From Sporomusaceae bacterium (GTDB lineage Bacteria > Bacillota > Negativicutes > UBA1444), in contig JAHDPL010000031.1 of assembly GCA_018434355.1 (NCBI GenBank), positions 567 to 64,566 on the forward strand: a stretch of DNA of 64,000 nt. Direction: 5' to 3'. Shown here in pieces: positions 1 through 64,000 of this stretch. Position 1 is the stretch's first letter. Each line of letters begins with the position of its first letter. The notes below the pieces were generated by a model. It was given only the letters and a program-made list of their open reading frames with translations. It searched no databases and had not been told where the DNA came from. Made by a program: the position numbers and the translations under genes.

Positions 1-480
1 GGCGGAAAAATCGTGGTGATTCCGGTGCTGTATGGCGGAGAATTTGGACCGGACTTAGAGTTTGTCGCTCGTCACAACAACTTGACGACGGAAGAGGTCA
101 TCGCGATTCATACTGCTGTTTCCTATCGGATTTTTATGATGGGGTTCACGCCTGGATTTCCTTATCTGGGCGGCATGTCAGAGCGAATCGCTGCGCCGAG
201 GTTAACAACTCCGCGCAAAGAAATTCCAGCAGGGTCGGTAGGTATTGCCGGAATGCAAACCGGACTGTATCCGCAGAAGAGTCCAGGCGGTTGGCAGTTG
301 ATCGGCCGAACGCCACTCAAAGTCTTTGACCCTGACAGTGCCGAGCCTTTCTTGTATCAGGCCGGCGACTTATTGCGATTCAATGCTATTACCGAAGTCG
401 AATATGCACGGATTGAACGTGCTGTTTCGCGCGGTGAATACCTGCCACAAATTCGCAATCAAGCGGAGGTGGTTCAATGA
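1..480 (+). CDS. pxpB: 5-oxoprolinase subunit B (PxpB/KipI family); 5' end outside window
   Basis: The frame is open from nt 1. KipI-type sequence (FMMGFTPGFPYLGG, GSVGIAGMQTGLYP, SPGGWQLIGRTP). ATGA overlap with the next gene, and pxpC-pxpA follow. Confidence 0.85.
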   Translation, partial: GGKIVVIPVLYGGEFGPDLEFVARHNNLTTEEVIAIHTAVSYRIFMMGFTPGFPYLGGMSERIAAPRLTTPRKEIPAGSVGIAGMQTGLYPQKSPGGWQLIGRTPLKVFDPDSAEPFLYQAGDLLRFNAITEVEYARIERAVSRGEYLPQIRNQAEVVQ

Positions 481-1589
481 TCAGGGTAATCCAGCCAGGG
501 TTGCTTACAACCGTTCAGGATGAAGGACGCGGTAATTATCTCGCTTTTGGCATGCCGCGAGCCGGTTTCATGGATCGTTATGCTGCCAGGATGGCCAATC
601 TGCTGTGCGGCAATCCATTGGCAGCAGCAGTCCTGGAAATGACAATTATTGGCGGCAGCTATTGTTTTGAATCGGCTGCCAGAATCGCCGTATGCGGCGC
701 GGCCATGCCGTTACAGCTTAATGGAGAATCGACTGCTGCCTGGTCTGCCGTGGAAGTGTCGGCAGGCGATGTTTTGGAAATCGGCGCCGCAACAACCGGT
801 TGCCGAGCTTATCTTGCGGTTGCAGGCGGACTTGAGGTTCCTCTGGTAATGGGGAGCCGTTCGACTTATTATCGGGCCGGCATCGGCGGATTTTCCGGAC
901 GCGCCTTAAAAAGCGGCGATCAGCTATTTTGTGGCGTACCGGGTCCTTTCGCCGCGGCGCCGATTCAGCTGCCTGCCGACTGGATTCCCGAATATCCGTC
1001 TCAGGTCGATATTCGGGTAATGACCGGACCGCAGGCCGAGTTGTTTTCTTCAGCGGGATTGAATGCCTTGTTGACGTCCGTTTATACAGTTTCTAATGAA
1101 GCAGACCGCATGGGATATCGATTGGAAGGCGAAAAAATCGAGCACTTGACAGGACCGGATATTGTATCCGACGCGTTGACGCCAGGCGCGATTCAGGTTC
1201 CCGGCAGCGGGCAACCGATAGTGATGATGGTTGATTGCGGAACCACCGGCGGTTATGCGAAAATTGCCACGGTGATCGGTCCTGATTTGGCGAAGGTCGC
1301 CCAGACCAAACCACAAGACAGCCTGCGATTCGTCAGCTGTTCGGACCAAGAGGCAGTACAGGCATTGCAACAGGAGATGGACCGTTATCGCCAGGTTGCC
1401 GAATGGGCGGCATGCGGCGAAGTGCCTGCAGTGGCAGTGAATGTTGCTTCGCCGGAGATGCCGCGTGAGGTGCTGCAGCTGCAAACCCAAAATCCTGCAA
1501 TGTTACCGGCGACGCGGCAAGTCGGTCGCAAACTGCGGCTGCATATCGCAGGCAAGAGCTATGAAGTAGAAATTGAAGAGGTGAAGTAA
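477..1589 (+). CDS. pxpC: 5-oxoprolinase subunit C (PxpC/KipA family) with an extra C-terminal tail of about 50 aa
   Basis: KipA-type sequence (IQPGLLTTVQDEGR, GAIQVPGSGQPIVMMVDCGTTGGYAKIA). The start overlaps the pxpB stop. Confidence 0.85.
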   Translation: MIRVIQPGLLTTVQDEGRGNYLAFGMPRAGFMDRYAARMANLLCGNPLAAAVLEMTIIGGSYCFESAARIAVCGAAMPLQLNGESTAAWSAVEVSAGDVLEIGAATTGCRAYLAVAGGLEVPLVMGSRSTYYRAGIGGFSGRALKSGDQLFCGVPGPFAAAPIQLPADWIPEYPSQVDIRVMTGPQAELFSSAGLNALLTSVYTVSNEADRMGYRLEGEKIEHLTGPDIVSDALTPGAIQVPGSGQPIVMMVDCGTTGGYAKIATVIGPDLAKVAQTKPQDSLRFVSCSDQEAVQALQQEMDRYRQVAEWAACGEVPAVAVNVASPEMPREVLQLQTQNPAMLPATRQVGRKLRLHIAGKSYEVEIEEVK

Positions 1590-2348
1590 ATGCAAATCGA
1601 TTTGAATTGTGACATGGGGGAAAGTTTTGGCACCTATGAACTGGGGTATGATGCACAGGCGATGCCTTTTGTAACTTCGATCAACGTTGCCTGCGGTTTT
1701 CATGCATCCGATCCCGACAACATGGCCAAAACCGTGGCGCTGGCTAAACAGCATGGCGTAGCCGTTGGCGCTCATCCCGGATATCCAGACCTAGTGGGAT
1801 TTGGGCGCCGCTCGATGGCACTGACGCCGGAAGAAGTCAAAAACACTGTCATATACCAGATCGGCGCGCTGGAGTCTTTCTGCCGAACGGCGGGAATCAA
1901 AATGCAGCATGTAAAGGTGCATGGAGCGCTTTATAACAATGCGGAAAAGGACCTGACGATTGCAACGGCGATTGCGGAGGCGATCAAAGCGGTTGATCCT
2001 TCGTTATACATGTTGTGCTTGGCAAATTCCCAAATGGGAGTGGCGGCAAGGAACGCAGGCCTGCCATATGTCGAAGAGGCTTTCGCCGACCGGGCGTATA
2101 CTGATGAAGGGTCGTTGGTTTCGCGAAAAATTGCCGGATCTGTCATCCACGACCTGGAGTTGGTTGTCGCAAGAGTCGTACAGATGGTCAGAGATAAGAC
2201 GGTAACTTCAATCATTGGCAATGTGGTGCCGATTAACGCGCAGACTATCTGTGTACATGGCGATACCCCGGGGGCTGTGGCAATGGTGAAAGCTATTCGC
2301 GCTGCACTGGAAAAGGAAAAAATTACTTTGAAAGCATTCGGTTGTTAG
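1590..2348 (+). CDS. pxpA: 5-oxoprolinase subunit A (LamB/YcsF family)
   Basis: N-terminus MQIDLNCDMGESFG is typical of LamB/YcsF. Starts directly after the pxpC stop. Confidence 0.9.
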   Translation: MQIDLNCDMGESFGTYELGYDAQAMPFVTSINVACGFHASDPDNMAKTVALAKQHGVAVGAHPGYPDLVGFGRRSMALTPEEVKNTVIYQIGALESFCRTAGIKMQHVKVHGALYNNAEKDLTIATAIAEAIKAVDPSLYMLCLANSQMGVAARNAGLPYVEEAFADRAYTDEGSLVSRKIAGSVIHDLELVVARVVQMVRDKTVTSIIGNVVPINAQTICVHGDTPGAVAMVKAIRAALEKEKITLKAFGC

Positions 2349-2422
2349 AAAACGTAGCGGCCCCCATTCCCTGCGAATGACATTTAGTGTATGATAAAGA
2401 TACTAAGCATGGAGGTGTTAGC

Positions 2423-2785
2423 ATGGCTATTTTAGAAGTGTTTGAAAAGGTCAAGAAACAACGTAAAGCCGCTGAAAAGAAAAAAGCCTTGAAAAATGTT
2501 GCCGTGGGCGCTGCGATTGGCGCGACGGTCGGTGCGGTTGCCGGAGTTTTGCTGGCGCCGAAGTCAGGCAAGGAAACCCGTGAAGAATTGACTGTAGCCG
2601 CTAAAGAAGCGGTAGAGAAAGCAAAAGAGAAAATCGAAGAAGCGAAAGAGAAGGCGGCTGAGGTCGTCGAAGAAGTCAAAGGACAAGTTAAACAAAAAAT
2701 AGACAATTGCCATTGCGGTTGCGAAGAGTCGTCTGAACCTGATGCGGCAGCAGAACTGTCTGCAGAGACGCCAAACAAAAAATAA
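2423..2785 (+). CDS. YtxH-domain protein (general-stress-type, N-terminal membrane anchor, Lys/Glu-rich coiled region)
   Basis: GAAIGATVGAVAGVLLAPKSGKETREEL is the YtxH signature. I chose ATG 2423 because GGAGGTG lies 6 nt upstream; the track ORF starts at 2387. Confidence 0.75.
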   Translation: MAILEVFEKVKKQRKAAEKKKALKNVAVGAAIGATVGAVAGVLLAPKSGKETREELTVAAKEAVEKAKEKIEEAKEKAAEVVEEVKGQVKQKIDNCHCGCEESSEPDAAAELSAETPNKK

Positions 2786-2829
2786 CGCGCAAGACTCCGG
2801 TGACAATAAAGTGAGGGCAGAAAGAAGGG

Positions 2830-3216
2830 ATGTTCTTGTACATTTCCCTATATGACGCTGGACTGCTGATTTTGTTTGCGGTAGCCCTGACCGTGGGCTA
2901 TTACCTTATCGTCGTATTGCGACGATTGTCGGAAGTGGTGCTGAGAGTCGGCGGAATGCTCGATGAAAACCGCAAATCGATCGAAGAAACGCTGGAAGTT
3001 TTGCCTGAACTGTTGAACAACAGCAACGAAGTCGTTGCCGGCGTGAGAAAAACAGTGGAAGCGACGAGTTCGGCGGTAACTTGTCTGGAAGACAACCTAG
3101 TCGATACTGCCGATAAAGTGCAGGAGACCATGGAAACTGCCATGTTATACGCCCGCTGCGCCGGAGAAGTGGTAAAGGCGGTAGTGGGTGCTTTCGGCAA
3201 ATCAAACGAAAAATAG
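2830..3216 (+). CDS. DUF948-like small membrane protein (usual partner of YtxH)
   Basis: One N-terminal TM helix, then a helical Glu/Val-rich region. Sits next to the YtxH gene. Family assignment is by eye only. Confidence 0.6.
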   Translation: MFLYISLYDAGLLILFAVALTVGYYLIVVLRRLSEVVLRVGGMLDENRKSIEETLEVLPELLNNSNEVVAGVRKTVEATSSAVTCLEDNLVDTADKVQETMETAMLYARCAGEVVKAVVGAFGKSNEK

Positions 3217-3231
3217 TATTGTTTGTTAAGT

Positions 3232-3272
3232 ACTCCGCGGCGCCTGTGTTCAGGTTGCTGCGGAGTTTTTTC
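3232..3272 (+). terminator. Rho-independent terminator after the YtxH/DUF948 pair
   Basis: ACTCCGCGG...CTGCGGAGT stem followed by TTTTTT. Confidence 0.8.
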
Positions 3273-3430
3273 ATATGCCGGCGTATTGCGATGACAAAAA
3301 AATGAACAGTAATCAATTTTTGCAGGTTTTGCAGCAGAAATCGCGAATAATAAAAATATTCAATTTGCACAGTGTTCAAAAACAGAACGCCGGTCGTGAT
3401 TGTGCGAACTGGCGCAGGAAAGGAACCGGC

Positions 3431-5344
3431 ATGGAAAACAAGAAAAAATTGATTCAGGAATCCTGGGAACGTTGTCGCCAATATGGAATTGCCCAGAATG
3501 GCTGGAGTCAGGCGGAAGTTCTCACAGGAAAAGAGCTGGAAGCGGTTCTGAAAGATAGCCAGGAACTGATAGATTCAGCGCGATTGTTGATGCAAAGTTT
3601 GTACGAACTTGTCGCCAGTTCAGGTTTTGTCGTCGTATTGCTAAACGCAGATGGGTACATTGTAGAAGTGATCGGTGAAATGGATGACGCCAAATCTTCC
3701 TGGACTCGTTATTATGCACGAGGCGTAAAATGGACGGAAGAGCTAGCGGGAACCTCAGCGTTAAGTCTGGCCTTGCTTGGATCCGGGCCGATTCAGGTGT
3801 TGGGAGAGGAACACTACTGCAAGGCTTATGGAGAGTGGACCTGCTCGGCGGCGCCACTGATCGATGATTGCGGGAAAATCATGGGGGTTCTCAGCGTCAC
3901 CGGTAGCAAGGAAAATGTCCACTCACACACGCTGGGGATGGTTGTTTCGGCTGCTGCGGCGATCAACAACATGATCAAAGTTCGCCGGGCGCAAAAAAAA
4001 TTGGAAGATACTGCTCGGTTGCATGCGACGATCATTAACTCCGTATCGGATGGGCTATTGATGATCAACGGGCAAGGTATGGTGACTTTTATTAACCCGA
4101 CAGGCGCAAAGATCCTCAATGTTAAGCCGCAGGAGGCCGTTGGAAAGCATATTCAGGAGTTGGTCGACTTTAAGCCGGTTGTGCTCAAGGTGCTGGAAAC
4201 CGGTCAGGGATATACCGACAAAGAGTTTTTTATTGAGACCCGGCGCGGCGTCCTGCACTTCATCAAAACGGCGATTCCGCTGCATGATGCACAGGGCAGA
4301 CTGGAAGGGGTCGTCGATATATTCCGCGAAATCAAGCAGGTGCGTAAACTGGTCAATCGAATGGTTGGCGCGACAGCGATGTTTTCATTCGAGGATATCG
4401 TGGGTGAAAGTCCGTGTATGATGGAAATCAAGCGATTGGCCAAAATCGCTGCCAATAGCCTAGCGACGGTGCTAATTCAAGGCGAAAGCGGCACAGGCAA
4501 AGAAATGGTCGCACAGGCGATCCACAAAGCAAGCAGCCGGTCGGAAGGCCCATTTGTTGCGATAAATTGCGGCGCGCTGCCGCGCGATCTCGTGGAGAGC
4601 GAGCTGTTCGGTTATGAAGACGGCGCGTTCACCGGCGCGCGCCAGGGCGGCCGGCCAGGAAAATTTGAACTGGCGCATGGCGGAACGATTTTTCTTGATG
4701 AAATCGGCGAAATGTCGCTGGACGTTCAGGTCAAAATTTTGCGTGTGCTGCAGGAAAAGCGCATACTGAGGGTCGGCGGCGCCCGCTATATGGATGTGGA
4801 TGTCCGGGTGATTGCAGCGACGAATCGTGAGCTGTTGCAAGCGGTTGGCGAAGGCAGCTTCCGACAGGATCTGTATTATCGGCTGAATGTATTGCCGATC
4901 AACGTGCCTCCGCTACGGGAACGGCGCGAAGATATTGAACGACTGGCCCGCTTCTTTATGGAAAAAACCTGCGAGCAGCTTGGCGTTCCGCAAAAAAGCC
5001 TTTCCGCCTCGGCGCTGGCTGTGTTGCGCCGCTATGACTGGCCGGGAAATGCCCGCGAACTGGAAAATGTGATTGAACGGGCCGGACATTTCTGTGAAGG
5101 GCTGGAGATCACGGAACAGCATCTGCCGCCGAACCTGTTTGTCGCAAATACGGCTGGAATAAAAGAAAGCCGATCTCTGCGCGATTTGGAACGATTGGCG
5201 ATCGAAGAGACGTTGAATAAAACGCAGGGGAATGTTTCGCGCAGCGCCAGACTGCTTGGCGTGGGGCGCAACACTTTGTATGGCAAGATAAAAGAGTACC
5301 AAATCGAACTCAAGAAAGAAAACCGTTCGATTTACGAACAGTAG
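3431..5344 (+). CDS. acoR: Sigma-54-dependent transcriptional activator, AcoR-like (sensor GAF/PAS region, AAA+, Fis-type HTH)
   Basis: GESGTGKE Walker A, ESELFGYEDGAFTGA (GAFTGA loop) and C-terminal HTH NVSRSARLLGVGRNTLYGKIKEY. I chose ATG 3431 (MENKKKLIQESWERC); the track ORF starts at 3275. Lies directly upstream of a -24/-12 promoter and the aco genes. Confidence 0.85.
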   Translation: MENKKKLIQESWERCRQYGIAQNGWSQAEVLTGKELEAVLKDSQELIDSARLLMQSLYELVASSGFVVVLLNADGYIVEVIGEMDDAKSSWTRYYARGVKWTEELAGTSALSLALLGSGPIQVLGEEHYCKAYGEWTCSAAPLIDDCGKIMGVLSVTGSKENVHSHTLGMVVSAAAAINNMIKVRRAQKKLEDTARLHATIINSVSDGLLMINGQGMVTFINPTGAKILNVKPQEAVGKHIQELVDFKPVVLKVLETGQGYTDKEFFIETRRGVLHFIKTAIPLHDAQGRLEGVVDIFREIKQVRKLVNRMVGATAMFSFEDIVGESPCMMEIKRLAKIAANSLATVLIQGESGTGKEMVAQAIHKASSRSEGPFVAINCGALPRDLVESELFGYEDGAFTGARQGGRPGKFELAHGGTIFLDEIGEMSLDVQVKILRVLQEKRILRVGGARYMDVDVRVIAATNRELLQAVGEGSFRQDLYYRLNVLPINVPPLRERREDIERLARFFMEKTCEQLGVPQKSLSASALAVLRRYDWPGNARELENVIERAGHFCEGLEITEQHLPPNLFVANTAGIKESRSLRDLERLAIEETLNKTQGNVSRSARLLGVGRNTLYGKIKEYQIELKKENRSIYEQ

Positions 5345-5446
5345 TGTTCGATTGCGGAGCGATTATTGTGTTGCAAGAGTTGTAGTTATTTCGTGACAAT
5401 TCGTAAAACCCTTACTGTGAATGCGTTTGCGCAAACAATCATTTCT

Positions 5447-5462
5447 TGGCATGGTTTATGCA
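5447..5462 (+). promoter_or_regulatory. Sigma-54 (-24/-12) promoter of the aco-like operon
   Basis: TGGCAT-GGTTT-ATGCA fits TGGCAC-N5-TTGCA. It lies 49 nt upstream of the acoA ATG and downstream of the acoR gene. Confidence 0.8.
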
Positions 5463-5510
5463 AGATATATGATACTGCGTGAAAAGCTGAAACTTCATTA
5501 GGGGGGGAAA

Positions 5511-6491
5511 ATGTTGGCGTACAAAAAAGAGTTTTTGCAAAATCTTTACCGAACGATGGTGCGAATCCGACTGTTTGAGGAAAAAGTGGGCGAGTGCTTT
5601 CTAGGCGGCGAACTGCCCGGATTCGTACACCTGTACATCGGGGAAGAGGCGATTGCAACCGGTTTATTGAGCGAACTCAATCAGGATGACTATGTTGCCA
5701 GTACACACCGCGGGCATGGCCACTGCATCGCCAAAGGGGCAAAAATCAAGCCGATGATGGCTGAGATTTTCGGAAAATCAACGGGTTACTGCAAGGGTAA
5801 GGGCGGTTCGATGCATATTGCTGATTTTTCGGTCGGCATGCTCGGCGCAAACGGCGTGGTCGGCGGCGGGATCAACCTGGCGGTCGGGGCGGCGCTGGCG
5901 GCGAAAATGAAAAAGTCCGGTCAAGTTGCCGTTACGTTCTTTGGTGATGGCGGCGCCAATCGCGGCACTGTGCATGAAGGCATGAACATGGCGGCAATCT
6001 GGAAACTGCCGGTGATTTTTGTCTGTGAATTTAACCAGTATGCATCGACGACGCCCAGCAGTTACGGCACTTCGGTGCCGAATCTGGCCGTGCGGGCGCA
6101 GGGCTATAATATGCCGGGCGTTACGGTTGACGGCAACGATGTGTTTGCTGTCAATGAAGCGGCAAAAAAGGCGCTTGAATATGTCCGGGCAGGCAATGGT
6201 CCGTATATGCTGGAATTCAAGACTTACCGGATCAAGGGACACTATGTAGGCGACCCGGAGCTATATCGCAGCAAACAGGAAGTTCAGGACCACTTTGACA
6301 AAAATGACCCGTTGAAAAACTTCGCCAAAGTGGTGCTGGCGAAGAAGTGGCTGTCGCAAAAAGACATGGATGCAATCTATGCCGAAGTGGCTGCGGAGGT
6401 AAAAACCGCCGTTGATGATGCACGGAAAGACCCATACCCGACCGACAGCGAGCTGTTTAATGACTACTATGTTGAAGGCGGGGTGAACTAA
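5511..6491 (+). CDS. acoA: Acetoin:acceptor oxidoreductase / 2-oxoacid dehydrogenase E1 alpha subunit (TPP-dependent)
   Basis: TPP motif GDGGANRGTVHEGMNMAAIWKLPVIFVCEFN. AcoA-like N-terminus and length (326 aa). Confidence 0.85.
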   Translation: MLAYKKEFLQNLYRTMVRIRLFEEKVGECFLGGELPGFVHLYIGEEAIATGLLSELNQDDYVASTHRGHGHCIAKGAKIKPMMAEIFGKSTGYCKGKGGSMHIADFSVGMLGANGVVGGGINLAVGAALAAKMKKSGQVAVTFFGDGGANRGTVHEGMNMAAIWKLPVIFVCEFNQYASTTPSSYGTSVPNLAVRAQGYNMPGVTVDGNDVFAVNEAAKKALEYVRAGNGPYMLEFKTYRIKGHYVGDPELYRSKQEVQDHFDKNDPLKNFAKVVLAKKWLSQKDMDAIYAEVAAEVKTAVDDARKDPYPTDSELFNDYYVEGGVN

Positions 6492-6492
6492 G

Positions 6493-7467
6493 ATGCGGGA
6501 GATCAGTTTTTCGGAAGCAACCCTGGAAGCAATGAGCGAAGAAATGGAGCGGGATTCCAGCGTCTTTGTCCTCGGCGAAGATATTGCCCGGCAAGGCGGG
6601 ATTTTTGGCCAGTTCAAAGGATTGCCGCAAAAATTTGGCACCGAGCGCGTTCTCGACACGCCGATTTCGGAAACCTCGATTGTTGGTGCGGCTGTCGGTG
6701 CTGCCCTGGCAGGGATGCGACCGGTTGCTGACATGCATTTCGCCGATTTCATCGGGGTATGCATGGACGAAGTGTTCAACCAGATGGCCAAAGTCCGCTT
6801 CATGTTCGGCGGCCAGTGCAAAGTTCCTATGGTACTGCGGGCACCGGACGGCATCATCCGCTCGGCGGCGGCGCAGCATTCGCAAAGCGTCGAAGCCTGG
6901 TTCATGCACATTCCCGGCGTAAAAGTCGTAATCCCCTCGAATCCGGCTGACGCCAAAGGACTGCTGAAGGCTGCAATCCGCTCGGACGATCCGGTTCTGT
7001 ACTTTGAGCATAAAGTTCTGTTCCCGATGAAAGGCCCGGTGCCTGATGGCGATCATATCGTGCCGATCGGCAAGGCCAATGTGTCGCGCGCCGGAAAAGA
7101 CGTTACGATCGTTTCTTATTCGCTGATGATGCATCGGGCATTGGAAGCGGCCGAAAAATTGGCTACCGAGGGTGTCCAGGCCGAAGTCATCGACTTGCGG
7201 ACCATCAGCCCGATTGACAAAGAGACCATATTTGAATCGGTTCGCAAAACCAAACGTTTGGTCATTGTGCATGAAGCGGTGAAACAAGGCGGCGTAGGCG
7301 CAGAAATTTCTGCCTTGGTTGCAGAAGAGATGATCGACTGGCTCGATGCCCCGATTCGTCGTATCGGCGCTCCGTTTGTTCCGGTGCCGTTCAGCCCGCC
7401 GCTGGAACAACTCGTCAAGATTTCGGCCGACAATATCGTCAAAACGGTCAAGGAGATCTGCCGGTAA
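6493..7467 (+). CDS. acoB: E1 beta subunit (transketolase-like pyrimidine-binding and C-terminal domains)
   Basis: Starts 1 nt after the acoA stop. Typical E1-beta sequence (VLDTPISETSIVGAAVGAALAGMRPV, EHKVLF). Confidence 0.85.
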   Translation: MREISFSEATLEAMSEEMERDSSVFVLGEDIARQGGIFGQFKGLPQKFGTERVLDTPISETSIVGAAVGAALAGMRPVADMHFADFIGVCMDEVFNQMAKVRFMFGGQCKVPMVLRAPDGIIRSAAAQHSQSVEAWFMHIPGVKVVIPSNPADAKGLLKAAIRSDDPVLYFEHKVLFPMKGPVPDGDHIVPIGKANVSRAGKDVTIVSYSLMMHRALEAAEKLATEGVQAEVIDLRTISPIDKETIFESVRKTKRLVIVHEAVKQGGVGAEISALVAEEMIDWLDAPIRRIGAPFVPVPFSPPLEQLVKISADNIVKTVKEICR

Positions 7468-7512
7468 TTTGCCGGCTCACGATTTCAAAAATCAGGAGGA
7501 GGGGACAGGTCA

Positions 7513-8547
7513 GTGAAAGTGAAAAAGAGTCTGGTATTCATTCTGTGTCTCGTAGTTGCGATTTCCCTGGTATTGGTCGGTTGCGGCGGCAAAAAGGAAG
7601 AACCGAAAAAAGCAGAACAGAAAAAAATCAGCATTAAAATGAGCGTTACCACTCCCTCGGAATCGTCGCCCTGGAACATCGGCGCGAAAAAATGGGCCGA
7701 ACTAGTTAAAGAACGCACCAATGGGCGCGTTGAGATCACCACCTTCCCGAACGAACAACTTTCCAGCGGTAACCAACAAAAAGGCATCGAACAGGTTGCC
7801 GCCGGCGTAACCGGAGCATCCCTGCACTCGACGATCATTTATTCGGTTATTGAGCCGAAGCTGGCTGTCGTCAGCATGCCCTGGATCATGCCGAACAACG
7901 CCGCCGTCGACAAAGCGATGAAAGGCGCTCCCGGCGAGAAAGTCAAAGATTTGATCCGCGCCAAAGGCATCGAGCCGCTGGCATTCGGCGAGAATGGCTT
8001 CCGCCACTGGACCAACAGCAAGCGGCCGCTGGCCACGCCTGACGACATGAAAGGCCTGAAAATCCGCGTACCTGGCATGAAAATGTACATCTCGCTATTC
8101 AAAGCCATGGGCGCCGACCCCACCAGCATGAGCTTCTCGGAAGTTTTCACCGCCCTGCAACAAGGAACTGTTGATGGTCAGGAAAACCCGATCTCGGTCA
8201 TTTATACGACCAAACTGAACGAAGTGCAAAAATACATGACCATCTGCAACTACTCGTATGACCCGATCGTTCTCGGCGTCAACAAGAAGCTCTGGGATTC
8301 GATCGACAAAGACACCCAGGCGATCATGAAGAAAGCCGCTGAAGAAGCAATGGCGCTCAACATCAAGCTGACCCGTGAAGACGAAGCCAAACAACTCGAT
8401 GAAATGAAGAAAAAAGGCCTGCAGGTCAATGTATTAACCCCGGAACAAATCAAAGTATTCCAGGCCAGCGTCACTTCCGTTTATAAAGAGCAAGAGCCGA
8501 TCATCGGCAAAGAATTGCTGGATCTGTTTGTCGCAGCCGGCAAATAA
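7513..8547 (+). CDS. dctP: TRAP transporter substrate-binding protein (DctP family), lipoprotein
   Basis: Lipobox LVGCGG. DctP-type sequence (NEQLSSGNQQKGIEQV, FSEVFTALQQGTVDGQENP). GTG start with an AGGAGGAGG RBS. Confidence 0.85.
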   Translation: MKVKKSLVFILCLVVAISLVLVGCGGKKEEPKKAEQKKISIKMSVTTPSESSPWNIGAKKWAELVKERTNGRVEITTFPNEQLSSGNQQKGIEQVAAGVTGASLHSTIIYSVIEPKLAVVSMPWIMPNNAAVDKAMKGAPGEKVKDLIRAKGIEPLAFGENGFRHWTNSKRPLATPDDMKGLKIRVPGMKMYISLFKAMGADPTSMSFSEVFTALQQGTVDGQENPISVIYTTKLNEVQKYMTICNYSYDPIVLGVNKKLWDSIDKDTQAIMKKAAEEAMALNIKLTREDEAKQLDEMKKKGLQVNVLTPEQIKVFQASVTSVYKEQEPIIGKELLDLFVAAGK

Positions 8548-8644
8548 TCGCTTATCAAGAGTCAGACAAGCATAACTAACGGTGGCCCGCGTCCGGTTGA
8601 CCGGGCCACCACTTTTCACTGATTATGCCGTAGGGGGTGAGTCC

Positions 8645-9118
8645 TTGTTCTGGAAAGTCTTCGACGCGTTGGAGGACTGGTTTTTGGTCGTGACGCTCGG
8701 CGCCATGATGATCTTGAATTTTGCGAATGTGGTCTCCCGGTATCTGCTAAGCACTTCGATTGCTTTTACTGAGGAATTGACGACGAATCTGTTTGTCTGG
8801 AGCTGTTTTATCGGGGCTGCAGCAGCCGCCAAACGTGGCGCGCATCTGGGCTTCAGCCTGGTTGTCGATTCGATGCCAGGGTTGGCCCGTCGCTGGGTTG
8901 CCGCACTGGTTACGATGCTGACACTCGGAATGTTCGGCATTATGTTTGTTTTAAGTCTGGATATGATAGAAACGCAGATTATGCTTAAACAGGAAACTCC
9001 AGCACTCGGCATGCCGGAATGGATCGTCAGTCTGGCGATCCCGGTAGGCGCCGCGTTCTGCTTTATCCGATTCGCGCAAGCCGGCTGGCTCGCCTGGAAG
9101 AAGGGGGGACGGCAATAA
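8645..9118 (+). CDS. dctQ: TRAP transporter small permease (DctQ family)
   Basis: Four predicted TM helices, about 157 aa. I chose TTG 8645 because GGGGGTGA lies upstream; the track ORF starts at GTG 8582, so the start is uncertain. Confidence 0.75.
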   Translation: MFWKVFDALEDWFLVVTLGAMMILNFANVVSRYLLSTSIAFTEELTTNLFVWSCFIGAAAAAKRGAHLGFSLVVDSMPGLARRWVAALVTMLTLGMFGIMFVLSLDMIETQIMLKQETPALGMPEWIVSLAIPVGAAFCFIRFAQAGWLAWKKGGRQ

Positions 9119-10407
9119 TGTTCATGGATGCAAGCATTTTCCTGTTCTTGATGTTCGGGTTCCTGCTGCTTTGGAATACGCCGATCGCGGTCGGTCTGGC
9201 GATGGCAAGCTTGCTTACGATGTTCCTCAACGATGCGCCGATGGCGGTATTTCCTCTGACGATGTATTCCGCTACCGCGAAGTTCGCACTACTGGCGATA
9301 CCCTTCTTCATTCTGGCCGGCGTAGTCATGGAAGCGGCCGGCGTTTCCAGTCGCCTGATCAAATTTGCCAATGTCTGCGTCGGTCATACGACTGGTGGTT
9401 TGGCGATCGTGGCGATCGTAACCTGTTGTTTCTTTGCGGCGATTTCCGGGTCTGGTCCGGCCACCGTTGCGGCTCTCGGGTCGATCCTGATTCCGGCAAT
9501 GGTCAAAGCTGGATATGACAAGGGCTTTTCCAGCGCGCTGATGGCCAATGCCGGTGCGATCGGCATCATCATCCCGCCCAGTATTGCGTTTGTTGTTTAT
9601 GGCGTTATCGCCGAAGTCTCAATCGGCAAGCTGTTTATGGCCGGTGTGGTGCCTGGACTCGTCGTGGGCGCTGCGCTAGGAGTTGTGAGTTACATTGTTT
9701 CCAAAAAACGAGGCTATGGCGGCAGCGGCAAAAAAGCAACTGCGGCAGAAATTTGGGCTGCGTTTAAAGATGCGGCATGGGGTCTGATGACACCGGTCAT
9801 CATCCTCGGCGGCATTTACGGCGGGGTGTTTACGCCGACCGAAGCCGCCGGAGTGGCGGCGGTATATGGGCTGTTTGTCGGTTTCTTCGTCTACAAGGAG
9901 TTGACACTGGGTAAACTGAAAAAACTGCTGATTGACGCGTCAGTCGGTTCGGCGGTTGTTATGTTGATTGTATCGAGCGCTTCACTGTTCGCCTGGTTGA
10001 TTACGACTGAAGGGGCAGCACAGATGGCATCGGCGGCGATGCTGGCGTTTACGAAATCTAGCTGGGTGATTCTGTTGATCATCAATATTTTGGTCTTGAT
10101 TGCCGGCTGCTTCCTCGATGCGATTTCAATTTTCTATATCCTGTTGCCGATATTCTTGCCGATTATCAAGATGCTAAATGTTGACCCCGTGTTGTTTGGC
10201 GTAATGCTGACAGTAAACGTCGCTATTGGTCAAATCACGCCGCCGGTAGGGGTCAACCTCTATGTTGCCTGCAACATTGCCGACCTAAGTTTAACTGATA
10301 TTTCTAAGGCGATCATGCCGTTTTTGATCGCCTCGACCATTGCTCTGTTGTTAATCACTTATATTCCGGCATTATCCCTGTGGTTGCCAAAAGTGCTGGG
10401 TATGTAA
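9118..10407 (+). CDS. dctM: TRAP transporter large permease (DctM family)
   Basis: ATG 9118 overlaps the dctQ stop (TAATG). The polytopic DctM-like sequence starts MFMDASIFLFLMFGFLLL; the track ORF starts further upstream at 9019. Confidence 0.85.
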   Translation: MFMDASIFLFLMFGFLLLWNTPIAVGLAMASLLTMFLNDAPMAVFPLTMYSATAKFALLAIPFFILAGVVMEAAGVSSRLIKFANVCVGHTTGGLAIVAIVTCCFFAAISGSGPATVAALGSILIPAMVKAGYDKGFSSALMANAGAIGIIIPPSIAFVVYGVIAEVSIGKLFMAGVVPGLVVGAALGVVSYIVSKKRGYGGSGKKATAAEIWAAFKDAAWGLMTPVIILGGIYGGVFTPTEAAGVAAVYGLFVGFFVYKELTLGKLKKLLIDASVGSAVVMLIVSSASLFAWLITTEGAAQMASAAMLAFTKSSWVILLIINILVLIAGCFLDAISIFYILLPIFLPIIKMLNVDPVLFGVMLTVNVAIGQITPPVGVNLYVACNIADLSLTDISKAIMPFLIASTIALLLITYIPALSLWLPKVLGM

Positions 10408-10425
10408 CGAAGGGAGATCCTGTTC

Positions 10426-11889
10426 ATGGCATCAGAAATCAAAATGCCCCAATTGGGGCTGACAATGACCGAGGGAACGGTTACCCAATGGTTCAAAAAA
10501 GTCGGTGAGGCAGTGGCGCAAGGCGAATTGCTGTTTGAGGTGGCGACCGATAAAATCACCAATCAGATCGAAGCGACTGCCAGCGGTATTTTGCTGGAAA
10601 TCCGGGTGGCGGAAGGCAAAGTCGCGCCGGTGCAAGCGATTGTCGGCGTGGTTGGAGCGGCAGGCGAAAAAGTCGCCGCCGCAGGAGCCGATGCGGTTGT
10701 TGAGAGTACCCGGACGGCGGCGCCTGTCACGGAAGCGCCTGTAGCAGCAGCTGCCGGACAAGCCTTTGCCGCGGCTGCACAAGTTACAGAAGGCGGCTGG
10801 GTAAAAGCGTCGCCGGCTGCCCGTAAATTAGCCAAGGAGTTAGCCGTGGACCTGGCCAAAGTCACCGCCACCGGACCTGAAGGCATGGTAGTGGAAGCCG
10901 ACGTGCTCGGATTCGGCTGGGTCAAAGCTTCGCCTGCCGCCCGCAAAGCTGCCCGCGATAAAGGAATTGACCTTAGTATCGTAATTCCGACCGGCCCGGG
11001 CGGAATGGTGGTCGAGCGCGATGTGCTTGCTCTCGCCGAAGGAAAAGTCGCGGCCAAGAGCAGCCCGCTGGCCGCAAAACTGGCGGTCGACCTCGGCGTC
11101 GAGCTGACTTCGATTGATAAAGCAGGACGGATCATGAAAGACGATGTGCTGGCTGCTGCGTCAAGCGCTGTGGCGTCAACCGCTGTTTCCACTGCGGCTC
11201 ATGCTGCTCAGGCCAAGACAAAACCGCTCGTCGGCATGCGCAAAGTCATCGCCGAGAGGATGGGTCAATCCTGGAACACCGCGCCGCATGTCCATCTGAC
11301 AGTGGAAGTGGACATGACCGCGGCCTTGGCGCTGAAGGATCAACTGGCCAAAGTTTCCGGTCAGAAAGCTTCGATCACCGAAATTGTGATCAAATGCGCT
11401 GCACAGGTACTGGGAGAAATCCCGGTCGTTAACGCCAGCATTATCGGCAACCAGATCGTTTATCACGAATCCGTCAACATGGGTGTTGCCGTATCGCTGG
11501 ATGACGGCCTGATCGTACCGGTCATCCGAAAGGCGGAAACGAAGAGTCTGCGAGAAATCCGCGCCGCCGTGGTTGACCTCGGCGCAAGGGCGAGAAGTAA
11601 CAAGCTGCAACCGGACGAAATCTCCGGCGGCACGTTTACCGTCACCAACCTCGGCATGTTTGGCACCGACCATTTCACACCAATCATCAACCCGCCGGAA
11701 AGCGCCATTCTGGCTGTCTGCCGCACGGTAGAAAAGCCGGTTGTCGTTGGCGGCCAGGTCGTAATTCGACCGATGTGCAATTTCGTGCTTGGGTTTGATC
11801 ACAGGCTGATCGATGGTGCGGTCGGCGCGAAATTTATGGCCCGGTTCCGGGAACTGATCGAAAATCCGCTGTTGTTGCTTGTGGGCTAA
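10426..11889 (+). CDS. acoC: Dihydrolipoamide acyltransferase E2 (one lipoyl domain, three subunit-binding-domain repeats, catalytic domain)
   Basis: Lipoyl-lysine context EVATDKITNQIEA. PSBD repeats (GWVKASPAARK... twice, plus SSPLAAKLAVDLGV...). Catalytic DHRLIDG. Confidence 0.85.
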   Translation: MASEIKMPQLGLTMTEGTVTQWFKKVGEAVAQGELLFEVATDKITNQIEATASGILLEIRVAEGKVAPVQAIVGVVGAAGEKVAAAGADAVVESTRTAAPVTEAPVAAAAGQAFAAAAQVTEGGWVKASPAARKLAKELAVDLAKVTATGPEGMVVEADVLGFGWVKASPAARKAARDKGIDLSIVIPTGPGGMVVERDVLALAEGKVAAKSSPLAAKLAVDLGVELTSIDKAGRIMKDDVLAAASSAVASTAVSTAAHAAQAKTKPLVGMRKVIAERMGQSWNTAPHVHLTVEVDMTAALALKDQLAKVSGQKASITEIVIKCAAQVLGEIPVVNASIIGNQIVYHESVNMGVAVSLDDGLIVPVIRKAETKSLREIRAAVVDLGARARSNKLQPDEISGGTFTVTNLGMFGTDHFTPIINPPESAILAVCRTVEKPVVVGGQVVIRPMCNFVLGFDHRLIDGAVGAKFMARFRELIENPLLLLVG

Positions 11890-11956
11890 ACAGAAAAATT
11901 ACTTGGATACCGGGGCGCCCGTTGCGGTTGCCCCGGTTTTAACAGGAGGATTGACC

Positions 11957-13357
11957 ATGGCAAAAAAAGTTGTAGTAATCGGCGGCGGCCCCGGCGGCTA
12001 CGTCGCAGCGATTCGGGCGGCCCAGCTCGGGGCTGAGACCCATCTGGTGGAAAAGGAAAATCTCGGCGGCACATGCCTCAATGTCGGCTGCATCCCGACC
12101 AAGGCGCTACTGCATACCGCCGAACTATATCATGCCGTTAAGCATGGCGACCGCATCGGTCTTGTCGGCGACTCGGTCCAGATCGATTGGAAGGCCCTGA
12201 TGAACCGGAAGAACAGCGTTGTGCGCCGACTGGTCGGCGGCGTGGCCGGTCTGCTGAAAGCAAACGGCGTTGTCGTGCACAAAGGATGCGGCCAGCTAAC
12301 CGGACCGGGAGTGGTCCAGGTGCATGGCGACAAACCGGAAACCCTCGGCGCGGATATCGTGATCCTGTCCACCGGCTCCGTTCCCGTCAAACTGAATTTC
12401 CCCGGCGCCGACCTGCCTGGCGTCGTAGACAGCACCGGCGTGTTGTCGCTCGCCAAACAGCCGGAATCGATCGTCATCATCGGCGGCGGCGTGATCGGCG
12501 TTGAATTCGCTGCCCTCTATGCAGCGCTCGGGTCCAAAGTCACCGTCGTCGAACTATTGCCGGAAATCCTGCCGGGCATCGACTCCGAACTGGCGGCGAA
12601 TTTGAAGCAAAGCCTGAGCAAGACCGGTGTCACATTCCTGAACGGCGCCAAGCTGGAAGCGGTAAGTCAGGTAAATGGCTTGTTGTCGGCCAAAGTTATG
12701 CTGGGGACGGAAGCCAGGGAAATCGCCGCCGAAATCGTACTGGTTGCGGTCGGCCGCCGGGCTTACACCGATGGTGCGGGGTTGGAGGCGGCGGGAGTCA
12801 AGCTTGAGCGCGGCAAAGTGGTCGTGGACGACCATTACCAGACCAATCTGCCGGGAGTCTATGCGATCGGCGACTGCAACGGCATCACCATGCTGGCCCA
12901 TGCGGCCTCGCATCAGGGAATCGCCGCAGTGGAGCATGCGCTGGGGCATGGATCAACCGGGCATGGCAAGCCGATCGTACCGGCCTGCGTATATACTCAC
13001 CCGGAAGTGGCGGCGGTCGGGATCACCGAAGAAAAAGCCAAAGAACTGGGAATAGCCTATAAGAAGGGCGTATTTCCGCTGGCCGGCAACGGCAAGTCGA
13101 TGATCGACGAAGGCGAAGCCGGCTTCGTGAAGATTCTGGCCGGAGCAAAATACGGCGAGATTCTTGGCGTGCATATGGTGGGGCCGCGGGCAACCGAGAT
13201 CATCGGCGAAGCGACGCTGGCGATGCGACTGGAGGCGACGGTGGAGGAGCTGGTGTCGACGATCCACGCGCATCCGACGGTATCCGAGTCGCTCGGCGAA
13301 GCGGCGCTGGCGGTCGACAATTTGGCGATCCACTGGCCACCTGGCATGAAGGCGTAA
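11957..13357 (+). CDS. acoL: Dihydrolipoyl dehydrogenase E3
   Basis: GGGPGGY FAD motif and redox disulfide GGTCLNVGCIPTK. ATG 11957 has an AGGAGGA RBS; the track ORF starts at 11879. Confidence 0.9.
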   Translation: MAKKVVVIGGGPGGYVAAIRAAQLGAETHLVEKENLGGTCLNVGCIPTKALLHTAELYHAVKHGDRIGLVGDSVQIDWKALMNRKNSVVRRLVGGVAGLLKANGVVVHKGCGQLTGPGVVQVHGDKPETLGADIVILSTGSVPVKLNFPGADLPGVVDSTGVLSLAKQPESIVIIGGGVIGVEFAALYAALGSKVTVVELLPEILPGIDSELAANLKQSLSKTGVTFLNGAKLEAVSQVNGLLSAKVMLGTEAREIAAEIVLVAVGRRAYTDGAGLEAAGVKLERGKVVVDDHYQTNLPGVYAIGDCNGITMLAHAASHQGIAAVEHALGHGSTGHGKPIVPACVYTHPEVAAVGITEEKAKELGIAYKKGVFPLAGNGKSMIDEGEAGFVKILAGAKYGEILGVHMVGPRATEIIGEATLAMRLEATVEELVSTIHAHPTVSESLGEAALAVDNLAIHWPPGMKA

Positions 13358-14016
13358 TGAACCGAACGATTATAGTAATCCAACCGGGGTTGGTTTCCTA
13401 CCAGGAAGGGCTGGAACTCCAGCAACAGGCCCGGCGTCGGGTTGCCGACGGCGAATTGGCCGGGGTGCTGATTTTACTCGAACATCAACCGGTGATTACG
13501 GCCGGACGCGGTGGCGGCAGGGAAAACTTGCGCGCCACGCTGTCCGGATTGCAGGCAGAACAGATCGCTTTTGTTGAAACCGACCGCGGTGGCAACATCA
13601 CCTGCCACAATCCGGGCCAATTGGTAGGATATCCGGTGCTAAATCTGAGCTATTGGCAGGAAGATGTGCACTGGTATGTCGAACAACTGGAAGAAGTCTT
13701 GATTCGCACCGTCGCCCAATATGGCATCGTGGCCGGTCGCAAATCCCGCTATACCGGTGTTTGGGCGGGAAACCGCAAGCTGGCGGCGATCGGCGTCAGT
13801 GTTCGCCGCTGGATCACTGGCCACGGCTTCGCGTTAAATGTTAGCAATGATTTATCGCTGTTTCAGCAGATCATTCCCTGCGGAATCGAAGAATTCGGCG
13901 TCACCAGTCTGCGAGCTGCCGGAGTGACGGCAAGCTTGACTGAAGTGACGCAGCGGCTGATGATAGAGTTCACAACGGTGTTTGCCGCAGCGTTGCAGCA
14001 AACCAAGGAGGATTGA
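13357..14016 (+). CDS. lipB: Octanoyltransferase LipB
   Basis: RGGNITCHNPGQLVGYP and KLAAIGVSVRRWITGHGFALNV motifs. The start overlaps the E3 stop. Confidence 0.85.
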   Translation: MNRTIIVIQPGLVSYQEGLELQQQARRRVADGELAGVLILLEHQPVITAGRGGGRENLRATLSGLQAEQIAFVETDRGGNITCHNPGQLVGYPVLNLSYWQEDVHWYVEQLEEVLIRTVAQYGIVAGRKSRYTGVWAGNRKLAAIGVSVRRWITGHGFALNVSNDLSLFQQIIPCGIEEFGVTSLRAAGVTASLTEVTQRLMIEFTTVFAAALQQTKED

Positions 14017-14504
14017 GGGTTTTGTCGCAGGAAAAGCTATTCGTTTCGGTCGAAGCGCACAAAGGACGAACAATCGCCGCCCACCTGAAACCCGGAACCG
14101 ACCTGGTTTCCGGAATTGAAGCGGTTTGCCAAAAGCATCATATTCAATATGGCTATTTTGCCAGTGTGATGGGCAGCCTAGCCAAAGCCACCTATATTTT
14201 GCCGTACAAAGACCTGACCGCGCCGCTGGGATTTCGTTTCTGCGACCCAATCGAAGTGGAAGGTCCGATTGAACTGCTGGGCGGCCAAGGCGTAATTTGT
14301 CAAACGGAGAAGAGTGAATTGATGATTCACTTGCACGCGCAGGGTATAGCGCCGGATCGCGTTGCCTTCGGCGGTCATTTCTCGGCGGGCGGCAACCCGG
14401 TGCTGGCAACAATAGACCTCGTCATTGTCGAATTTGACGGGGCCAAACTGATGCGACGCTATGACAGCGAGACGGGCTTGATGGTGTTCAGCCCGGAACT
14501 GTAA
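14013..14504 (+). CDS. PPC/DUF296-domain protein
   Basis: HLKPGTDLVSGIEAVCQKHHIQYGYFASVMGSL plus a later GHLHA-type strand resemble the DUF296 fold. 4-nt overlap with lipB. Family call is by eye. Confidence 0.6.
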   Translation: MRVLSQEKLFVSVEAHKGRTIAAHLKPGTDLVSGIEAVCQKHHIQYGYFASVMGSLAKATYILPYKDLTAPLGFRFCDPIEVEGPIELLGGQGVICQTEKSELMIHLHAQGIAPDRVAFGGHFSAGGNPVLATIDLVIVEFDGAKLMRRYDSETGLMVFSPEL

Positions 14505-14524
14505 ATATAATCGAAAGAAAATAG

Positions 14525-15385
14525 GTGGCTGTGATGAAATCTGAAATGGCGGAACGCGCTCCCTGGTTGATCCGTCGCATACCGGCAGGCGGTATCGAGC
14601 AGGTGCAGGGATTGATTGATGATTTGAATTTGCATACGGTTTGCCGCAGCGCTTCCTGTCCTAACTTGGGCGAATGCTTTCACTCCGGAACAGCGACGTT
14701 TCTGATTTTGGGCGGCATCTGCACCCGCGGCTGTCGTTTTTGCGGGGTGCCCAAGGGCGATCCGCCGCCGGTTGACGAGGCCGAAGCGGAAAACGTGGCG
14801 ATCGCTGTGGCCCGGATGAGCCTCAAGCATGCGGTGGTGACTTCGGTGACCCGCGATGATTTGCCGGACGGCGGGGCGGAGCAATTTGCCGCCTGCATCC
14901 GCAATATCCGGGCCAAGGATGCAAAAGTGACGGTGGAAGTGCTGACCCCCGATTTTGCCGGCAATAGGCAGTCGTTGCAGATTGTTTTGAATGAGCGCCC
15001 GGATGTGTTTAACCATAACGTGGAGACGGTCCCCCGGTTATATGAACAGGTTCGCCCAAGGGCAAATTACCAGCAGTCGCTGAATGTGCTGCGGCAGGCG
15101 GCCGAGTGTGGCATAGTCTGGGTGAAAAGCGGCCTGATGTTGGGGCTGGGCGAGACGGAAGCGGAAGTGTTGGACGTTTTTGCCGATTTGCGCCAGGTTG
15201 GTGTCAACTCGCTGACGGTTGGACAGTATTTGCGACCGACACGAGAACATCTGCCGGTGGTCGATTATATCCACCCGGACCGATTCGCCTTTTTGGCGGA
15301 AGAAGCCAAACGCATGGGCTTTGTTCATATCGCCTCCGGACCGCTGGTGCGCAGTTCCTACCATGCTGGCGAGGTTTTTCGCTGA
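14525..15385 (+). CDS. lipA: Lipoyl synthase LipA (radical SAM)
   Basis: CPNLGECF auxiliary-cluster motif and CTRGCRFC radical-SAM motif. Start may be 14525 (GTG) or ATG 14534. Confidence 0.9.
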   Translation: MAVMKSEMAERAPWLIRRIPAGGIEQVQGLIDDLNLHTVCRSASCPNLGECFHSGTATFLILGGICTRGCRFCGVPKGDPPPVDEAEAENVAIAVARMSLKHAVVTSVTRDDLPDGGAEQFAACIRNIRAKDAKVTVEVLTPDFAGNRQSLQIVLNERPDVFNHNVETVPRLYEQVRPRANYQQSLNVLRQAAECGIVWVKSGLMLGLGETEAEVLDVFADLRQVGVNSLTVGQYLRPTREHLPVVDYIHPDRFAFLAEEAKRMGFVHIASGPLVRSSYHAGEVFR

Positions 15386-15421
15386 CAGGCGCAATTCCTT
15401 GCGGCAACACGCGAAAACCCG

Positions 15422-15451
15422 TTGACAGTGCAGGAAGCCACGGAGTAGAAT
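15422..15451 (+). promoter_or_regulatory. Sigma-70-type promoter (TTGACA-18-TAGAAT)
   Basis: Consensus -35 TTGACA at 15422-15427, 18-nt spacer, TAGAAT at 15446-15451. Confidence 0.65.
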
Positions 15452-15457
15452 AAACGT

Positions 15458-15717
15458 AAAGTTGTCAAACCGCAAAAGGAACCAGAGAGTAGAGGAGCGA
15501 GTAACATTAGTAACGCCGGCGAGAGGGACATCGCTGACCCGGCGCGAAAGGGTGGTCGCCGAAGCGTGGAATGCGTCCGACGTTCCAGGCTGGGTGCGCA
15601 TCGAACAGGTGCGTGACTGTCACCGAAGTTGGTGAAGCGCTATCTCATGAAGCGGCAAACACGATTCGTGTCTTTGGATGCCGTACACCGGGAGAATGCT
15701 CGCCGGTGTTTTATTTT
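15458..15717 (+). promoter_or_regulatory. Structured 5' leader of about 260 nt ending in an intrinsic terminator; T-box-like, class unresolved
   Basis: AGAGAGTA at 15484-15491, AGTAAC-ATT-AGTAAC, AAAGGGTGGT at 15547-15556, several short hairpins, then the terminator at 15685-15717, about 35 nt before the livJ start. Confidence 0.45.
15685..15717 (+). terminator. Leader (attenuator) terminator upstream of livJ
   Basis: ACACCGGGAG...CTCGCCGGTGT stem followed by TTTTATTTT. Confidence 0.75.
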
Positions 15718-15752
15718 CCCTATTTCACAGTATCGATGAAGGAGGAATCATT

Positions 15753-16907
15753 TTGTCAAAGCAGCTGCGTATCCTGTCCCTAGTTCTGGTTGTAGCATTC
15801 CTTGTCGTAGTAGCCGGGTGCGGCGGATCGCCGGCGGCGCCGGCAGGCCAACAAGCCAAGGCGAAAATCACCATTGCGATGGTAAATCCGCTGACCGGGG
15901 ATGCGGCAACCTATGGCGTCAGCCACCGCAAAGGCCTGGAAATGGCATTGGAAGAAATCAACAAGGCTGGTGGCATCAAAGGCCAGCAAATCGAACTGCT
16001 GACGCACGATGACGCCGGAGATCCCAAGCAAGCGGCCGCCGGCGCGCAAAAGTTCGCCGACATGAAGAGCGTGGTGACGATCGTCGGTTCCTGCCTTAGC
16101 TCCAACACGCTGGCAATGGTGCCGATTACCGACAAGGCCAAAGTTCCCCACTCCGTCGTTTCTTCCAGTACTCACAAACTGTCCGGCATGAGCAAGTACT
16201 TCTTCCGGATGGCGGTGCAGGATGACAAGGTTGGCGGACTGATGGTCGACTTGTCGGCCCAGAAGTTCAAGCCGAAGAAAATGGCGCTGCTGTATCTGAA
16301 CAACGATTACGGCAAGGGTCTGTTGACGTCGACCCAGGCCCAGGCGAAAAAACTCGGTATCGAAATGACCTCCGCCCAAACCTATCTGGCGACCGACAAA
16401 GACTATTCGGCCCTGTTGACAAAAGTGAAAGCGGAAGCGCCGGAAGTGTTGCTGGTTGGCAGCACCTACACCGATGGCGGTTTGATCGTAAAACAGGCGC
16501 GGGAAATGGGCCTGAACATGCCAATCGTAGGACCGACCGGCCTGTATAGCCCCAAGTATTTGGAAATCGCCGGCAAAGCTGTTGAGAACACCTATTTCCT
16601 CGGCGTGTTCGTGCCGACCAACCCCGATCCCAAGGTGCAGGAATTCGTTAAGAAATATAAAGAGAAATATGGCATGGACCCCGATACCTTCGCCGCACTG
16701 GCCTATGATCAGGGGTATGTCCTAAAGGACGCGCTGGAAAAAGCTGCAGCCAAAGGCGCGGTCACCCGCGAAAGCATGCGTGATGCGATGGCCGCCAGCT
16801 CCTTTAAAGGAATCACCGGCACCGTCACCTTTGATGACAAAGGCGACTGGGTTCGCCCGTACCTGTTCGTAACCGTCAAGGACGGCAAATTCGTCGTCGC
16901 CCAATAA
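15753..16907 (+). CDS. livJ: Branched-chain/hydrophobic amino-acid ABC transporter substrate-binding lipoprotein (LivJ/BraC family)
   Basis: TTG 15753 has a GAAGGAGGA RBS. Lipobox VAGCGGS. Type I PBP sequence (ITIAMVNPLTGDAATYG...). The track ORF starts at 15678, inside the terminator. Confidence 0.8.
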   Translation: MSKQLRILSLVLVVAFLVVVAGCGGSPAAPAGQQAKAKITIAMVNPLTGDAATYGVSHRKGLEMALEEINKAGGIKGQQIELLTHDDAGDPKQAAAGAQKFADMKSVVTIVGSCLSSNTLAMVPITDKAKVPHSVVSSSTHKLSGMSKYFFRMAVQDDKVGGLMVDLSAQKFKPKKMALLYLNNDYGKGLLTSTQAQAKKLGIEMTSAQTYLATDKDYSALLTKVKAEAPEVLLVGSTYTDGGLIVKQAREMGLNMPIVGPTGLYSPKYLEIAGKAVENTYFLGVFVPTNPDPKVQEFVKKYKEKYGMDPDTFAALAYDQGYVLKDALEKAAAKGAVTRESMRDAMAASSFKGITGTVTFDDKGDWVRPYLFVTVKDGKFVVAQ

Positions 16908-16933
16908 GTTTGTAGCAACAGCGTTCAACGCAG

Positions 16934-16969
16934 GCGCGGGAGCGGCCAGACCGTTCCCGCGCATTTTCT
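16934..16969 (+). terminator. Intra-operon hairpin/partial terminator after the binding-protein gene
   Basis: GCGCGGGAGCGG-CCAGA-CCGTTCCCGCGC, a 12-bp stem with one G-U pair, then ATTTTCTC. Confidence 0.55.
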
Positions 16970-16985
16970 CAGCGGAGGTGTCGAT

Positions 16986-17870
16986 TTGGTCCTGATACAA
17001 CAAATCATCAATGGCATGGCGCTCGGTGGGATCTATTCGCTGATCGCGATCGGCTGGACGGTCGTGTTCGGCATTGTCGGCCTGATTAACTGGACGCATG
17101 GCGAAGTGTTCATGATTGGCGCCTTTGTTGGCTTCTTCATGGTATCTGTTTTTAAAGTGAATTTAATCGCCGCGCTGATCATCGCGATGATGGCGAGTGG
17201 TCTGGTGGCGTTATTGATCGACCGGATGGCATATCGACCGCTCAGGACCAGTCCGAAACTGGCGGCGTTCATTACGGCGCTCGGCGCTTCGACGTTCTTG
17301 CGCTATCTGGCGGCGCTGGTCTGGGAGCCGCACGCCAGGGCGTATCCGGCCACCTTTGAATTCTCGGTGGTGCATATTCCGTTTGGCGCCAGTACGTTGA
17401 CCATAAACAGTCTGCAATTATTCATCTTTGCGGTTACCCTAGTCATCATGGCGCTGTTGCAATGGTTCATCACCCGCACGATGATGGGAAAAGCGATGCT
17501 GGCGGCTTCGCAGGATTTCGAAATGGTCGGCCTGATGGGCGTGGAAGTCGAAAAACTGGTAATGCTGACTTTTGGTGTCAGCGGCATGCTGGGCGGCGCC
17601 GCCGGGGTGCTGGTCGGCGTGCTGTATGCGATTGACCCGATGATGGGTTCGATGGCCGGGCTGAAAGGCTGGGCGGTCGCCGTGCTCGGCGGCGTCGGCA
17701 GCATCTCGGGGGCAATGGTGGCGGGGCTGCTGCTGGGCATTGCCGAGAATGTCTCTTCCGCTTACATCTCCTCCGGTTATCGCGACGCGATCGCCTTTGT
17801 CGCGATGATTCTGACGCTGATTGTCAAACCGACCGGCCTGATGGGCTTCAAATTTGAGGAGAAAGTATAG
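16986..17870 (+). CDS. livH: Branched-chain amino-acid ABC permease LivH
   Basis: N-terminus QQIINGMALGGIYSLIAIGWTVVFG is typical of LivH; polytopic. Confidence 0.85.
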   Translation: MVLIQQIINGMALGGIYSLIAIGWTVVFGIVGLINWTHGEVFMIGAFVGFFMVSVFKVNLIAALIIAMMASGLVALLIDRMAYRPLRTSPKLAAFITALGASTFLRYLAALVWEPHARAYPATFEFSVVHIPFGASTLTINSLQLFIFAVTLVIMALLQWFITRTMMGKAMLAASQDFEMVGLMGVEVEKLVMLTFGVSGMLGGAAGVLVGVLYAIDPMMGSMAGLKGWAVAVLGGVGSISGAMVAGLLLGIAENVSSAYISSGYRDAIAFVAMILTLIVKPTGLMGFKFEEKV

Positions 17871-17883
17871 GGGAGGCATCTGC

Positions 17884-18879
17884 ATGGCTTGGAGACAATG
17901 GCTGCAAGGCTGGCGCGGCGCTTTCCTCTTGTCGGCCTTCGTACTGGGAGTCAGTTTTATCGACTCCGTGCTGAATCGTCCTGAATATCTGTTTCCGCCC
18001 TACTTCAAACATGTATTGCTAATTAGCCTGATTTACAGCATCGCGGCGCTAAGCCTGAACTTTGTTTCCGGCTATATTGGCCAGACTTCGCTGGGACATG
18101 CCGCGTTCTTCGGTCTGGGTGCCTTTACTTCCGCCCTGCTGACGCAGGAGTTGCATTGGCCGTTCTGGCCGGCGTTTTTGGCGGCCGGCGTTGTCTCGGC
18201 TGTTGTCGGCTTGCCGCTTGGCGCGCCGGCGGTGCGGGTGCGCGGACCGTTCCTGGTTGTCGTGACCTACGGCTGCGGCGAAGTATTCAAATACATTGCC
18301 CTCAACCTGGAAGTGACCGGTGGACCGGCCGGCCTGCCCGGTTTGGTGACTCCTTCGCTATTCGTCAGTTTCAATGACATCGGCGCTACCGGCAAAGAGG
18401 CGTTTATTGTGCTTGCCCTGGTATTGGCGCTATTTCTGGCGTTTTTCTCGCGGCGAATCGAAAATTCGCGCGTTGGCCAGGCATTTGCCGCCATCCGCGA
18501 AGATGAAATCGCCGCCTCGGCGATGGGTGTCAATGTAACTTATTACAAATTGCTGGCATTTGTGCTGTCGGCATTCTTTGCCGGACTGGCAGGCAGCCTG
18601 CTGGCGCATTATCTGTCGTTTGTCAGCCCGGACATGCTCAGCTCGGCCGAGTCGATCATGATGCTGACAATGGTCGTCGTCGGCGGCGCCCGCAGCATCC
18701 ATGGCTGCTTCCTTGGCGCTTTCCTGTTGACAATTCTGCCGGAAGCGCTGCGTATGATCAAGGACACGATCGGCCTGCCGTTCGACCCTTGGCTGGTGTT
18801 GTTCGGCCTGATTCTGATTCTGATGATGCGGGTCCGTCCCCAGGGGATCTTGGGCGCCGACACCGTGTTCCGCCGATAA
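17884..18879 (+). CDS. livM: Branched-chain amino-acid ABC permease LivM
   Basis: LSLNFVSGYIGQTSLGHAAFFGLGAF motif. ATG 17884 has a GGGGAGG RBS; the track ORF starts at 17854. Confidence 0.85.
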   Translation: MAWRQWLQGWRGAFLLSAFVLGVSFIDSVLNRPEYLFPPYFKHVLLISLIYSIAALSLNFVSGYIGQTSLGHAAFFGLGAFTSALLTQELHWPFWPAFLAAGVVSAVVGLPLGAPAVRVRGPFLVVVTYGCGEVFKYIALNLEVTGGPAGLPGLVTPSLFVSFNDIGATGKEAFIVLALVLALFLAFFSRRIENSRVGQAFAAIREDEIAASAMGVNVTYYKLLAFVLSAFFAGLAGSLLAHYLSFVSPDMLSSAESIMMLTMVVVGGARSIHGCFLGAFLLTILPEALRMIKDTIGLPFDPWLVLFGLILILMMRVRPQGILGADTVFRR

Positions 18880-18891
18880 GGAGGCTTGGAT

Positions 18892-19654
<763 letters not shown>

Positions 19655-19677
<23 letters not shown>

Positions 19678-20356
19678 TGTATACTACGGTGCGATCCACG
19701 CTGTGCGTAACGTCAGTTTGGAAGTGCATGCCGGCGAGATCGTGTCGATCATCGGCGCTAACGGAGCTGGCAAGTCAACGATTCTGAAAACATTGGTCGG
19801 TTTGCTGCGCAGCAAGACCGGAGAGATCTGCCTGGACGGCAAAAGTATCGCTGATCTGTCGCCTGCGGCAATCGTGCAGCAGGGTATTGCGCTGGTGCCG
19901 GAAGGGCGGCGGGTGTTTCCCCGCCTGTCGGTGGAAGATAACCTGCTGTTGGGCGCTTATGCGCGCAAAGACAACGAAGTGTCCCGCGACATGCAGCGGA
20001 TTTATGAAATGTTTCCCCGCTTGTTTGAGCGCAAGAAACAGAATGCCGGGACTTTGTCAGGCGGCGAGCAGCAGATGCTGGCTACCGGACGCGGCATGAT
20101 GAGCCGACCCCGGCTGCTGCTGCTGGATGAACCGTCGATGGGGTTGGCGCCGCTACTCGTCAATCAGATTTTCGAGACGATTCTTGATATCAACGAACAG
20201 GGAACCACGATCTTGCTGGTGGAACAGAATGCCCATATGGCACTGTCGATCGCCGACCGCGGTTATGTGCTGGAAACCGGCGAAGTGGTGCTGGCAGGGC
20301 AAGCCGAAGAACTGATCGATAATGATGAGGTGCGCTGCGCCTATCTGGGGGAATAG
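19655..20356 (+). CDS. livF: Branched-chain amino-acid ABC ATPase LivF
   Basis: GANGAGKST, LSGGEQQMLATGRGM, LLLLDEPSMGL. I chose TTG 19655 because GAGGGA lies upstream; the track ORF starts at 19565, inside livG. Confidence 0.85.
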
Positions 20357-20359
20357 AGA

Positions 20360-20665
20360 ATGAGAGTGGAAAAACACCCGGTGCTGGGCGACCGCAAGGT
20401 CGGCCGGATGGTAACCATTTCGGTGGACGGGGCCGAAATCGAAGCGGTGGAAGGCGAACCGATCGCCGCCGCACTGCTGGCTCAGGGGATGATCGTGATG
20501 CGCAAGACACCCCGGTTTGGCGAACCGCGCGGTGTCTTTTGCGGTATTGGCCGCTGCACCGACTGTGCGATGACGGTGGATGGCGTGCCCAATGTACGGA
20601 CCTGCGTCACGCCGGTGAAGGCAGGCATGGTCATCACTTCCAACCTGAAAGGGGGCGGTGAGTGA
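20360..20665 (+). CDS. Small [2Fe-2S]-binding subunit (HcnA / sarcosine-oxidase-alpha N-terminal type)
   Basis: Cys cluster FCGIGRCTDCAMTVDGVPNVRTC. Starts 3 nt after the livF stop. Confidence 0.75.
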   Translation: MRVEKHPVLGDRKVGRMVTISVDGAEIEAVEGEPIAAALLAQGMIVMRKTPRFGEPRGVFCGIGRCTDCAMTVDGVPNVRTCVTPVKAGMVITSNLKGGGE

Positions 20666-21792
20666 TGGCAACAGGGCAGACTTTTGATATTGTCGTCGTT
20701 GGCGCCGGTCCAGCCGGGTTGGCAGCAGCGATCGAAGCCGCCAAGCGCGGCGCACGGACGCTGGTGGTCGATGAAAACAACAAGCCGGGCGGGCAGTTGT
20801 TCAAACAGATTCATAAATTTTTCGGCTCGCACGAACACCGGGCCGGTGTGCGCGGCTATGACATCGGTCGGCAGTTGCTGGATGAAGCGGCGAAATGCGG
20901 CGTGGAAGTGTGGTTGGACGCCGTGGTGCACGGCCTGTTTAATCAGCGGCTGGCCGTATTGCGTGAAGGGCGGCAGGTGACGGTGGAAGCCGGACGGATC
21001 ATTTTGGCGACCGGCGCATCGGAGAACGCGGTAGCGTTCCCCGGTTCGACCTTGCCTGGCGTGATGGGAGCCGGCGCGATCCAGACGATGATCAACGTGC
21101 ACCGGGTGTTGCCGGGGAACCGGTTTGTCATGCTGGGTTCCGGCAATGTCGGCCTGATTGTCTGCTATCAGCTGATGCAGGCCGGCGCGGAAGTGCTGGC
21201 GGTGGTGGAAGCCATGCCGTCAATCGGCGGCTACGGTGTGCATGCAGCCAAGATTCGCCGGGCCGGCGTACCGATTTTGGTCGGCACGACGATCAGCCGG
21301 GTGGTTGGCCAGGGTAAAGTCGAATCTGTCGTACTGGCGACATTGGGGCCGGATGGCAAGATCGATCCGCAGTCTGAACGGACGCTGGCCGCCGATACGG
21401 TTGGATTGGCCGTCGGCCTGACACCGCTGACTGAACTGGCCTGGATGGCCGGCTGCGAGTTTTTCTTTTCACCCAAGCTCGGCGGCCATTTGCCGCTGCA
21501 TGATGATAATATGCTGACCAGCTTGCCTTACTTATATGTGGCCGGCGATATCACCGGCGTGGAAGAAGCCTCGACCGCGATGGAAGAGGGCCGGCTGGCA
21601 GGGATTGCTGCCGCCGAGTCGCTGGGATTGTTGGCGGCGGCTGCCGCAGCGGCCGACAAGGCTGCCGTCCGGCAGCGGATTGATGTGCTGCGGTCCGGCC
21701 CGTTCGGCGAAGGCCGGCGGCTGGCCAAGGCGGAAATTTTGCAGCAGCAGGCGCTGCGGTCTCGGCAAGGAGGACAATCATGGAAGGCGTAA
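20662..21792 (+). CDS. FAD/NAD(P)-binding pyridine-nucleotide-disulfide-type oxidoreductase subunit (HcnB/OoxA/PdhA-like)
   Basis: Two Rossmann motifs (VVVGAGPAGLAAA and VMLGSGNVGL) and the C-terminal YVAGDITG motif. Overlaps the upstream stop (GTGATG). Confidence 0.8.
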   Translation: MMATGQTFDIVVVGAGPAGLAAAIEAAKRGARTLVVDENNKPGGQLFKQIHKFFGSHEHRAGVRGYDIGRQLLDEAAKCGVEVWLDAVVHGLFNQRLAVLREGRQVTVEAGRIILATGASENAVAFPGSTLPGVMGAGAIQTMINVHRVLPGNRFVMLGSGNVGLIVCYQLMQAGAEVLAVVEAMPSIGGYGVHAAKIRRAGVPILVGTTISRVVGQGKVESVVLATLGPDGKIDPQSERTLAADTVGLAVGLTPLTELAWMAGCEFFFSPKLGGHLPLHDDNMLTSLPYLYVAGDITGVEEASTAMEEGRLAGIAAAESLGLLAAAAAAADKAAVRQRIDVLRSGPFGEGRRLAKAEILQQQALRSRQGGQSWKA

Positions 21793-22544
21793 AATTGACC
21801 GGCGCGCTGAGCGCCGCTGAAGCAGCGAGTGTGTTTCCGCCAAACGAGCGAGCCGAGCGGGGGCCGGTCGCCGTGATCGAATGTGTGCAGCAGATTCCCT
21901 GTAACCCCTGTGAAAAAGCCTGTCCGTTCGGTGCGATCGAAGTAGGACCCGACATCACCAACCTGCCTCGGCTGGATCTCGACAAGTGCCAGGGTTGCGG
22001 TTTGTGTCTGAGCAAATGCCCGGGGCTGGCGATTTTTCTGGTCGATGCGTCGAAATCGGCAACCGAAGCCCTGGTGATGTTTCCCTACGAATACCTGCCG
22101 CTGCCCGCAGCGGATGAAATTGTCGACGGGGTCGACCGCACCGGCCGGTTCGTTACAAAAGCCCGCGTGGTCAAGGTCGACACAGGGGCGCAGCGGGAAG
22201 GCACTGCGATTGTGACGCTGGCCGTGCCAAAACAATATATGCATGACGTGCGCAGTATGCGCCTGGTCGCGCCGGGCGAGGTGTTCCTCTGCCGCTGCTG
22301 CGAAGTTTCGGAGACCGAAGTGCGGCAAGCCGTGCGCGAAGGCGCAAAAACGGTGGTTGCCGTGAAAATGCGCACCCGGGCCGGCATGGGACTGTGCCAG
22401 GGCCGCACCTGCCGCCGCCTGATCAGCCGGGTGATCGCCGAAGAGACCGGCCAGTCGCCGGCTGATATTCTGCCGCCGACCAGTCGCGCCCCGGTGAGGA
22501 CGTTGTCGCTGGAAGCGCTGGCCGGGGGTGACGACAATGAGTAA
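21780..22544 (+). CDS. Ferredoxin-like subunit: 2x[4Fe-4S] domain plus BFD-like [2Fe-2S] domain
   Basis: CNPCEKACP and CQGCGLCLSKCP motifs. CRCCEVSETEV...GLCQGRTC is BFD-like. Overlaps both neighbours. Confidence 0.75.
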   Translation: MEGVKLTGALSAAEAASVFPPNERAERGPVAVIECVQQIPCNPCEKACPFGAIEVGPDITNLPRLDLDKCQGCGLCLSKCPGLAIFLVDASKSATEALVMFPYEYLPLPAADEIVDGVDRTGRFVTKARVVKVDTGAQREGTAIVTLAVPKQYMHDVRSMRLVAPGEVFLCRCCEVSETEVRQAVREGAKTVVAVKMRTRAGMGLCQGRTCRRLISRVIAEETGQSPADILPPTSRAPVRTLSLEALAGGDDNE

Positions 22545-23649
22545 CAAGGCGGAAGTGATTGTCATTGGCGGCGGTGTCATCGGCACGTCGGTCGCCTACT
22601 ATGCGGCCAAAGCAGGCAAGCGGGTCGTACTGCTGGACCGGGGCGACATTGCCGCCGGGACCTCCGGCGCTTGCGACGGGTTTATCATCATGCAGTCAAA
22701 GAATCCGGGGCCGCATCTGGACCTGGCGATGCAAAGCGCGGCGCTATACCGGACGCTAGCGGCGGAACTGGACTATGACATCGAATACATGCCCTGCGGC
22801 GGCATGATTGTGGCGGAATCGGAAAAACAGGCCCAGCTGCTGCAAGGTCTGATTGCCAAGCAAAAACAGGCCGGCCTGCAGGTCGAGCTGTTGCCGATCG
22901 CCCAGGCGCGGCAATCGGAGCCGCTGCTGGCGGCAGACCTCTGGGGCGCAGCATACTGCGCCAACGACGCCCAGGTCAATCCGATCCGGCTGGCGCAGGG
23001 CTTTGCCCAGGCGGCGCGTCGGCTCGGTGCGCAGATCCGTCCCGGCGTCGAAGTACAGGCGCTGCTGGAGGAAAATGGCCGCGTCTGCGGCGTGAAAACC
23101 GGACAGGGAGAGCTGCGGGCTGACTATGTGGTCAATGCGACCGGCGTCTGGGCGCCGACACTGTTGTCGCCGTTCGGCATCGAGCTGCCGATCAAGCCGC
23201 GTCGCGGCCAGATTTTGGTTACCGAACCGTTGCCGCCGATGCTGAATCATGTCCTGCTGTGCGCCTGCTACCTGATTGCCAAGTATCACCCGGAAGAGCT
23301 GGACCCGACGGATCGTCAGCATCGGCTGGGCGTCGGACTGGCGGTCGAGCAGACGGCGCATGGCAGCCTGCTGATCGGCAGCACCCGTGAGTTCGCCGGT
23401 TTTGACCGCAAAACGACGCTGGCGGGAATCGAGGCGGTGGCGCAGCATGCCCGGCGGATTTTGCCGGCGCTGGCCAAAGTGAACATTATCCGGACTTTTG
23501 CCGGCCTGCGGCCGCACACGCCGGATGGGTTGCCGATCCTGGGGCCGGTGGAGGGGTTGCCGGGACTGATTATGGCGGCAGGGCACGAAGGCGACGGCAT
23601 CGCGCTGGCGCCGATCACCGGCCAGAAAGTGGCGGAGTATCTGAAATAG
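22537..23649 (+). CDS. FAD-dependent amine/amino-acid oxidoreductase (DAO family; HcnC/OoxB/sarcosine-oxidase-beta-like)
   Basis: VIVIGGGVIGTSVAYY dinucleotide motif, C-terminal AAGHEGDGIALAP. ATG 22537 overlaps the upstream stop; the track ORF starts at 22528. Confidence 0.8.
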   Translation: MSNKAEVIVIGGGVIGTSVAYYAAKAGKRVVLLDRGDIAAGTSGACDGFIIMQSKNPGPHLDLAMQSAALYRTLAAELDYDIEYMPCGGMIVAESEKQAQLLQGLIAKQKQAGLQVELLPIAQARQSEPLLAADLWGAAYCANDAQVNPIRLAQGFAQAARRLGAQIRPGVEVQALLEENGRVCGVKTGQGELRADYVVNATGVWAPTLLSPFGIELPIKPRRGQILVTEPLPPMLNHVLLCACYLIAKYHPEELDPTDRQHRLGVGLAVEQTAHGSLLIGSTREFAGFDRKTTLAGIEAVAQHARRILPALAKVNIIRTFAGLRPHTPDGLPILGPVEGLPGLIMAAGHEGDGIALAPITGQKVAEYLK

Positions 23650-23913
23650 AGTTTTGCGACAACAAGCAAGCACTGAATAATTCCGCGCATTGTTGTTTTC
23701 ACCTAAATTCGTAGCGTCATGCAGCAACTACCAAACGGACTAAACTGCTTCATCCGTCGCATTAGTCCTAAAATCAACGTCCATGTTGATTTTCTCGCAA
23801 TTCATCGCTGCATGACGACGAATTATACGGTTCAAATCAAAGATGCGCTTCATTATTTCAGTGCTTCCTCCCATTTTCGTGTCTCATCCATCATTTCCAC
23901 AAGAATAAAATTA

Positions 23914-23959
23914 AACGGGGCTGTGCGAGAACTCATTGAGAGTCTTGCACAGCCCCGTT
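23914..23959. terminator. Strong bidirectional terminator
   Basis: AACGGGGCTGTGC...GCACAGCCCCGTT with T-rich flanks on both strands. Lies 21 nt beyond the stop of the minus-strand dctM. Confidence 0.85.
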
Positions 23960-23979
23960 GATTTTATTCAGTTCTTCCC

Positions 23980-25257
23980 TTATTTATTGAACACCAGATT
24001 CGGCAGGAACAGCGTGACTTGCGGCACAAAACTGACCAACATCAAAACGATGAAGCTGACAGCGATAAACGGAATCAATGCGACCGACAACCGGCCAACC
24101 GAAATCCTGGCGATTGAGGAAGCCACGAACAGGCACACGCCGACCGGCGGCGTCGTCAGGCCGATGACCAGATTCAGCACGCACATGATTGCAAACTGGA
24201 TCGGGTCGATGCCAAGGGCGATGGCCGGCTTCAACAGAATCGGCATCAGGATCATCAGCGCAGCGATCGTTTCCATGAACATGCCGACAAACACCAGCAA
24301 GATGTTAACCAGGATAATATAGCCGGTCGGGCCGCTGGAAATGCTCAGCATCGCCTGCGTGACCATCAGCGGGATCTCTTCGCTGGTCAGAATCCAGGCG
24401 AAGACATTGGCGAAACCGACCAGCACCATCAGCGAAGCGGTCGTTACCGCCGAGTCGAAGATGATTTTGGGCAGTGCCGATAGTTTCAGCTCGCCATAGA
24501 CAAAGAAACCGACGATCAGTGCGTAAAATACGGCGATCATTGCAGCTTCAGTCGGGGTAAAGAAGCCGCCCATGATGCCGCCGAGAATGATCAGTGTCAT
24601 CAGAATCGCCCAGAACGCGCTGAAAAAGCTGCGTACCACTTCACGGAAAGGCAGCCGGTCTTCTTTGGGATGATTGCGTTTGACGGAGATGAGATAAGAA
24701 ACGATGCCGAGGCCGAAGCCGAGCAACAGACCGGGAATGATGCCGGCGACAAACAGGCGACTGACTGACAGGCCGGTTACGGTACCGGCGATGACCATCG
24801 GCAGGCTGGGCGGAATGATCGGGCCGACCGTCGAGGACGAAGCGGTGACGGCAGCCGAGAACTCAGCGTCATAACCGCGTTTGATCATGGCCGGGATCAT
24901 CACCGAGCCGATGCTGACCGTGTCGGAGATTGCGGTGCCGCTGATCCCGGCGAATACCATCGAAGAGCCGACATTGGCCAGGCCGAGGCCGCCGCGGACA
25001 TGGCCGATCAGCGCCATGCAGAAGTGGATGATCCGGTCGGTGATGCCGCCGACATTCATCAGGTTGCCAGCCAGGATGAAGCCGGGCACGCACAGGATGA
25101 CGAAGGAATCGATGCCGGAAAACATCCGTTCCGGCAGGATGCTGAGCGGAATGTCGGAGAACAGGATGTAGATGAAAGAAGAGAAGCCCAGACTGAAGGC
25201 GATCGGCATACGCAAAACGATACAGGCCAAAAAGACGACAAACAGTACGACGACCAT
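23980..25257 (-). CDS. dctM: TRAP transporter large permease (DctM family), second system
   Basis: The polytopic DctM-like sequence starts MVVVLFVVFLACIVLRMPIAF. ATG 25257 overlaps the dctQ stop (ATGA); the track ORF extends to 25401. Confidence 0.85.
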   Translation of the reverse strand: MVVVLFVVFLACIVLRMPIAFSLGFSSFIYILFSDIPLSILPERMFSGIDSFVILCVPGFILAGNLMNVGGITDRIIHFCMALIGHVRGGLGLANVGSSMVFAGISGTAISDTVSIGSVMIPAMIKRGYDAEFSAAVTASSSTVGPIIPPSLPMVIAGTVTGLSVSRLFVAGIIPGLLLGFGLGIVSYLISVKRNHPKEDRLPFREVVRSFFSAFWAILMTLIILGGIMGGFFTPTEAAMIAVFYALIVGFFVYGELKLSALPKIIFDSAVTTASLMVLVGFANVFAWILTSEEIPLMVTQAMLSISSGPTGYIILVNILLVFVGMFMETIAALMILMPILLKPAIALGIDPIQFAIMCVLNLVIGLTTPPVGVCLFVASSIARISVGRLSVALIPFIAVSFIVLMLVSFVPQVTLFLPNLVFNK

Positions 25258-25766
25258 CAGCGCACCTCCCCCAGCTGTTCTTCGGTCGCATCGATGTGAT
25301 GCGGGTAACGGCTGATCCTGCGCCAGATCAGTTGCAGCAGGTAGATCGTCAACATCAGCGTCTGCAGCCAGATCGCCACATAGAACACCGCCATCGGCCA
25401 TTGCAGGGCGGCCGAGGTATGGCCTTTGACCGCGAACATCAGTTTGGCGGCTTCATAAGTCAAGGTAGCAGTGAATCCTGCCAGCAGACAGTCGATCAGG
25501 ATCGCCAACAGGACGCGCAGCCTTAGGGGCAAGTGATTGATGAAAGAATCGACATCGACATAGGCCCGCTCGCGCACGGCCGGGCCGGCGGCAAAAGCCA
25601 CGCACCAGATGAAGCAGAGCCGGGAGGCTTCCTCGGTCCAGGCAGGGACGACCGGCATGGCGACACGGGCGAACACCTGCAACAGCACGACGGCGACCAG
25701 CGCCAACATGCTGAGAATTGAACCGGCCCAAAGAAAGCGGTCTAAAAAAATGAAGAAATATTTCAC
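25257..25766 (-). CDS. dctQ: TRAP transporter small permease (DctQ family), second system
   Basis: GTG 25766 is preceded by AAGGGGGA. About 169 aa with four TM helices; the track ORF extends to 25868. Confidence 0.75.
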   Translation of the reverse strand: MKYFFIFLDRFLWAGSILSMLALVAVVLLQVFARVAMPVVPAWTEEASRLCFIWCVAFAAGPAVRERAYVDVDSFINHLPLRLRVLLAILIDCLLAGFTATLTYEAAKLMFAVKGHTSAALQWPMAVFYVAIWLQTLMLTIYLLQLIWRRISRYPHHIDATEEQLGEVR

Positions 25767-25895
25767 GGGAATCCCCCTTGTTCGCAAAGCATAGTGGCAA
25801 TCGGGCCAACCGAATGAACGAAACTTTAACAGATTACTAAAGGAGAGGGCGTGCGGCGAAGTTCGCACGCACGCCCTAAAACCGTTTGACTAAGA

Positions 25896-26915
25896 CTATT
25901 TCATGTTGACGACTTTGTTGTAAAGAGCTTTTTGGTCGGCGTCGAATTTGGCCAGAACAGCATCTTTCGACTTGGCTTGGAAGGCGGCGATGTCAACATC
26001 GACAAAGGTCATTTTGCTCTTCAGGAAGGTTTCCAGTTCTTTTTCACCTTTGAGGAACAGTTCGTTCTCATACTTTTGCATTTCTTTGCCGGCGTCCAGA
26101 ACGACTTTCTGCAGATCGGGCGGCAGCGAAGCAAAGCGCTTTTCGCCGATGCAGACATAGATCCAGGAACGGACATGGCCGGTTTTGTTGAGGAATTTTT
26201 GCACTTCAAAGAAGTTGGCGCTGCGAATCAGGGCGTAGGGGTTTTCCTGACCGTCGATGGTTCCCTGTTGCAGGCTGGTGAAGACTTCCGAGAACGCCAT
26301 TGGGATCGGCTTGGCGCCGAGCGCCTGCCAGGTGTCGACGAACAACGGTACGTTGGGAACGCGAACTTTGAGGCCGTTCAGATCGGCCGGGGTCTTGATC
26401 GGGCGGTTGGAAGTCAGATCGCGCGGGCCGCGCTCAAAATAGCCGATAGTGCGCAGCTTTACTTTTTCGAGGACCTGGGCTTCGATTTCCTTGCCGACTT
26501 CGCCGCCGGCGACTTTATGCAATTGAGCCGAATCTTTCAGCAGGTAGGGCGTGGCCATCAAAATGGTTTTGCTGGCGCCGAAGGTCGTGAGGGTTTCGCC
26601 GAAGATGCCGATGTCGGCGGTGCCATTCTGAATGCTGGTGACCAGGTCTTTTTCCTTGCCAAGCTGTTCGTTCGGGTAGACTCTGACTTCAAGACGGCCA
26701 TTGGAATTCTTTTCGACGAGTTCCTTGAACTTGAGGGCGCCGAGGTGCCAGGTGTTCTTTTCGTCCGCGAGGTGGCCAAACTTCAGGGTGATCTTCTCCG
26801 GCGCCTTGGCGGGAGCGGGCGCTGCGGCTTTTTTGTCGCCACCGCCGCAACCTGCGGACAACAGGAGTGCGAAGCCGAGGGCGGCTACGCCGACGAGTTT
26901 GAGCGCTTGTTTCAT
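25896..26915 (-). CDS. dctP: TRAP substrate-binding lipoprotein (DctP family), second system
   Basis: Lipobox LSAGCGG. FSEVFTSLQQGTIDGQENP motif. Confidence 0.85.
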   Translation of the reverse strand: MKQALKLVGVAALGFALLLSAGCGGGDKKAAAPAPAKAPEKITLKFGHLADEKNTWHLGALKFKELVEKNSNGRLEVRVYPNEQLGKEKDLVTSIQNGTADIGIFGETLTTFGASKTILMATPYLLKDSAQLHKVAGGEVGKEIEAQVLEKVKLRTIGYFERGPRDLTSNRPIKTPADLNGLKVRVPNVPLFVDTWQALGAKPIPMAFSEVFTSLQQGTIDGQENPYALIRSANFFEVQKFLNKTGHVRSWIYVCIGEKRFASLPPDLQKVVLDAGKEMQKYENELFLKGEKELETFLKSKMTFVDVDIAAFQAKSKDAVLAKFDADQKALYNKVVNMK

Positions 26916-27011
26916 AGTGTCACGATCCTTTCCTGTTTGGTTTTGGAACTGGCCCTTTCGATTCTATCTGGTAATTCGATTTAGTTAACAAAAATCCTGC
27001 TAATTGGCGGA

Positions 27012-28091
27012 TTATTTCCGGCAATTTTGTTTATTCAGGGTATCCCAAATGCCGTGCAAATACATGATGCCGAGGCCGCGATCATACAGGCCATAGCCGG
27101 GTCGTCCGGTTTCGCCCCAGATCATTCGGCCGTGATCGGGACGCAGCGGGCCGGAGAAGCCGATGTCCCAGTAGGCTTGCATGATTTCGACGATATCCAG
27201 CGATCCGTCGTCGGTTTTGTGCGAAGACTCGGCAAACACGCCTGGCTGATGAATTTTGATGTTGCGGACATGGCCGAAGTGCAACCGGCCTTGCTTGCCA
27301 AAATGCCGAATGATCGCCGGGATGTCGTTGGCAGGGTTGGCGCCGAGCGAGCCGCTGCAGAGGGTCAGGCCGTTGCTGGGGCTGTCGACCAGGTCGATGA
27401 TGCGTTGTAGATTGGCCTGACAAGTCGTGATGCGCGGCAGGCCGAACACCGACCAGGGCGGGTCGTCAGGGTGGATTGCCAGCTTGATGCCGCAGGTCTC
27501 GGCGACAGGAATGATTGCCCGCAAAAAATAGCCAAGGTTGTCGAACAGCGCAGCTTCGTCAATGTGCTTGTACTTGTCGAACAGCAGCTGGAGCGACTGC
27601 AGGCGGTCTTTTTCCCAACCTGTCAGCATGACCCCCTTGGCGTCCTGTTCCATTTTTGCGGCCATTTTTTCCGGCGTCAGTTCGCGCAGCACCCGCGCGT
27701 CATAGGCAAGCACCTGTGAGCCGTCCGGCAGGGTCTTGGCCAGTTCGGTACGGGTCCAGTCGAACACCGGCATGAAGTTGTAGCAGACGACGTTGATGCC
27801 TACCTGGGCCAGGTTTTGCAAAGTCTGAATGTAATTTTCAATGTAGCGGTCGCGGGCCGGTCCACCAAGTTTGATTTCCTCATGCACATTGACGCTTTCG
27901 ATTGTTTCCAGTTGCAGACCAGCGGATTCAACTTCTTGCTTGAGGGCAAAGATTTTTTCTAGTGGCCAGACTTCACCGACCGGCACATCGAACAAGGCGC
28001 CGACAATATGATGCACGCCGGGAATCTGGCGAACATACTGCAAGGGATAGGATTCGTTCTGCTGACCGTACCAGCGGAAGGACATTTTCAT
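27012..28091 (-). CDS. uxuA: Mannonate dehydratase
   Basis: MKMSFRWYGQQNESYPLQYVRQIPGVHHIVGAL is a typical UxuA N-terminus; 359 aa. Confidence 0.85.
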   Translation of the reverse strand: MKMSFRWYGQQNESYPLQYVRQIPGVHHIVGALFDVPVGEVWPLEKIFALKQEVESAGLQLETIESVNVHEEIKLGGPARDRYIENYIQTLQNLAQVGINVVCYNFMPVFDWTRTELAKTLPDGSQVLAYDARVLRELTPEKMAAKMEQDAKGVMLTGWEKDRLQSLQLLFDKYKHIDEAALFDNLGYFLRAIIPVAETCGIKLAIHPDDPPWSVFGLPRITTCQANLQRIIDLVDSPSNGLTLCSGSLGANPANDIPAIIRHFGKQGRLHFGHVRNIKIHQPGVFAESSHKTDDGSLDIVEIMQAYWDIGFSGPLRPDHGRMIWGETGRPGYGLYDRGLGIMYLHGIWDTLNKQNCRK

Positions 28092-28095
28092 CGGG

Positions 28096-28914
28096 TCAGT
28101 CCTCCACGAACCTTACGTCCAGAGGCTTGCGGTCCGGCCAGCGCGGGAATTTGAACTCGGGATAGCCGACCATGATCGCGCCGCTCAGCTGGCGCCCAGC
28201 AGGGATATCCAGCAACTTCAGCAAGGGCGCATGGCCTCCGTAGGCCGCCGATTCCAGCAGGCCGGCCCAGCAGCTGCCGAGGCCCAGCGCCGGAGCGTAC
28301 AGTTCAGCGTAAGCCAGTGTGAAATGGCTGTTTTCGCGGGCGCGGACGAAACTGGCGTCGGCAGTCGCCAACACCAGACAGGGGGCGCTTCGCAAGATCG
28401 AGTCGCGTCCAGTTTTGCGGTACATCGCGGCGTATTGTGCATACACTTTGGCCGCAGCAACGCCCTGCTCGACTTGCTGCTCCATCCAGGCGACGGTTTC
28501 TGCGGTGATCTGCTCCAGCACAGCTCGATTCTCGATGACCTGGTAGCCGATGCCCTGCGAGTTGCCGCCGCTGGGGGCCAGCCGGGCCAGATCGAGCAGT
28601 TGCAGCAACTTGGAGCGTTCGACCGGCGTTTGCTTGAAGCAGCGGATCGAGCGACGCGACCGCAGGAACTGGTAAGCCGCCTCCGCCGTAAAAGTTTGCT
28701 TGGGGGCTGCGGTTTGTCCGGCCAGCGGCGCCAGGCGGTTGTCGAGGGCGGCGACCGGACAGACGGCTACGCACTGGCCGCAGGCGATACAAAGCTCCTC
28801 GACCTGCGACTTCGGCCACTGTTCCTCCAGATGGATCAGTCCGCGCGGGCAGACCGCTGCGCAGCGGCCGCAGCGGATGCAAAGCGAGTGGTCAACCGTA
28901 ATCAGGTCCATCAT
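28096..28914 (-). CDS. Ferredoxin-domain/nitroreductase-family fusion protein
   Basis: CIRCGRCAAVCP and CIACGQCVAVCP, followed by a nitroreductase-like region (RRSIRCFK...). Confidence 0.75.
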   Translation of the reverse strand: MMDLITVDHSLCIRCGRCAAVCPRGLIHLEEQWPKSQVEELCIACGQCVAVCPVAALDNRLAPLAGQTAAPKQTFTAEAAYQFLRSRRSIRCFKQTPVERSKLLQLLDLARLAPSGGNSQGIGYQVIENRAVLEQITAETVAWMEQQVEQGVAAAKVYAQYAAMYRKTGRDSILRSAPCLVLATADASFVRARENSHFTLAYAELYAPALGLGSCWAGLLESAAYGGHAPLLKLLDIPAGRQLSGAIMVGYPEFKFPRWPDRKPLDVRFVED

Positions 28915-28924
28915 TTACACATCC

Positions 28925-29221
28925 TTATAGTTTGACTTCCTCGCCCTGATAAATCGTGAGCACGTTTTTGCCGGACAGCAGCTCGCGCGACTGCTTGCGC
29001 CACTCGGCGATGTGCGGCGCGGCGGCGTGCTTCTGCAGCGAAGCCAGGTCGGTCCACTCCTCGACAAACATGCAACCGCCCGGATCGTAAGGGTTGTCGA
29101 GCAGCACATAGCTGACGCAACCTTCCTCCTTGCGCGTGGTTTCGATCACCGGTTTCGCCAGTTCCAGCAGTTCCTGTTTTTTCTCCGGTATTACCGAGAC
29201 TTTGGCCATGACAACAATCAT
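28925..29221 (-). CDS. ABM (antibiotic-biosynthesis-monooxygenase-like) domain protein
   Basis: 98 aa with a ferredoxin-like ABM pattern (VSYVLLDNPYDPGGCMFVEEWTDLASLQKHAAAPH). Confidence 0.7.
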   Translation of the reverse strand: MIVVMAKVSVIPEKKQELLELAKPVIETTRKEEGCVSYVLLDNPYDPGGCMFVEEWTDLASLQKHAAAPHIAEWRKQSRELLSGKNVLTIYQGEEVKL

Positions 29222-29427
29222 CGGGACCCCTCCTCAAATGTTTTGTGGATGCTCAAAAGCTTCGCCGCCAAGCCGGGGTTCTCCTGCTCGGATTATGGCG
29301 CTGCGAACGATTTCAACCTGGAAAAGGAAAATAAAGAAATATCGCCAGCAAACCATCACGCAAAGCGCAATTATTGGTATAATGCAAAATATGTAGCAAC
29401 GCCGGAAAAATCGGAAGGGGCAAAAGC

Positions 29428-30633
29428 ATGGACTTATTAAAACTGTTGGCGGTATTCTGTTTGATCATCGCCGTGATCAAGCTAAAAAAACCGCTGTATG
29501 TGTCGATTGCAGCGGGAATTGCAGGGACAAGCATCCTCTATGACATCGGTATTTTGCAAACACTAAAAATCATCAGCGCATCCAGCATCAGCCCGGTGAC
29601 GATCAGCTTGGTCCTGGCGTTCTATTCGATTACGTTTTTGCAGCGAATGCTGGAAAAACGAGAACAATTGGTTCTGGCCGAAATGTCGTTAAGCGGCATT
29701 TTCAACAGCCGGCGCGTCAACGCGATGATGGCGCCGTTTATCATCGGACTGTTGCCGTCGGCGGGCGCGGTGCTGATCGCCTGCCCGATCGTCGATAATG
29801 CCGGCGGCGAGCATATCAGCAAAGAAGACAAGACGTTCATCACCAGCTACTATCGCCATATCTCGGAAGCTTTTTTGCCGACGTACGCGTCGATCATCCT
29901 GGCGCTGCAGTTGTCGGGTGTCGATATGACAGCGTTTGTGGTGAGCATGCTGCCGATGGCGCTAGTGCTGTTTGTTTTGGGCTACATCTTTTATGTGCGG
30001 AAAATTCCGGCGGAAACCGGGCTGCCGGATTCGGACGATAAAATACGCGACCTGAACAATCTGGCGCGCAGTATTTGGACAATTTTGGCGGCGATCTTCA
30101 TTATCCTGGTATTCAAGATTCCGGTGCATATTGCGGTGGCGATGATCATCGTGCTCAACTTTATCGTGGACAAGTTCTCCTGGCGTGAAGTGCGGCCGAT
30201 GTTTGTCAGTGCGTTTGAAGCTAAACTGATCCTGAGCACGGTGGTTGTCATGATGTTTAAGGATGTGCTGACGTATACCGGCGTGATCGACCGTTTGCCG
30301 GCCGTGTTTGCCGTACTGCCGGTGCCGACTGTGGTCGTGTTTTCGCTGGTTTTCCTGGTGGGAACAATCATTGCCGGCGCGACGGCGATCATCGCCCTGG
30401 GGATTCCGCTGGCGTTCGCCGCGATGCCCGGCGGCGGCGTAGCGTTGCTGGTCCTGCTAATGTGCATGATCTATATCGCGATGCAGGTGTCGCCGGCGCA
30501 TATCTGCCTGGCGATCGTCACCGAACGGTTTGAAACCTCGTTCCTGGATCTGGTCAAACGGACGATTCCCATCATGATTCTGTTTCTGGTGATTATTTCA
30601 GGGTACAGTTTCGCCCTGTTTTTGCTGCAATGA
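29428..30633 (+). CDS. Polytopic integral membrane protein, putative transporter (possibly DUF401-like)
   Basis: 401 aa, about 10 hydrophobic segments, GGAAGGGG RBS, extended -10 TGGTATAAT at 29375-29383. Family not recognised with certainty. Confidence 0.6.
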   Translation: MDLLKLLAVFCLIIAVIKLKKPLYVSIAAGIAGTSILYDIGILQTLKIISASSISPVTISLVLAFYSITFLQRMLEKREQLVLAEMSLSGIFNSRRVNAMMAPFIIGLLPSAGAVLIACPIVDNAGGEHISKEDKTFITSYYRHISEAFLPTYASIILALQLSGVDMTAFVVSMLPMALVLFVLGYIFYVRKIPAETGLPDSDDKIRDLNNLARSIWTILAAIFIILVFKIPVHIAVAMIIVLNFIVDKFSWREVRPMFVSAFEAKLILSTVVVMMFKDVLTYTGVIDRLPAVFAVLPVPTVVVFSLVFLVGTIIAGATAIIALGIPLAFAAMPGGGVALLVLLMCMIYIAMQVSPAHICLAIVTERFETSFLDLVKRTIPIMILFLVIISGYSFALFLLQ

Positions 30634-30665
30634 TTCCCGCAGCCCAATGGATATGCGGCTTGCGA

Positions 30666-30697
30666 GACGGGTTCGATTGAATCGAACCCGTCGTTTT
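30666..30697 (+). terminator. Rho-independent terminator
   Basis: GACGGGTTCGATT-G-AATCGAACCCGTC followed by GTTTT. Confidence 0.8.
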
Positions 30698-30887
30698 AAT
30701 TATAAGCACCGATAGCCTTTCAGGGCTCTTTTTCTGTGCTACTATATAAACACAAGGAAGCAATGCAGACGGAACGTTTGTATTGCCGCTACAGGATGGA
30801 CGGTTGGGAGTCTTTGTGAAATTGTTTGAAATGCAAAGGAAATCGAGTATTTGTGACTGAATTAATACGAAGAGGGGAAATGAACGG

Positions 30888-31661
30888 ATGAAATACTACG
30901 TTGTAGATGCTTTTGCAGAAAAAATCTTTGAGGGAAATCCTGCCGGTGTCTGTGTTTTGGAAAAGTGGCTTTCGGATGAACTCATGCAGAAAATAGCAAT
31001 GGAAAACAATCTTTCGGAAACGGCTTTTACAGTTAAGGAAAACGACAGCTACCGTCTGCGGTGGTTCACTCCGGGAGGGGAGATTGATCTCTGCGGTCAT
31101 GCGACCTTGGCAACCGCATTTGTGCTGGCGAATTTTGTTGAACCGGATTCCACCGAATTTGTTTTCGAAACGCATAGCGGGAAATTGAACGTAATGCGCA
31201 AAAACGAATTATACGAGATGGATTTTCCCGCCTACCAGTTATCGCCTGTGCGTGTAACTGATGAGATGACAGAAGCGATCGGTGCGCGCCCGGTAGAAGC
31301 TTGGCTGGCCAGAGACCTGGTTTGTGTAATGGCGGAAGAAGCGCAAGTGCTTCTGGCGCAGCCTGACCCGGCAAAACTTAAAAAGCTTGATGGTCTGCTG
31401 CTGCACTTGACGGCAAAAGGGACAGAATATGATTGCGTTACCCGCAGCTTTGCTCCCAAGCTAGGCGTGGAAGAAGATCCGGTTTGCGGTTCCGGTCATT
31501 GTCATGTAATACCGCTATGGGCGAAGAAATTGGCGAAAAGCACGCTGGTAGCCCGTCAGGCCTCCCGCCGCGGCGGCACGCTGTATTGTCAGGATTGCGG
31601 TGAACTGGTAAAACTGTCTGGCAAAGCCGTTCTCTACGCAACAGCAGAACTCCATTGCTAA
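30888..31661 (+). CDS. PhzF-family isomerase/epimerase-like protein
   Basis: MKYYVVDAFAEKIFEGNPAGVCVL...NLSETAF...CGHATLA is typical PhzF. Confidence 0.8.
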   Translation: MKYYVVDAFAEKIFEGNPAGVCVLEKWLSDELMQKIAMENNLSETAFTVKENDSYRLRWFTPGGEIDLCGHATLATAFVLANFVEPDSTEFVFETHSGKLNVMRKNELYEMDFPAYQLSPVRVTDEMTEAIGARPVEAWLARDLVCVMAEEAQVLLAQPDPAKLKKLDGLLLHLTAKGTEYDCVTRSFAPKLGVEEDPVCGSGHCHVIPLWAKKLAKSTLVARQASRRGGTLYCQDCGELVKLSGKAVLYATAELHC

Positions 31662-31686
31662 GATAATCAGGAAAGGAAAGCAAGCA

Positions 31687-32313
31687 ATGACGAAAGTCTC
31701 ATTTATCCCGCATTTGCCGGGCGGAATTGTCACCCCGGAGCTGTTGAGAAAAATTGCGGCGGTGGCGGAAAAATACCAAGGCCGGCTGCGTATCGCCGGC
31801 AACAGTGTCATCATTGCCGGACTGACGTTGGCTGATAGCGATCAGGTCGCGGCTGAATTGGGCGTCCCGGGGGAATCGCATATTGCCAGCTCTGTGCGTG
31901 CCGTCACCTTTTGCCCCGGCAAACCTGACTGTGCAAGGGGCTTGGCTGAAAGCAGCCGCTTGGGACTGGAACTGGACGAGGAGTTCTGGCGGCAGGAAGT
32001 GCCGGCTAAACTTCGTATCGGGGTCAGCGGCTGTCCTAACTGCTGTGCGGAAGTTTTTGTAAAGGATATCGGCTTATATGCCACGGCCAAAGGCTACAGG
32101 CTGCTCGTTGGCGGCAACTCCGGGCATAAAGCGCAAATCGGCAGAATGATTGCTGAAAACCTGGCTCACGAGAAGGTTGCCCCGGCTATCCGGCTCGTGC
32201 TGGATTTTTACCGCAATAACGGTGAAAACAGGGAAAGATTGGGACAGACCATTAACCGGGTGGGTTGGGAGGTTTTTCTGCAAGAAACGGTGCCCAAACT
32301 AAACGCCCTATAA
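31687..32313 (+). CDS. Small nitrite/sulfite-reductase-like protein (siroheme/[4Fe-4S] motif)
   Basis: C-x5-C (FCPGKPDC) and GCPNCC cluster motifs of the NIR_SIR fold. Only 208 aa. Confidence 0.65.
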   Translation: MTKVSFIPHLPGGIVTPELLRKIAAVAEKYQGRLRIAGNSVIIAGLTLADSDQVAAELGVPGESHIASSVRAVTFCPGKPDCARGLAESSRLGLELDEEFWRQEVPAKLRIGVSGCPNCCAEVFVKDIGLYATAKGYRLLVGGNSGHKAQIGRMIAENLAHEKVAPAIRLVLDFYRNNGENRERLGQTINRVGWEVFLQETVPKLNAL

Positions 32314-32363
32314 TTATGCGGCGCGGAAAAGAATGCTGAAAAAATGACGAAAGAAGGGATAAC

Positions 32364-33884
32364 ATGACTTACAGTCCGAACCTGGCCTCGGCGTTCAATG
32401 AAACCCGGATGCGCAGCGACAAAACGACTCCCTGCTCCGGCATGTGCTCGCTGTGCAGCGCCGACTGTGCGGGGACCTGTGAAATCGGCCTGTCTGCGGT
32501 GCTCGGCAAATCGATTGTCTATCCGACCAACACCGGCAATAACCAGGTGGCGGGGGAAAAAGACTATCCGATCGATTACTCCCATTTCAACATCAACGGT
32601 CGTGCTTTCGGCGCCGTAGGCTGCCCGGCGGACAGCGAGCAGGCCACGATATATGGCGTGGGCCTTGGCACTAGCATCGGCCGTCGCAATCCGGTCAAGC
32701 TACTGTTGCCGATTATCTTGCCGGCCTTGATCAAGCTGAACTGGCCAGACTATTTCGCCGCCGCCGCGATGGCCGGCGTCTGCTGCGTGATTGGCGAGAA
32801 TGCGCCAAGTAAAGACCCGGACCTGCAGCTGGACGCCGAGGGGAAAATCGTGCGGTTTGCCAAGCTGAAAGAGATGAAAGCTGCATTCAGCCGCTACGAC
32901 CGGGGCTATGGGCAGATTGTTCTTCAGTGCAATCTGGAGGACCTGGCGATGGGTCTGGCGGAATATGCGTTGACGGAATGCGGGTTTACGGCGATTGAGT
33001 TTAAGTTCGGCCAGTCGGCCAAAGGGACGCAACCGGCAGTGCGGATCGGCAGTCTGCAGGATGCTCTGGCGAAAAAGAAATCCGGCCTGCTCGTGCAGCC
33101 GGACCCGGAAGACCCTGAAATCGTCAAGTTGTATGAAAAGCGGGCTTGTCCGGAGTTCTGGAGTTATGGCCGCTTGCCGATGTGGACGGAAGAGTCGCTG
33201 CGGCAGCGCATTGAGTCCTTGCGCGCGCTGGGGCTGAAGAATGTGTTTTTCAAAATGGCCGGCTTCGATCGCCGCGACCTGGAAGAGGTGCTGCGCCTGG
33301 CCGCTGTGCTGGACGTGGACCTGGTCACTTTTGACGGGGCGGGTGGCGGGTCCGGCTATAGTCCGAACAAGATGATGAACGAATGGGGCCTGCCTGCGGT
33401 GTGTATCGAAAGCGTCCTGCCGGAAATCTGTGGGCGACTGGAACGGTCCGGGCTGGTGCTGCCGGACATCGCGATCACCGGCGGCATCAGTAGCGAAGAC
33501 CAGGTGTTCAAAGCGCTGGCCATCGGGGCGCCTTATGTGAAACTGGTCGGCCTTTGTCGGGCGGCGATGGCGGCGGCGATGGTCGGCGAAAAAGTCGGAC
33601 AGCTGCTGGCAAGCGGTACGGTGCCCAAACATCTAGTACGGTTTGGCGAGACCAGGGAAGCATTATTTCGGCATCTGCCGGAATTGAGGGGCATTTACGG
33701 CGAAGAAGCCGGCAAGATGTCCGCCGGAGCGATCGGCTGCTACTCTTTCCTGCAGAAAATCGCCTTCGGTCTGCGGCATTTCGCGGCGCTGAACCGCAAG
33801 TTTGACGTGAAGTACATCGACCGGCAAGATGTGATTCCGATGACCAGGGACGCGAAGGATATCCTGAACGGGACCTGGTATTAG
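32364..33884 (+). CDS. FMN-binding glutamate-synthase-related (GltB domain 2-like) protein with an N-terminal Cys cluster
   Basis: CSGMCSLCSADCAGTCEIG cluster. FDGAGGGSGYSP and ITGGISSEDQVFKALAIGA are typical of the GltS FMN domain. Confidence 0.75.
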   Translation: MTYSPNLASAFNETRMRSDKTTPCSGMCSLCSADCAGTCEIGLSAVLGKSIVYPTNTGNNQVAGEKDYPIDYSHFNINGRAFGAVGCPADSEQATIYGVGLGTSIGRRNPVKLLLPIILPALIKLNWPDYFAAAAMAGVCCVIGENAPSKDPDLQLDAEGKIVRFAKLKEMKAAFSRYDRGYGQIVLQCNLEDLAMGLAEYALTECGFTAIEFKFGQSAKGTQPAVRIGSLQDALAKKKSGLLVQPDPEDPEIVKLYEKRACPEFWSYGRLPMWTEESLRQRIESLRALGLKNVFFKMAGFDRRDLEEVLRLAAVLDVDLVTFDGAGGGSGYSPNKMMNEWGLPAVCIESVLPEICGRLERSGLVLPDIAITGGISSEDQVFKALAIGAPYVKLVGLCRAAMAAAMVGEKVGQLLASGTVPKHLVRFGETREALFRHLPELRGIYGEEAGKMSAGAIGCYSFLQKIAFGLRHFAALNRKFDVKYIDRQDVIPMTRDAKDILNGTWY

Positions 33885-33987
33885 CGGCGAGGCGGCAGCG
33901 CTTGTTGTCGAACAAAAAAAGCTTGCCGAAAAAAACCGCATATGATAGGATAACTCCAACATAATAAAACCAACAGGTTGGCGGCGT

Positions 33988-34025
33988 GGCCTATGAGTGC
34001 AAATTTGCATTCATAGGCCTTTTTG
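33988..34025 (+). terminator. Rho-independent terminator
   Basis: GGCCTATGAGTGCAAA/TTTGCATTCATAGGCC inverted repeat followed by TTTTT. Confidence 0.8.
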
Positions 34026-34100
34026 ATGTTAAGGAGGTGAACTGACTTTCTGTGAACCGGCGTGTAATAGAAATCGTTTAAATTAAAGGAGAGTGTATTT

Positions 34101-35417
34101 ATGCTTCATTCGATTTCGAGGTTCTTTGTAAAGTTAGTTCAACGCTATTTGCCGGATGCATACCTATTTGCGATCTTGTTGACATTTGCCGCGTTTTTGA
34201 TGGCCTGGAGTTTAACTGGAAAGACGTTCATGGCGCTGATAAAAATGTGGGGCGATGGTCTGTGGGGAATCCTAGCCTTTGCCATGCAAATGATTTTAAT
34301 TTTGGTGACAGGCCATTGTTTGGCAAGTAGCCGACCTGTCAAAAAGCTGCTGAGTTCATTGGCGTCTCTGCCGAAAAACACTTCCCAGGCCGTCATGTTG
34401 ACTTCATTCGTGAGTGGGCTCGCTTATTATCTGAACTGGGGGTTCGGGCTGATCGTCGCCGCCTTCTTTGCCCGCGAAATGGCTCGCAAAGTCAAGAACA
34501 TGGACTACGGTCTGGTTGTTGCGGCAGGCTACTCGGCTTATGTTTGCTGGCACGGCGGAATTTCGGGTTCGATTCCTCTTTCATTGGCAACAAAAGGGCA
34601 TGTTGTTGAGAAACTGACTGGCATTATTCCTGTGTCCCAGACGATCTTCACCTATTGGAATCTGATTATTGTCTGGACCTTGATTCTTACCGTTCCTTTG
34701 CTGATGAAACTGATGGTTCCGCATCCCGATGAAGTTAGGGTCGCTGACCCGGAAGCGCTGGTTGACCCGGAAGAAATTACGCCGCCAGCAAAACACACTC
34801 CGGCAACGTGGTTGGAAAACAGCGTTGCCATCAATATAATTTTTGGCCTGATGGGCGTGGCGTACATATTCAATTTTTTTGCGACTAATGGCTTTAACCT
34901 GACGTTAAACATCGTGATCTTCATATTTTTTATTGCCGGCGTTTTGTTCCACATGACCCCGATCAATTATGTCCGTGCGATGAATGAGGCGATAAAGGGC
35001 GCCGGCGGCATTGCACTTCAATTTCCGCTGTACGGCGGCATTCAGGGAATCATGGTTTCCTCCGGACTGGCGGTTATGATTGCAAACTGGTTCATTTCCT
35101 TCTCCACGCCGGCCACTTTCCCGCTATTCACTTTTTTGGCGGGCGGCGTAATCAATATGTTCATTCCATCCGGTGGCGGGCAATGGGTCGTGCAGGGTCC
35201 GATCAACATCCCGGCGGGAATTGCGCTGGGAGTTGATCCTGCCAAGGTCGCCATGAGCATTGCCTATGGAGATATGTGGACAAATATGATTCAACCATTT
35301 TGGGCGTTGCCGCTTTTGGGAATAGCAAAGCTAGGCGTGCGTGATATTATGGGATATTGCACAATTACGCTGATTTGGAGCGGGATTGTAATCTCGCTGG
35401 GACTGTTGATTCTGTAG
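34101..35417 (+). CDS. atoE: Short-chain fatty acid transporter (AtoE family), copy 1
   Basis: AtoE-type sequence (RYLPDAYLFAILLTF, WGDGLWGILAFAMQMILILVTGH). AAGGAGAG RBS. Paralogue of 49776-51095. Confidence 0.85.
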   Translation: MLHSISRFFVKLVQRYLPDAYLFAILLTFAAFLMAWSLTGKTFMALIKMWGDGLWGILAFAMQMILILVTGHCLASSRPVKKLLSSLASLPKNTSQAVMLTSFVSGLAYYLNWGFGLIVAAFFAREMARKVKNMDYGLVVAAGYSAYVCWHGGISGSIPLSLATKGHVVEKLTGIIPVSQTIFTYWNLIIVWTLILTVPLLMKLMVPHPDEVRVADPEALVDPEEITPPAKHTPATWLENSVAINIIFGLMGVAYIFNFFATNGFNLTLNIVIFIFFIAGVLFHMTPINYVRAMNEAIKGAGGIALQFPLYGGIQGIMVSSGLAVMIANWFISFSTPATFPLFTFLAGGVINMFIPSGGGQWVVQGPINIPAGIALGVDPAKVAMSIAYGDMWTNMIQPFWALPLLGIAKLGVRDIMGYCTITLIWSGIVISLGLLIL

Positions 35418-35444
35418 AAGCGGCGAAATTTCAATACCAACCAA

Positions 35445-35491
35445 AACAGGGGCTGCGGATACTTTTTGAAAAGTTATCCACAGCCCCTGTT
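35445..35491. terminator. Bidirectional terminator between convergent genes
   Basis: AACAGGGGCTGCGGATA...TATCCACAGCCCCTGTT, 17-nt arms. T-run on the minus-strand side. Confidence 0.8.
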
Positions 35492-35520
35492 AATATGTGC
35501 ATTATTCTGTCGCGTTCGAG

Positions 35521-36516
35521 TTACTGTTGCGGCGCGATCATTTTCTCGATCTCGATCGACTTTTTCAGCATGCCGTTCTGCAGCAGGAAGTCCTGTGTCC
35601 GTTTCAGTTCGGCGATATCGGACGGCTTAATCGTCGGCGAGAAGTCGTACATCGGCAGTATCAGTTTGACTGTCTCGACCGGCAGGCCGGTTTCGGCGGC
35701 AGTCATCGCCAGCACTTCGTCAGGCTTGCTGCGCATATGCTCGATGGAGGCGCTGTGCGTATTCAGGAAGCGTTTCACCAGGTCCGGGTGTTTTTGCAAA
35801 AACTCGCCCCGCACGGCGGTGACGATCGTCGCCTCGACCAGGCCTTCGCCGGTGGTCAGGACCCGGGCACCGGCCTTCTCGGCGCGAATCGCATCCGGAC
35901 CGGCCGACAGGGCCGCATCGACGCTGCCGTTCATCAGGGCGGCGGCGGAACTGGGCAGATCCATTGATACGAACTGGATATCATCCGGTTTTAAACCCTC
36001 CTTGGCCAAGGCGGCCAAAATCAGCTGATGCAGGATGGTTCCCTTGGGGCCGGCGACTTTCTTTCCTTTCAAGTCGCTGACTTTTTGGATTTTATCGCCT
36101 TTGGTCAGCACGACGAACGCTTTGGGGGCGCGGCTGTAAATCGCGATGATTTTCAAATCGACGCCGTTGGCGGCGGCCAGAATCGCCGAAGTGCCGCCGA
36201 GGGCATGCGCGAAGTCCAGCGAACCGGCAGCCATCGCTTCGGTTTGTTTGGAACCGACGGTGATTTCCGGGTACTGCACGGCGATCTTGTCTTTGGCGAA
36301 TTCTTTTTCCAGCAGGCCGAGTTTCTTTTCGACGATCGACGGTACATTTAGCGGTGCTTTGACATAGGTCAGGCTAATCGACTTGGGGTTCGCGGCAGCC
36401 GGCTTGGCCGGCGCGGCAGGCGAGGCCGGAGCCGCAGGCGCGGAACCGCAACCGGCGGCAAAGGCGAACAGCAGCAGCGTCAATAGCCCGGTGAGAAGTT
36501 TGATCGTTTTGTTCAT
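35521..36516 (-). CDS. NitT/TauT-family (SsuA/TauA/NMT1-like) ABC substrate-binding lipoprotein
   Basis: ATG 36516 has a GGAGGTG RBS. Lipobox AAGCGS. The 5' part of the track ORF (to 36804) is out-of-frame overlap with the ATPase gene. Confidence 0.8.
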   Translation of the reverse strand: MNKTIKLLTGLLTLLLFAFAAGCGSAPAAPASPAAPAKPAAANPKSISLTYVKAPLNVPSIVEKKLGLLEKEFAKDKIAVQYPEITVGSKQTEAMAAGSLDFAHALGGTSAILAAANGVDLKIIAIYSRAPKAFVVLTKGDKIQKVSDLKGKKVAGPKGTILHQLILAALAKEGLKPDDIQFVSMDLPSSAAALMNGSVDAALSAGPDAIRAEKAGARVLTTGEGLVEATIVTAVRGEFLQKHPDLVKRFLNTHSASIEHMRSKPDEVLAMTAAETGLPVETVKLILPMYDFSPTIKPSDIAELKRTQDFLLQNGMLKKSIEIEKMIAPQQ

Positions 36517-36541
36517 TCGGAACACCTCCATTGTTGTTATG

Positions 36542-37291
36542 CTAGTTTTCCAGCGCCGCCAGGATTTCCTGTTGCCGCGCGAGCAGGGACGGATCGGTGG
36601 CCTGGCGGGGATAGGGATTGTCGATCGGCACCTCGCGCACGATTTGACCGGCTTCCATGACCAATACTTTCTGACCCAGAAAGACGGCCTCAGTGACATC
36701 GTGGGTGACGAACACGATGGTTTTGTGCTGGCTGAGGAACAGATCGACCAGTTCGCGTTGCAGTTTCTTGCGAGTGAAGTAATCGAGCGCGCCGAACGGC
36801 TCATCCATCAGGATCAGGTCGGGGTCGTAGCAAAGCGTGCGACCGAGCGAGACGCGCTGGGCCATGCCGCCGGACAGTTGCGAAGGATAGGCGTCGCGAA
36901 AGCCGGTCAGTCCCAGTTGTTCAAGCGTGCCAGTCACCTGCCGGTCGACCAGCGTCCGGTCCGGTTGCTTATCAAGTGCGAACGCCATGTTCTCGTAGAC
37001 AGTCAGCCAGGGCATCAAGCGAGGTTCCTGGAAGACAACGCCTACTTTGACGTCAGCGCCGCCGCTTCCGTCTCCAAGCCATTCGATGCTGCCGGCCGAT
37101 TTTTGCTCCAGGCCGCTGAGCAGCCGGAGCAGCGTTGTCTTGCCGCAGCCGCTGCGACCGACGATGACGGTGAAGCTGCCCGGCTCGATGGTGGTGGTGA
37201 CGTTGTCGACCGCTTCCAGTGGTTGTCCGGCCACCTGGTATTGTTTGGACAGTTGCGTCAGTTTAACCCCGGCCATAATCGGTCGATTCAC
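36542..37291 (-). CDS. NitT/TauT-family ABC ATPase (SsuB/TauB-like)
   Basis: GRSGCGKTT, LSGGMAQRVSLGRTL, LILMDEPFGALD. Confidence 0.85.
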   Translation of the reverse strand: MNRPIMAGVKLTQLSKQYQVAGQPLEAVDNVTTTIEPGSFTVIVGRSGCGKTTLLRLLSGLEQKSAGSIEWLGDGSGGADVKVGVVFQEPRLMPWLTVYENMAFALDKQPDRTLVDRQVTGTLEQLGLTGFRDAYPSQLSGGMAQRVSLGRTLCYDPDLILMDEPFGALDYFTRKKLQRELVDLFLSQHKTIVFVTHDVTEAVFLGQKVLVMEAGQIVREVPIDNPYPRQATDPSLLARQQEILAALEN

Positions 37292-38042
37292 CCACCTTCC
37301 AGGGAATCAGTCGCTGGGTCAGGGCAAAGAACAGCAGGTCGATCAGCGTTCCCATCACGCCGATCGTCAGGATGCCGATGATCACGAGGTCGGGTCGCGA
37401 CAGTTGCTGGGCGTCCAAAATCATGTAGCCGATGCCGGACGAGGCGGCGATCAGCTCTGCGCCGACCAGCGCCCGCCAGCTGTAGCCGAGGCCCAGTCGC
37501 AGGCCGACCATCACCGAGGGCAGCGACGCCGGTAACACGACCCGGCGGAAGATTTCACGCCGGGTCAGGCCGAACGAACGGGCGACCTCGACCAGTTTGC
37601 CGTCGCAACTGGCGACGCCGTGCAATGTGTTGAAAAAAATCGGAAAGAAGGTGGCCATGACCACGATCATCAGTTTTGGCAGCTCGCCGATACCGAACCA
37701 CAGGATAAGCATCGGGATCGTCGCCAGCGGCGGGATGTGCCTGAGCGCTTCCAATGTGATGTCAAAATAGGCCGACAGCCGCGAGAACATGCCAAGCAGC
37801 ACCGCCAGCGGAAACGCCAGCAGAAAAGCGGCGCAAAATCCGACAAACACCCGGTAGACGCTGGTGAGCAGATGCTTGGCCAGGCTGCCGTCGCTGCTGA
37901 TCTGCCAGAAGGCGGCGGCCACTTCGGCCGGCGGCGGGATGATATAGCTATTCCAGAGCGAAAAGTGCGAGCCGGCCAGCCAGGCCAGGCCGAGTACTGC
38001 CGGGATATATAGACCCTTGAGGGTATTTGCCGCACCGTTCAT
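37263..38042 (-). CDS. NitT/TauT-family ABC permease (SsuC/TauC-like)
   Basis: Six-TM BPD-type permease. ATG 38042 (MNGAANTLKG...) follows GGAAGGAG; the track ORF extends to 38108 across the leader terminator. Confidence 0.8.
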   Translation of the reverse strand: MNGAANTLKGLYIPAVLGLAWLAGSHFSLWNSYIIPPPAEVAAAFWQISSDGSLAKHLLTSVYRVFVGFCAAFLLAFPLAVLLGMFSRLSAYFDITLEALRHIPPLATIPMLILWFGIGELPKLMIVVMATFFPIFFNTLHGVASCDGKLVEVARSFGLTRREIFRRVVLPASLPSVMVGLRLGLGYSWRALVGAELIAASSGIGYMILDAQQLSRPDLVIIGILTIGVMGTLIDLLFFALTQRLIPWKVGESTDYGRG

Positions 38043-38077
38043 CGGGTTGCCGTCACTCCTTCCTGCCGTAATGCCGC

Positions 38078-38115
38078 AAAAAAATCTGCTTTGCGCTGAA
38101 AAACGCAAAGCAGAT
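38078..38115 (-). terminator. Leader terminator immediately upstream of the NitT/TauT-type ABC operon
   Basis: Minus strand: ATCTGCTTTGCG-TTTTTCAG-CGCAAAGCAGAT followed by TTTTTTT, about 35 nt before the permease ATG. Confidence 0.75.
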
Positions 38116-38207
38116 GGACTTCATGACACAATCGAGACAGTATGCGTCATAATGCACATCCCTTGGCGTCAGGCTAGGGCCCTGTTCCGCAGGTTGATTA
38201 TGTGAAT

Positions 38208-38236
38208 AGTATAACGCAGTGGAGAGAAATTATCAA
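38208..38236 (-). promoter_or_regulatory. Sigma-70-type promoter (TTGATA-17-TATACT) for the leader/ABC operon
   Basis: Minus strand: TTGATA (38236-38231), 17-nt spacer, TATACT (38213-38208). Confidence 0.6.
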
Positions 38237-38282
38237 TCGAATTATTCGGCGCGTTGCTAAGGACCCGCATTCCAGCGGGTCC

Positions 38283-38927
38283 CTAGCGTTTTGCCGCGAC
38301 CTGCCGTCCCTGCTCCAGAAACAATACTTTCCCGCCCATCGTTTCCGCTTCATCGGGGTCATGGGTCACCAACACGAACGGAATTTTCCAGAGTTTTTGC
38401 ATCTCCATCAGTTCCGCCTGCAATTCCAGGCGGGTCGCTTTGTCCAGCGACGACAGCGGCTCGTCCAGCAGCAGCAGCTTCGGCTCGGCCATTAGCGCCC
38501 GGGCCAGCGCCACCCTTTGCTTTTCGCCGCCGGAGAGCTGACCGACGCGCCGCGCCCCCAGATGACCGATTTTTAGCAGGCCGAGCAGTTTTTCGTACAT
38601 TTCCTGCGCAGCCTCGCCGTGTTGCTTCACGCCATACCAGATGTTCTTCTGCACGTTCATATGGGGGAATAGGGCAAAGTCCTGGAACATATAGCCGATC
38701 TGGCGTTCACGCGGCGGCGCGAAAATCCCTGCAGCAGCGTCAAAAAACACCTTGCCGTCAAGAATGATTCGGCCTGCATCCGGTTTGACCAGACCGGCGA
38801 TCGAGCGCAGCGTGGTTGTTTTGCCGCAACCGGACGGGCCGAACAGAACCAGGATGTCGCGCTCCACCTGGAACTGCAGGTCGAGCGAAAAATCGGGCAG
38901 ATCACAGCGGATATCTACAGACAGCAT
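38283..38927 (-). CDS. modC: Molybdate/tungstate-type ABC ATPase (ModC-like, short form without a TOBE domain)
   Basis: GPSGCGKTT, LSGGEKQRVALARAL, LLLLDEPLSSLD. ATG 38927 overlaps the modB stop (ATGA). Only about 214 aa. Confidence 0.8.
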   Translation of the reverse strand: MLSVDIRCDLPDFSLDLQFQVERDILVLFGPSGCGKTTTLRSIAGLVKPDAGRIILDGKVFFDAAAGIFAPPRERQIGYMFQDFALFPHMNVQKNIWYGVKQHGEAAQEMYEKLLGLLKIGHLGARRVGQLSGGEKQRVALARALMAEPKLLLLDEPLSSLDKATRLELQAELMEMQKLWKIPFVLVTHDPDEAETMGGKVLFLEQGRQVAAKR

Positions 38928-39613
38928 CAGAGCACCCCCCGTTCCGTCGCCTGCGGCTGTTTCCTGCGAGCCCACAGATTAACGCCGAAAATCAGCGAGA
39001 ACGTGAGCAGACTGATGATCAGGACGTATAAACCCGCATGGGTCATATCGTTCGACTCGGCGGCAAAGTAGATGGCGAGGGGAATCGTCTGCGTCTTGCC
39101 GGGGATGTTGCCGGCCACCATGATGGTTGCGCCGAACTCGCCGAGGGCGCGGGAAAACGACAGGACAATCCCTGACAACAAGCCGTGCCAGGCCAGCGGC
39201 AAGGTGACCGTCCAGAACACGCGCCACTCACTTGCCCCCAGCGTGCGGGCCGCGTCTTCCAACTTGGTGTCGATGCTCTGGAAAGCTGCTTTCGTGCTTT
39301 GGTACATCAGCGGGAACGCGACGACCGTGCCGGCGATGACTGCCGCATACGGCGTAAAGATCAGCTGCAGGTCGAAACTGTCAGCGAGAAAGCGTCCAAG
39401 CGGACCTTGCTTGCCAATCAACAACAACAACAAAAACCCCGTCACCACCGGCGGCAAGACCAGCGGCAACGAGAAAACCGCTTCCACGGCGGCCTTGCCG
39501 GTAAATTCGGACCGACGCATGACGTAAGCCGCTGACACGCCCAGCAACACCACGAATCCCAGCGATGCCAACGCTACTTTGATGGAGAGCCAAACCGGCT
39601 GCCACTCGAACAT
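38927..39613 (-). CDS. modB: Molybdate ABC permease
   Basis: ModB-like sequence (SRALGEFGATIMVAGNIPGKTQTIPLAIY). Confidence 0.85.
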   Translation of the reverse strand: MFEWQPVWLSIKVALASLGFVVLLGVSAAYVMRRSEFTGKAAVEAVFSLPLVLPPVVTGFLLLLLIGKQGPLGRFLADSFDLQLIFTPYAAVIAGTVVAFPLMYQSTKAAFQSIDTKLEDAARTLGASEWRVFWTVTLPLAWHGLLSGIVLSFSRALGEFGATIMVAGNIPGKTQTIPLAIYFAAESNDMTHAGLYVLIISLLTFSLIFGVNLWARRKQPQATERGVL

Positions 39614-39634
39614 GCGGATACCTGCCTTGCTGTA

Positions 39635-40444
39635 TTATTTACCCATGACAAAGCCGTGTTTTTCAAATACCGACTTGCCTTCCGGGCCGGCCAGATAGGC
39701 CAGGAACTCCTCGGCGGCTTTTTGGTTCTTGGTTCCGGTGAGCACCGCAGCCGGATAGATGATCGGCGCATGGCTGCCATTCGGCGCTGTCGCCAGGATC
39801 TTCACCTTTTTGCTGGCGGCGGCGTCTGTTTTATATACGAGCCCCGCATCCACATTGCCTGTGTCCACATAGGTCAGGACCGTACGGACATCTTTAGCAA
39901 AAACGATTTTGCTTTGGATTTTTTCCCAGACACCGAGGTTCTTCAGCGCCTGTTCGGCGTACTGGCCGGCGGGCACGACTTTGGTTTCGCCGATGCTGAT
40001 TTGTTTCACCGCATCATTTTGCAGGTCTTCCAGCTTGCTGATGGATAGCTTCGAATCTTTGGGGACGATCAGCACCAGCTTGTTTTCCAGCAGGTTTTTG
40101 CGCGTCGTTTTGATTGCCAGGTTTTTTGCTTCCAACTCGTTCATCTGTTTGGGCGCGGCGGAAATGAAAATATCGGCGGGAGCGCCCTGCTCGATCTGTT
40201 TTTGCAGCGAGCCGGAGGCCCCCAGATTGTAAACAAGTTTAACATGCGGCGCTTTTTTCAGGTAGTTGGTCTGGATTTCCGTCAGGGCGTCCTTCATGCT
40301 GACGGCGGCGGAAATGTTGAGTTCCACCGGTTTTGGCGCTTCCGCCGCTTTCGGCGCCGGTGACTGAGAACTTCCCCCGCAACCGGAAAGCAGCAAACTG
40401 ATTGCTACAACTACCAGGAGCGGAACCCGTGACAGATTTTTCAT
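39635..40444 (-). CDS. modA: Molybdate-binding lipoprotein
   Basis: Lipobox LSGCGG. ModA-type sequence (LNISAAVSMKDAL...ADIFISAA...VPAGQYA). Confidence 0.85.
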   Translation of the reverse strand: MKNLSRVPLLVVVAISLLLSGCGGSSQSPAPKAAEAPKPVELNISAAVSMKDALTEIQTNYLKKAPHVKLVYNLGASGSLQKQIEQGAPADIFISAAPKQMNELEAKNLAIKTTRKNLLENKLVLIVPKDSKLSISKLEDLQNDAVKQISIGETKVVPAGQYAEQALKNLGVWEKIQSKIVFAKDVRTVLTYVDTGNVDAGLVYKTDAAASKKVKILATAPNGSHAPIIYPAAVLTGTKNQKAAEEFLAYLAGPEGKSVFEKHGFVMGK

Positions 40445-40750
40445 GCTGAGTACCTCCTGTTACTGCTTTGCTTAGGAACCACTGAAATATTTAGCAATCG
40501 GAATTATTCAGCGCTTCCCTAAATCAAAAACAAAAGTCAGCGAACATAACCTAACAAGGATTACGTCGACTGACACAGCATTGTATCATTAGTTTGTTTT
40601 GCAACCGATATTGCTGAGGAGAAATTGCCGTGCCAATTCATAACCGAACAAAACACTACAAAACCATCATGGCGACATTATACAATTTGTTGTAATATAA
40701 ACGCAAGAGCATTTTCAAATAAGCATCATTCGGAACATGGAGGGGCAAGC

Positions 40751-41686
40751 ATGACAGGCACGCAGTCCTACACGCCGGAGGAACTGGCCAAAATCCTCAA
40801 GATCACCCGGTTCACGGTATATGAGATGATCAAGCGCGGCGATTTGCCTGCCTATCGTATCGGCCGCAAAGTCCGCGTCGAAGCCGCCGACCTGGACGCC
40901 TATATCAATAAATCAAAGGGGGCAGGTTTTTCTGTGCTCCCGAGCAATGAATCGACCGTTGCCTTGCCCCGAATCGGCCCGGAAGAGCTAGTCCTCTGTG
41001 GACAGGACGCTTCGCTCGACATTTTGACCCGCCACCTGCAAAAGGAATTGCCGCATGTCCGCTTGCTGCGCAACTACATCGGCAGCATCGACGGATTGCT
41101 GGCCCTCTACCACGGCAAAGCCAACGCGGTGACCGCCCATCTGTGGGACAGCGACAGCGACAGTTACAATACGCCGTATGTGCGCCGGTTGCTGCCGGGG
41201 CATCGCACCCTCATCATCAATCTGGTGTATCGCACCGAAGGGTTTTACGTGCATAAAGGCAATCCCAAGCAAATCCTGGACTGGGCCGACCTGTGCAAGC
41301 CGGCGGTCCGCTTCGTGAACCGGGAATGCGGTTCCGGCGCGCGGGTGCTGTTGGACGAGAAGCTGCGGATTCATAACATCGACCGTGACAAAATCAATGG
41401 ATACGCTGAAGAAGAAATGAGCCACCTGGCTGTTGCCAGCCGCGTGGCCCGTGGTGAGGCTGATGTTGGGTTGGGGATTGAAAAAGCGGCGCTGCAGGTG
41501 AAGGAACTGGATTTTGTGCCGCTGCAAACAGAGCGCTACGACCTGATTATCCGCCGCGAAGATGCGGAAAAGCCGATTTTCAGAACGCTGCTGACGGCGC
41601 TGCGTTCCCAGGCATTCCATAACGAACTGCGCGGCATGGGCGGTTACGACCTCAGCCGTACCGGCGAGATCATGGCCGAGACATAA
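40751..41686 (+). CDS. HTH (excisionase/MerR-like HTH_17) regulator fused to a periplasmic-binding-protein-like domain; putative molybdate-responsive regulator
   Basis: YTPEELAKILKITRFTVYEMIKRGDLPAYRIGRKVRV is an HTH_17 sequence, followed by a PBP-like domain. Divergent from modABC. ATG 40751 has a GGAGGGG RBS. Confidence 0.7.
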   Translation: MTGTQSYTPEELAKILKITRFTVYEMIKRGDLPAYRIGRKVRVEAADLDAYINKSKGAGFSVLPSNESTVALPRIGPEELVLCGQDASLDILTRHLQKELPHVRLLRNYIGSIDGLLALYHGKANAVTAHLWDSDSDSYNTPYVRRLLPGHRTLIINLVYRTEGFYVHKGNPKQILDWADLCKPAVRFVNRECGSGARVLLDEKLRIHNIDRDKINGYAEEEMSHLAVASRVARGEADVGLGIEKAALQVKELDFVPLQTERYDLIIRREDAEKPIFRTLLTALRSQAFHNELRGMGGYDLSRTGEIMAET

Positions 41687-41786
41687 TGTTCTCCAAAATT
41701 CTGAAAATTTGCGATGGACGAGAGAGATAAGAAGTGCTACACTGGAAACACGGAGAAATATTCTCTGATTTTAGGAGGTGGCATGG

Positions 41787-42200
41787 ATGAAAAAACTGAT
41801 GTCCGGATTGCTCCTCGCCAGCATGGTGTTGCTTGTTCTCGGTTCATTCCAGGTTGCATCGGCTGCTCCGTTCAAAGTAATGGGTAGCGATGACGAGTCC
41901 TATCTCGCAGACTCTCGCGGCATGACCCTATACATTTATTTGAAAGACAGTCCGGGCAAGGCCACTTGCGTCGGCGACTGCGTAAAGCGTTGGCCGATAT
42001 TCTATACTGAAAAAGTGATGGTGCCTGCTGGAATGGACGCGAAAGAATTTGGCGTCATCACCCATCCGAGCGGAGTCAAGCAGAATACTTTCCGCGGTTG
42101 GCCGCTGTATTACTTTGCCATGGACAAGATGGCCGGAGATACGATGGGGCAGGGCAGAAGCAACGTCTGGTTCGTCGTAAGGAACCCCGAATCCATTTAG
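41787..42200 (+). CDS. Secreted protein with Yx(FWY)xxD-type repeats (COG4315 / 'secreted repeat of unknown function')
   Basis: Signal peptide ending VASA-AP. Motifs GMTLYIYLKDSPGKATCVGDCVKRWP and FRGWPLYYFAMDKMAGDTMGQG. Confidence 0.7.
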   Translation: MKKLMSGLLLASMVLLVLGSFQVASAAPFKVMGSDDESYLADSRGMTLYIYLKDSPGKATCVGDCVKRWPIFYTEKVMVPAGMDAKEFGVITHPSGVKQNTFRGWPLYYFAMDKMAGDTMGQGRSNVWFVVRNPESI

Positions 42201-42233
42201 GAATCTGTAATCGTGCATAGTGGCAATAAAAAT

Positions 42234-42277
42234 AGCCCCTGGCGGTTCTAATCGGAGCAGCCGGGGGCTTTGTTTGA
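42234..42277. terminator. Bidirectional terminator between convergent genes
   Basis: AGCCCCTGGC...GCCGGGGGCT stem, TTTGTTT downstream and an A-run upstream. Confidence 0.75.
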
Positions 42278-42283
42278 TTGATG

Positions 42284-43030
42284 TTAAAGCGGAACCAGCT
42301 CCACTTGCCCCCAGGCGCCGAGCTGGTCGCCGAGGATGATGACGCAGCCGAGCAAACCAGGCAACGATGGCGCGACGGCCAGGGCGGTGGCGATGTCCTC
42401 GCCGGTCTGGACCAGGTTGCCGAGCGTGCTGGCATAGGCGTCAGCCAGGGCGGCCGAGGCGGCCAGCGTGACGGTGGCGTCGGTCTTGCCCAGACTGACC
42501 GACGGGCCGACCGTGCCGGCGGAGGTGCAGACGCCAAGCGGCATCTGTACGGGCGGGATGCGCAGGGCCAGCTGCTGTGACAGCGGCGAGTCACCGGCGT
42601 AGATGCCGATCAGGGCTTCGGTCTGCGTATGCAGGTAAATATCGCCGCCGTTTTCCACGATGATTTCGCGGGAGCCGGTCCGGCGGGCCAGCGACTTGCC
42701 GATCGTTTCGGCGAATGCGCCGGCGACCGCAGCCATCGGGCCGACCCCGGCCGGCGCAGCAGCAGCCGCCATCAGGCGGGCTATTTCCGGCGCGGAGGGC
42801 AGCAGCGTCACCGGACTGAAACTATGCAGAAAATCCGGCTGCTCTGTGATGTAGCGGTTCAGCTGTTGCCGCAGCAACATAACTTCTTGGCGGACCTGCT
42901 CCGGCAGACCGGCAAAAAAAGCGCCCGTATCGACGCCGATCCACAGGTCGGTTTCCAGCCAGGAAACCGAGAAGTAGGTCAGGCCGCTGCGGGCGGATTG
43001 CTTTCGGTAGGTTCGCGGTTCATACGGCAT
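42284..43030 (-). CDS. UPF0280/COG2122 (ApbE-like) protein, sulfide-assimilation-associated
   Basis: About 248 aa, with an N-terminus like UPF0280 proteins. Adjacent to the COG1900 and NIL-ferredoxin genes. Family call is by eye. Confidence 0.6.
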   Translation of the reverse strand: MPYEPRTYRKQSARSGLTYFSVSWLETDLWIGVDTGAFFAGLPEQVRQEVMLLRQQLNRYITEQPDFLHSFSPVTLLPSAPEIARLMAAAAAPAGVGPMAAVAGAFAETIGKSLARRTGSREIIVENGGDIYLHTQTEALIGIYAGDSPLSQQLALRIPPVQMPLGVCTSAGTVGPSVSLGKTDATVTLAASAALADAYASTLGNLVQTGEDIATALAVAPSLPGLLGCVIILGDQLGAWGQVELVPL

Positions 43031-43033
43031 GGT

Positions 43034-43441
43034 CTATTTGAACTCGGCCCGGATCAGCCGCAGCGGACAGGCGGGGACGCAGAGTCCGCACATCACGCAC
43101 TTTTCCGAGTCAAACACCAGCTGCCAGTTGTCGCGATCCAGCGACAGCGCGCCGGAAAGGCAGACGGCGGTGCAGGCGCCGCAGTGGATGCAGCGGTCCT
43201 GTTCGACCGTGATCTGCTGGTTCAGCGGTATGATCGTCACATTATGCGACTTCAGGAATGCCAGGCCCTGCTCCAGCTTGTCCGGTTCGGCTTCGACTTC
43301 CATCAACAAGCGGCCTTCCTGTTCGCCGCTGATCGTGGCCCGCAGGATGTTGACCATGAAATCGTAATCCTTGATCAGGTGATAGGTCAGCGGAATCTTC
43401 GAGCTTTCCGGCGGAAATTTGATCGTAAAGCGACAGCGCAT
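43034..43441 (-). CDS. NIL-domain/2x[4Fe-4S] ferredoxin protein
   Basis: NIL-like N-terminus (KIPLTYHLIKDYDFMVNILRATI), then CIHCGACTAVC and CVMCGLCVPACP. I chose ATG 43441. Confidence 0.75.
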   Translation of the reverse strand: MRCRFTIKFPPESSKIPLTYHLIKDYDFMVNILRATISGEQEGRLLMEVEAEPDKLEQGLAFLKSHNVTIIPLNQQITVEQDRCIHCGACTAVCLSGALSLDRDNWQLVFDSEKCVMCGLCVPACPLRLIRAEFK

Positions 43442-43442
43442 C

Positions 43443-44615
43443 TCAGCAGCCCTCCTTGACATTCAATGAGGTCAGCGACTTGCCGAGCGGCAATCGCTCT
43501 GCCGGTTCCTGCAGCAGGAACTGACCGGAACGGACCCATTCGCCGAGCAGGGCGGCGATCTGGCGGGCCTTGCGCATGCTGGACAGCGGCGCTGTGGGGA
43601 TGCGGCGGCCGTTTAGGTTGATATGACCGGATTTCAGCTCGGCGTAACTGACTTTGGCCAGCACCGGCCGAGCGCGGCGGGGAACGCCATAATCGACCAA
43701 TCCGGTATAGATGTCGGCATCGCTGACGGCCAGGCAGCGCACCATGTCGGCGTCCAACACCGGCATCGGCACGCCGATGCCGACAAACAGGCTGACGCCA
43801 TATTTTTCATAGACTGCGGCCTGGATATAGTCCGGGCTCATTTCTTTCAGGTTGCCGGTTACGCTGAGGGTGGCTGCGCCGCCAAGCGGTACGCCGTTGG
43901 GCAGGCGCTCGCGGGCCGAATTGTGCTGGGTGCCGTGGCCGGCCACGTAGCCGACCGCACCGCCGAGGAAAATCCGCGTGCCGAGGCCGATCGTGCGGTA
44001 CTCGGGGTCATTGAGCAGCGGGCTGAGCGCGCCGGAGGTGGAGTAGGTCACGTTGGCCAGGTTGGGCAGCAACACGCCCATGTAGGTGTAAAGCGTTTCC
44101 GCCGAAGAATTGACGGCTGCCGCGTAATTTTGGTAAGCGTTGCGCGGGTTGAACAGAATCGCCTCATTGATTTCGGCCAGCGTGATGTCGCTTTCCCATT
44201 CGCGCAGAGGGTAACAGTCCGTGCCGCTGCCGACCGCTTCCAGATGGACGGAGCGGCCTTCCAGCAACTCCTGGATCACATGCGCGCCGCCGTAGGTTTG
44301 GCCTGGTTCGCGGTCTTCGGCTTCCTCGGTGGCGCCGAGATAGGCGTCGACGGCTGCCAGGCCGGCATAGGCCGACACGCCGTTCAGCCAGACTTTTTTC
44401 ATCCGGATCGGCGGGTCGCTGTGACCAAAATTCAAAAACACGCCGGAAGAACACATCGGGCCGAAGGTGGCGGTCGTGACCACGTCGACGGTCTGAGCGA
44501 CTTTTTCCGCGCCCTGCTCGGCCACCATCGGGATGATTTCCTCGGCGGTGACGACTACCGCCTGGCCGGCGCGGATCTTGGCGTTGATTTCTTCATAGGA
44601 CTTGCGAATCGCCAT
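43443..44615 (-). CDS. COG1900/DUF39 homocysteine-biosynthesis protein
   Basis: DUF39-type sequence (VDVVTTATFGPMCSSGVFLNFGHSDPPIRM, LNGVSAYAGLAAVDAYLGAT). Confidence 0.75.
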   Translation of the reverse strand: MAIRKSYEEINAKIRAGQAVVVTAEEIIPMVAEQGAEKVAQTVDVVTTATFGPMCSSGVFLNFGHSDPPIRMKKVWLNGVSAYAGLAAVDAYLGATEEAEDREPGQTYGGAHVIQELLEGRSVHLEAVGSGTDCYPLREWESDITLAEINEAILFNPRNAYQNYAAAVNSSAETLYTYMGVLLPNLANVTYSTSGALSPLLNDPEYRTIGLGTRIFLGGAVGYVAGHGTQHNSARERLPNGVPLGGAATLSVTGNLKEMSPDYIQAAVYEKYGVSLFVGIGVPMPVLDADMVRCLAVSDADIYTGLVDYGVPRRARPVLAKVSYAELKSGHINLNGRRIPTAPLSSMRKARQIAALLGEWVRSGQFLLQEPAERLPLGKSLTSLNVKEGC

Positions 44616-45061
44616 TACCAGTAGAACCCCGGAACGTCGCCGGTCGCCGCGTCGACGGGAGCGGCGGTTGCGTCGCCGTTTACGATTCGGGCGGCCCGCT
44701 CCAGGTTATCGACCTTGATGACGACCCGGGCCTCGTTGGCCGAGGTCGCGGCAAACGCGTACACATACTCGACATTGATGCCGGCTGCGCTGAGGCTTTC
44801 CATCTTTTCCAGCAGGCCGCCCGGCGTATCGGCGACCGTCATGGTGAGCACCGGCGTGGCTTTTACGGCGTAGCCGGCGCCGCGCAGGATGCGCTCGACC
44901 TTGGCCGGATCGTTGACAATCATCCGCAGGATGCCGAAGTCGGCGGTGTCGGCGACCGACAGGGCCCGCAGGTTGATGGCGTGTTCTTTCAAGACGCCGA
45001 GGACTTCCGCCAGGGTTCCCGGGCGGTTTTCGACGAATACGGAGATTTGTTGAATGATCAT
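44615..45061 (-). CDS. ACT-domain protein (tandem ACT)
   Basis: ISVFVENRPGTLAEVLGVLKEHAINL is an ACT motif. Its stop overlaps the start of the COG1900 gene (TAATG). Confidence 0.8.
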   Translation of the reverse strand: MIIQQISVFVENRPGTLAEVLGVLKEHAINLRALSVADTADFGILRMIVNDPAKVERILRGAGYAVKATPVLTMTVADTPGGLLEKMESLSAAGINVEYVYAFAATSANEARVVIKVDNLERAARIVNGDATAAPVDAATGDVPGFYW

Positions 45062-45079
45062 GGCGTTTCCCTCCCTATG

Positions 45080-46378
45080 TTATATCATACGTTTGTCGAT
45101 TACCCGCTTGGCTTTGCCTTCACTGCGTTCGATCGCTTTGGGGCTGACCAGGCGGACTTTGGCGCTGACGCTGAGCGCGCTGGCCAGTTCCGCTTCTATT
45201 TTATGCTCCAACACTTCCAGGCGGCGGATCTCGTCGGAGAACATGTTTTCGGTCATCTCGACCAGCACAGTCAGGTTGTCCAGGTTATCGGCCCGGTCGA
45301 CGATCAGCTGGTAGTGGGGCGAGGTCTCACCCAGTCCAAGCAGCACGCTTTCGACCTGCGACGGGAACACGTTGACGCCGCGGATGATCAGCATATCGTC
45401 GCTGCGACCGAGCACCTTGCTCATCCGAATCAGCGTCCGACCGCAGTCGCAGGGGGCGGAGTCGAGCACAGCCAGGTCGCGGGTGCGGTAGCGCAGCATC
45501 GGCATGCCTTCTTTGGTCAGGGTGGTCAGCACCAGCTCGCCCTTCTCGCCGTGCGGCAGGATTTGGCCGCTGACCGGGTCGATGATTTCGGCGTAGAAAT
45601 GGTCTTCGTTGATGTGCAGGCCGTTTTGGCAGGGACATTCGCTGGCCACGCCGGGGCCGATGATCTCGCTGAGGCCGTAGATATCAAACGCCTTGATGCC
45701 GAGTGCTTTTTCAATTTCACCTCGCATCCGCTCCGACCAGGGTTCGGCGCCGAACACGCCGGCTTTGAGTGTGAGGTCCTGCGGCGATAAGCCCATCTCT
45801 TTCATCGTTTCGGCGATATACAGCGCATAGGACGGGGTGCAGGCGAGCAGCGTGGTGCCGAAGTCCTTCATCAACATGATCTGTCGTTGCGTGTTGCCGC
45901 TGGAGACCGGAATGACCGAGGCGCCGACCGCTTCCGCGCCGTAATGCACGCCCAGTCCGCCGGTGAACAGGCCATAGCCGTAGGCGACCTGGATGAACGA
46001 CTGTTTGCTGGCTCCGGCCGCCGTCAAGGTGCGGGCCATGACTTCCGACCAGATGCCGAGGTCGCGGCTGGTGTAGCCGACGACGGTATGTTTGCCGGTG
46101 GTGCCGCTGGACGCGTGCAACCGGACGATTTCCGCCAGCGGGACCGCGAACAGACCGTATGGATAGTTGTCGCGCATGTCCTGTTTGGTGATGAACGGAA
46201 GTTTGCCGATGTCTTCGATTGAACCGACCTCGTCCGGCAACAGGCCGGCTTTTTGCAAAGACTCCCGGTAAAACGGCACTTGCCGGTAAACCCGCCTCAC
46301 CTGTTGAATCAAGCGTGCGGACTGCAGCTCCGCCATCTGCTGACGGTCCATGGTCTCCATCGGTTTGTTCCAATACAA
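45080..46378 (-). CDS. paaK: Phenylacetate-CoA ligase family (PaaK-like) adenylate-forming enzyme
   Basis: [15 protein letters not shown] motif and PaaK-like N-terminus [18 protein letters not shown]. Start uncertain: TTG 46378, ATG 46360 or ATG 46423. Confidence 0.8.
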
Positions 46379-46555
46379 AATGAAAGCCCCCCATCTTACC
46401 TTGCTACACGAATAGTTCCCCACGGGGATGGTCGATGTATACAGTATGTTATTTGCAGTAATTATAACAGTCCACTGTTAACCGTGCAAGAAAACTGGGC
46501 CGGCTTTGGCGCTGCGGGAAGGAAAAAGCCGTCCGGATGTGAAAATTATCATAGT

Positions 46556-48046
46556 ATGTTAAACACAAGTTTTCGAGCCAGGCTTTTATTGCTGACCATA
46601 CTGCTGGGCGCGCTGCCGGTGTTGGCATCGAGCCTGTTCATCACGCTGCGGACCGAACAGGCGCTGGTCTGGGAGAAGCAGCAAAAGCTGTTCGGCATTA
46701 CCCGAGTGCTCGACCAGTATCTGCAAAGCAGCTATGATGGGTTGCTGGCGCAAAGCAGCCGCAGCGACTGGGGTCGCGAGGAAAAAATCGCGTTCCTCAA
46801 CCGCGCCCTGGCCCGCTACACCGACGAAATTGCCGCCGCTTATCCGGGGGTTGGCGTCGGATATTACTCCAAACAGCTGGACGCAATCGTGACCTACGGG
46901 CCGTCCTCGGTGTACGGCCATACGGTGGGGATACCGATCAGCCAGGACCATCAGGGCCGCCTGGTCATGGAATCGGGAGAGGATCGGGTGCAGGAAGGCG
47001 CGCTGGTGCGGGGCCGGATCATGAACGCGATGCATCCGATCGTGCGCGAAGGCGAGATTATCGGCTATATCTGGGCCAACGAACTGACCGAGGACATCCA
47101 GTCGCAAGTGGGCGAAATGAAGAAAAGCATTTACATCGCCAGCGTGATCGGCCTGCTTGTCGGCCTGTTCGGCGTGGCGCTGATCGTCGACAATCTGACC
47201 GCCGGTATCAACATGATCAAAAAAGGCGTGTTTCATCTGCAGGACGACCTGGACTACCGGCTGCCCAAACTGCCGGCCGAACTGGGCGAAATTTCGCTGG
47301 CGGTCAACCGGCTGGGCGATGAACTGCTGGCGAAACGACAGCTGGAGGCGCAGGTGCAACGCGCCGAGCGGCTGGCGGCGGTGGGCGAGATGGCGGCGGG
47401 CCTGGCCCATGAAGTGCGCAACCCGCTGATGTCGATCCGCGGTTTTGCCCAGTTGCTGCAAGAAGACAACATCAACCGCAGCCAAAAGGAATACCTGGAG
47501 ATCATCGTGCGGGAAACCGAGCGGATGAACGCCCTGATCGAACAACTGCTCTACTATGCCCGGCCGGTAGTCAACCGGGTCGACAACGTCGAAATCAATG
47601 CCGTCGTGCAGAATGTGAAAAAACTGGTGGAATCGCAGACCAAGGCGAAAAACATCCAGGTCGTCACCCGGTTGAAAAAAGACCTGCCGCCGGTAGCCTG
47701 CGACGCCGAACAGTTGAAGCAGGTGCTGTTGAACATCGTAATCAACGCGATCCAGTCGATCGAAACAGACGGCCGAATCCGCATTGCCAGCGCGTATTTG
47801 CCGGAACAACAACGAGTGGAACTGAGGATAGAAGATAACGGACAGGGGATTCCGCCTGCTCATCACGAACGAATTTTTGACCCTTTCTTCACGACAAAGG
47901 AACAGGGCACCGGGCTGGGACTGTCGGTGGCGTTCCGGTTGATGGAGACTTGGGGCGGTACGATCCACGTAGAGTCGGAGCCGGGGGCGGGCAGTTCGTT
48001 CGTATTGAGTTTTCCGGCGGGAATGGTTGAGGAGGACAAGGCTTGA
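46556..48046 (+). CDS. Sensor histidine kinase (AtoS/NtrB-like: TM, sensor, HAMP, HisKA, HATPase)
   Basis: H-box AAGLAHEVRNPL, N-box NIVINAIQS, G-boxes EDNGQGI and GTGLGLSV. I chose ATG 46556; the track ORF starts at 46253. Confidence 0.85.
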   Translation: MLNTSFRARLLLLTILLGALPVLASSLFITLRTEQALVWEKQQKLFGITRVLDQYLQSSYDGLLAQSSRSDWGREEKIAFLNRALARYTDEIAAAYPGVGVGYYSKQLDAIVTYGPSSVYGHTVGIPISQDHQGRLVMESGEDRVQEGALVRGRIMNAMHPIVREGEIIGYIWANELTEDIQSQVGEMKKSIYIASVIGLLVGLFGVALIVDNLTAGINMIKKGVFHLQDDLDYRLPKLPAELGEISLAVNRLGDELLAKRQLEAQVQRAERLAAVGEMAAGLAHEVRNPLMSIRGFAQLLQEDNINRSQKEYLEIIVRETERMNALIEQLLYYARPVVNRVDNVEINAVVQNVKKLVESQTKAKNIQVVTRLKKDLPPVACDAEQLKQVLLNIVINAIQSIETDGRIRIASAYLPEQQRVELRIEDNGQGIPPAHHERIFDPFFTTKEQGTGLGLSVAFRLMETWGGTIHVESEPGAGSSFVLSFPAGMVEEDKA

Positions 48047-49443
48047 AACAGACGGAACGGATCCTGATTGTCGATGATGAATTGAATGTGCGGCACTTGC
48101 TGAGCGAGGTCGTGCGCAAGGCCGGCTATGAACCGCATCAGGCCGAGAACGGCCTGGAAGGCGTGGAAAAATGCCGTCTGCTGAAACCGGAAGTCGTGCT
48201 GATGGACCTGCGGATGCCGGTGATGGAAGGCATGGAGGCGTTTGCGATCATCCATGAGGAAATGCCGGAAGTCCAGGTCGTTCTATTGACCGCCTTCGGC
48301 AATGTCGGCATCGCGATGGAGGCGATGAAACGCGGCGCCTTCGACTACCTGGTGAAGCCGGCCAATGTGGCGGAAGTGCGGACGGTGATCGAACGGGCGC
48401 TGGCGGTGAGCAAACAGCAGGCGGAAAGTCTGCTCAACGGCGAATCGGGTCTGAAAAGCGAGCCGGACAACCGGATCGTCGGCTGTAGCGCAGTGATGCA
48501 GAATTTGTTCAAATCGGTAGGGCGGGTGGCCCAGAGCAACGCGACGGTGCTGATCTCCGGCGAGAGCGGCAGCGGCAAGGAAGTGATCGCCAAGGCGATT
48601 CACGAGAACAGTCTGCGCAAGGACCAGCCGTTCGTGCGGATCGATTGCGGTTCGATCCCGGAAGGGCTGATGGAAAGCGAACTGTTCGGCCACGAGAAAG
48701 GCGCGTTCACCGGTGCGATCGCCGCCAAGCCCGGCAAGTTCGAAGTCGCCTCCGGCGGCACGCTGTTTATCGACGAGGTGGGCGACCTACCGCTACCGCT
48801 GCAGGTGAAGCTGCTGCGGGCGATTCAGGAGCGTGAGTTCGAGCGGGTGGGCGGCAATGCGGTCTTGCGGATGGATGTGCGGATCATCGCGGCGACCAAT
48901 CGCAACCTGCCGGAGATGGTGGAGCAGGGGCGGTTCCGCGAAGACCTGTTTTATCGGCTGAACGTGGTGCCGCTGCATGTGCCTGCCTTGCGCGAGCGGG
49001 CCGAAGACATCCCGCTGCTGGTGGATTACTTCATTAAAAAGGCGGCCCGCGCCGCCGGCTGCATGACGCCGCTCGTGACCCAGGAAGCGCGCGAACTACT
49101 GCTGCGATACTCCTGGCCCGGCAATGTCCGCGAACTGGCCAACGTGCTGGAACGGGCCGTGGTGATGTCCAACGGCGTCATCGACCTGCCTGACGTTTCG
49201 GGGATTGCGAATCCGCTGCTGACCAGTACGCCAAGGGTGGAAAAAAGTGAAGAGATCGTAGTTCCCTTTGCCGGCACCCTGCGCGAGATGACGCACTGCC
49301 TGGAGCGGGAAATCATCATCCGGACACTGAAGAAACACGGTGGCAACCGGATGCGCAGCGCGCAGGCGCTCGACATCAGCCGCCGTTCGTTGTTGTACAA
49401 ACTGGAAGAGCATGGCCTGGGCGAACGCGAAGAAAAAGAGTGA
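48043..49443 (+). CDS. Sigma-54-dependent response regulator (AtoC/NtrC family)
   Basis: Receiver domain (ILIVDDE...VLMDLRMP), [24 protein letters not shown]-terminal HTH. 4-nt overlap with the kinase gene. Confidence 0.9.
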
Positions 49444-49463
49444 AAATTCCTGCGGTAGTGTGA

Positions 49464-49508
49464 AAATAAATGCGCAGCGAAACGAACATCGCTGCGCATT
49501 TATTTGTT
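49464..49508 (+). terminator. Rho-independent terminator after the response regulator
   Basis: Perfect 17-nt arms AAATAAATGCGCAGCGA / TCGCTGCGCATTTATTT. Confidence 0.75.
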
Positions 49509-49631
49509 GCTGCTTGTAGCTGAGAAGGGTTGCCTTCTCCGACTGCCGGAGCAGGACCCGTACGGTTTATCGCTGCCGCAGCGAGGCGCCGATATTCCTG
49601 CGGGCGTTGAACCGGCCTGTTGTTTTTGTTT

Positions 49632-49647
49632 TGGCATGAAATTTGCA
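49632..49647 (+). promoter_or_regulatory. Sigma-54 (-24/-12) promoter of atoE2-atoDA
   Basis: TGGCAT-GAAAT-TTGCA, a near-perfect match to TGGCAC-N5-TTGCA, downstream of an NtrC-family regulator gene. Confidence 0.85.
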
Positions 49648-49775
49648 TTCACTTCAACTGGAGAGTTGGTTTCCGTGCAAGAAGTCAAAACAGTGAGTGA
49701 AAGGAGTGGTGACGCAACATTTTTAGTCAGCCCGGTCTTATCGTATCTGAAACATAATGAAGAGGAGGAAAATCT

Positions 49776-51095
49776 ATGTTACATGCGATGTCACGATTTT
49801 TTGTCGCCATCGTCCAGCGCTACCTTCCCGATGCGTATCTGTTCGCAGTCATCCTGACCTTCATCGCGTTCGCCGCCGCCCTGGCGCTCACCGGCAAAGG
49901 CTTCATGGACCTTATTATCATGTGGGGCAACGGACTTTATGGTATTCTTGCTTTCGCCATGCAAATGATTCTGATTCTGGTTACTGGACACGCGCTCGCC
50001 TCCAGCAAGCCGATCAAAAAATTCCTCACCAGCCTGGCTTCGATTCCCAGCAATGGCGCTCAAGCCGCTATGATGAACTGCTTCGCCGTTGGCGTGGCCA
50101 GTTTCTTCAACTGGGGCTTCGGCTTGGTCGTCGGCGCGCTCTTGGCGCGTGAACTGGCGAAAAAAGTTAAAAACATGGACTATGCCTTCGTCGTGGCAGC
50201 CGGTTACTCCGGTTTCGTCATCTGGCACGGCGGCATCTCCGGCTCGATTCCGCTGGCGGTTGCCACCAAAGGACATCTGGTCGAAAAACTGACCGGCATC
50301 ATCCCAACCACCGCGACGATCTTCTCCAGCTGGAACCTGATCATCACTTGGACCATCATCATCACCCTGCCGATTCTGTTCAAACTGATGACGCCTCCGG
50401 ACTCGGAAGTGCGCGCAGTTGACCCGGCATTGCTGGTTGAACCGGAGCCGCCTGCGGCGCCGAAAGAACAAACCTTGGCCACGATCCTGGAAAACAGCGT
50501 GATCATCAACATGGCCTTCGGCGCGATGGGCGTGCTGTATCTCGGCAACTACTTCATGAAAAACGGCATGGGCAACCTGTCGCTGAATATCGTGATCATG
50601 GTGTTCTTCATCGCCGGCGTTATCCTGCACATCACCCCGATCAACTATGTGCGCGCCGTCAATGAGGCGATCAAAGGCGCCGGCGGCATTGCGCTGCAGT
50701 TCCCGCTGTACGGCGGCATCCAGGGGATCATGGTGTCCTCCGGCCTGGCGGCGATCATCGCCAAATGGTTCATCTCTTTCTCGACTGCTTATACGTTCCC
50801 GCTGTTCACCTTTATCGCCGGCGGCGTAATCAACTTCTTCGTACCGTCCGGCGGTGGCCAGTGGATCGTGCAAGGCCCGATCAACATCCCGGCCGGCCTG
50901 GCGCTCGGCGTAGATCCGGCCAAAGTGGCGATGTCGATCGCCTACGGCGACCAATGGACCAACATGATCCAGCCGTTCTGGGCGCTGCCGCTGCTCGGCA
51001 TCGCACAACTGGGCGTGCGCGATATCATGGGCTACTGCTGCATGACTCTCATCTGGTCCGGCATCATCATGGCAGCCGGTTTGCTGCTGCTGTAA
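49776..51095 (+). CDS. atoE: Short-chain fatty acid transporter (AtoE family), copy 2
   Basis: Collinear with copy 1, about two-thirds to three-quarters identical by eye. GAGGAGG RBS. Confidence 0.85.
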   Translation: MLHAMSRFFVAIVQRYLPDAYLFAVILTFIAFAAALALTGKGFMDLIIMWGNGLYGILAFAMQMILILVTGHALASSKPIKKFLTSLASIPSNGAQAAMMNCFAVGVASFFNWGFGLVVGALLARELAKKVKNMDYAFVVAAGYSGFVIWHGGISGSIPLAVATKGHLVEKLTGIIPTTATIFSSWNLIITWTIIITLPILFKLMTPPDSEVRAVDPALLVEPEPPAAPKEQTLATILENSVIINMAFGAMGVLYLGNYFMKNGMGNLSLNIVIMVFFIAGVILHITPINYVRAVNEAIKGAGGIALQFPLYGGIQGIMVSSGLAAIIAKWFISFSTAYTFPLFTFIAGGVINFFVPSGGGQWIVQGPINIPAGLALGVDPAKVAMSIAYGDQWTNMIQPFWALPLLGIAQLGVRDIMGYCCMTLIWSGIIMAAGLLLL

Positions 51096-51190
51096 TCCTG
51101 ACAAACGATACCGCATCGTAGTATAATTATTTAAATTGTGGTTTTATCCCTGCGGGCCGTCCGGCCCGCAGGGAAGTGGAGGTGGAAGGA

Positions 51191-51838
51191 ATGGCAAAAA
51201 TCATTTCGGCTGCAGAGGCTGCAGCCAAAGTACAGGACGGCATGACCGTCATGGTGGGAGGCTTTCTTGGTTGCGGCACGCCGCAAAGCCTGGTCGACCA
51301 GGTGTTGGCCCAGGGGACCAAGGACCTGACCCTCGTCTGCAACGACACCGCGTTTCCTGATGCGGGCGTCGGCAAACTGGTGGTAAGCCGCCAGTTCAAA
51401 AAAGTCATCGTATCCCATATCGGTACCAATCCGGAAACCGGTCGCCAGATGAACGCCGGCGAACTGGACGTGGACCTGGTGCCGCAAGGTACTCTGGCGG
51501 AGAGAATCCGTTCGGCCGGTTTCGGTCTGGGCGGCATCCTGACTCCGACCGGCGTCGGTACGCCGGTGGAAGCAGGCAAACAAAAATTGACGATTGACGG
51601 CAAGGACTATTTGCTGGAATTGCCGATTAAGGCGGATGTCGCCCTGGTCAAAGCTTACAAGGCGGATAAGGCCGGCAACCTGGTGTTCCGCAAAGCGGCG
51701 CGCAACTTTAACCCGCTGATGGCGACCGCGGCCAAAGTCGTGATCGTCGAAGCGCAAAACATCGTGGAAATCGGTGAAATCGATCCCGACGAAGTCATGA
51801 CGCCGGGTATTTTCGTCAATTATCTGGTTCAGGGTTGA
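51191..51838 (+). CDS. atoD: 3-oxoacid/acetate CoA-transferase subunit A
   Basis: [34 protein letters not shown] is typical of CoA-transferase family I alpha subunits. ATG 51191 follows GGAGGTGGAAGG. Confidence 0.85.
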
Positions 51839-51851
51839 GGAGGGATAGCAC

Positions 51852-52499
51852 ATGGATGCAAAAGAACTAATCGCCAAACGGGTCGGACAGGAGTTTAGCG
51901 ACGGGGATCTGGTCAATCTCGGCATCGGTATTCCCACTATGGTTGCCGACAATCTGCCGGAAGGGGTCCACGTGATCCTGCACTCGGAAAACGGCTTTGT
52001 CGGTCTCGGCCCAGCGGCCAATGGCAATTCCGATCCCGATCTGGTCAACGCCGGCGGCAAACCGGTATCGATCAATCCCGGCGGCGCTTTCTTCGACAGC
52101 GCCACGTCCTTCGGCATCATTCGCGGCGGCCATCTGGCGGCAACCGTTCTCGGCGCTTTGCAGGTGGACCAGGAAGGCAACCTGGCCAACTGGATGGTGC
52201 CAGGCAAAATGGTGCCCGGCATGGGCGGCGCGATGGATTTGGTAGCCGGCGCCGAGCGGGTCATCATCGCGATGGAGCACACCGCCAAAGGTGCGCCGAA
52301 AATCCTGAAAAAATGCAACCTGCCGCTGACAGCGGTCAAAGAAGTCGACATGATCGTCACCGAGCTGTGTGTGATGATCTGCGACGCTAATGGACTGACC
52401 CTGACCGAACTGGCCCCCGGTGTTACCGTGGAGCAGGTGAAAGCGGCGACAGAAGCCGATTTCAAAGTCTCGCCCAATCTAAAAACAATGCCTGTCTAA
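51852..52499 (+). CDS. atoA: 3-oxoacid/acetate CoA-transferase subunit B
   Basis: Catalytic-Glu motif [10 protein letters not shown] and GMGGAMDLV. Confidence 0.85.
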
Positions 52500-52513
52500 T
52501 CAACACGACCAAG

Positions 52514-52558
52514 ACCCGGCAGTTGCTGAAATACTCAGTGGCTGTCGGGTTTTCTATT
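52514..52558 (+). terminator. Rho-independent terminator
   Basis: ACCCGGCAG...CTGTCGGGT stem (one G-U pair) followed by TTTCTATTT. Confidence 0.7.
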
Positions 52559-52632
52559 TATATTAATAGGCTTGCCAAAAGCAAATATGGTATGATTTTG
52601 CTATAGTAAATGCGAGGACGGAGGGCGTGCAC

Positions 52633-53313
52633 ATGAAAACAGGCGTCATCGGCGCGGGCCGGATGGGGAAAAGACTGGCGCAGCGACTGTCTGGGAAACA
52701 TGACGTATTTCTGTATGACGCGGACCCGGCTGCGGCCCAGGCTGCGGCGCAGGCGCTCGGGCTGCGGGCGGCGGCGGACCTGACTGGAGAATCGGCGGAC
52801 GCGCTAGTGTTGGCTGTGCCCGATATGGCGGTCAAGCCCTGTATCGAGATGCTATTGGCGCAGCAGGCGACGGCGCTGGTGTTTAATGTGGCTACGAATA
52901 TTTCCCGGGAAATGTTGGCTGAAATGGCAGGTGCTTCGCTACGCGCTCTCAATGTAAAGCTCATCGGTCACGCCGGAGAGATGGGCTGCGGCGGGCAGCC
53001 GGTCATCGTCGTCGACGAGGCCGAGCCGGCGCTGGCCGCGGTTGCCGCCGAACTATTCGCACCGGTCGGCAGCGTGGTGCTGGCGAATGCGGATGTGGTT
53101 CAGACGATCAACGTCATTGCCACCGAGCAGGCATTGAAAGCGGCGGTAATGCTCGAACAGGCGCTGCGGACGGCAGGAATAGAAAACTGGCAGATGATCC
53201 ACGGCGCGTTGTCAGTGGTGGCGCCCGGCGTAATCAAGGCCTATGCCGAAGATGATCTGGGGCCATTTGCGCGAAGAATCATCGCTGCATTGCGCGAGGA
53301 GGGCTTGCCATGA
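52633..53313 (+). CDS. NAD(P)-binding ProC-like / F420-oxidoreductase-like dehydrogenase
   Basis: N-terminal Rossmann motif GVIGAGRMG, about 226 aa. GGAGGG RBS before ATG 52633. Confidence 0.6.
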   Translation: MKTGVIGAGRMGKRLAQRLSGKHDVFLYDADPAAAQAAAQALGLRAAADLTGESADALVLAVPDMAVKPCIEMLLAQQATALVFNVATNISREMLAEMAGASLRALNVKLIGHAGEMGCGGQPVIVVDEAEPALAAVAAELFAPVGSVVLANADVVQTINVIATEQALKAAVMLEQALRTAGIENWQMIHGALSVVAPGVIKAYAEDDLGPFARRIIAALREEGLP

Positions 53314-54653
53314 CGACGCAGTGCAACATGGCAGGGGCGCTGATGGAAGCCTGGCGCGAGTTTTCCATTACGCCGCAGCAGTTTCAACAGATCGCGGCAG
53401 ACTTTGCGGTGACGCTGGAAGACGGACTGTGCGGCAGACCCTCGCCGCTGCAAATGTTGCCCGGTTTTGTCGGCAGGCCGTGCGGCGAAGAGACCGGCCG
53501 CTATCTGGCGCTGGACTTCGGCGGCACCAATGTGCGGGTGGCTGTGGTGGAGCTGTGCGGCGGCGGGCGGACCCGGATCGAAAAATTGCACAAGGTGTCG
53601 CTGCGCGACAAGGCAGCCGGCTACGACTATACCGCCGCCAACGTCCAGCTGGGTGAGCTGTTCGACTTCATTGCCAAACAGGTCGCGCTGGTCGCTGATG
53701 GCGGCGAGCAGCTGCTCGGCCACTCGTTTTCTTACGGCGGCAAGCAGACGGCGATCGGTCGGGCCGACTTCATCGGCTGGACCAAAGAAATCAAGGTGTC
53801 GGGCATTGCCGGGCAGGACATCAACGCCACGCTGGCCACGGCGCTGGTCCGGCAGAACCTGGCCGCCGTCCGCCCTGTGGCGGTGCTGAACGATACGGTG
53901 GCGACGCTTTTGACTGCCGCCTATGCGATGCCGGCGGCAGACATGGGCTCGGTCTGCGGCACCGGCCAAAACAGCTGCTACTACGAAAAACAGCCCAGGC
54001 ACGGCGACCGTAGCCGCGAAATGGCCTACAACGCCGAATCCGGCGGCTTCGACCGGTTGCCGTTCAGCCGGTTTGACAATGAACTCGATGCGGCCAGCGA
54101 AATTCCTGGCCGGCAACGGATGGAAAAAATGGTGGCCGGTCGTTATCTGGGCGAACTGGCGCGCCGCATCCTGTGGGAGGGGCGCGGCGAGTGCGGCATG
54201 CAGTTTGTCGAGCGATGTCCGGTATTCGCGCAGGTCGATGGACTGACCAGCCAGGACCTGGCCGTGTTTGCCGGTGACGAGTCTGAAACGCTGGCGGCGA
54301 CCGAAGCCTGGCTGGCGCAGCATTGTCCGGCAAGCGGCGCCAGTCTGGCGGAACGGCATTTTATCAAGGCGGTGGCGGAGCTGGTCATCGAACGGTCGGC
54401 GACGCTGGTCGCCGCCAGTTACGCCGGATTCCTGTTGCGACTGGACCCGGCGAAGCGGCGAAACCACCTGATCGGCGTCAATGGCTCGCTGTACGAAAAG
54501 ATGCCCGGCTTTGCCGCGGCGATTTCCCGCCAACTTGAACAGTACGGCGGCTGGCCTACCGGGCAGGTCGAATTTCTGGTGGTCGACGAAGCACCGCTGC
54601 GCGGGGCGGCGATCGCGGCGGCGATGGCCCAGGCGGAAGGAGCGATAGCGTAA
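53310..54653 (+). CDS. Hexokinase-family (eukaryote-type) sugar kinase
   Basis: LALDFGGTNVRVAVVEL, LLGHSFSYGG...GWTKEIKVSG and AVLNDTVATL parallel the hexokinase_1/2 signatures. ATGA overlap with the upstream gene. Confidence 0.7.
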   Translation: MTTQCNMAGALMEAWREFSITPQQFQQIAADFAVTLEDGLCGRPSPLQMLPGFVGRPCGEETGRYLALDFGGTNVRVAVVELCGGGRTRIEKLHKVSLRDKAAGYDYTAANVQLGELFDFIAKQVALVADGGEQLLGHSFSYGGKQTAIGRADFIGWTKEIKVSGIAGQDINATLATALVRQNLAAVRPVAVLNDTVATLLTAAYAMPAADMGSVCGTGQNSCYYEKQPRHGDRSREMAYNAESGGFDRLPFSRFDNELDAASEIPGRQRMEKMVAGRYLGELARRILWEGRGECGMQFVERCPVFAQVDGLTSQDLAVFAGDESETLAATEAWLAQHCPASGASLAERHFIKAVAELVIERSATLVAASYAGFLLRLDPAKRRNHLIGVNGSLYEKMPGFAAAISRQLEQYGGWPTGQVEFLVVDEAPLRGAAIAAAMAQAEGAIA

Positions 54654-55232
54654 ATGGAGCAGGAGCGTTGCGGCTGGTGCAAAGGCGATGCGCTTTATGA
54701 GGCGTATCATGACGAGGAGTGGGGACTGCCCGAGCATGACGACCGGCGGTTGTTCGAGTTTTTGATTTTGGAAGGGGCGCAGGCTGGGCTCAGCTGGATC
54801 ACGGTGCTGCGCAAGCGCGAGAACTACCGGCGGCTGATGGCCGACTTCGACCCGGCGGTGCTGGCAGGCTGGGGAGATGCCGAGGTCGCAGCCTGGCTGC
54901 AGGAACCGGGGATCATCCGCAACCGGCTGAAGCTGCACGGGACGCTGCAAAACGCCAGGGCATTCCTGCGGGTTCAGGCGGAATTCGGCAGTTTTGACGC
55001 TTACCTGTGGCGGTTTGTCGACGGCAAGCCGGTCCAGAATAACTGGCGGACGCTGCAGGAAGTGCCGGCCGAGACGCCGCTGGCCCAGCAGCTGAGCAAA
55101 GATCTGAAAAAGCGCGGCTTCACCTTTGTCGGGCCGACGATCTGCTATGCGCTGATGCAGGCGGTCGGTCTGGTCAACGACCATCTGACAAGCTGCTTCC
55201 GCCATCAGCAAGTGCAGAAACTCAGCCGCTGA
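54654..55232 (+). CDS. tag: DNA-3-methyladenine glycosylase I
   Basis: CGWCKGDALYEAYHDEEWGLPEHDDRRLFEFLILEGAQAGLSWITVLRKRENYR is a typical Tag sequence. Starts directly after the hexokinase stop. Confidence 0.9.
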   Translation: MEQERCGWCKGDALYEAYHDEEWGLPEHDDRRLFEFLILEGAQAGLSWITVLRKRENYRRLMADFDPAVLAGWGDAEVAAWLQEPGIIRNRLKLHGTLQNARAFLRVQAEFGSFDAYLWRFVDGKPVQNNWRTLQEVPAETPLAQQLSKDLKKRGFTFVGPTICYALMQAVGLVNDHLTSCFRHQQVQKLSR

Positions 55233-55306
55233 TTGCGCAGGACTTTGCCATCTGTTCCCGAATACTATCGACAAGAACCCAAACGGTTTAGGGGAGGAAT
55301 GAGGAA

Positions 55307-55777
55307 ATGATTGCCGGTTATCTGAAACTGTGGGACAAGGAAAAACACCTCTATGCACCGACGATTCAAAAAGCGCTGGCCTGGCTGCAATCCGCCGACC
55401 TGGCAAGTTTGCCGACCGGTCGCCATGTGATCGACGGCGACAATATGTACGCGATGGTCAATGAATATACGACCGAACCGAAAGAAAAAAGACGGGCCGA
55501 AGCCCATCGCAAATACGTCGACATCCAGTACATCGCCGCCGGCGAGGAAAAGATCGGCATCGCGCCGCTACAGGACGGCTACGAAGTGGTGGAAGACAAA
55601 CTGGCGGAGAAAGACGTGATCTTCTACGCCGGATTGCAGGATGAAGTGGAATTGGGGCTAAAGGCAGGCATGTTCGCCGTGCTGTTCCCATGGGAAGTGC
55701 ACCGGCCCAACTGCGCGTTTGACAAACCGGCTCCGGTGCGCAAAGTGGTGATGAAGATCAGCGTGGACAGTCTGTAA
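55307..55777 (+). CDS. YhcH/YjgK/YiaL (EbgC-like, DUF386) family protein
   Basis: 156 aa with family-like motifs (GRHVIDGDNMYAMVNEYTT, HRKYVDIQYI, FPWEVHRP). Confidence 0.7.
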   Translation: MIAGYLKLWDKEKHLYAPTIQKALAWLQSADLASLPTGRHVIDGDNMYAMVNEYTTEPKEKRRAEAHRKYVDIQYIAAGEEKIGIAPLQDGYEVVEDKLAEKDVIFYAGLQDEVELGLKAGMFAVLFPWEVHRPNCAFDKPAPVRKVVMKISVDSL

Positions 55778-55788
55778 GGAGAGTCGTA

Positions 55789-58677
55789 ATGACCGTCAAC
55801 CAAGCACTGCTGAAAAGAATCGCCAAGCGGTTTCGCCAGGAGAAGACGATTGGTGATGCGATATTCAACGGCGTCCCCGGCATCATTTACCTGATTGATG
55901 CCGAGGGAATGGCCGTGCGCTGGAATCGCCGGCTGACGGAAAGCACCGGCTATTCGGACGAAGAAATTGGCCAGCTGCATTGTCTGGAATATTTTCGCGG
56001 CGCAGACGCAGAGCTGATTGCGCAGAAGGTGGCGCAGACGCTGACGGACGGCAGCTCGGACGCCGAGGTCGAGTTTTACCGCAAAGACGGTTCGCATTTT
56101 TCCATCTATCTGACGTCCGTTAGGGTGATCATTGACGGCAAGCCTTATATCGCCGGAGTCGGCATCGACATCAGCGAGCGGCGGCGCGCGGTGGAGGCGC
56201 TGGCCCGGTCCGAGGCGGAACTGCGGCGGCACAAAAAAGAGCTGGAACTGACGGTGGAACAACGGACCGCCGAGGTCGTGGCGGCCAACCAGGAACTGAC
56301 GGCGATGAATCAGGAAATGAGCGCGATGAACGAAGAGCTGCAGCACGCCAATAGCCAGCTCGGCGCGGAAATCGAACTGCGGCAGCAGCAAGAGGACGAG
56401 CTGCTGATGCGGGAACGCCAGTACCGTTCGGCAACCCGGCTATTGACCCGCCCGGTGGAAGAAACCGCTCCGGGTCTTGAGGCGATATTGCGCGATGCAT
56501 TGCAGCTGGTGAAGGCTCCGGCCGGCTATATCGGCCTTTACAACCCGGCGGAAAACCATGTCTGGCTCGGTCCGGTGATCGGTCCGCTGGATTTTGTGAT
56601 GATGAATCCGCGCCCGGCCGACCGAGGCGTGCTGGGGCATGTCGTGGAAACCGGCGAAACAGTCAGCGTGGAAGATTACCGGGACTATTCACGGCGCATC
56701 GACGACCCGATGCTGGCCCGGCTGACCAGCCTGATCACCGTGCCGCTCAAACACGGCGACCACCTAATCGGCACATTGACGGCGCATTGGCTGGATGAAC
56801 CCTACCCGTTCGGCAAGGAAGACGTCGAAGTGCTGACGCAATACGGCAACCTTGCAGCGGCGGTGCTGGAGCGGGCCGAGTCGCAGCAACGACTGGTGCG
56901 CAAGAACGAACTGTTGCAGAGCCTGGCGGACACGACGACGGCGCTGCTGGGGGAACTGGACCTCGGCATGGTGTTGCAGGGGATTTTGAAGCAGGCGACC
57001 ACATTGACCGGAATACCGCATGGTTTTGTCCAGCTGTTTGAAAAAGATGACAACATGGGAGCGGTGCGGGCCGGAGTCGGCGTCTATGCGGCGCAAGTCG
57101 GGACCACCGCCAAGGTCGAAGGCGGAGTATACGCCGAAGTGGTGCGGACCGGAAAAATGGTGGTAGTGGAAGACTATGCAAACTGGGCAAACCGACTGAC
57201 GACCAAGCGCCAGGCAGGTCTGAGCGTGGGCTTGCAAGCGCCGCTGAGGATCAACGACAAATTTATCGGCATCATCGGACTGGCAGCGTTTGGCGAGGCA
57301 GTGTCGCTGGACTCCGACAAACTGGCGGCGGTGGAACACCTGGCAGGCATTGCCGCGGTCGCGGTCAAGAACGCGCTGAGCCATGACGAGGCGAGAACCC
57401 TGGCTTATCAGGACGTGCTGACCGGGCTGGCGAACCGGGTCAGCCTCGGCCGCTGGCTGGAGGCGGAAATGCAAAGGGCCCGCTGCGCGCAAGCCCACGG
57501 CGCATTGTTCTTTATCGACATGGATGACCTGAAAACGATTAACGATACGTTCGGTCATTCGCTGGGCGACGAAGTCATCATCACCGCAGCCAGGCACATT
57601 CAGGACGCGGTCGGCAAGGAAGGATTCTTTGCCCGGATCGGCGGCGATGAATTTGTGGTCGGCCTGCCCGGCAACTCCGACCAGCTGGCGATCAGCATCC
57701 TGGCCGAGCGGCTGTTGCAATACCTTAGCCACGACTACGAGATCTCCGGCCAACACATCCACATGTCGGCCAGCATCGGCATCACGCTCTACCCCAGGGA
57801 CGGCGATACGCCGGACGAGATCCTGAAAAACGCCGACAGCGCGATGTACGCCGCCAAACGGAGCGGACGCAACTGCTGGTCGTTTTATGAACCGGTGCTG
57901 CAAACCGAAGCGTTTGAAAAAATGACCCTGACCAACAGCCTGCGGCGGGCGCTGGACCGCGAGGAGCTGCTGCTGCATTTCCAACCCTTCGTCCGTCTGC
58001 CGGACAAGCACATCATCGGCTTTGAAGCGCTGCTTCGCTGGAACAGCGCCGAACACGGACCTGTGTCGCCGGGCCGGTTCATTCCCTACGCCGAACAAAG
58101 CGGCATCATCGTTCCGCTCGGCTACTGGGTCGTCGCCGAAGCCTGCCGGTTTGCACAGCAACTCGGCGAAACAGGCCATGGCGACCTCTGCGTCGCGGTC
58201 AACATCTCGCCGCGCCAGCTGGCAGACGTCAACTTCATCGCGATGGTGCGCAGCGCCATCCATGAGTCGGGCATCCGGCCGCAGCAACTGGAAATCGAAG
58301 TCACCGAAAGCGTATTGATCGAGTCGATGGAGGAAAGCATCAAAAAGTTGCTCGCGCTAAAAGAACTCGGCGTGCGGATCGCGCTCGACGACTTTGGCAC
58401 CGGCTACTCCTCGCTGACCTACCTGCGGCGGCTGCCGGTCGGCACCCTGAAAGTCGACAAATCGTTCATCGACGATATTTTGGCGGACTGGGTCCAGGCC
58501 GACCTGGTCGGCTACATCATCGACATGGCCCACACGCTGAACCTGTCGGTCGTCGCCGAAGGAGTGGAAAGCGAGGCGCAGCTGGAAAAGTTGCACCAGT
58601 ACGAATGCGACTGCATCCAGGGCTACGTGTTCAGCCGACCGCTGCCGGCGGCGGAGGCGATGGGGCTGCTGAAGTGA
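55789..58677 (+). CDS. PAS-GAF-GAF-GGDEF-EAL signalling protein (c-di-GMP turnover)
   Basis: RIGGDEFVV (GGDEF), FEALLRW and DDFGTGYSSL (EAL), N-terminal PAS, a coiled-coil linker and two GAF-like regions. Confidence 0.9.
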   Translation: MTVNQALLKRIAKRFRQEKTIGDAIFNGVPGIIYLIDAEGMAVRWNRRLTESTGYSDEEIGQLHCLEYFRGADAELIAQKVAQTLTDGSSDAEVEFYRKDGSHFSIYLTSVRVIIDGKPYIAGVGIDISERRRAVEALARSEAELRRHKKELELTVEQRTAEVVAANQELTAMNQEMSAMNEELQHANSQLGAEIELRQQQEDELLMRERQYRSATRLLTRPVEETAPGLEAILRDALQLVKAPAGYIGLYNPAENHVWLGPVIGPLDFVMMNPRPADRGVLGHVVETGETVSVEDYRDYSRRIDDPMLARLTSLITVPLKHGDHLIGTLTAHWLDEPYPFGKEDVEVLTQYGNLAAAVLERAESQQRLVRKNELLQSLADTTTALLGELDLGMVLQGILKQATTLTGIPHGFVQLFEKDDNMGAVRAGVGVYAAQVGTTAKVEGGVYAEVVRTGKMVVVEDYANWANRLTTKRQAGLSVGLQAPLRINDKFIGIIGLAAFGEAVSLDSDKLAAVEHLAGIAAVAVKNALSHDEARTLAYQDVLTGLANRVSLGRWLEAEMQRARCAQAHGALFFIDMDDLKTINDTFGHSLGDEVIITAARHIQDAVGKEGFFARIGGDEFVVGLPGNSDQLAISILAERLLQYLSHDYEISGQHIHMSASIGITLYPRDGDTPDEILKNADSAMYAAKRSGRNCWSFYEPVLQTEAFEKMTLTNSLRRALDREELLLHFQPFVRLPDKHIIGFEALLRWNSAEHGPVSPGRFIPYAEQSGIIVPLGYWVVAEACRFAQQLGETGHGDLCVAVNISPRQLADVNFIAMVRSAIHESGIRPQQLEIEVTESVLIESMEESIKKLLALKELGVRIALDDFGTGYSSLTYLRRLPVGTLKVDKSFIDDILADWVQADLVGYIIDMAHTLNLSVVAEGVESEAQLEKLHQYECDCIQGYVFSRPLPAAEAMGLLK

Positions 58678-58701
58678 AAGTGAGGATGCACATGATATAA
58701 A

Positions 58702-58743
58702 AAGCAGGCTTTCGGCGGTATGGCCGGAAGCCTGCTTTTTTTT
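58702..58743. terminator. Bidirectional terminator
   Basis: AAGCAGGCTTTCGG...CCGGAAGCCTGCTT followed by T8, with an A-run upstream. Confidence 0.85.
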
Positions 58744-58759
58744 GAGGGGCGGGTTATTG

Positions 58760-59026
58760 TTACTTGCTGACCAGGTAGTCAATCAGGGCGGCTTTTTCCT
58801 CGTCATTCAGCGTCGCGCCTTTGCCGATCATCCGGTTGACTGTTGTTTGCCAACCCGCGCGGTCTTTGGTTTTGCTGGTGATGCGGTCCAGACCGTGACA
58901 GCCGCCGCAACGATCTTCCATGATCGCTTTGCCATCCGGCGTACTGAACCCGTGGGTAGGTACACTGAACATCGCCAGAAAAACTGCCAGGACCAAACCT
59001 GCTGCCAGTAGCGTCCATTTGTTCAC
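58760..59026 (-). CDS. Small membrane-anchored/secreted mono-haem c-type cytochrome
   Basis: N-terminal hydrophobic segment and a single CGGCH haem-binding motif. GTG start after AAGGAG. Confidence 0.7.
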   Translation of the reverse strand: MNKWTLLAAGLVLAVFLAMFSVPTHGFSTPDGKAIMEDRCGGCHGLDRITSKTKDRAGWQTTVNRMIGKGATLNDEEKAALIDYLVSK

Positions 59027-59156
59027 TGCGTTCAGCTCCTTTTATTTAATGCTACTATTGCGATGAATTCGCGGCGGGGGAGGGAAATCCTGCAGGAATA
59101 TTGGTAGCTATTAGAGAAGGAGATTCCTGAATAAAAACCGGCAGGAGGTTGAAACA

Positions 59157-59582
59157 ATGAACAGAAAAATTGCTGGGCTTGTGTTTCTCCTAATGATTTT
59201 CTTGTCGAACAATGTTTGGGCGGCGAACTGGGTGCATGTGGCAACCAATTGGTTTGGGCAAGACAAGATGTATGTCGATACTGAAAGCGTCTTCAAAACG
59301 AAGGATACGATCATCTTCTGGGAGTTGCTGGTGGAAGACGACACCCCGGATAAAGCGAACAAAATTCTTTATAAGTACGAAGCGACGCTCACGTCGCCGC
59401 GACAGCAAAGAACCCTGGAATACTTACTCTACAACCCCCAAGGGAAAGAAACTTTTCGCAACAAAAGAAGCGGCGGTTTCTTGCCGGTGCAAAAGACTTC
59501 CCCCGCTGACCAGTGCATTGACTTTGCGATAAAACACGCAAAAGAGGGAAAAGACGCTGGCGAAGTACCGGTATTGCCATAA
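59157..59582 (+). CDS. Secreted hypothetical protein (141 aa)
   Basis: Signal peptide (LLMIFLSNNVWA-ANW), GGAGG RBS, own terminator. No family recognised. Confidence 0.6.
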   Translation: MNRKIAGLVFLLMIFLSNNVWAANWVHVATNWFGQDKMYVDTESVFKTKDTIIFWELLVEDDTPDKANKILYKYEATLTSPRQQRTLEYLLYNPQGKETFRNKRSGGFLPVQKTSPADQCIDFAIKHAKEGKDAGEVPVLP

Positions 59583-59601
59583 GAGCATTTTTTTACAAAT
59601 A

Positions 59602-59642
59602 AAGTGCGTAGATTACAGACGGGAATCTACGCACTTTTTTCT
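59602..59642 (+). terminator. Rho-independent terminator
   Basis: AAGTGCGTAGATT...AATCTACGCACTT followed by T6. Confidence 0.85.
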
Positions 59643-59781
59643 ACTTAGTGACCAGATAATCAATCGGGGCTGCTTTTTCTTTGGCGCTTAGCGTCGCGGT
59701 CGTTGGTCTTGCTGGCAGGGCGATTCGGCTTTAAGGAAATTGTTGCGATGAATTCGCGGCGGGGGGAGGGAAGTCTTGCAG
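59641..59781 (-). pseudogene. Decayed, internally deleted duplicate of the cytochrome c gene 3' end plus its upstream region
   Basis: 59641-59703 aligns with 58760-58822 at about 75% identity; on the minus strand it encodes ...ATLSAKEKAAPIDYLVTK* versus ...GATLNDEEKAALIDYLVSK*. 59742-59781 aligns with 59057-59095 (TTGCGATGAATTCGCGGCGGGGG(G)AGGGAA). The CxxCH-coding part is missing. Confidence 0.7.
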
Positions 59782-59822
59782 AGAGGGGGGCGAGGGGGGG
59801 TAGGAGAGAGGATGGGAAGTGA

Positions 59823-60116
59823 GAAATAAGAGAGAAGAAAGGCAGGTGCAAGGACAGCGACGCCGGGAAGTCGCCGGCAAGCAAGATTCCGGCGGATAAG
59901 ACCGTCATCACTCCAAATCAGACCGAGCAGAAAGTCGATGTATACCGCATTACGCTGGACAAGGCCAAGTGGGGCGTGAGTGGGCTGGTGCTGGCAGGTG
60001 GGTCGGAACCAGTCGAATTCGGCGGCGGACCAGCATACCATAACAAGGACTGGTCGGTCTCGGCCGGCGTGACGACGCGTAGCCGGGTGTTTGTAATGGG
60101 AACGAAATATTTTTGA
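59823..60116 (+). pseudogene. Start-less 97-codon ORF with host-like GC3-rich codon usage; probable 3' remnant of a disrupted gene
   Basis: The frame is open from the stop at 59820-59822 to TGA 60114-60116 (...KVDVYRITLDKAKWGVSGLVLAGGSEPVEFGGGPAYHNKDW...). There is no ATG/GTG/TTG near its 5' end, so it is absent from the ORF track. Confidence 0.4.
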
Positions 60117-60294
60117 TGGCAGAGCCGCTTTGGGAAACCGGGGCGGCTTTTAAGTTTATATAAATCATATAGCATGAAAAATAAACATGAAAGCATTGAT
60201 GTTTTAGAGGAATTATTCAATTTAATGACGAAAAGGATTCAAACGATACTATTGTTACCCGTAGGTTGTATGAAGCGATTCGAGGAGTGAGTTT

Positions 60295-61050
60295 ATGAAG
60301 AATTTAACATTTGTATTACGTGCGAGCATATTTGGTGATTTTTCGAAAATTAAAGTAAACCCCGAGACATCAATTAAACTCACTTCTTTATTCAGTCAAT
60401 ATGGGTTTATCCCTTCAATTTATCAGGAAATTTATCTTAATGAATTGCAAAAAAGGCAACAATTGCTTGAATTTGATCAAGGGTGGAACATTAAGTTCGG
60501 AATTAATCGAATTGACGTTGAAAAAACGTTAAATCCCAAAAATAGAGAGCTTAATTATAGATTGCCTGACTTTATTGGTACTGCAATGAAATATTTAAAT
60601 ATTATTATTGCGGAGTTTGATATTATGGCAAATCGTTTAGCGTTATTCTCTGACAATTTGATTGTTATTTCAGAAAAAAAGGTGCTTGATGACATATATC
60701 GAAACCTCACAAACCCTCTCGATGCTTATAGAGATGTGAGTGTTTCTGAGTGGAATTTAAGATCGGTGACAAGAAAAACTGTGAAAGATAATGGATGGGA
60801 AGAAATTTTCAATGTTATTGTTGACGTAAGTAGGTCAAAAGGCACGATTCAACTTGGCGAAGATATTCCAGAAGAGTCGATAGATGATTTGAGGATTTAT
60901 TTTGATATTAATACTGTTCCTGAAAGTGATTCGCTAAGATTCGACGCAAGTTCATTAGAACCGTTTTTTTCTAATGCGTTGCGATTTGTAGGTGAAATAT
61001 CTTTGCAGATGGAGGGGAGATTTAATGTCAATCTTTCAAGTATTAGATAA
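60295..61050 (+). CDS. Island gene A: hypothetical protein, 251 aa, no family recognised
   Basis: GAGGAG RBS 8 nt upstream, low GC. The 3' end overlaps gene B by 26 nt. Soluble, with mixed alpha/beta-looking composition. Confidence 0.75.
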   Translation: MKNLTFVLRASIFGDFSKIKVNPETSIKLTSLFSQYGFIPSIYQEIYLNELQKRQQLLEFDQGWNIKFGINRIDVEKTLNPKNRELNYRLPDFIGTAMKYLNIIIAEFDIMANRLALFSDNLIVISEKKVLDDIYRNLTNPLDAYRDVSVSEWNLRSVTRKTVKDNGWEEIFNVIVDVSRSKGTIQLGEDIPEESIDDLRIYFDINTVPESDSLRFDASSLEPFFSNALRFVGEISLQMEGRFNVNLSSIR

Positions 61051-61780
61051 TGAAAGTTCGATTGAGTCTGACTCCAAGAAAAAAATACAAGTAACGAAAG
61101 ATGTAATTTCGTTCATAACATTCACATCACCTAACCAAATAACCAAAGGAAAAAACGTAGTATCCGCGGTCCCAACTAACAGCGATATATTTGATATGAA
61201 GCAAAAATCCTGCTTTTTTTATTGGACTGATACAGAAAAAGCCAGAGGGTGGGACTTTGTATCATCGTCTATACCTGCAAGCGTTGAACAACGAGGAAGT
61301 CAGCATTGTGAGGCAATGCTGACATTAACCGTTAATTCCCCAGAATCGAAGCTTATTATTTCCCAAATTAATCGAGAAGAATATGAAGCTGGATATGAAA
61401 ACGAATCAGAAGATATGATGAAATTGCTGATAGAAAAATATGGAATTGATAGATTTGGTAAATGGTTGCTGGAAATTTGGAAAGAAGGGTATACGACGAA
61501 TCCGCATTTATGTGTAGGGATTTTGCATATGGTATCCCATGTTTCTCCAAGTTATATTGAGCCCTATGGGTCTAACATTGCTATGGCTGCTGTTTCGCAT
61601 AAATCAATGGAGGTAAAGGAGTTTGGCATAAAGGTTTTTGAAAATTGGGGCGACCCGCAATACATTAAAGTGCTTGAAATGATGGATTGCGGAAATAAGT
61701 TGATAGATTCGTATCGAAATGTTGTTATCAGTTCTTTGAAAAATGAACAAAAGGTGTGTAATAATGCCATTACTGCTTAG
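61025..61780 (+). CDS. Island gene B: hypothetical protein, 251 aa, no family recognised
   Basis: ATG 61025 is 5 nt after GGAGGGGAG (61011-61019), inside gene A; the track ORF starts at 60992. The C-terminal half looks helical-repeat-like. Confidence 0.75.
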   Translation: MSIFQVLDNESSIESDSKKKIQVTKDVISFITFTSPNQITKGKNVVSAVPTNSDIFDMKQKSCFFYWTDTEKARGWDFVSSSIPASVEQRGSQHCEAMLTLTVNSPESKLIISQINREEYEAGYENESEDMMKLLIEKYGIDRFGKWLLEIWKEGYTTNPHLCVGILHMVSHVSPSYIEPYGSNIAMAAVSHKSMEVKEFGIKVFENWGDPQYIKVLEMMDCGNKLIDSYRNVVISSLKNEQKVCNNAITA

Positions 61781-62276
61781 ATCTGCTACATTAAGTCGCT
61801 GGGTTGATATAGATGATGAAATTAATATTGAAGATATTGATGCAGATGCAATTACTGATTTGCGGACAACGAAAAATAGACTATCCATGTGGCTGATTAG
61901 CGATGATAAAAAAGATATGGATAATGCAATTCTTGCATTGGCAACAAATCGGGATGGCATTGAAAAAATGTCTGTTTTCTTTGTTGAATTAAATGAAGTT
62001 GAAAAGTGTTTTTCTATTCAAAACACGCCAGGCCAAAGCCCTTTTATTGATGTGAACTCTAGTCATCGAGATGTTTGTGGGTTGACTCATAAAGGCTTGG
62101 GGAAATTGGCCGGTATTTGTTTAAACTCAGTAAAAAATTCTAATTGGGAAGAAATTAGTAAGAATAGAATCAAAGAAATGATAAAAAATGCCATACAAGA
62201 AAAGAGATTGACACGTGATTTGGTTAAGAAAAAACTGCAGGACAATATAGAAAAGGAAATTGGTTGGGATTTGTGA
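61764..62276 (+). CDS. Island gene C: hypothetical protein, 170 aa, no family recognised
   Basis: ATG 61764 is 7 nt after AAGGTG (61751-61756), inside gene B, with a 17-nt overlap. The alternative ATG 61743 has no RBS. A terminator follows. Confidence 0.7.
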   Translation: MPLLLRSATLSRWVDIDDEINIEDIDADAITDLRTTKNRLSMWLISDDKKDMDNAILALATNRDGIEKMSVFFVELNEVEKCFSIQNTPGQSPFIDVNSSHRDVCGLTHKGLGKLAGICLNSVKNSNWEEISKNRIKEMIKNAIQEKRLTRDLVKKKLQDNIEKEIGWDL

Positions 62277-62310
62277 AGACTAAAATTGTAGAAGATTTTC
62301 ATTTTGCCTG

Positions 62311-62339
62311 ACCGCTCACCTTCGGGTGGCGGTTTTTTT
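62311..62339 (+). terminator. Rho-independent terminator of the A-B-C operon
   Basis: ACCGCTCACC-TTCG-GGTGGCGGT followed by T7. Confidence 0.85.
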
Positions 62340-62452
62340 GTTTGTAGGCAGGAGTTTCTTTTGCATTATTGAATTGAATATCAACACTCCTGTTGTGCTG
62401 AAGAGATAAGGTTCTTGCTCATGAAAAAAAGTTTGTGGAGATGAAATGTGCT

Positions 62453-63370
62453 ATGGACAAAGAAAAATGGCGCTTGACAGAAGAATTGGTTGTATTGATA
62501 GAAAAACACATTTCGTCTGATTCAATAATCGAATATGATCAAAAACTTACAGACCTTTCTGGAGATAGCAGCGGTGGGCGCCAATGTGATGTCGTGATAC
62601 GGACGGGTAAGCCTCCGAGGGAAACCTTGACAATTGTAGAGGTTCAGGACAGGGGAACACCATTTAATATTACGACCTTTGATGGTCTGTACGACAAAAT
62701 GAGAAAAGTAGGTGCGCAGCATCTGATTTGTGTTTCAAGGCAAGAATTCCCCGAGTCTATAAAAAAAGCTGCTCTGCGACATGGTCCGACAATTCGGTTG
62801 GTTACGCTGAAAAACATTGAAGCAGGGGATTTCCCAATTAATTTTTGGGATAATACTATTGTTTGTGAACATAGGGGGATTATAAATATTGGCACAGTTG
62901 CTCATGGCGTGAAAAAAGGCGAAATTCCAATGCAAAAGCCTTCGAGTTCTAGCTCAAAAGATGAGATATATCTTTTGGGAGAAGAGAAGGCTTCAATTGC
63001 AGAGTTACTATTTCAATACATTGATAGAAACAAGTTGCTTTTAACTCCAGGTCTGAATGAGGTTGCAGTGAGCGTGCCATTTGACGATAGATGCCTGTCG
63101 TTTGTGTCAAGTGATAAACTAATCCAGGTAAAGGTTGATTTTTCAGCTACTGTTGAATTTGCCTACTATCGATTGCCGCTTAAGTATATGTCTTATAATC
63201 AACAGGATTGGAACCATCCTCTAGCATGGATTGCTGAAGCGAAAGGGACTGTCAATGGTAACGAAGTGACAATTAAAGGCTTAGTTAAACCAACAGGAGA
63301 CGGCAATTATGGATTCAATGTTATGGAGATATCACCCGGGTATAAACTGAAAGTGACTACTGCGATTTAA
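62453..63370 (+). CDS. Island gene D: hypothetical protein with an N-terminal PD-(D/E)xK-like (restriction-endonuclease-fold) motif
   Basis: RQCDVVIRTG...TLTIVEVQDRG...HLICVSRQEFPESIKKAA follows the beta-strand D ... E-x-(K/Q) pattern of Mrr/restriction-endonuclease-like folds. Start uncertain (GTG 62435, ATG 62441 or ATG 62453). The C-terminal ~150 aa are unassigned. Confidence 0.65.
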   Translation: MDKEKWRLTEELVVLIEKHISSDSIIEYDQKLTDLSGDSSGGRQCDVVIRTGKPPRETLTIVEVQDRGTPFNITTFDGLYDKMRKVGAQHLICVSRQEFPESIKKAALRHGPTIRLVTLKNIEAGDFPINFWDNTIVCEHRGIINIGTVAHGVKKGEIPMQKPSSSSSKDEIYLLGEEKASIAELLFQYIDRNKLLLTPGLNEVAVSVPFDDRCLSFVSSDKLIQVKVDFSATVEFAYYRLPLKYMSYNQQDWNHPLAWIAEAKGTVNGNEVTIKGLVKPTGDGNYGFNVMEISPGYKLKVTTAI

Positions 63371-63478
63371 TTATCTTGACTCCAAATACAAAAGCGGAAC
63401 AACAAAGTTGTAAATTTGAAGATAAATGCGAATATCTTGCAACCCCAATAAAATCGGCAATTCGCCAAGCTTTAAAGT

Positions 63479-63512
63479 GCCACCTCTCACCTTCGGGTGG
63501 GCGGCTTTATTT
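63479..63512 (+). terminator. Terminator-like hairpin sharing its core with the 62311 terminator
   Basis: GCCACCTCTCACC-TTCG-GGTGGGCGGC, an imperfect stem, then TTTATTT. It lies about 110 nt after the gene D stop. Confidence 0.5.
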
Positions 63513-63750
63513 CCTACAATTACCAAAACGTGCGCCATTTCGTGTGCCACCCTTATGCAAAATCAGCAAAAACACCCTAATTGGCACAAACTAATAATGT
63601 GGCAATAACGGCGTATTTTCGGCATTTTCACACAACGCCAAGTGTAGCAAAAAGCCAAAATCCGCACTTCAAAACCGTGTGTTTCAATGCTCTGCAAAAA
63701 CATGGTAGCTTGAAGTATTTCAAGAATGATGCCGTATGCTTGCAAATATA

Positions 63751-63785
63751 AAAACTGCTCCGACCGTATGATCGGAGCAGTTTTT
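63751..63785. terminator. Bidirectional terminator
   Basis: AAAACTGCTCCGA-CCGTATGA-TCGGAGCAGTTTT. Confidence 0.8.
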
Positions 63786-63837
63786 GCTAAACGGTCAAAA
63801 TCTGGATAAATTACGGGTCAAGGTCGAAGATGTTCTT

Positions 63838-64000
63838 TCAAAGGTTCGCTTTAAAATAATCCATAGCCTTTCTAAAACATCCTCGTTTTGCGGAGAGTTG
63901 ACCAAACTCGCTTTCAGGTCCCTTCTGGACGACTTCTTTATCTGCTATGACTGCTAATGTTTGAGTATCAATTAACATGGCGCGGGCGCGAATGTTCACT
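63838..64000 (-). CDS. 3' end of an unidentified minus-strand ORF that runs off the window
   Basis: The frame is open from the window edge to TGA at 63840-63838 (...NIRARAMLIDTQTLAVIADKEVVQKGPESEFGQLSAKRGCFRKAMDYFKANL*), followed by the bidirectional terminator. Function unknown. Confidence 0.35.
   Translation of the reverse strand, partial: VNIRARAMLIDTQTLAVIADKEVVQKGPESEFGQLSAKRGCFRKAMDYFKANL

Follow-up and report, generated by a model that had tools for sequence, protein, structure and literature searches.

The locus analysed here raises the question of whether three overlapping genes, the products of which resemble no characterised family, constitute one functional unit and, if so, what that unit does for its carrier. 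The genes, designated A, B and C, lie near the right end of the window, by which we mean the whole 64,000-nucleotide stretch of DNA from a Sporomusaceae bacterium that was analysed. We address the question through the layout of the operon, the families to which its genes belong, the places in which relatives are found and the predicted properties of the three proteins.

Operon structure and expression signals

The original prediction described three out-of-frame overlapping genes in the order A-B-C, and the ORFs are as described (Table 1). The choice of start codons is supported because the family HMMs for A and C align from position 1 at 60295 and 61764, respectively. The start of C is further anchored by the conserved N-terminus of the protein; an alternative start at 61743 would add seven residues that are missing from the homologues. 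An alternative GTG start for B at 60992 is without a ribosome-binding site. The single strong terminator proposed for the operon was confirmed as a GC-rich hairpin with a UUCG loop and a following U-run, with a folding energy of -16 kcal/mol and z = -3.1 against shuffles. At the other end, the AT-rich region before A marks the left edge of a low-GC island and presumably contains the promoter and 5' UTR of the operon. We infer the promoter rather than locate it, because a sigma-70 consensus scan upstream of A gave no match.

Table 1. Features of the A-B-C operon, in window coordinates
Feature	Position	Strand	Details
AT-rich region before A	60100..60294	+	GC falls from ~0.57-0.62 to 0.33-0.39
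Shine-Dalgarno of A	60282-60287	+	GAGGAG, 7 nt before A's ATG
Gene A	60295..61050	+	ORF, 251 aa, stop TAA
Ribosome-binding site of B	61011..61019	+	GGAGGGGAG, internal to A, 5 nt before ATG 61025
Gene B	61025..61780	+	ORF, 251 aa, ATG start, stop TAG; 26 nt overlap with A
Ribosome-binding site of C	61751..61756	+	AAGGTG, internal to B, 7 nt before ATG 61764
Gene C	61764..62276	+	ORF, 170 aa, ATG start; 17 nt overlap with B
Intrinsic terminator closing the operon	62311..62339	+	terminator scan and RNA fold

A and B were noted earlier to be of identical length without being obviously similar, and this lack of resemblance held, with hhalign giving a probability of <1% for a relationship between any of A, B and C. 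An internal duplication of the two lobes of A was rejected at the same level (hhalign probability <1%). No transmembrane segments were predicted in any of the three products, which, judged from their sequences, lack known domains and are soluble and cytoplasmic.

Family size and conservation of gene order

The label of orphan genes, given to the triad at first, is wrong, because an unindexed search, in which A, B and C were concatenated into one query and compared with 1.84 billion representative proteins, recovered relatives in 2,551 representative clusters at E<=1e-3 (599 at E<=1e-10), which fall into three large families. When A and C were searched with a word index, each found no sequence other than itself. 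The window proteins align with their family HMMs over residues 1-244 for A (E 2.6e-73) and 1-166 for C (E 8.6e-58), and with E 2.2e-63 for B, although these scores are circular because the window proteins were among the seeds of the alignments. Independent support for membership of the triad comes from the 1.84-billion-protein search, from a triad in Acinetobacter prophages and from phage-derived families of the PHROG collection: A belongs to phrog_19817 (E 2.5e-11, nearly full length), B to phrog_21208 (E 4e-10) with a further match to phrog_14576 (E 5.7e-6), and C to phrog_10743 (E 6.6e-20, nearly full length).

Gene order was identical, on one strand, in ~45 of ~45 loci with enough sequence, and the window likewise matches the three HMMs in A-B-C order on a single strand. 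A genome scan made through B alone, using the motif [AG][IV][KR][AVC]FENW since the C family is too divergent for a pattern-based scan, yielded 34 loci; the triad was intact on one strand in 31 of the 31 with enough sequence, the remaining three being cut by contig ends. The homologues thus occur together, rather than only singly, in every locus that could be read, although loci were sampled by way of B and solitary copies of A or C may exist elsewhere. The junctions are conserved as well. In 31 other loci the start codon of B lies between -32 and +14 nt from the stop of A, a figure biased towards small gaps because the rule took the nearest start codon. B and C overlap in 24 of 32 loci, with recurring classes of -13, -17 and -26 nt. 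The values for the window, -26 nt for A-B and -17 nt for B-C, place its first junction within ~+/-30 nt and the start of C inside the 3' end of B.

Because order, strand and tight junctions recur in related loci with enough sequence, the A-B-C arrangement is more than chance. The proposal that the three genes form one tight operon with products that work together is further supported by a natural B-C fusion of 404 aa (P0033), by correlated divergence of the three proteins (mirror-tree correlations of 0.52-0.64, Mantel p<=5e-4) and by the finding of no conserved flanking gene between loci.

Distribution and mobility of the cassette

A-B-C represents one instance of a three-gene cassette that is widespread, self-contained and horizontally mobile. 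Its loci span many bacterial phyla and two archaeal MAGs, which implies exchange between domains. In Acinetobacter, A. baumannii included, the triad is found in prophages, where it follows the tail-fibre and lysis genes and adjoins a umuC fragment at the prophage end. Four further IMG/VR contigs carry it, and as the prophage borders in that resource are imprecise, some of what appears phage-borne may be host flank. The triad is also carried on a 4.4 kb Klebsiella ColRNAI plasmid and on enterobacterial contigs that are mostly 2-5 kb in length; of those read, the longest have MobC and relaxase genes. On these contigs and plasmids of up to ~5 kb it is the only non-backbone cargo, and the hosts of these small mobilizable plasmids are Klebsiella, Salmonella, E. 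coli, Cronobacter and Edwardsiella. Only three plasmids in PLSDB contain the enterobacterial triad, and at the megablast level none of 5,426 complete E. coli genomes contains it. When a fused B+C profile was used as the query, the only sequences recovered were homologues of B on enterobacterial plasmids, all named 'hypothetical protein'.

Many other copies are isolated 1.9 kb islets amid housekeeping genes, and the +/-7 kb around them contains no further gene of a phage or plasmid. The GC content of the cassette was below that of its flanks in 28 of 28 loci, by a mean of 9.5 points, with values of 0.346 against 0.567 for the window. Genes within two positions on either side (n=102) were mostly housekeeping, and some matched defence HMMs (Type III methyltransferase, bSEFIR, RT/DRT, Cas1 and Stk2).

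Properties of the three proteins

Protein A is acidic and soluble, with an alpha+beta composition and two lobes, and its AF2 model is of high confidence (pLDDT 94.9, pTM 0.91). Foldseek found no fold neighbour for this model in the PDB (best E 4e-3, TMq <=0.31). A likeness to SecB was dismissed, the matches being insignificant (E 0.13-0.15, TM 0.10-0.16). R114 and N206 are invariant in the family, and F13, P40, E45, R54, W153, E170, N173, D204, T207, R215 and F224 nearly so, along with an FDINT motif. Protein C is a compact alpha/beta protein that was also modelled with confidence (pLDDT 93.8, pTM 0.88) and is without a Foldseek neighbour (best E 0.42 in the PDB, 0.058 in BFVD). In this case R6, W13, D28, L40, S41 and H101 are invariant and A27, T35, W43, A58, G90, T92, D103, L107, L112 and A143 nearly invariant. 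A and C thus have two confidently predicted folds without a solved relative. The polar clusters of A (E45, R54, R114, E170, N173, D204, N206, T207 and R215) and of C (R6, D28, T35, S41, H101 and D103) are typical of catalytic or ligand-binding pockets, and the conserved Glu/Arg/Asn/Asp and Arg/Asp/Ser/His sets point, on sequence grounds, to catalysis or ligand binding.

Protein B is of a different kind. Its residues 1-100 are hypervariable in both sequence and length, and the protein ranges from 188 to 369 aa across loci. Residues ~101-245 make up the conserved, helical half of the protein, in which the repeats are weakly HEAT-like (..GILH..SH.. and ..HK..EVKE.GIK.FENWG..). Of 26 relatives of B compared with Pfam, four matched HEAT_2 (best E 2.3e-4), and there were single matches to HEAT and to Cnd1 and matches of two members to PI3Ka, all below Pfam thresholds; B from the window gave no HEAT match.

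None of the three window proteins matched a family in Pfam, NCBIfam or PADLOC, while in the PDB sequence searches found nothing and profile searches nothing better than E 0.77. No recognisable nuclease, NADase, protease, ATPase or membrane effector domain was found in A, B or C. Known toxin domains and HTH, RHH or AbrB antitoxin domains from Pfam were absent from the window proteins and did not recur among 96 members of the A family, 26 of B and 33 of C; those in NCBIfam were absent from the window proteins and did not recur in the A family, to which that scan was applied.

A proposed role in defence and its alternatives

Given these data, our preferred reading is that the triad is a horizontally mobile three-protein complex that serves as a defence system against phages or mobile elements; this is drawn from genetic context, and we give it a probability of roughly 45%. 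In weighing defence, we counted in its favour the size of the family, synteny, the lack of a conserved flanking gene, the recurrent B-C overlap, the B-C fusion, the correlated divergence, carriage by prophages and plasmids, low GC, the lack of transmembrane segments and the presence of some defence-gene neighbours, and against it the lack of a recurrent PADLOC match, the mostly housekeeping neighbours and the lack of a recognisable effector domain.

The genetics suggest that A, B and C form a complex, and translational coupling would supply them in a set ratio for its assembly. The HEAT-like C-terminal half of B would act as a scaffold that holds C, as the natural B-C fusion leads us to propose, and probably A as well. 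Specificity or sensing may reside in the first 100 residues of B, which are hypervariable, and either A or C would be the effector. Such a system would protect the host, or the element that carries it, against phages or other invading DNA. In its fullest form, which we put forward tentatively, the triad may be a previously unrecognised three-component immune system of Bacteria and Archaea, its folds lacking a solved relative, in which HEAT-like B with its hypervariable sensing tail controls A and C as two new enzymes or ligand-binding proteins.

Three other functions were weighed. The triad could be a small enzyme or regulatory complex with no part in conflict, acting in stress tolerance or in the modification of a metabolite or macromolecule, and spreading horizontally because it is occasionally useful. 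The invariant polar clusters of A and C fit ordinary enzymes, the chromosomal loci mostly adjoin housekeeping genes, and no defence model in PADLOC is recurrently similar. We nevertheless consider this explanation unlikely, as the cassette lacks a conserved metabolic, transport or regulatory partner, occupies prophage accessory slots and travels as the lone cargo of small plasmids. Its sporadic distribution across domains, its consistently foreign GC and the hypervariable segment of B, which would be unusual in a housekeeping enzyme, point the same way.

Less probable still is a tripartite addiction module, similar to a toxin-antitoxin system, in which one protein is toxic, one neutralises it and the third modulates them, so that the gain would lie in keeping the plasmid, prophage or islet stably inherited and not in immunity. 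Such a module would account for a selfish, self-contained, low-GC cassette without conserved neighbours that is the sole cargo of small plasmids, and tight translational coupling is typical of toxin-antitoxin operons. At 19-29 kDa each, however, A, B and C are large for components of this type, and the members scanned contain no HTH, RHH or AbrB-type antitoxin and no known toxin domain. High-copy ColE1-type plasmids also have little need for post-segregational killing. The separation from defence is not a clean one, because the roles of toxin-antitoxin and defence systems overlap.

We regard as distinctly improbable a function that serves the phage or plasmid carrying the cassette, for example in counter-defence, in taking over the host or in controlling superinfection, with the chromosomal copies as remnants of such elements. 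That all three proteins fall within PHROG families, and that copies occur in prophages, viral contigs and plasmids, would agree with this. The many isolated 1.9 kb islets without phage or plasmid genes around them would not, and nor would the intact conservation of the cassette in hosts as distant as archaeal MAGs; known anti-defence genes, moreover, are usually single and small. Finally, the possibility that the genes are chance ORFs or have mis-called starts, with the overlaps as artefacts, has in its favour only the general caveat that starts are predicted, and is effectively refuted by the 2,551 relatives and the A-B-C layout across loci, by full-length HMM matches (E 1e-58 to 1e-73), by conserved synteny and junction geometry and by the confident folds of A and C.

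Should the triad prove to have a defined activity, it would represent a system whose components are new and whose biochemistry probably is too. Because A. baumannii prophages and enterobacterial small plasmids carry it, the triad could have consequences for phage therapy and plasmid ecology in bacteria of clinical relevance. A short, self-contained cassette of 1.9 kb that is easily cloned makes the defence hypothesis directly testable. There are many uncharacterised candidate cassettes of this general kind, and the function of the triad may prove to be ordinary.

Comparison with known systems

The PHROG families that contain A (phrog_19817), B (phrog_21208 and phrog_14576) and C (phrog_10743) are all listed as of 'unknown function'. 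These families are built from sequences of the kind seen in the triad of the Acinetobacter prophages (L001), and we found no prior report that links them into one system. Literature searches for TIGR04255, CHP04255, the PHROG identifiers and the RefSeq and GenBank accessions of the homologues on plasmids and in prophages were without result. General searches found no matching system, and neither did a search for terms in the main text of the DefensePredictor paper.

A resemblance of A to TIGR04255-type proteins had been suspected in the original prediction. The suspicion finds weak support, as three of 96 members of the A family match this model weakly (best E 1.3e-4), and it is the sole NCBIfam model matched by more than one of them. 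A from the window, in contrast, gave no match to it at E<=1 and is far from any curated cut-off. The two share a similar size and a sporadic distribution, TIGR04255.1 being described as 'sporadically distributed' and of unknown function, and A is possibly a remote relative at most, not a member. A link to TIGR04255, a family without a known function, offers no mechanistic explanation.

B weakly resembles HEAT_2 alpha-solenoid scaffolds in the HEAT-like pattern of residues ~150-245, and differs from them in its hypervariable N-terminal 100 residues, which are unlike any repeat. With tripartite toxin-antitoxin systems, such as those of the toxin-antitoxin-chaperone type, the triad has in common three tightly linked genes on mobile DNA that are apparently coupled in translation, but it lacks a known toxin, a DNA-binding antitoxin and a SecB-like chaperone domain.

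Rst_3HP and PD-Lambda-2 are three-gene examples of small defence cassettes of hypothetical proteins, which prophages, satellites and plasmids carry, and PADLOC probably includes models for both. The triad differs from them in showing no recurrent similarity to any model in PADLOC v2.0.0. The window proteins had no match in this database at E<=1, and among ~170 distinct family members, scanned at E<=0.01 as 96 members of the A family and 81 rows for B and C, no model was matched by more than one member in either scan. A single match of one A-family member to PD-Lambda-2_C (E 0.002) was judged to be noise. What the triad shares with cassettes of the Rst_3HP and PD-Lambda-2 type is their overall design, with three soluble proteins of unknown fold encoded in a compact operon that is carried sporadically as cargo by prophages and plasmids.

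A, B and C form a conserved mobile cassette

The overlapping genes A, B and C constitute a three-gene cassette that is both conserved and mobile and whose members evolve together. Reading of the ORFs and adjoining sequence agreed exactly with the original description of the three frames, their overlaps and the surrounding signals. The GAGGAG lying 7 nt upstream of the ATG of A is that gene's own site, GGAGGGGAG precedes the ATG of B by 5 nt, and AAGGTG precedes that of C by 7 nt. GC content is 33-42% from the start of the island to the window end, compared with 55-65% upstream, which places the operon in foreign DNA.

Features of the A-B-C operon and its surroundings in the window
Feature	Position	Strand	Description
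Sensor protein gene	55789-58677	+	962 aa; last clearly host-like gene ahead of island
Inverted repeat	58699-58740		terminator-like; after sensor gene
Small cytochrome-c-like gene	58760-59026	-	CGGCHG motif
Direct repeat	59045-59087, 59730-59772		81%; region upstream of cytochrome-c-like gene
GC-rich remnant	59650-60090		G-runs; between host DNA and low-GC island
Low-GC island	~60100 to window end		
Gene A	60295-61050	+	ORF, 251 aa
Gene B	61025-61780	+	ORF, 251 aa; ATG 26 nt within A
Gene C	61764-62276	+	ORF, 170 aa; ATG 17 nt within B
Terminator hairpin after A-B-C	62311-62333, then U-run		UUCG loop; RNA fold -16 kcal/mol, z -3.1
Gene D	62435-63370	+	311 aa; own transcription unit
Terminator after gene D	~63482-63510		

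The same island carries a fourth orphan, gene D, just downstream. It had no match in Pfam, NCBIfam, PHROGs, PDB or plasmid tblastn; its sole match was the PADLOC candidate PDC-S02 (E 0.017), and its D...EVQD motif is faintly suggestive of a PD-(D/E)xK-like nuclease. The hairpins at 62311-62329 and 63482-63500, after A-B-C and gene D respectively, are 95% identical copies (ACC[G/T]CTCACCTTCGGGTGG), suggesting that a terminator module has been reused within the island. At the upstream border, the direct repeat and GC-rich remnant may represent an insertion scar or a duplication. The C-terminal half of the host-like sensor resembles, by eye, a GGDEF-EAL (cyclic-di-GMP) module.

Relatives and predicted structures

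The window proteins matched nothing in Pfam, NCBIfam or PADLOC, and a word-indexed protein search returned only the queries themselves. All three matched PHROG families, annotated 'unknown function' (A, phrog_19817, E 2.5e-11; B, phrog_21208, E 4e-10; C, phrog_10743, E 6.6e-20). An exhaustive phmmer search of 1.84 billion representative proteins with the concatenated A+B+C query recovered 2,551 relatives at E<=1e-3 (599 at E<=1e-10). Together these matches overturn the earlier description of the genes as orphans. The relatives fell into three clean groups, A-like (~245 aa), B-like, aligning only over the C-terminal half, and C-like (~168 aa). The literature searched contained no description of the triad; source records label its proteins 'hypothetical', and the PHROGs entries are the only family-level records.

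All three proteins are acidic and soluble, and none has a transmembrane segment. No relatedness was detected among them, in keeping with the earlier remark that A and B, though equal in length, show no obvious similarity. The AF2 model of A, built from 94 homologues (pLDDT 94.9, pTM 0.91), predicts a two-lobed alpha+beta fold with a long terminal helix; the lobes showed no detectable internal duplication. Foldseek of this model against the PDB gave nothing significant (best E 4e-3, TMq <= 0.31). Conservation in A is complete at R114 and N206 and nearly so at F13, P40, E45, R54, W153, E170, N173, D204, T207, R215 and F224. A resemblance of A to TIGR04255 had been proposed by eye. Window A is not a member of that family, itself of unknown function, but TIGR04255 was the sole NCBIfam model to match more than one of 96 A relatives (3/96, best E 1.3e-4), making a remote relationship plausible.

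B ranges from 188 to 369 aa, with residues 1-100 hypervariable in sequence and length and residues 101-245 conserved. The conserved half is weakly HEAT-repeat-like (HEAT_2 in 4/26 relatives, best E 2.3e-4), and this was the only recurrent match when all A, B and C family members were compared with Pfam and PADLOC. C is modelled by AF2 as an alternating beta/alpha fold (pLDDT 93.8, pTM 0.88) with no neighbours in the PDB or BFVD. Its invariant residues are R6, W13, D28, L40, S41 and H101, with T35, W43, G90, T92 and D103 nearly invariant. Searching PDB sequences with a profile of each family returned nothing.

The cassette is mobile and evolves as one unit

A tblastn search of phage genomes with C identified Acinetobacter prophages (Ab105-1phi, AbTJ and others), in which three successive genes annotated as hypothetical correspond in turn to A, B and C in pairwise comparison (E 8e-4, 1e-9 and 1e-14). 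These genes lie at the prophage end, past the tail-fibre and lysis genes and adjoining a umuC fragment. IMG/VR, in which prophage borders are approximate, contained 23 near-identical copies, together with four more contigs bearing complete triads. In a further Acinetobacter prophage copy from IMG/VR (L025, 3964-4893), an IS element encoding a 309 aa transposase interrupts the triad, and all that remains of C is its C-terminal part.

On a 4,375 bp Klebsiella ColRNAI plasmid the triad is the main non-backbone cargo (229, 199 and 173 aa; junctions +1 and -1 nt). The enterobacterial B protein was recorded in 259 blocks of the sequence collection, mostly on contigs of 2-5 kb; MobC/NikA and relaxase genes were present on the longest of those read, and those among them of up to ~5 kb bear no non-backbone cargo except the triad. 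On two 15 kb contigs (L063, GCA_045581745.1; L064, GCA_023367615.1) it adjoins a Tn3-family transposase and resolvase, beside a class 1 integron integrase with a DHFR cassette, indicating that it can move on resistance-cassette plasmids. The 7.3 kb contig L065 bears tandem triads (1451-3262 and 4957-6768), probably a plasmid dimer or assembly wrap-around.

Scanning one genome per species with the B motif [AG][IV][KR][AVC]FENW gave 34 loci, from Clostridia, Acetobacterium, Lachnospiraceae, Deltaproteobacteria, Spirochaetes, Bacteroidota, Planctomycetota, Acidobacteria, KSB1, WOR-3, Hydrogenedentota, Victivallales and Hyphomicrobiales, and from MAGs labelled Methanomassiliicoccus and Halobacteria. 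Family HMMs searched against six-frame ORFs found A-B-C order and strand identical in each of the 31 loci of sufficient length, synteny being sampled via B only; contig ends broke the other three.

The start of C, fixed by a conserved N-terminus (M-x-x-L-x-R-K..W, HMM position 1), lies inside the 3' end of B at 24 of the 32 loci, with recurrent overlap classes of -13, -17 and -26 nt. A possible B start codon falls -32 to +14 nt from the A stop in all loci, a range biased by the nearest-start rule. Across 31 loci, the pairwise-identity matrices for A, the conserved half of B, and C correlate with one another (Spearman 0.64, 0.52 and 0.56; Mantel p<=5e-4). P0033, a 404 aa chain from the representative-protein search, spans the conserved half of B and the whole of C and is a natural B-C fusion. 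Conserved junctions, correlated divergence and this fusion support co-inheritance and joint function, and B and C are likely to be in physical contact. Cassette GC is below that of the flanks in 28/28 loci (mean difference 9.5 points), which indicates repeated horizontal acquisition. An all-against-all comparison of four genes per side revealed no conserved neighbour; the cassette is self-contained. In two Lachnospiraceae MAGs (L059, 7248-7390; L060, 1353-1495) the B frame extends 143 nt into C, compared with the usual 13-26 nt; either the long overlap is genuine, or B has lost a stop codon and been extended at its 3' end.

Proposed role

These data allow us to propose a model in which coupled translation would supply A, B and C for a complex. 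The HEAT-like half of B would tether C, and perhaps A too; A and C would bear active or binding sites, with specificity provided by the variable tail of B.

From genomic context, we assign a probability of roughly 0.45 to A-B-C being a defence or conflict system. Carriage in prophage accessory slots, as sole cargo of small plasmids and as low-GC islets of small size, a scattered occurrence in both domains, the hypervariable segment of B and occasional defence-gene neighbours are typical of such systems. Against this, most immediate neighbours are housekeeping genes, A, B and C resemble no known effector, and no PADLOC v2.0.0 system matches the triad. An accessory function outside conflict is the next candidate, though an unlikely one; we doubt still more that the genes form an addiction module. 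That they serve the mobile element itself seems improbable.

None of A, B and C could be placed in a characterised family or solved fold, and the components of the triad are therefore judged to be new; as a compact mobile multi-gene cassette, it is of a familiar general kind.
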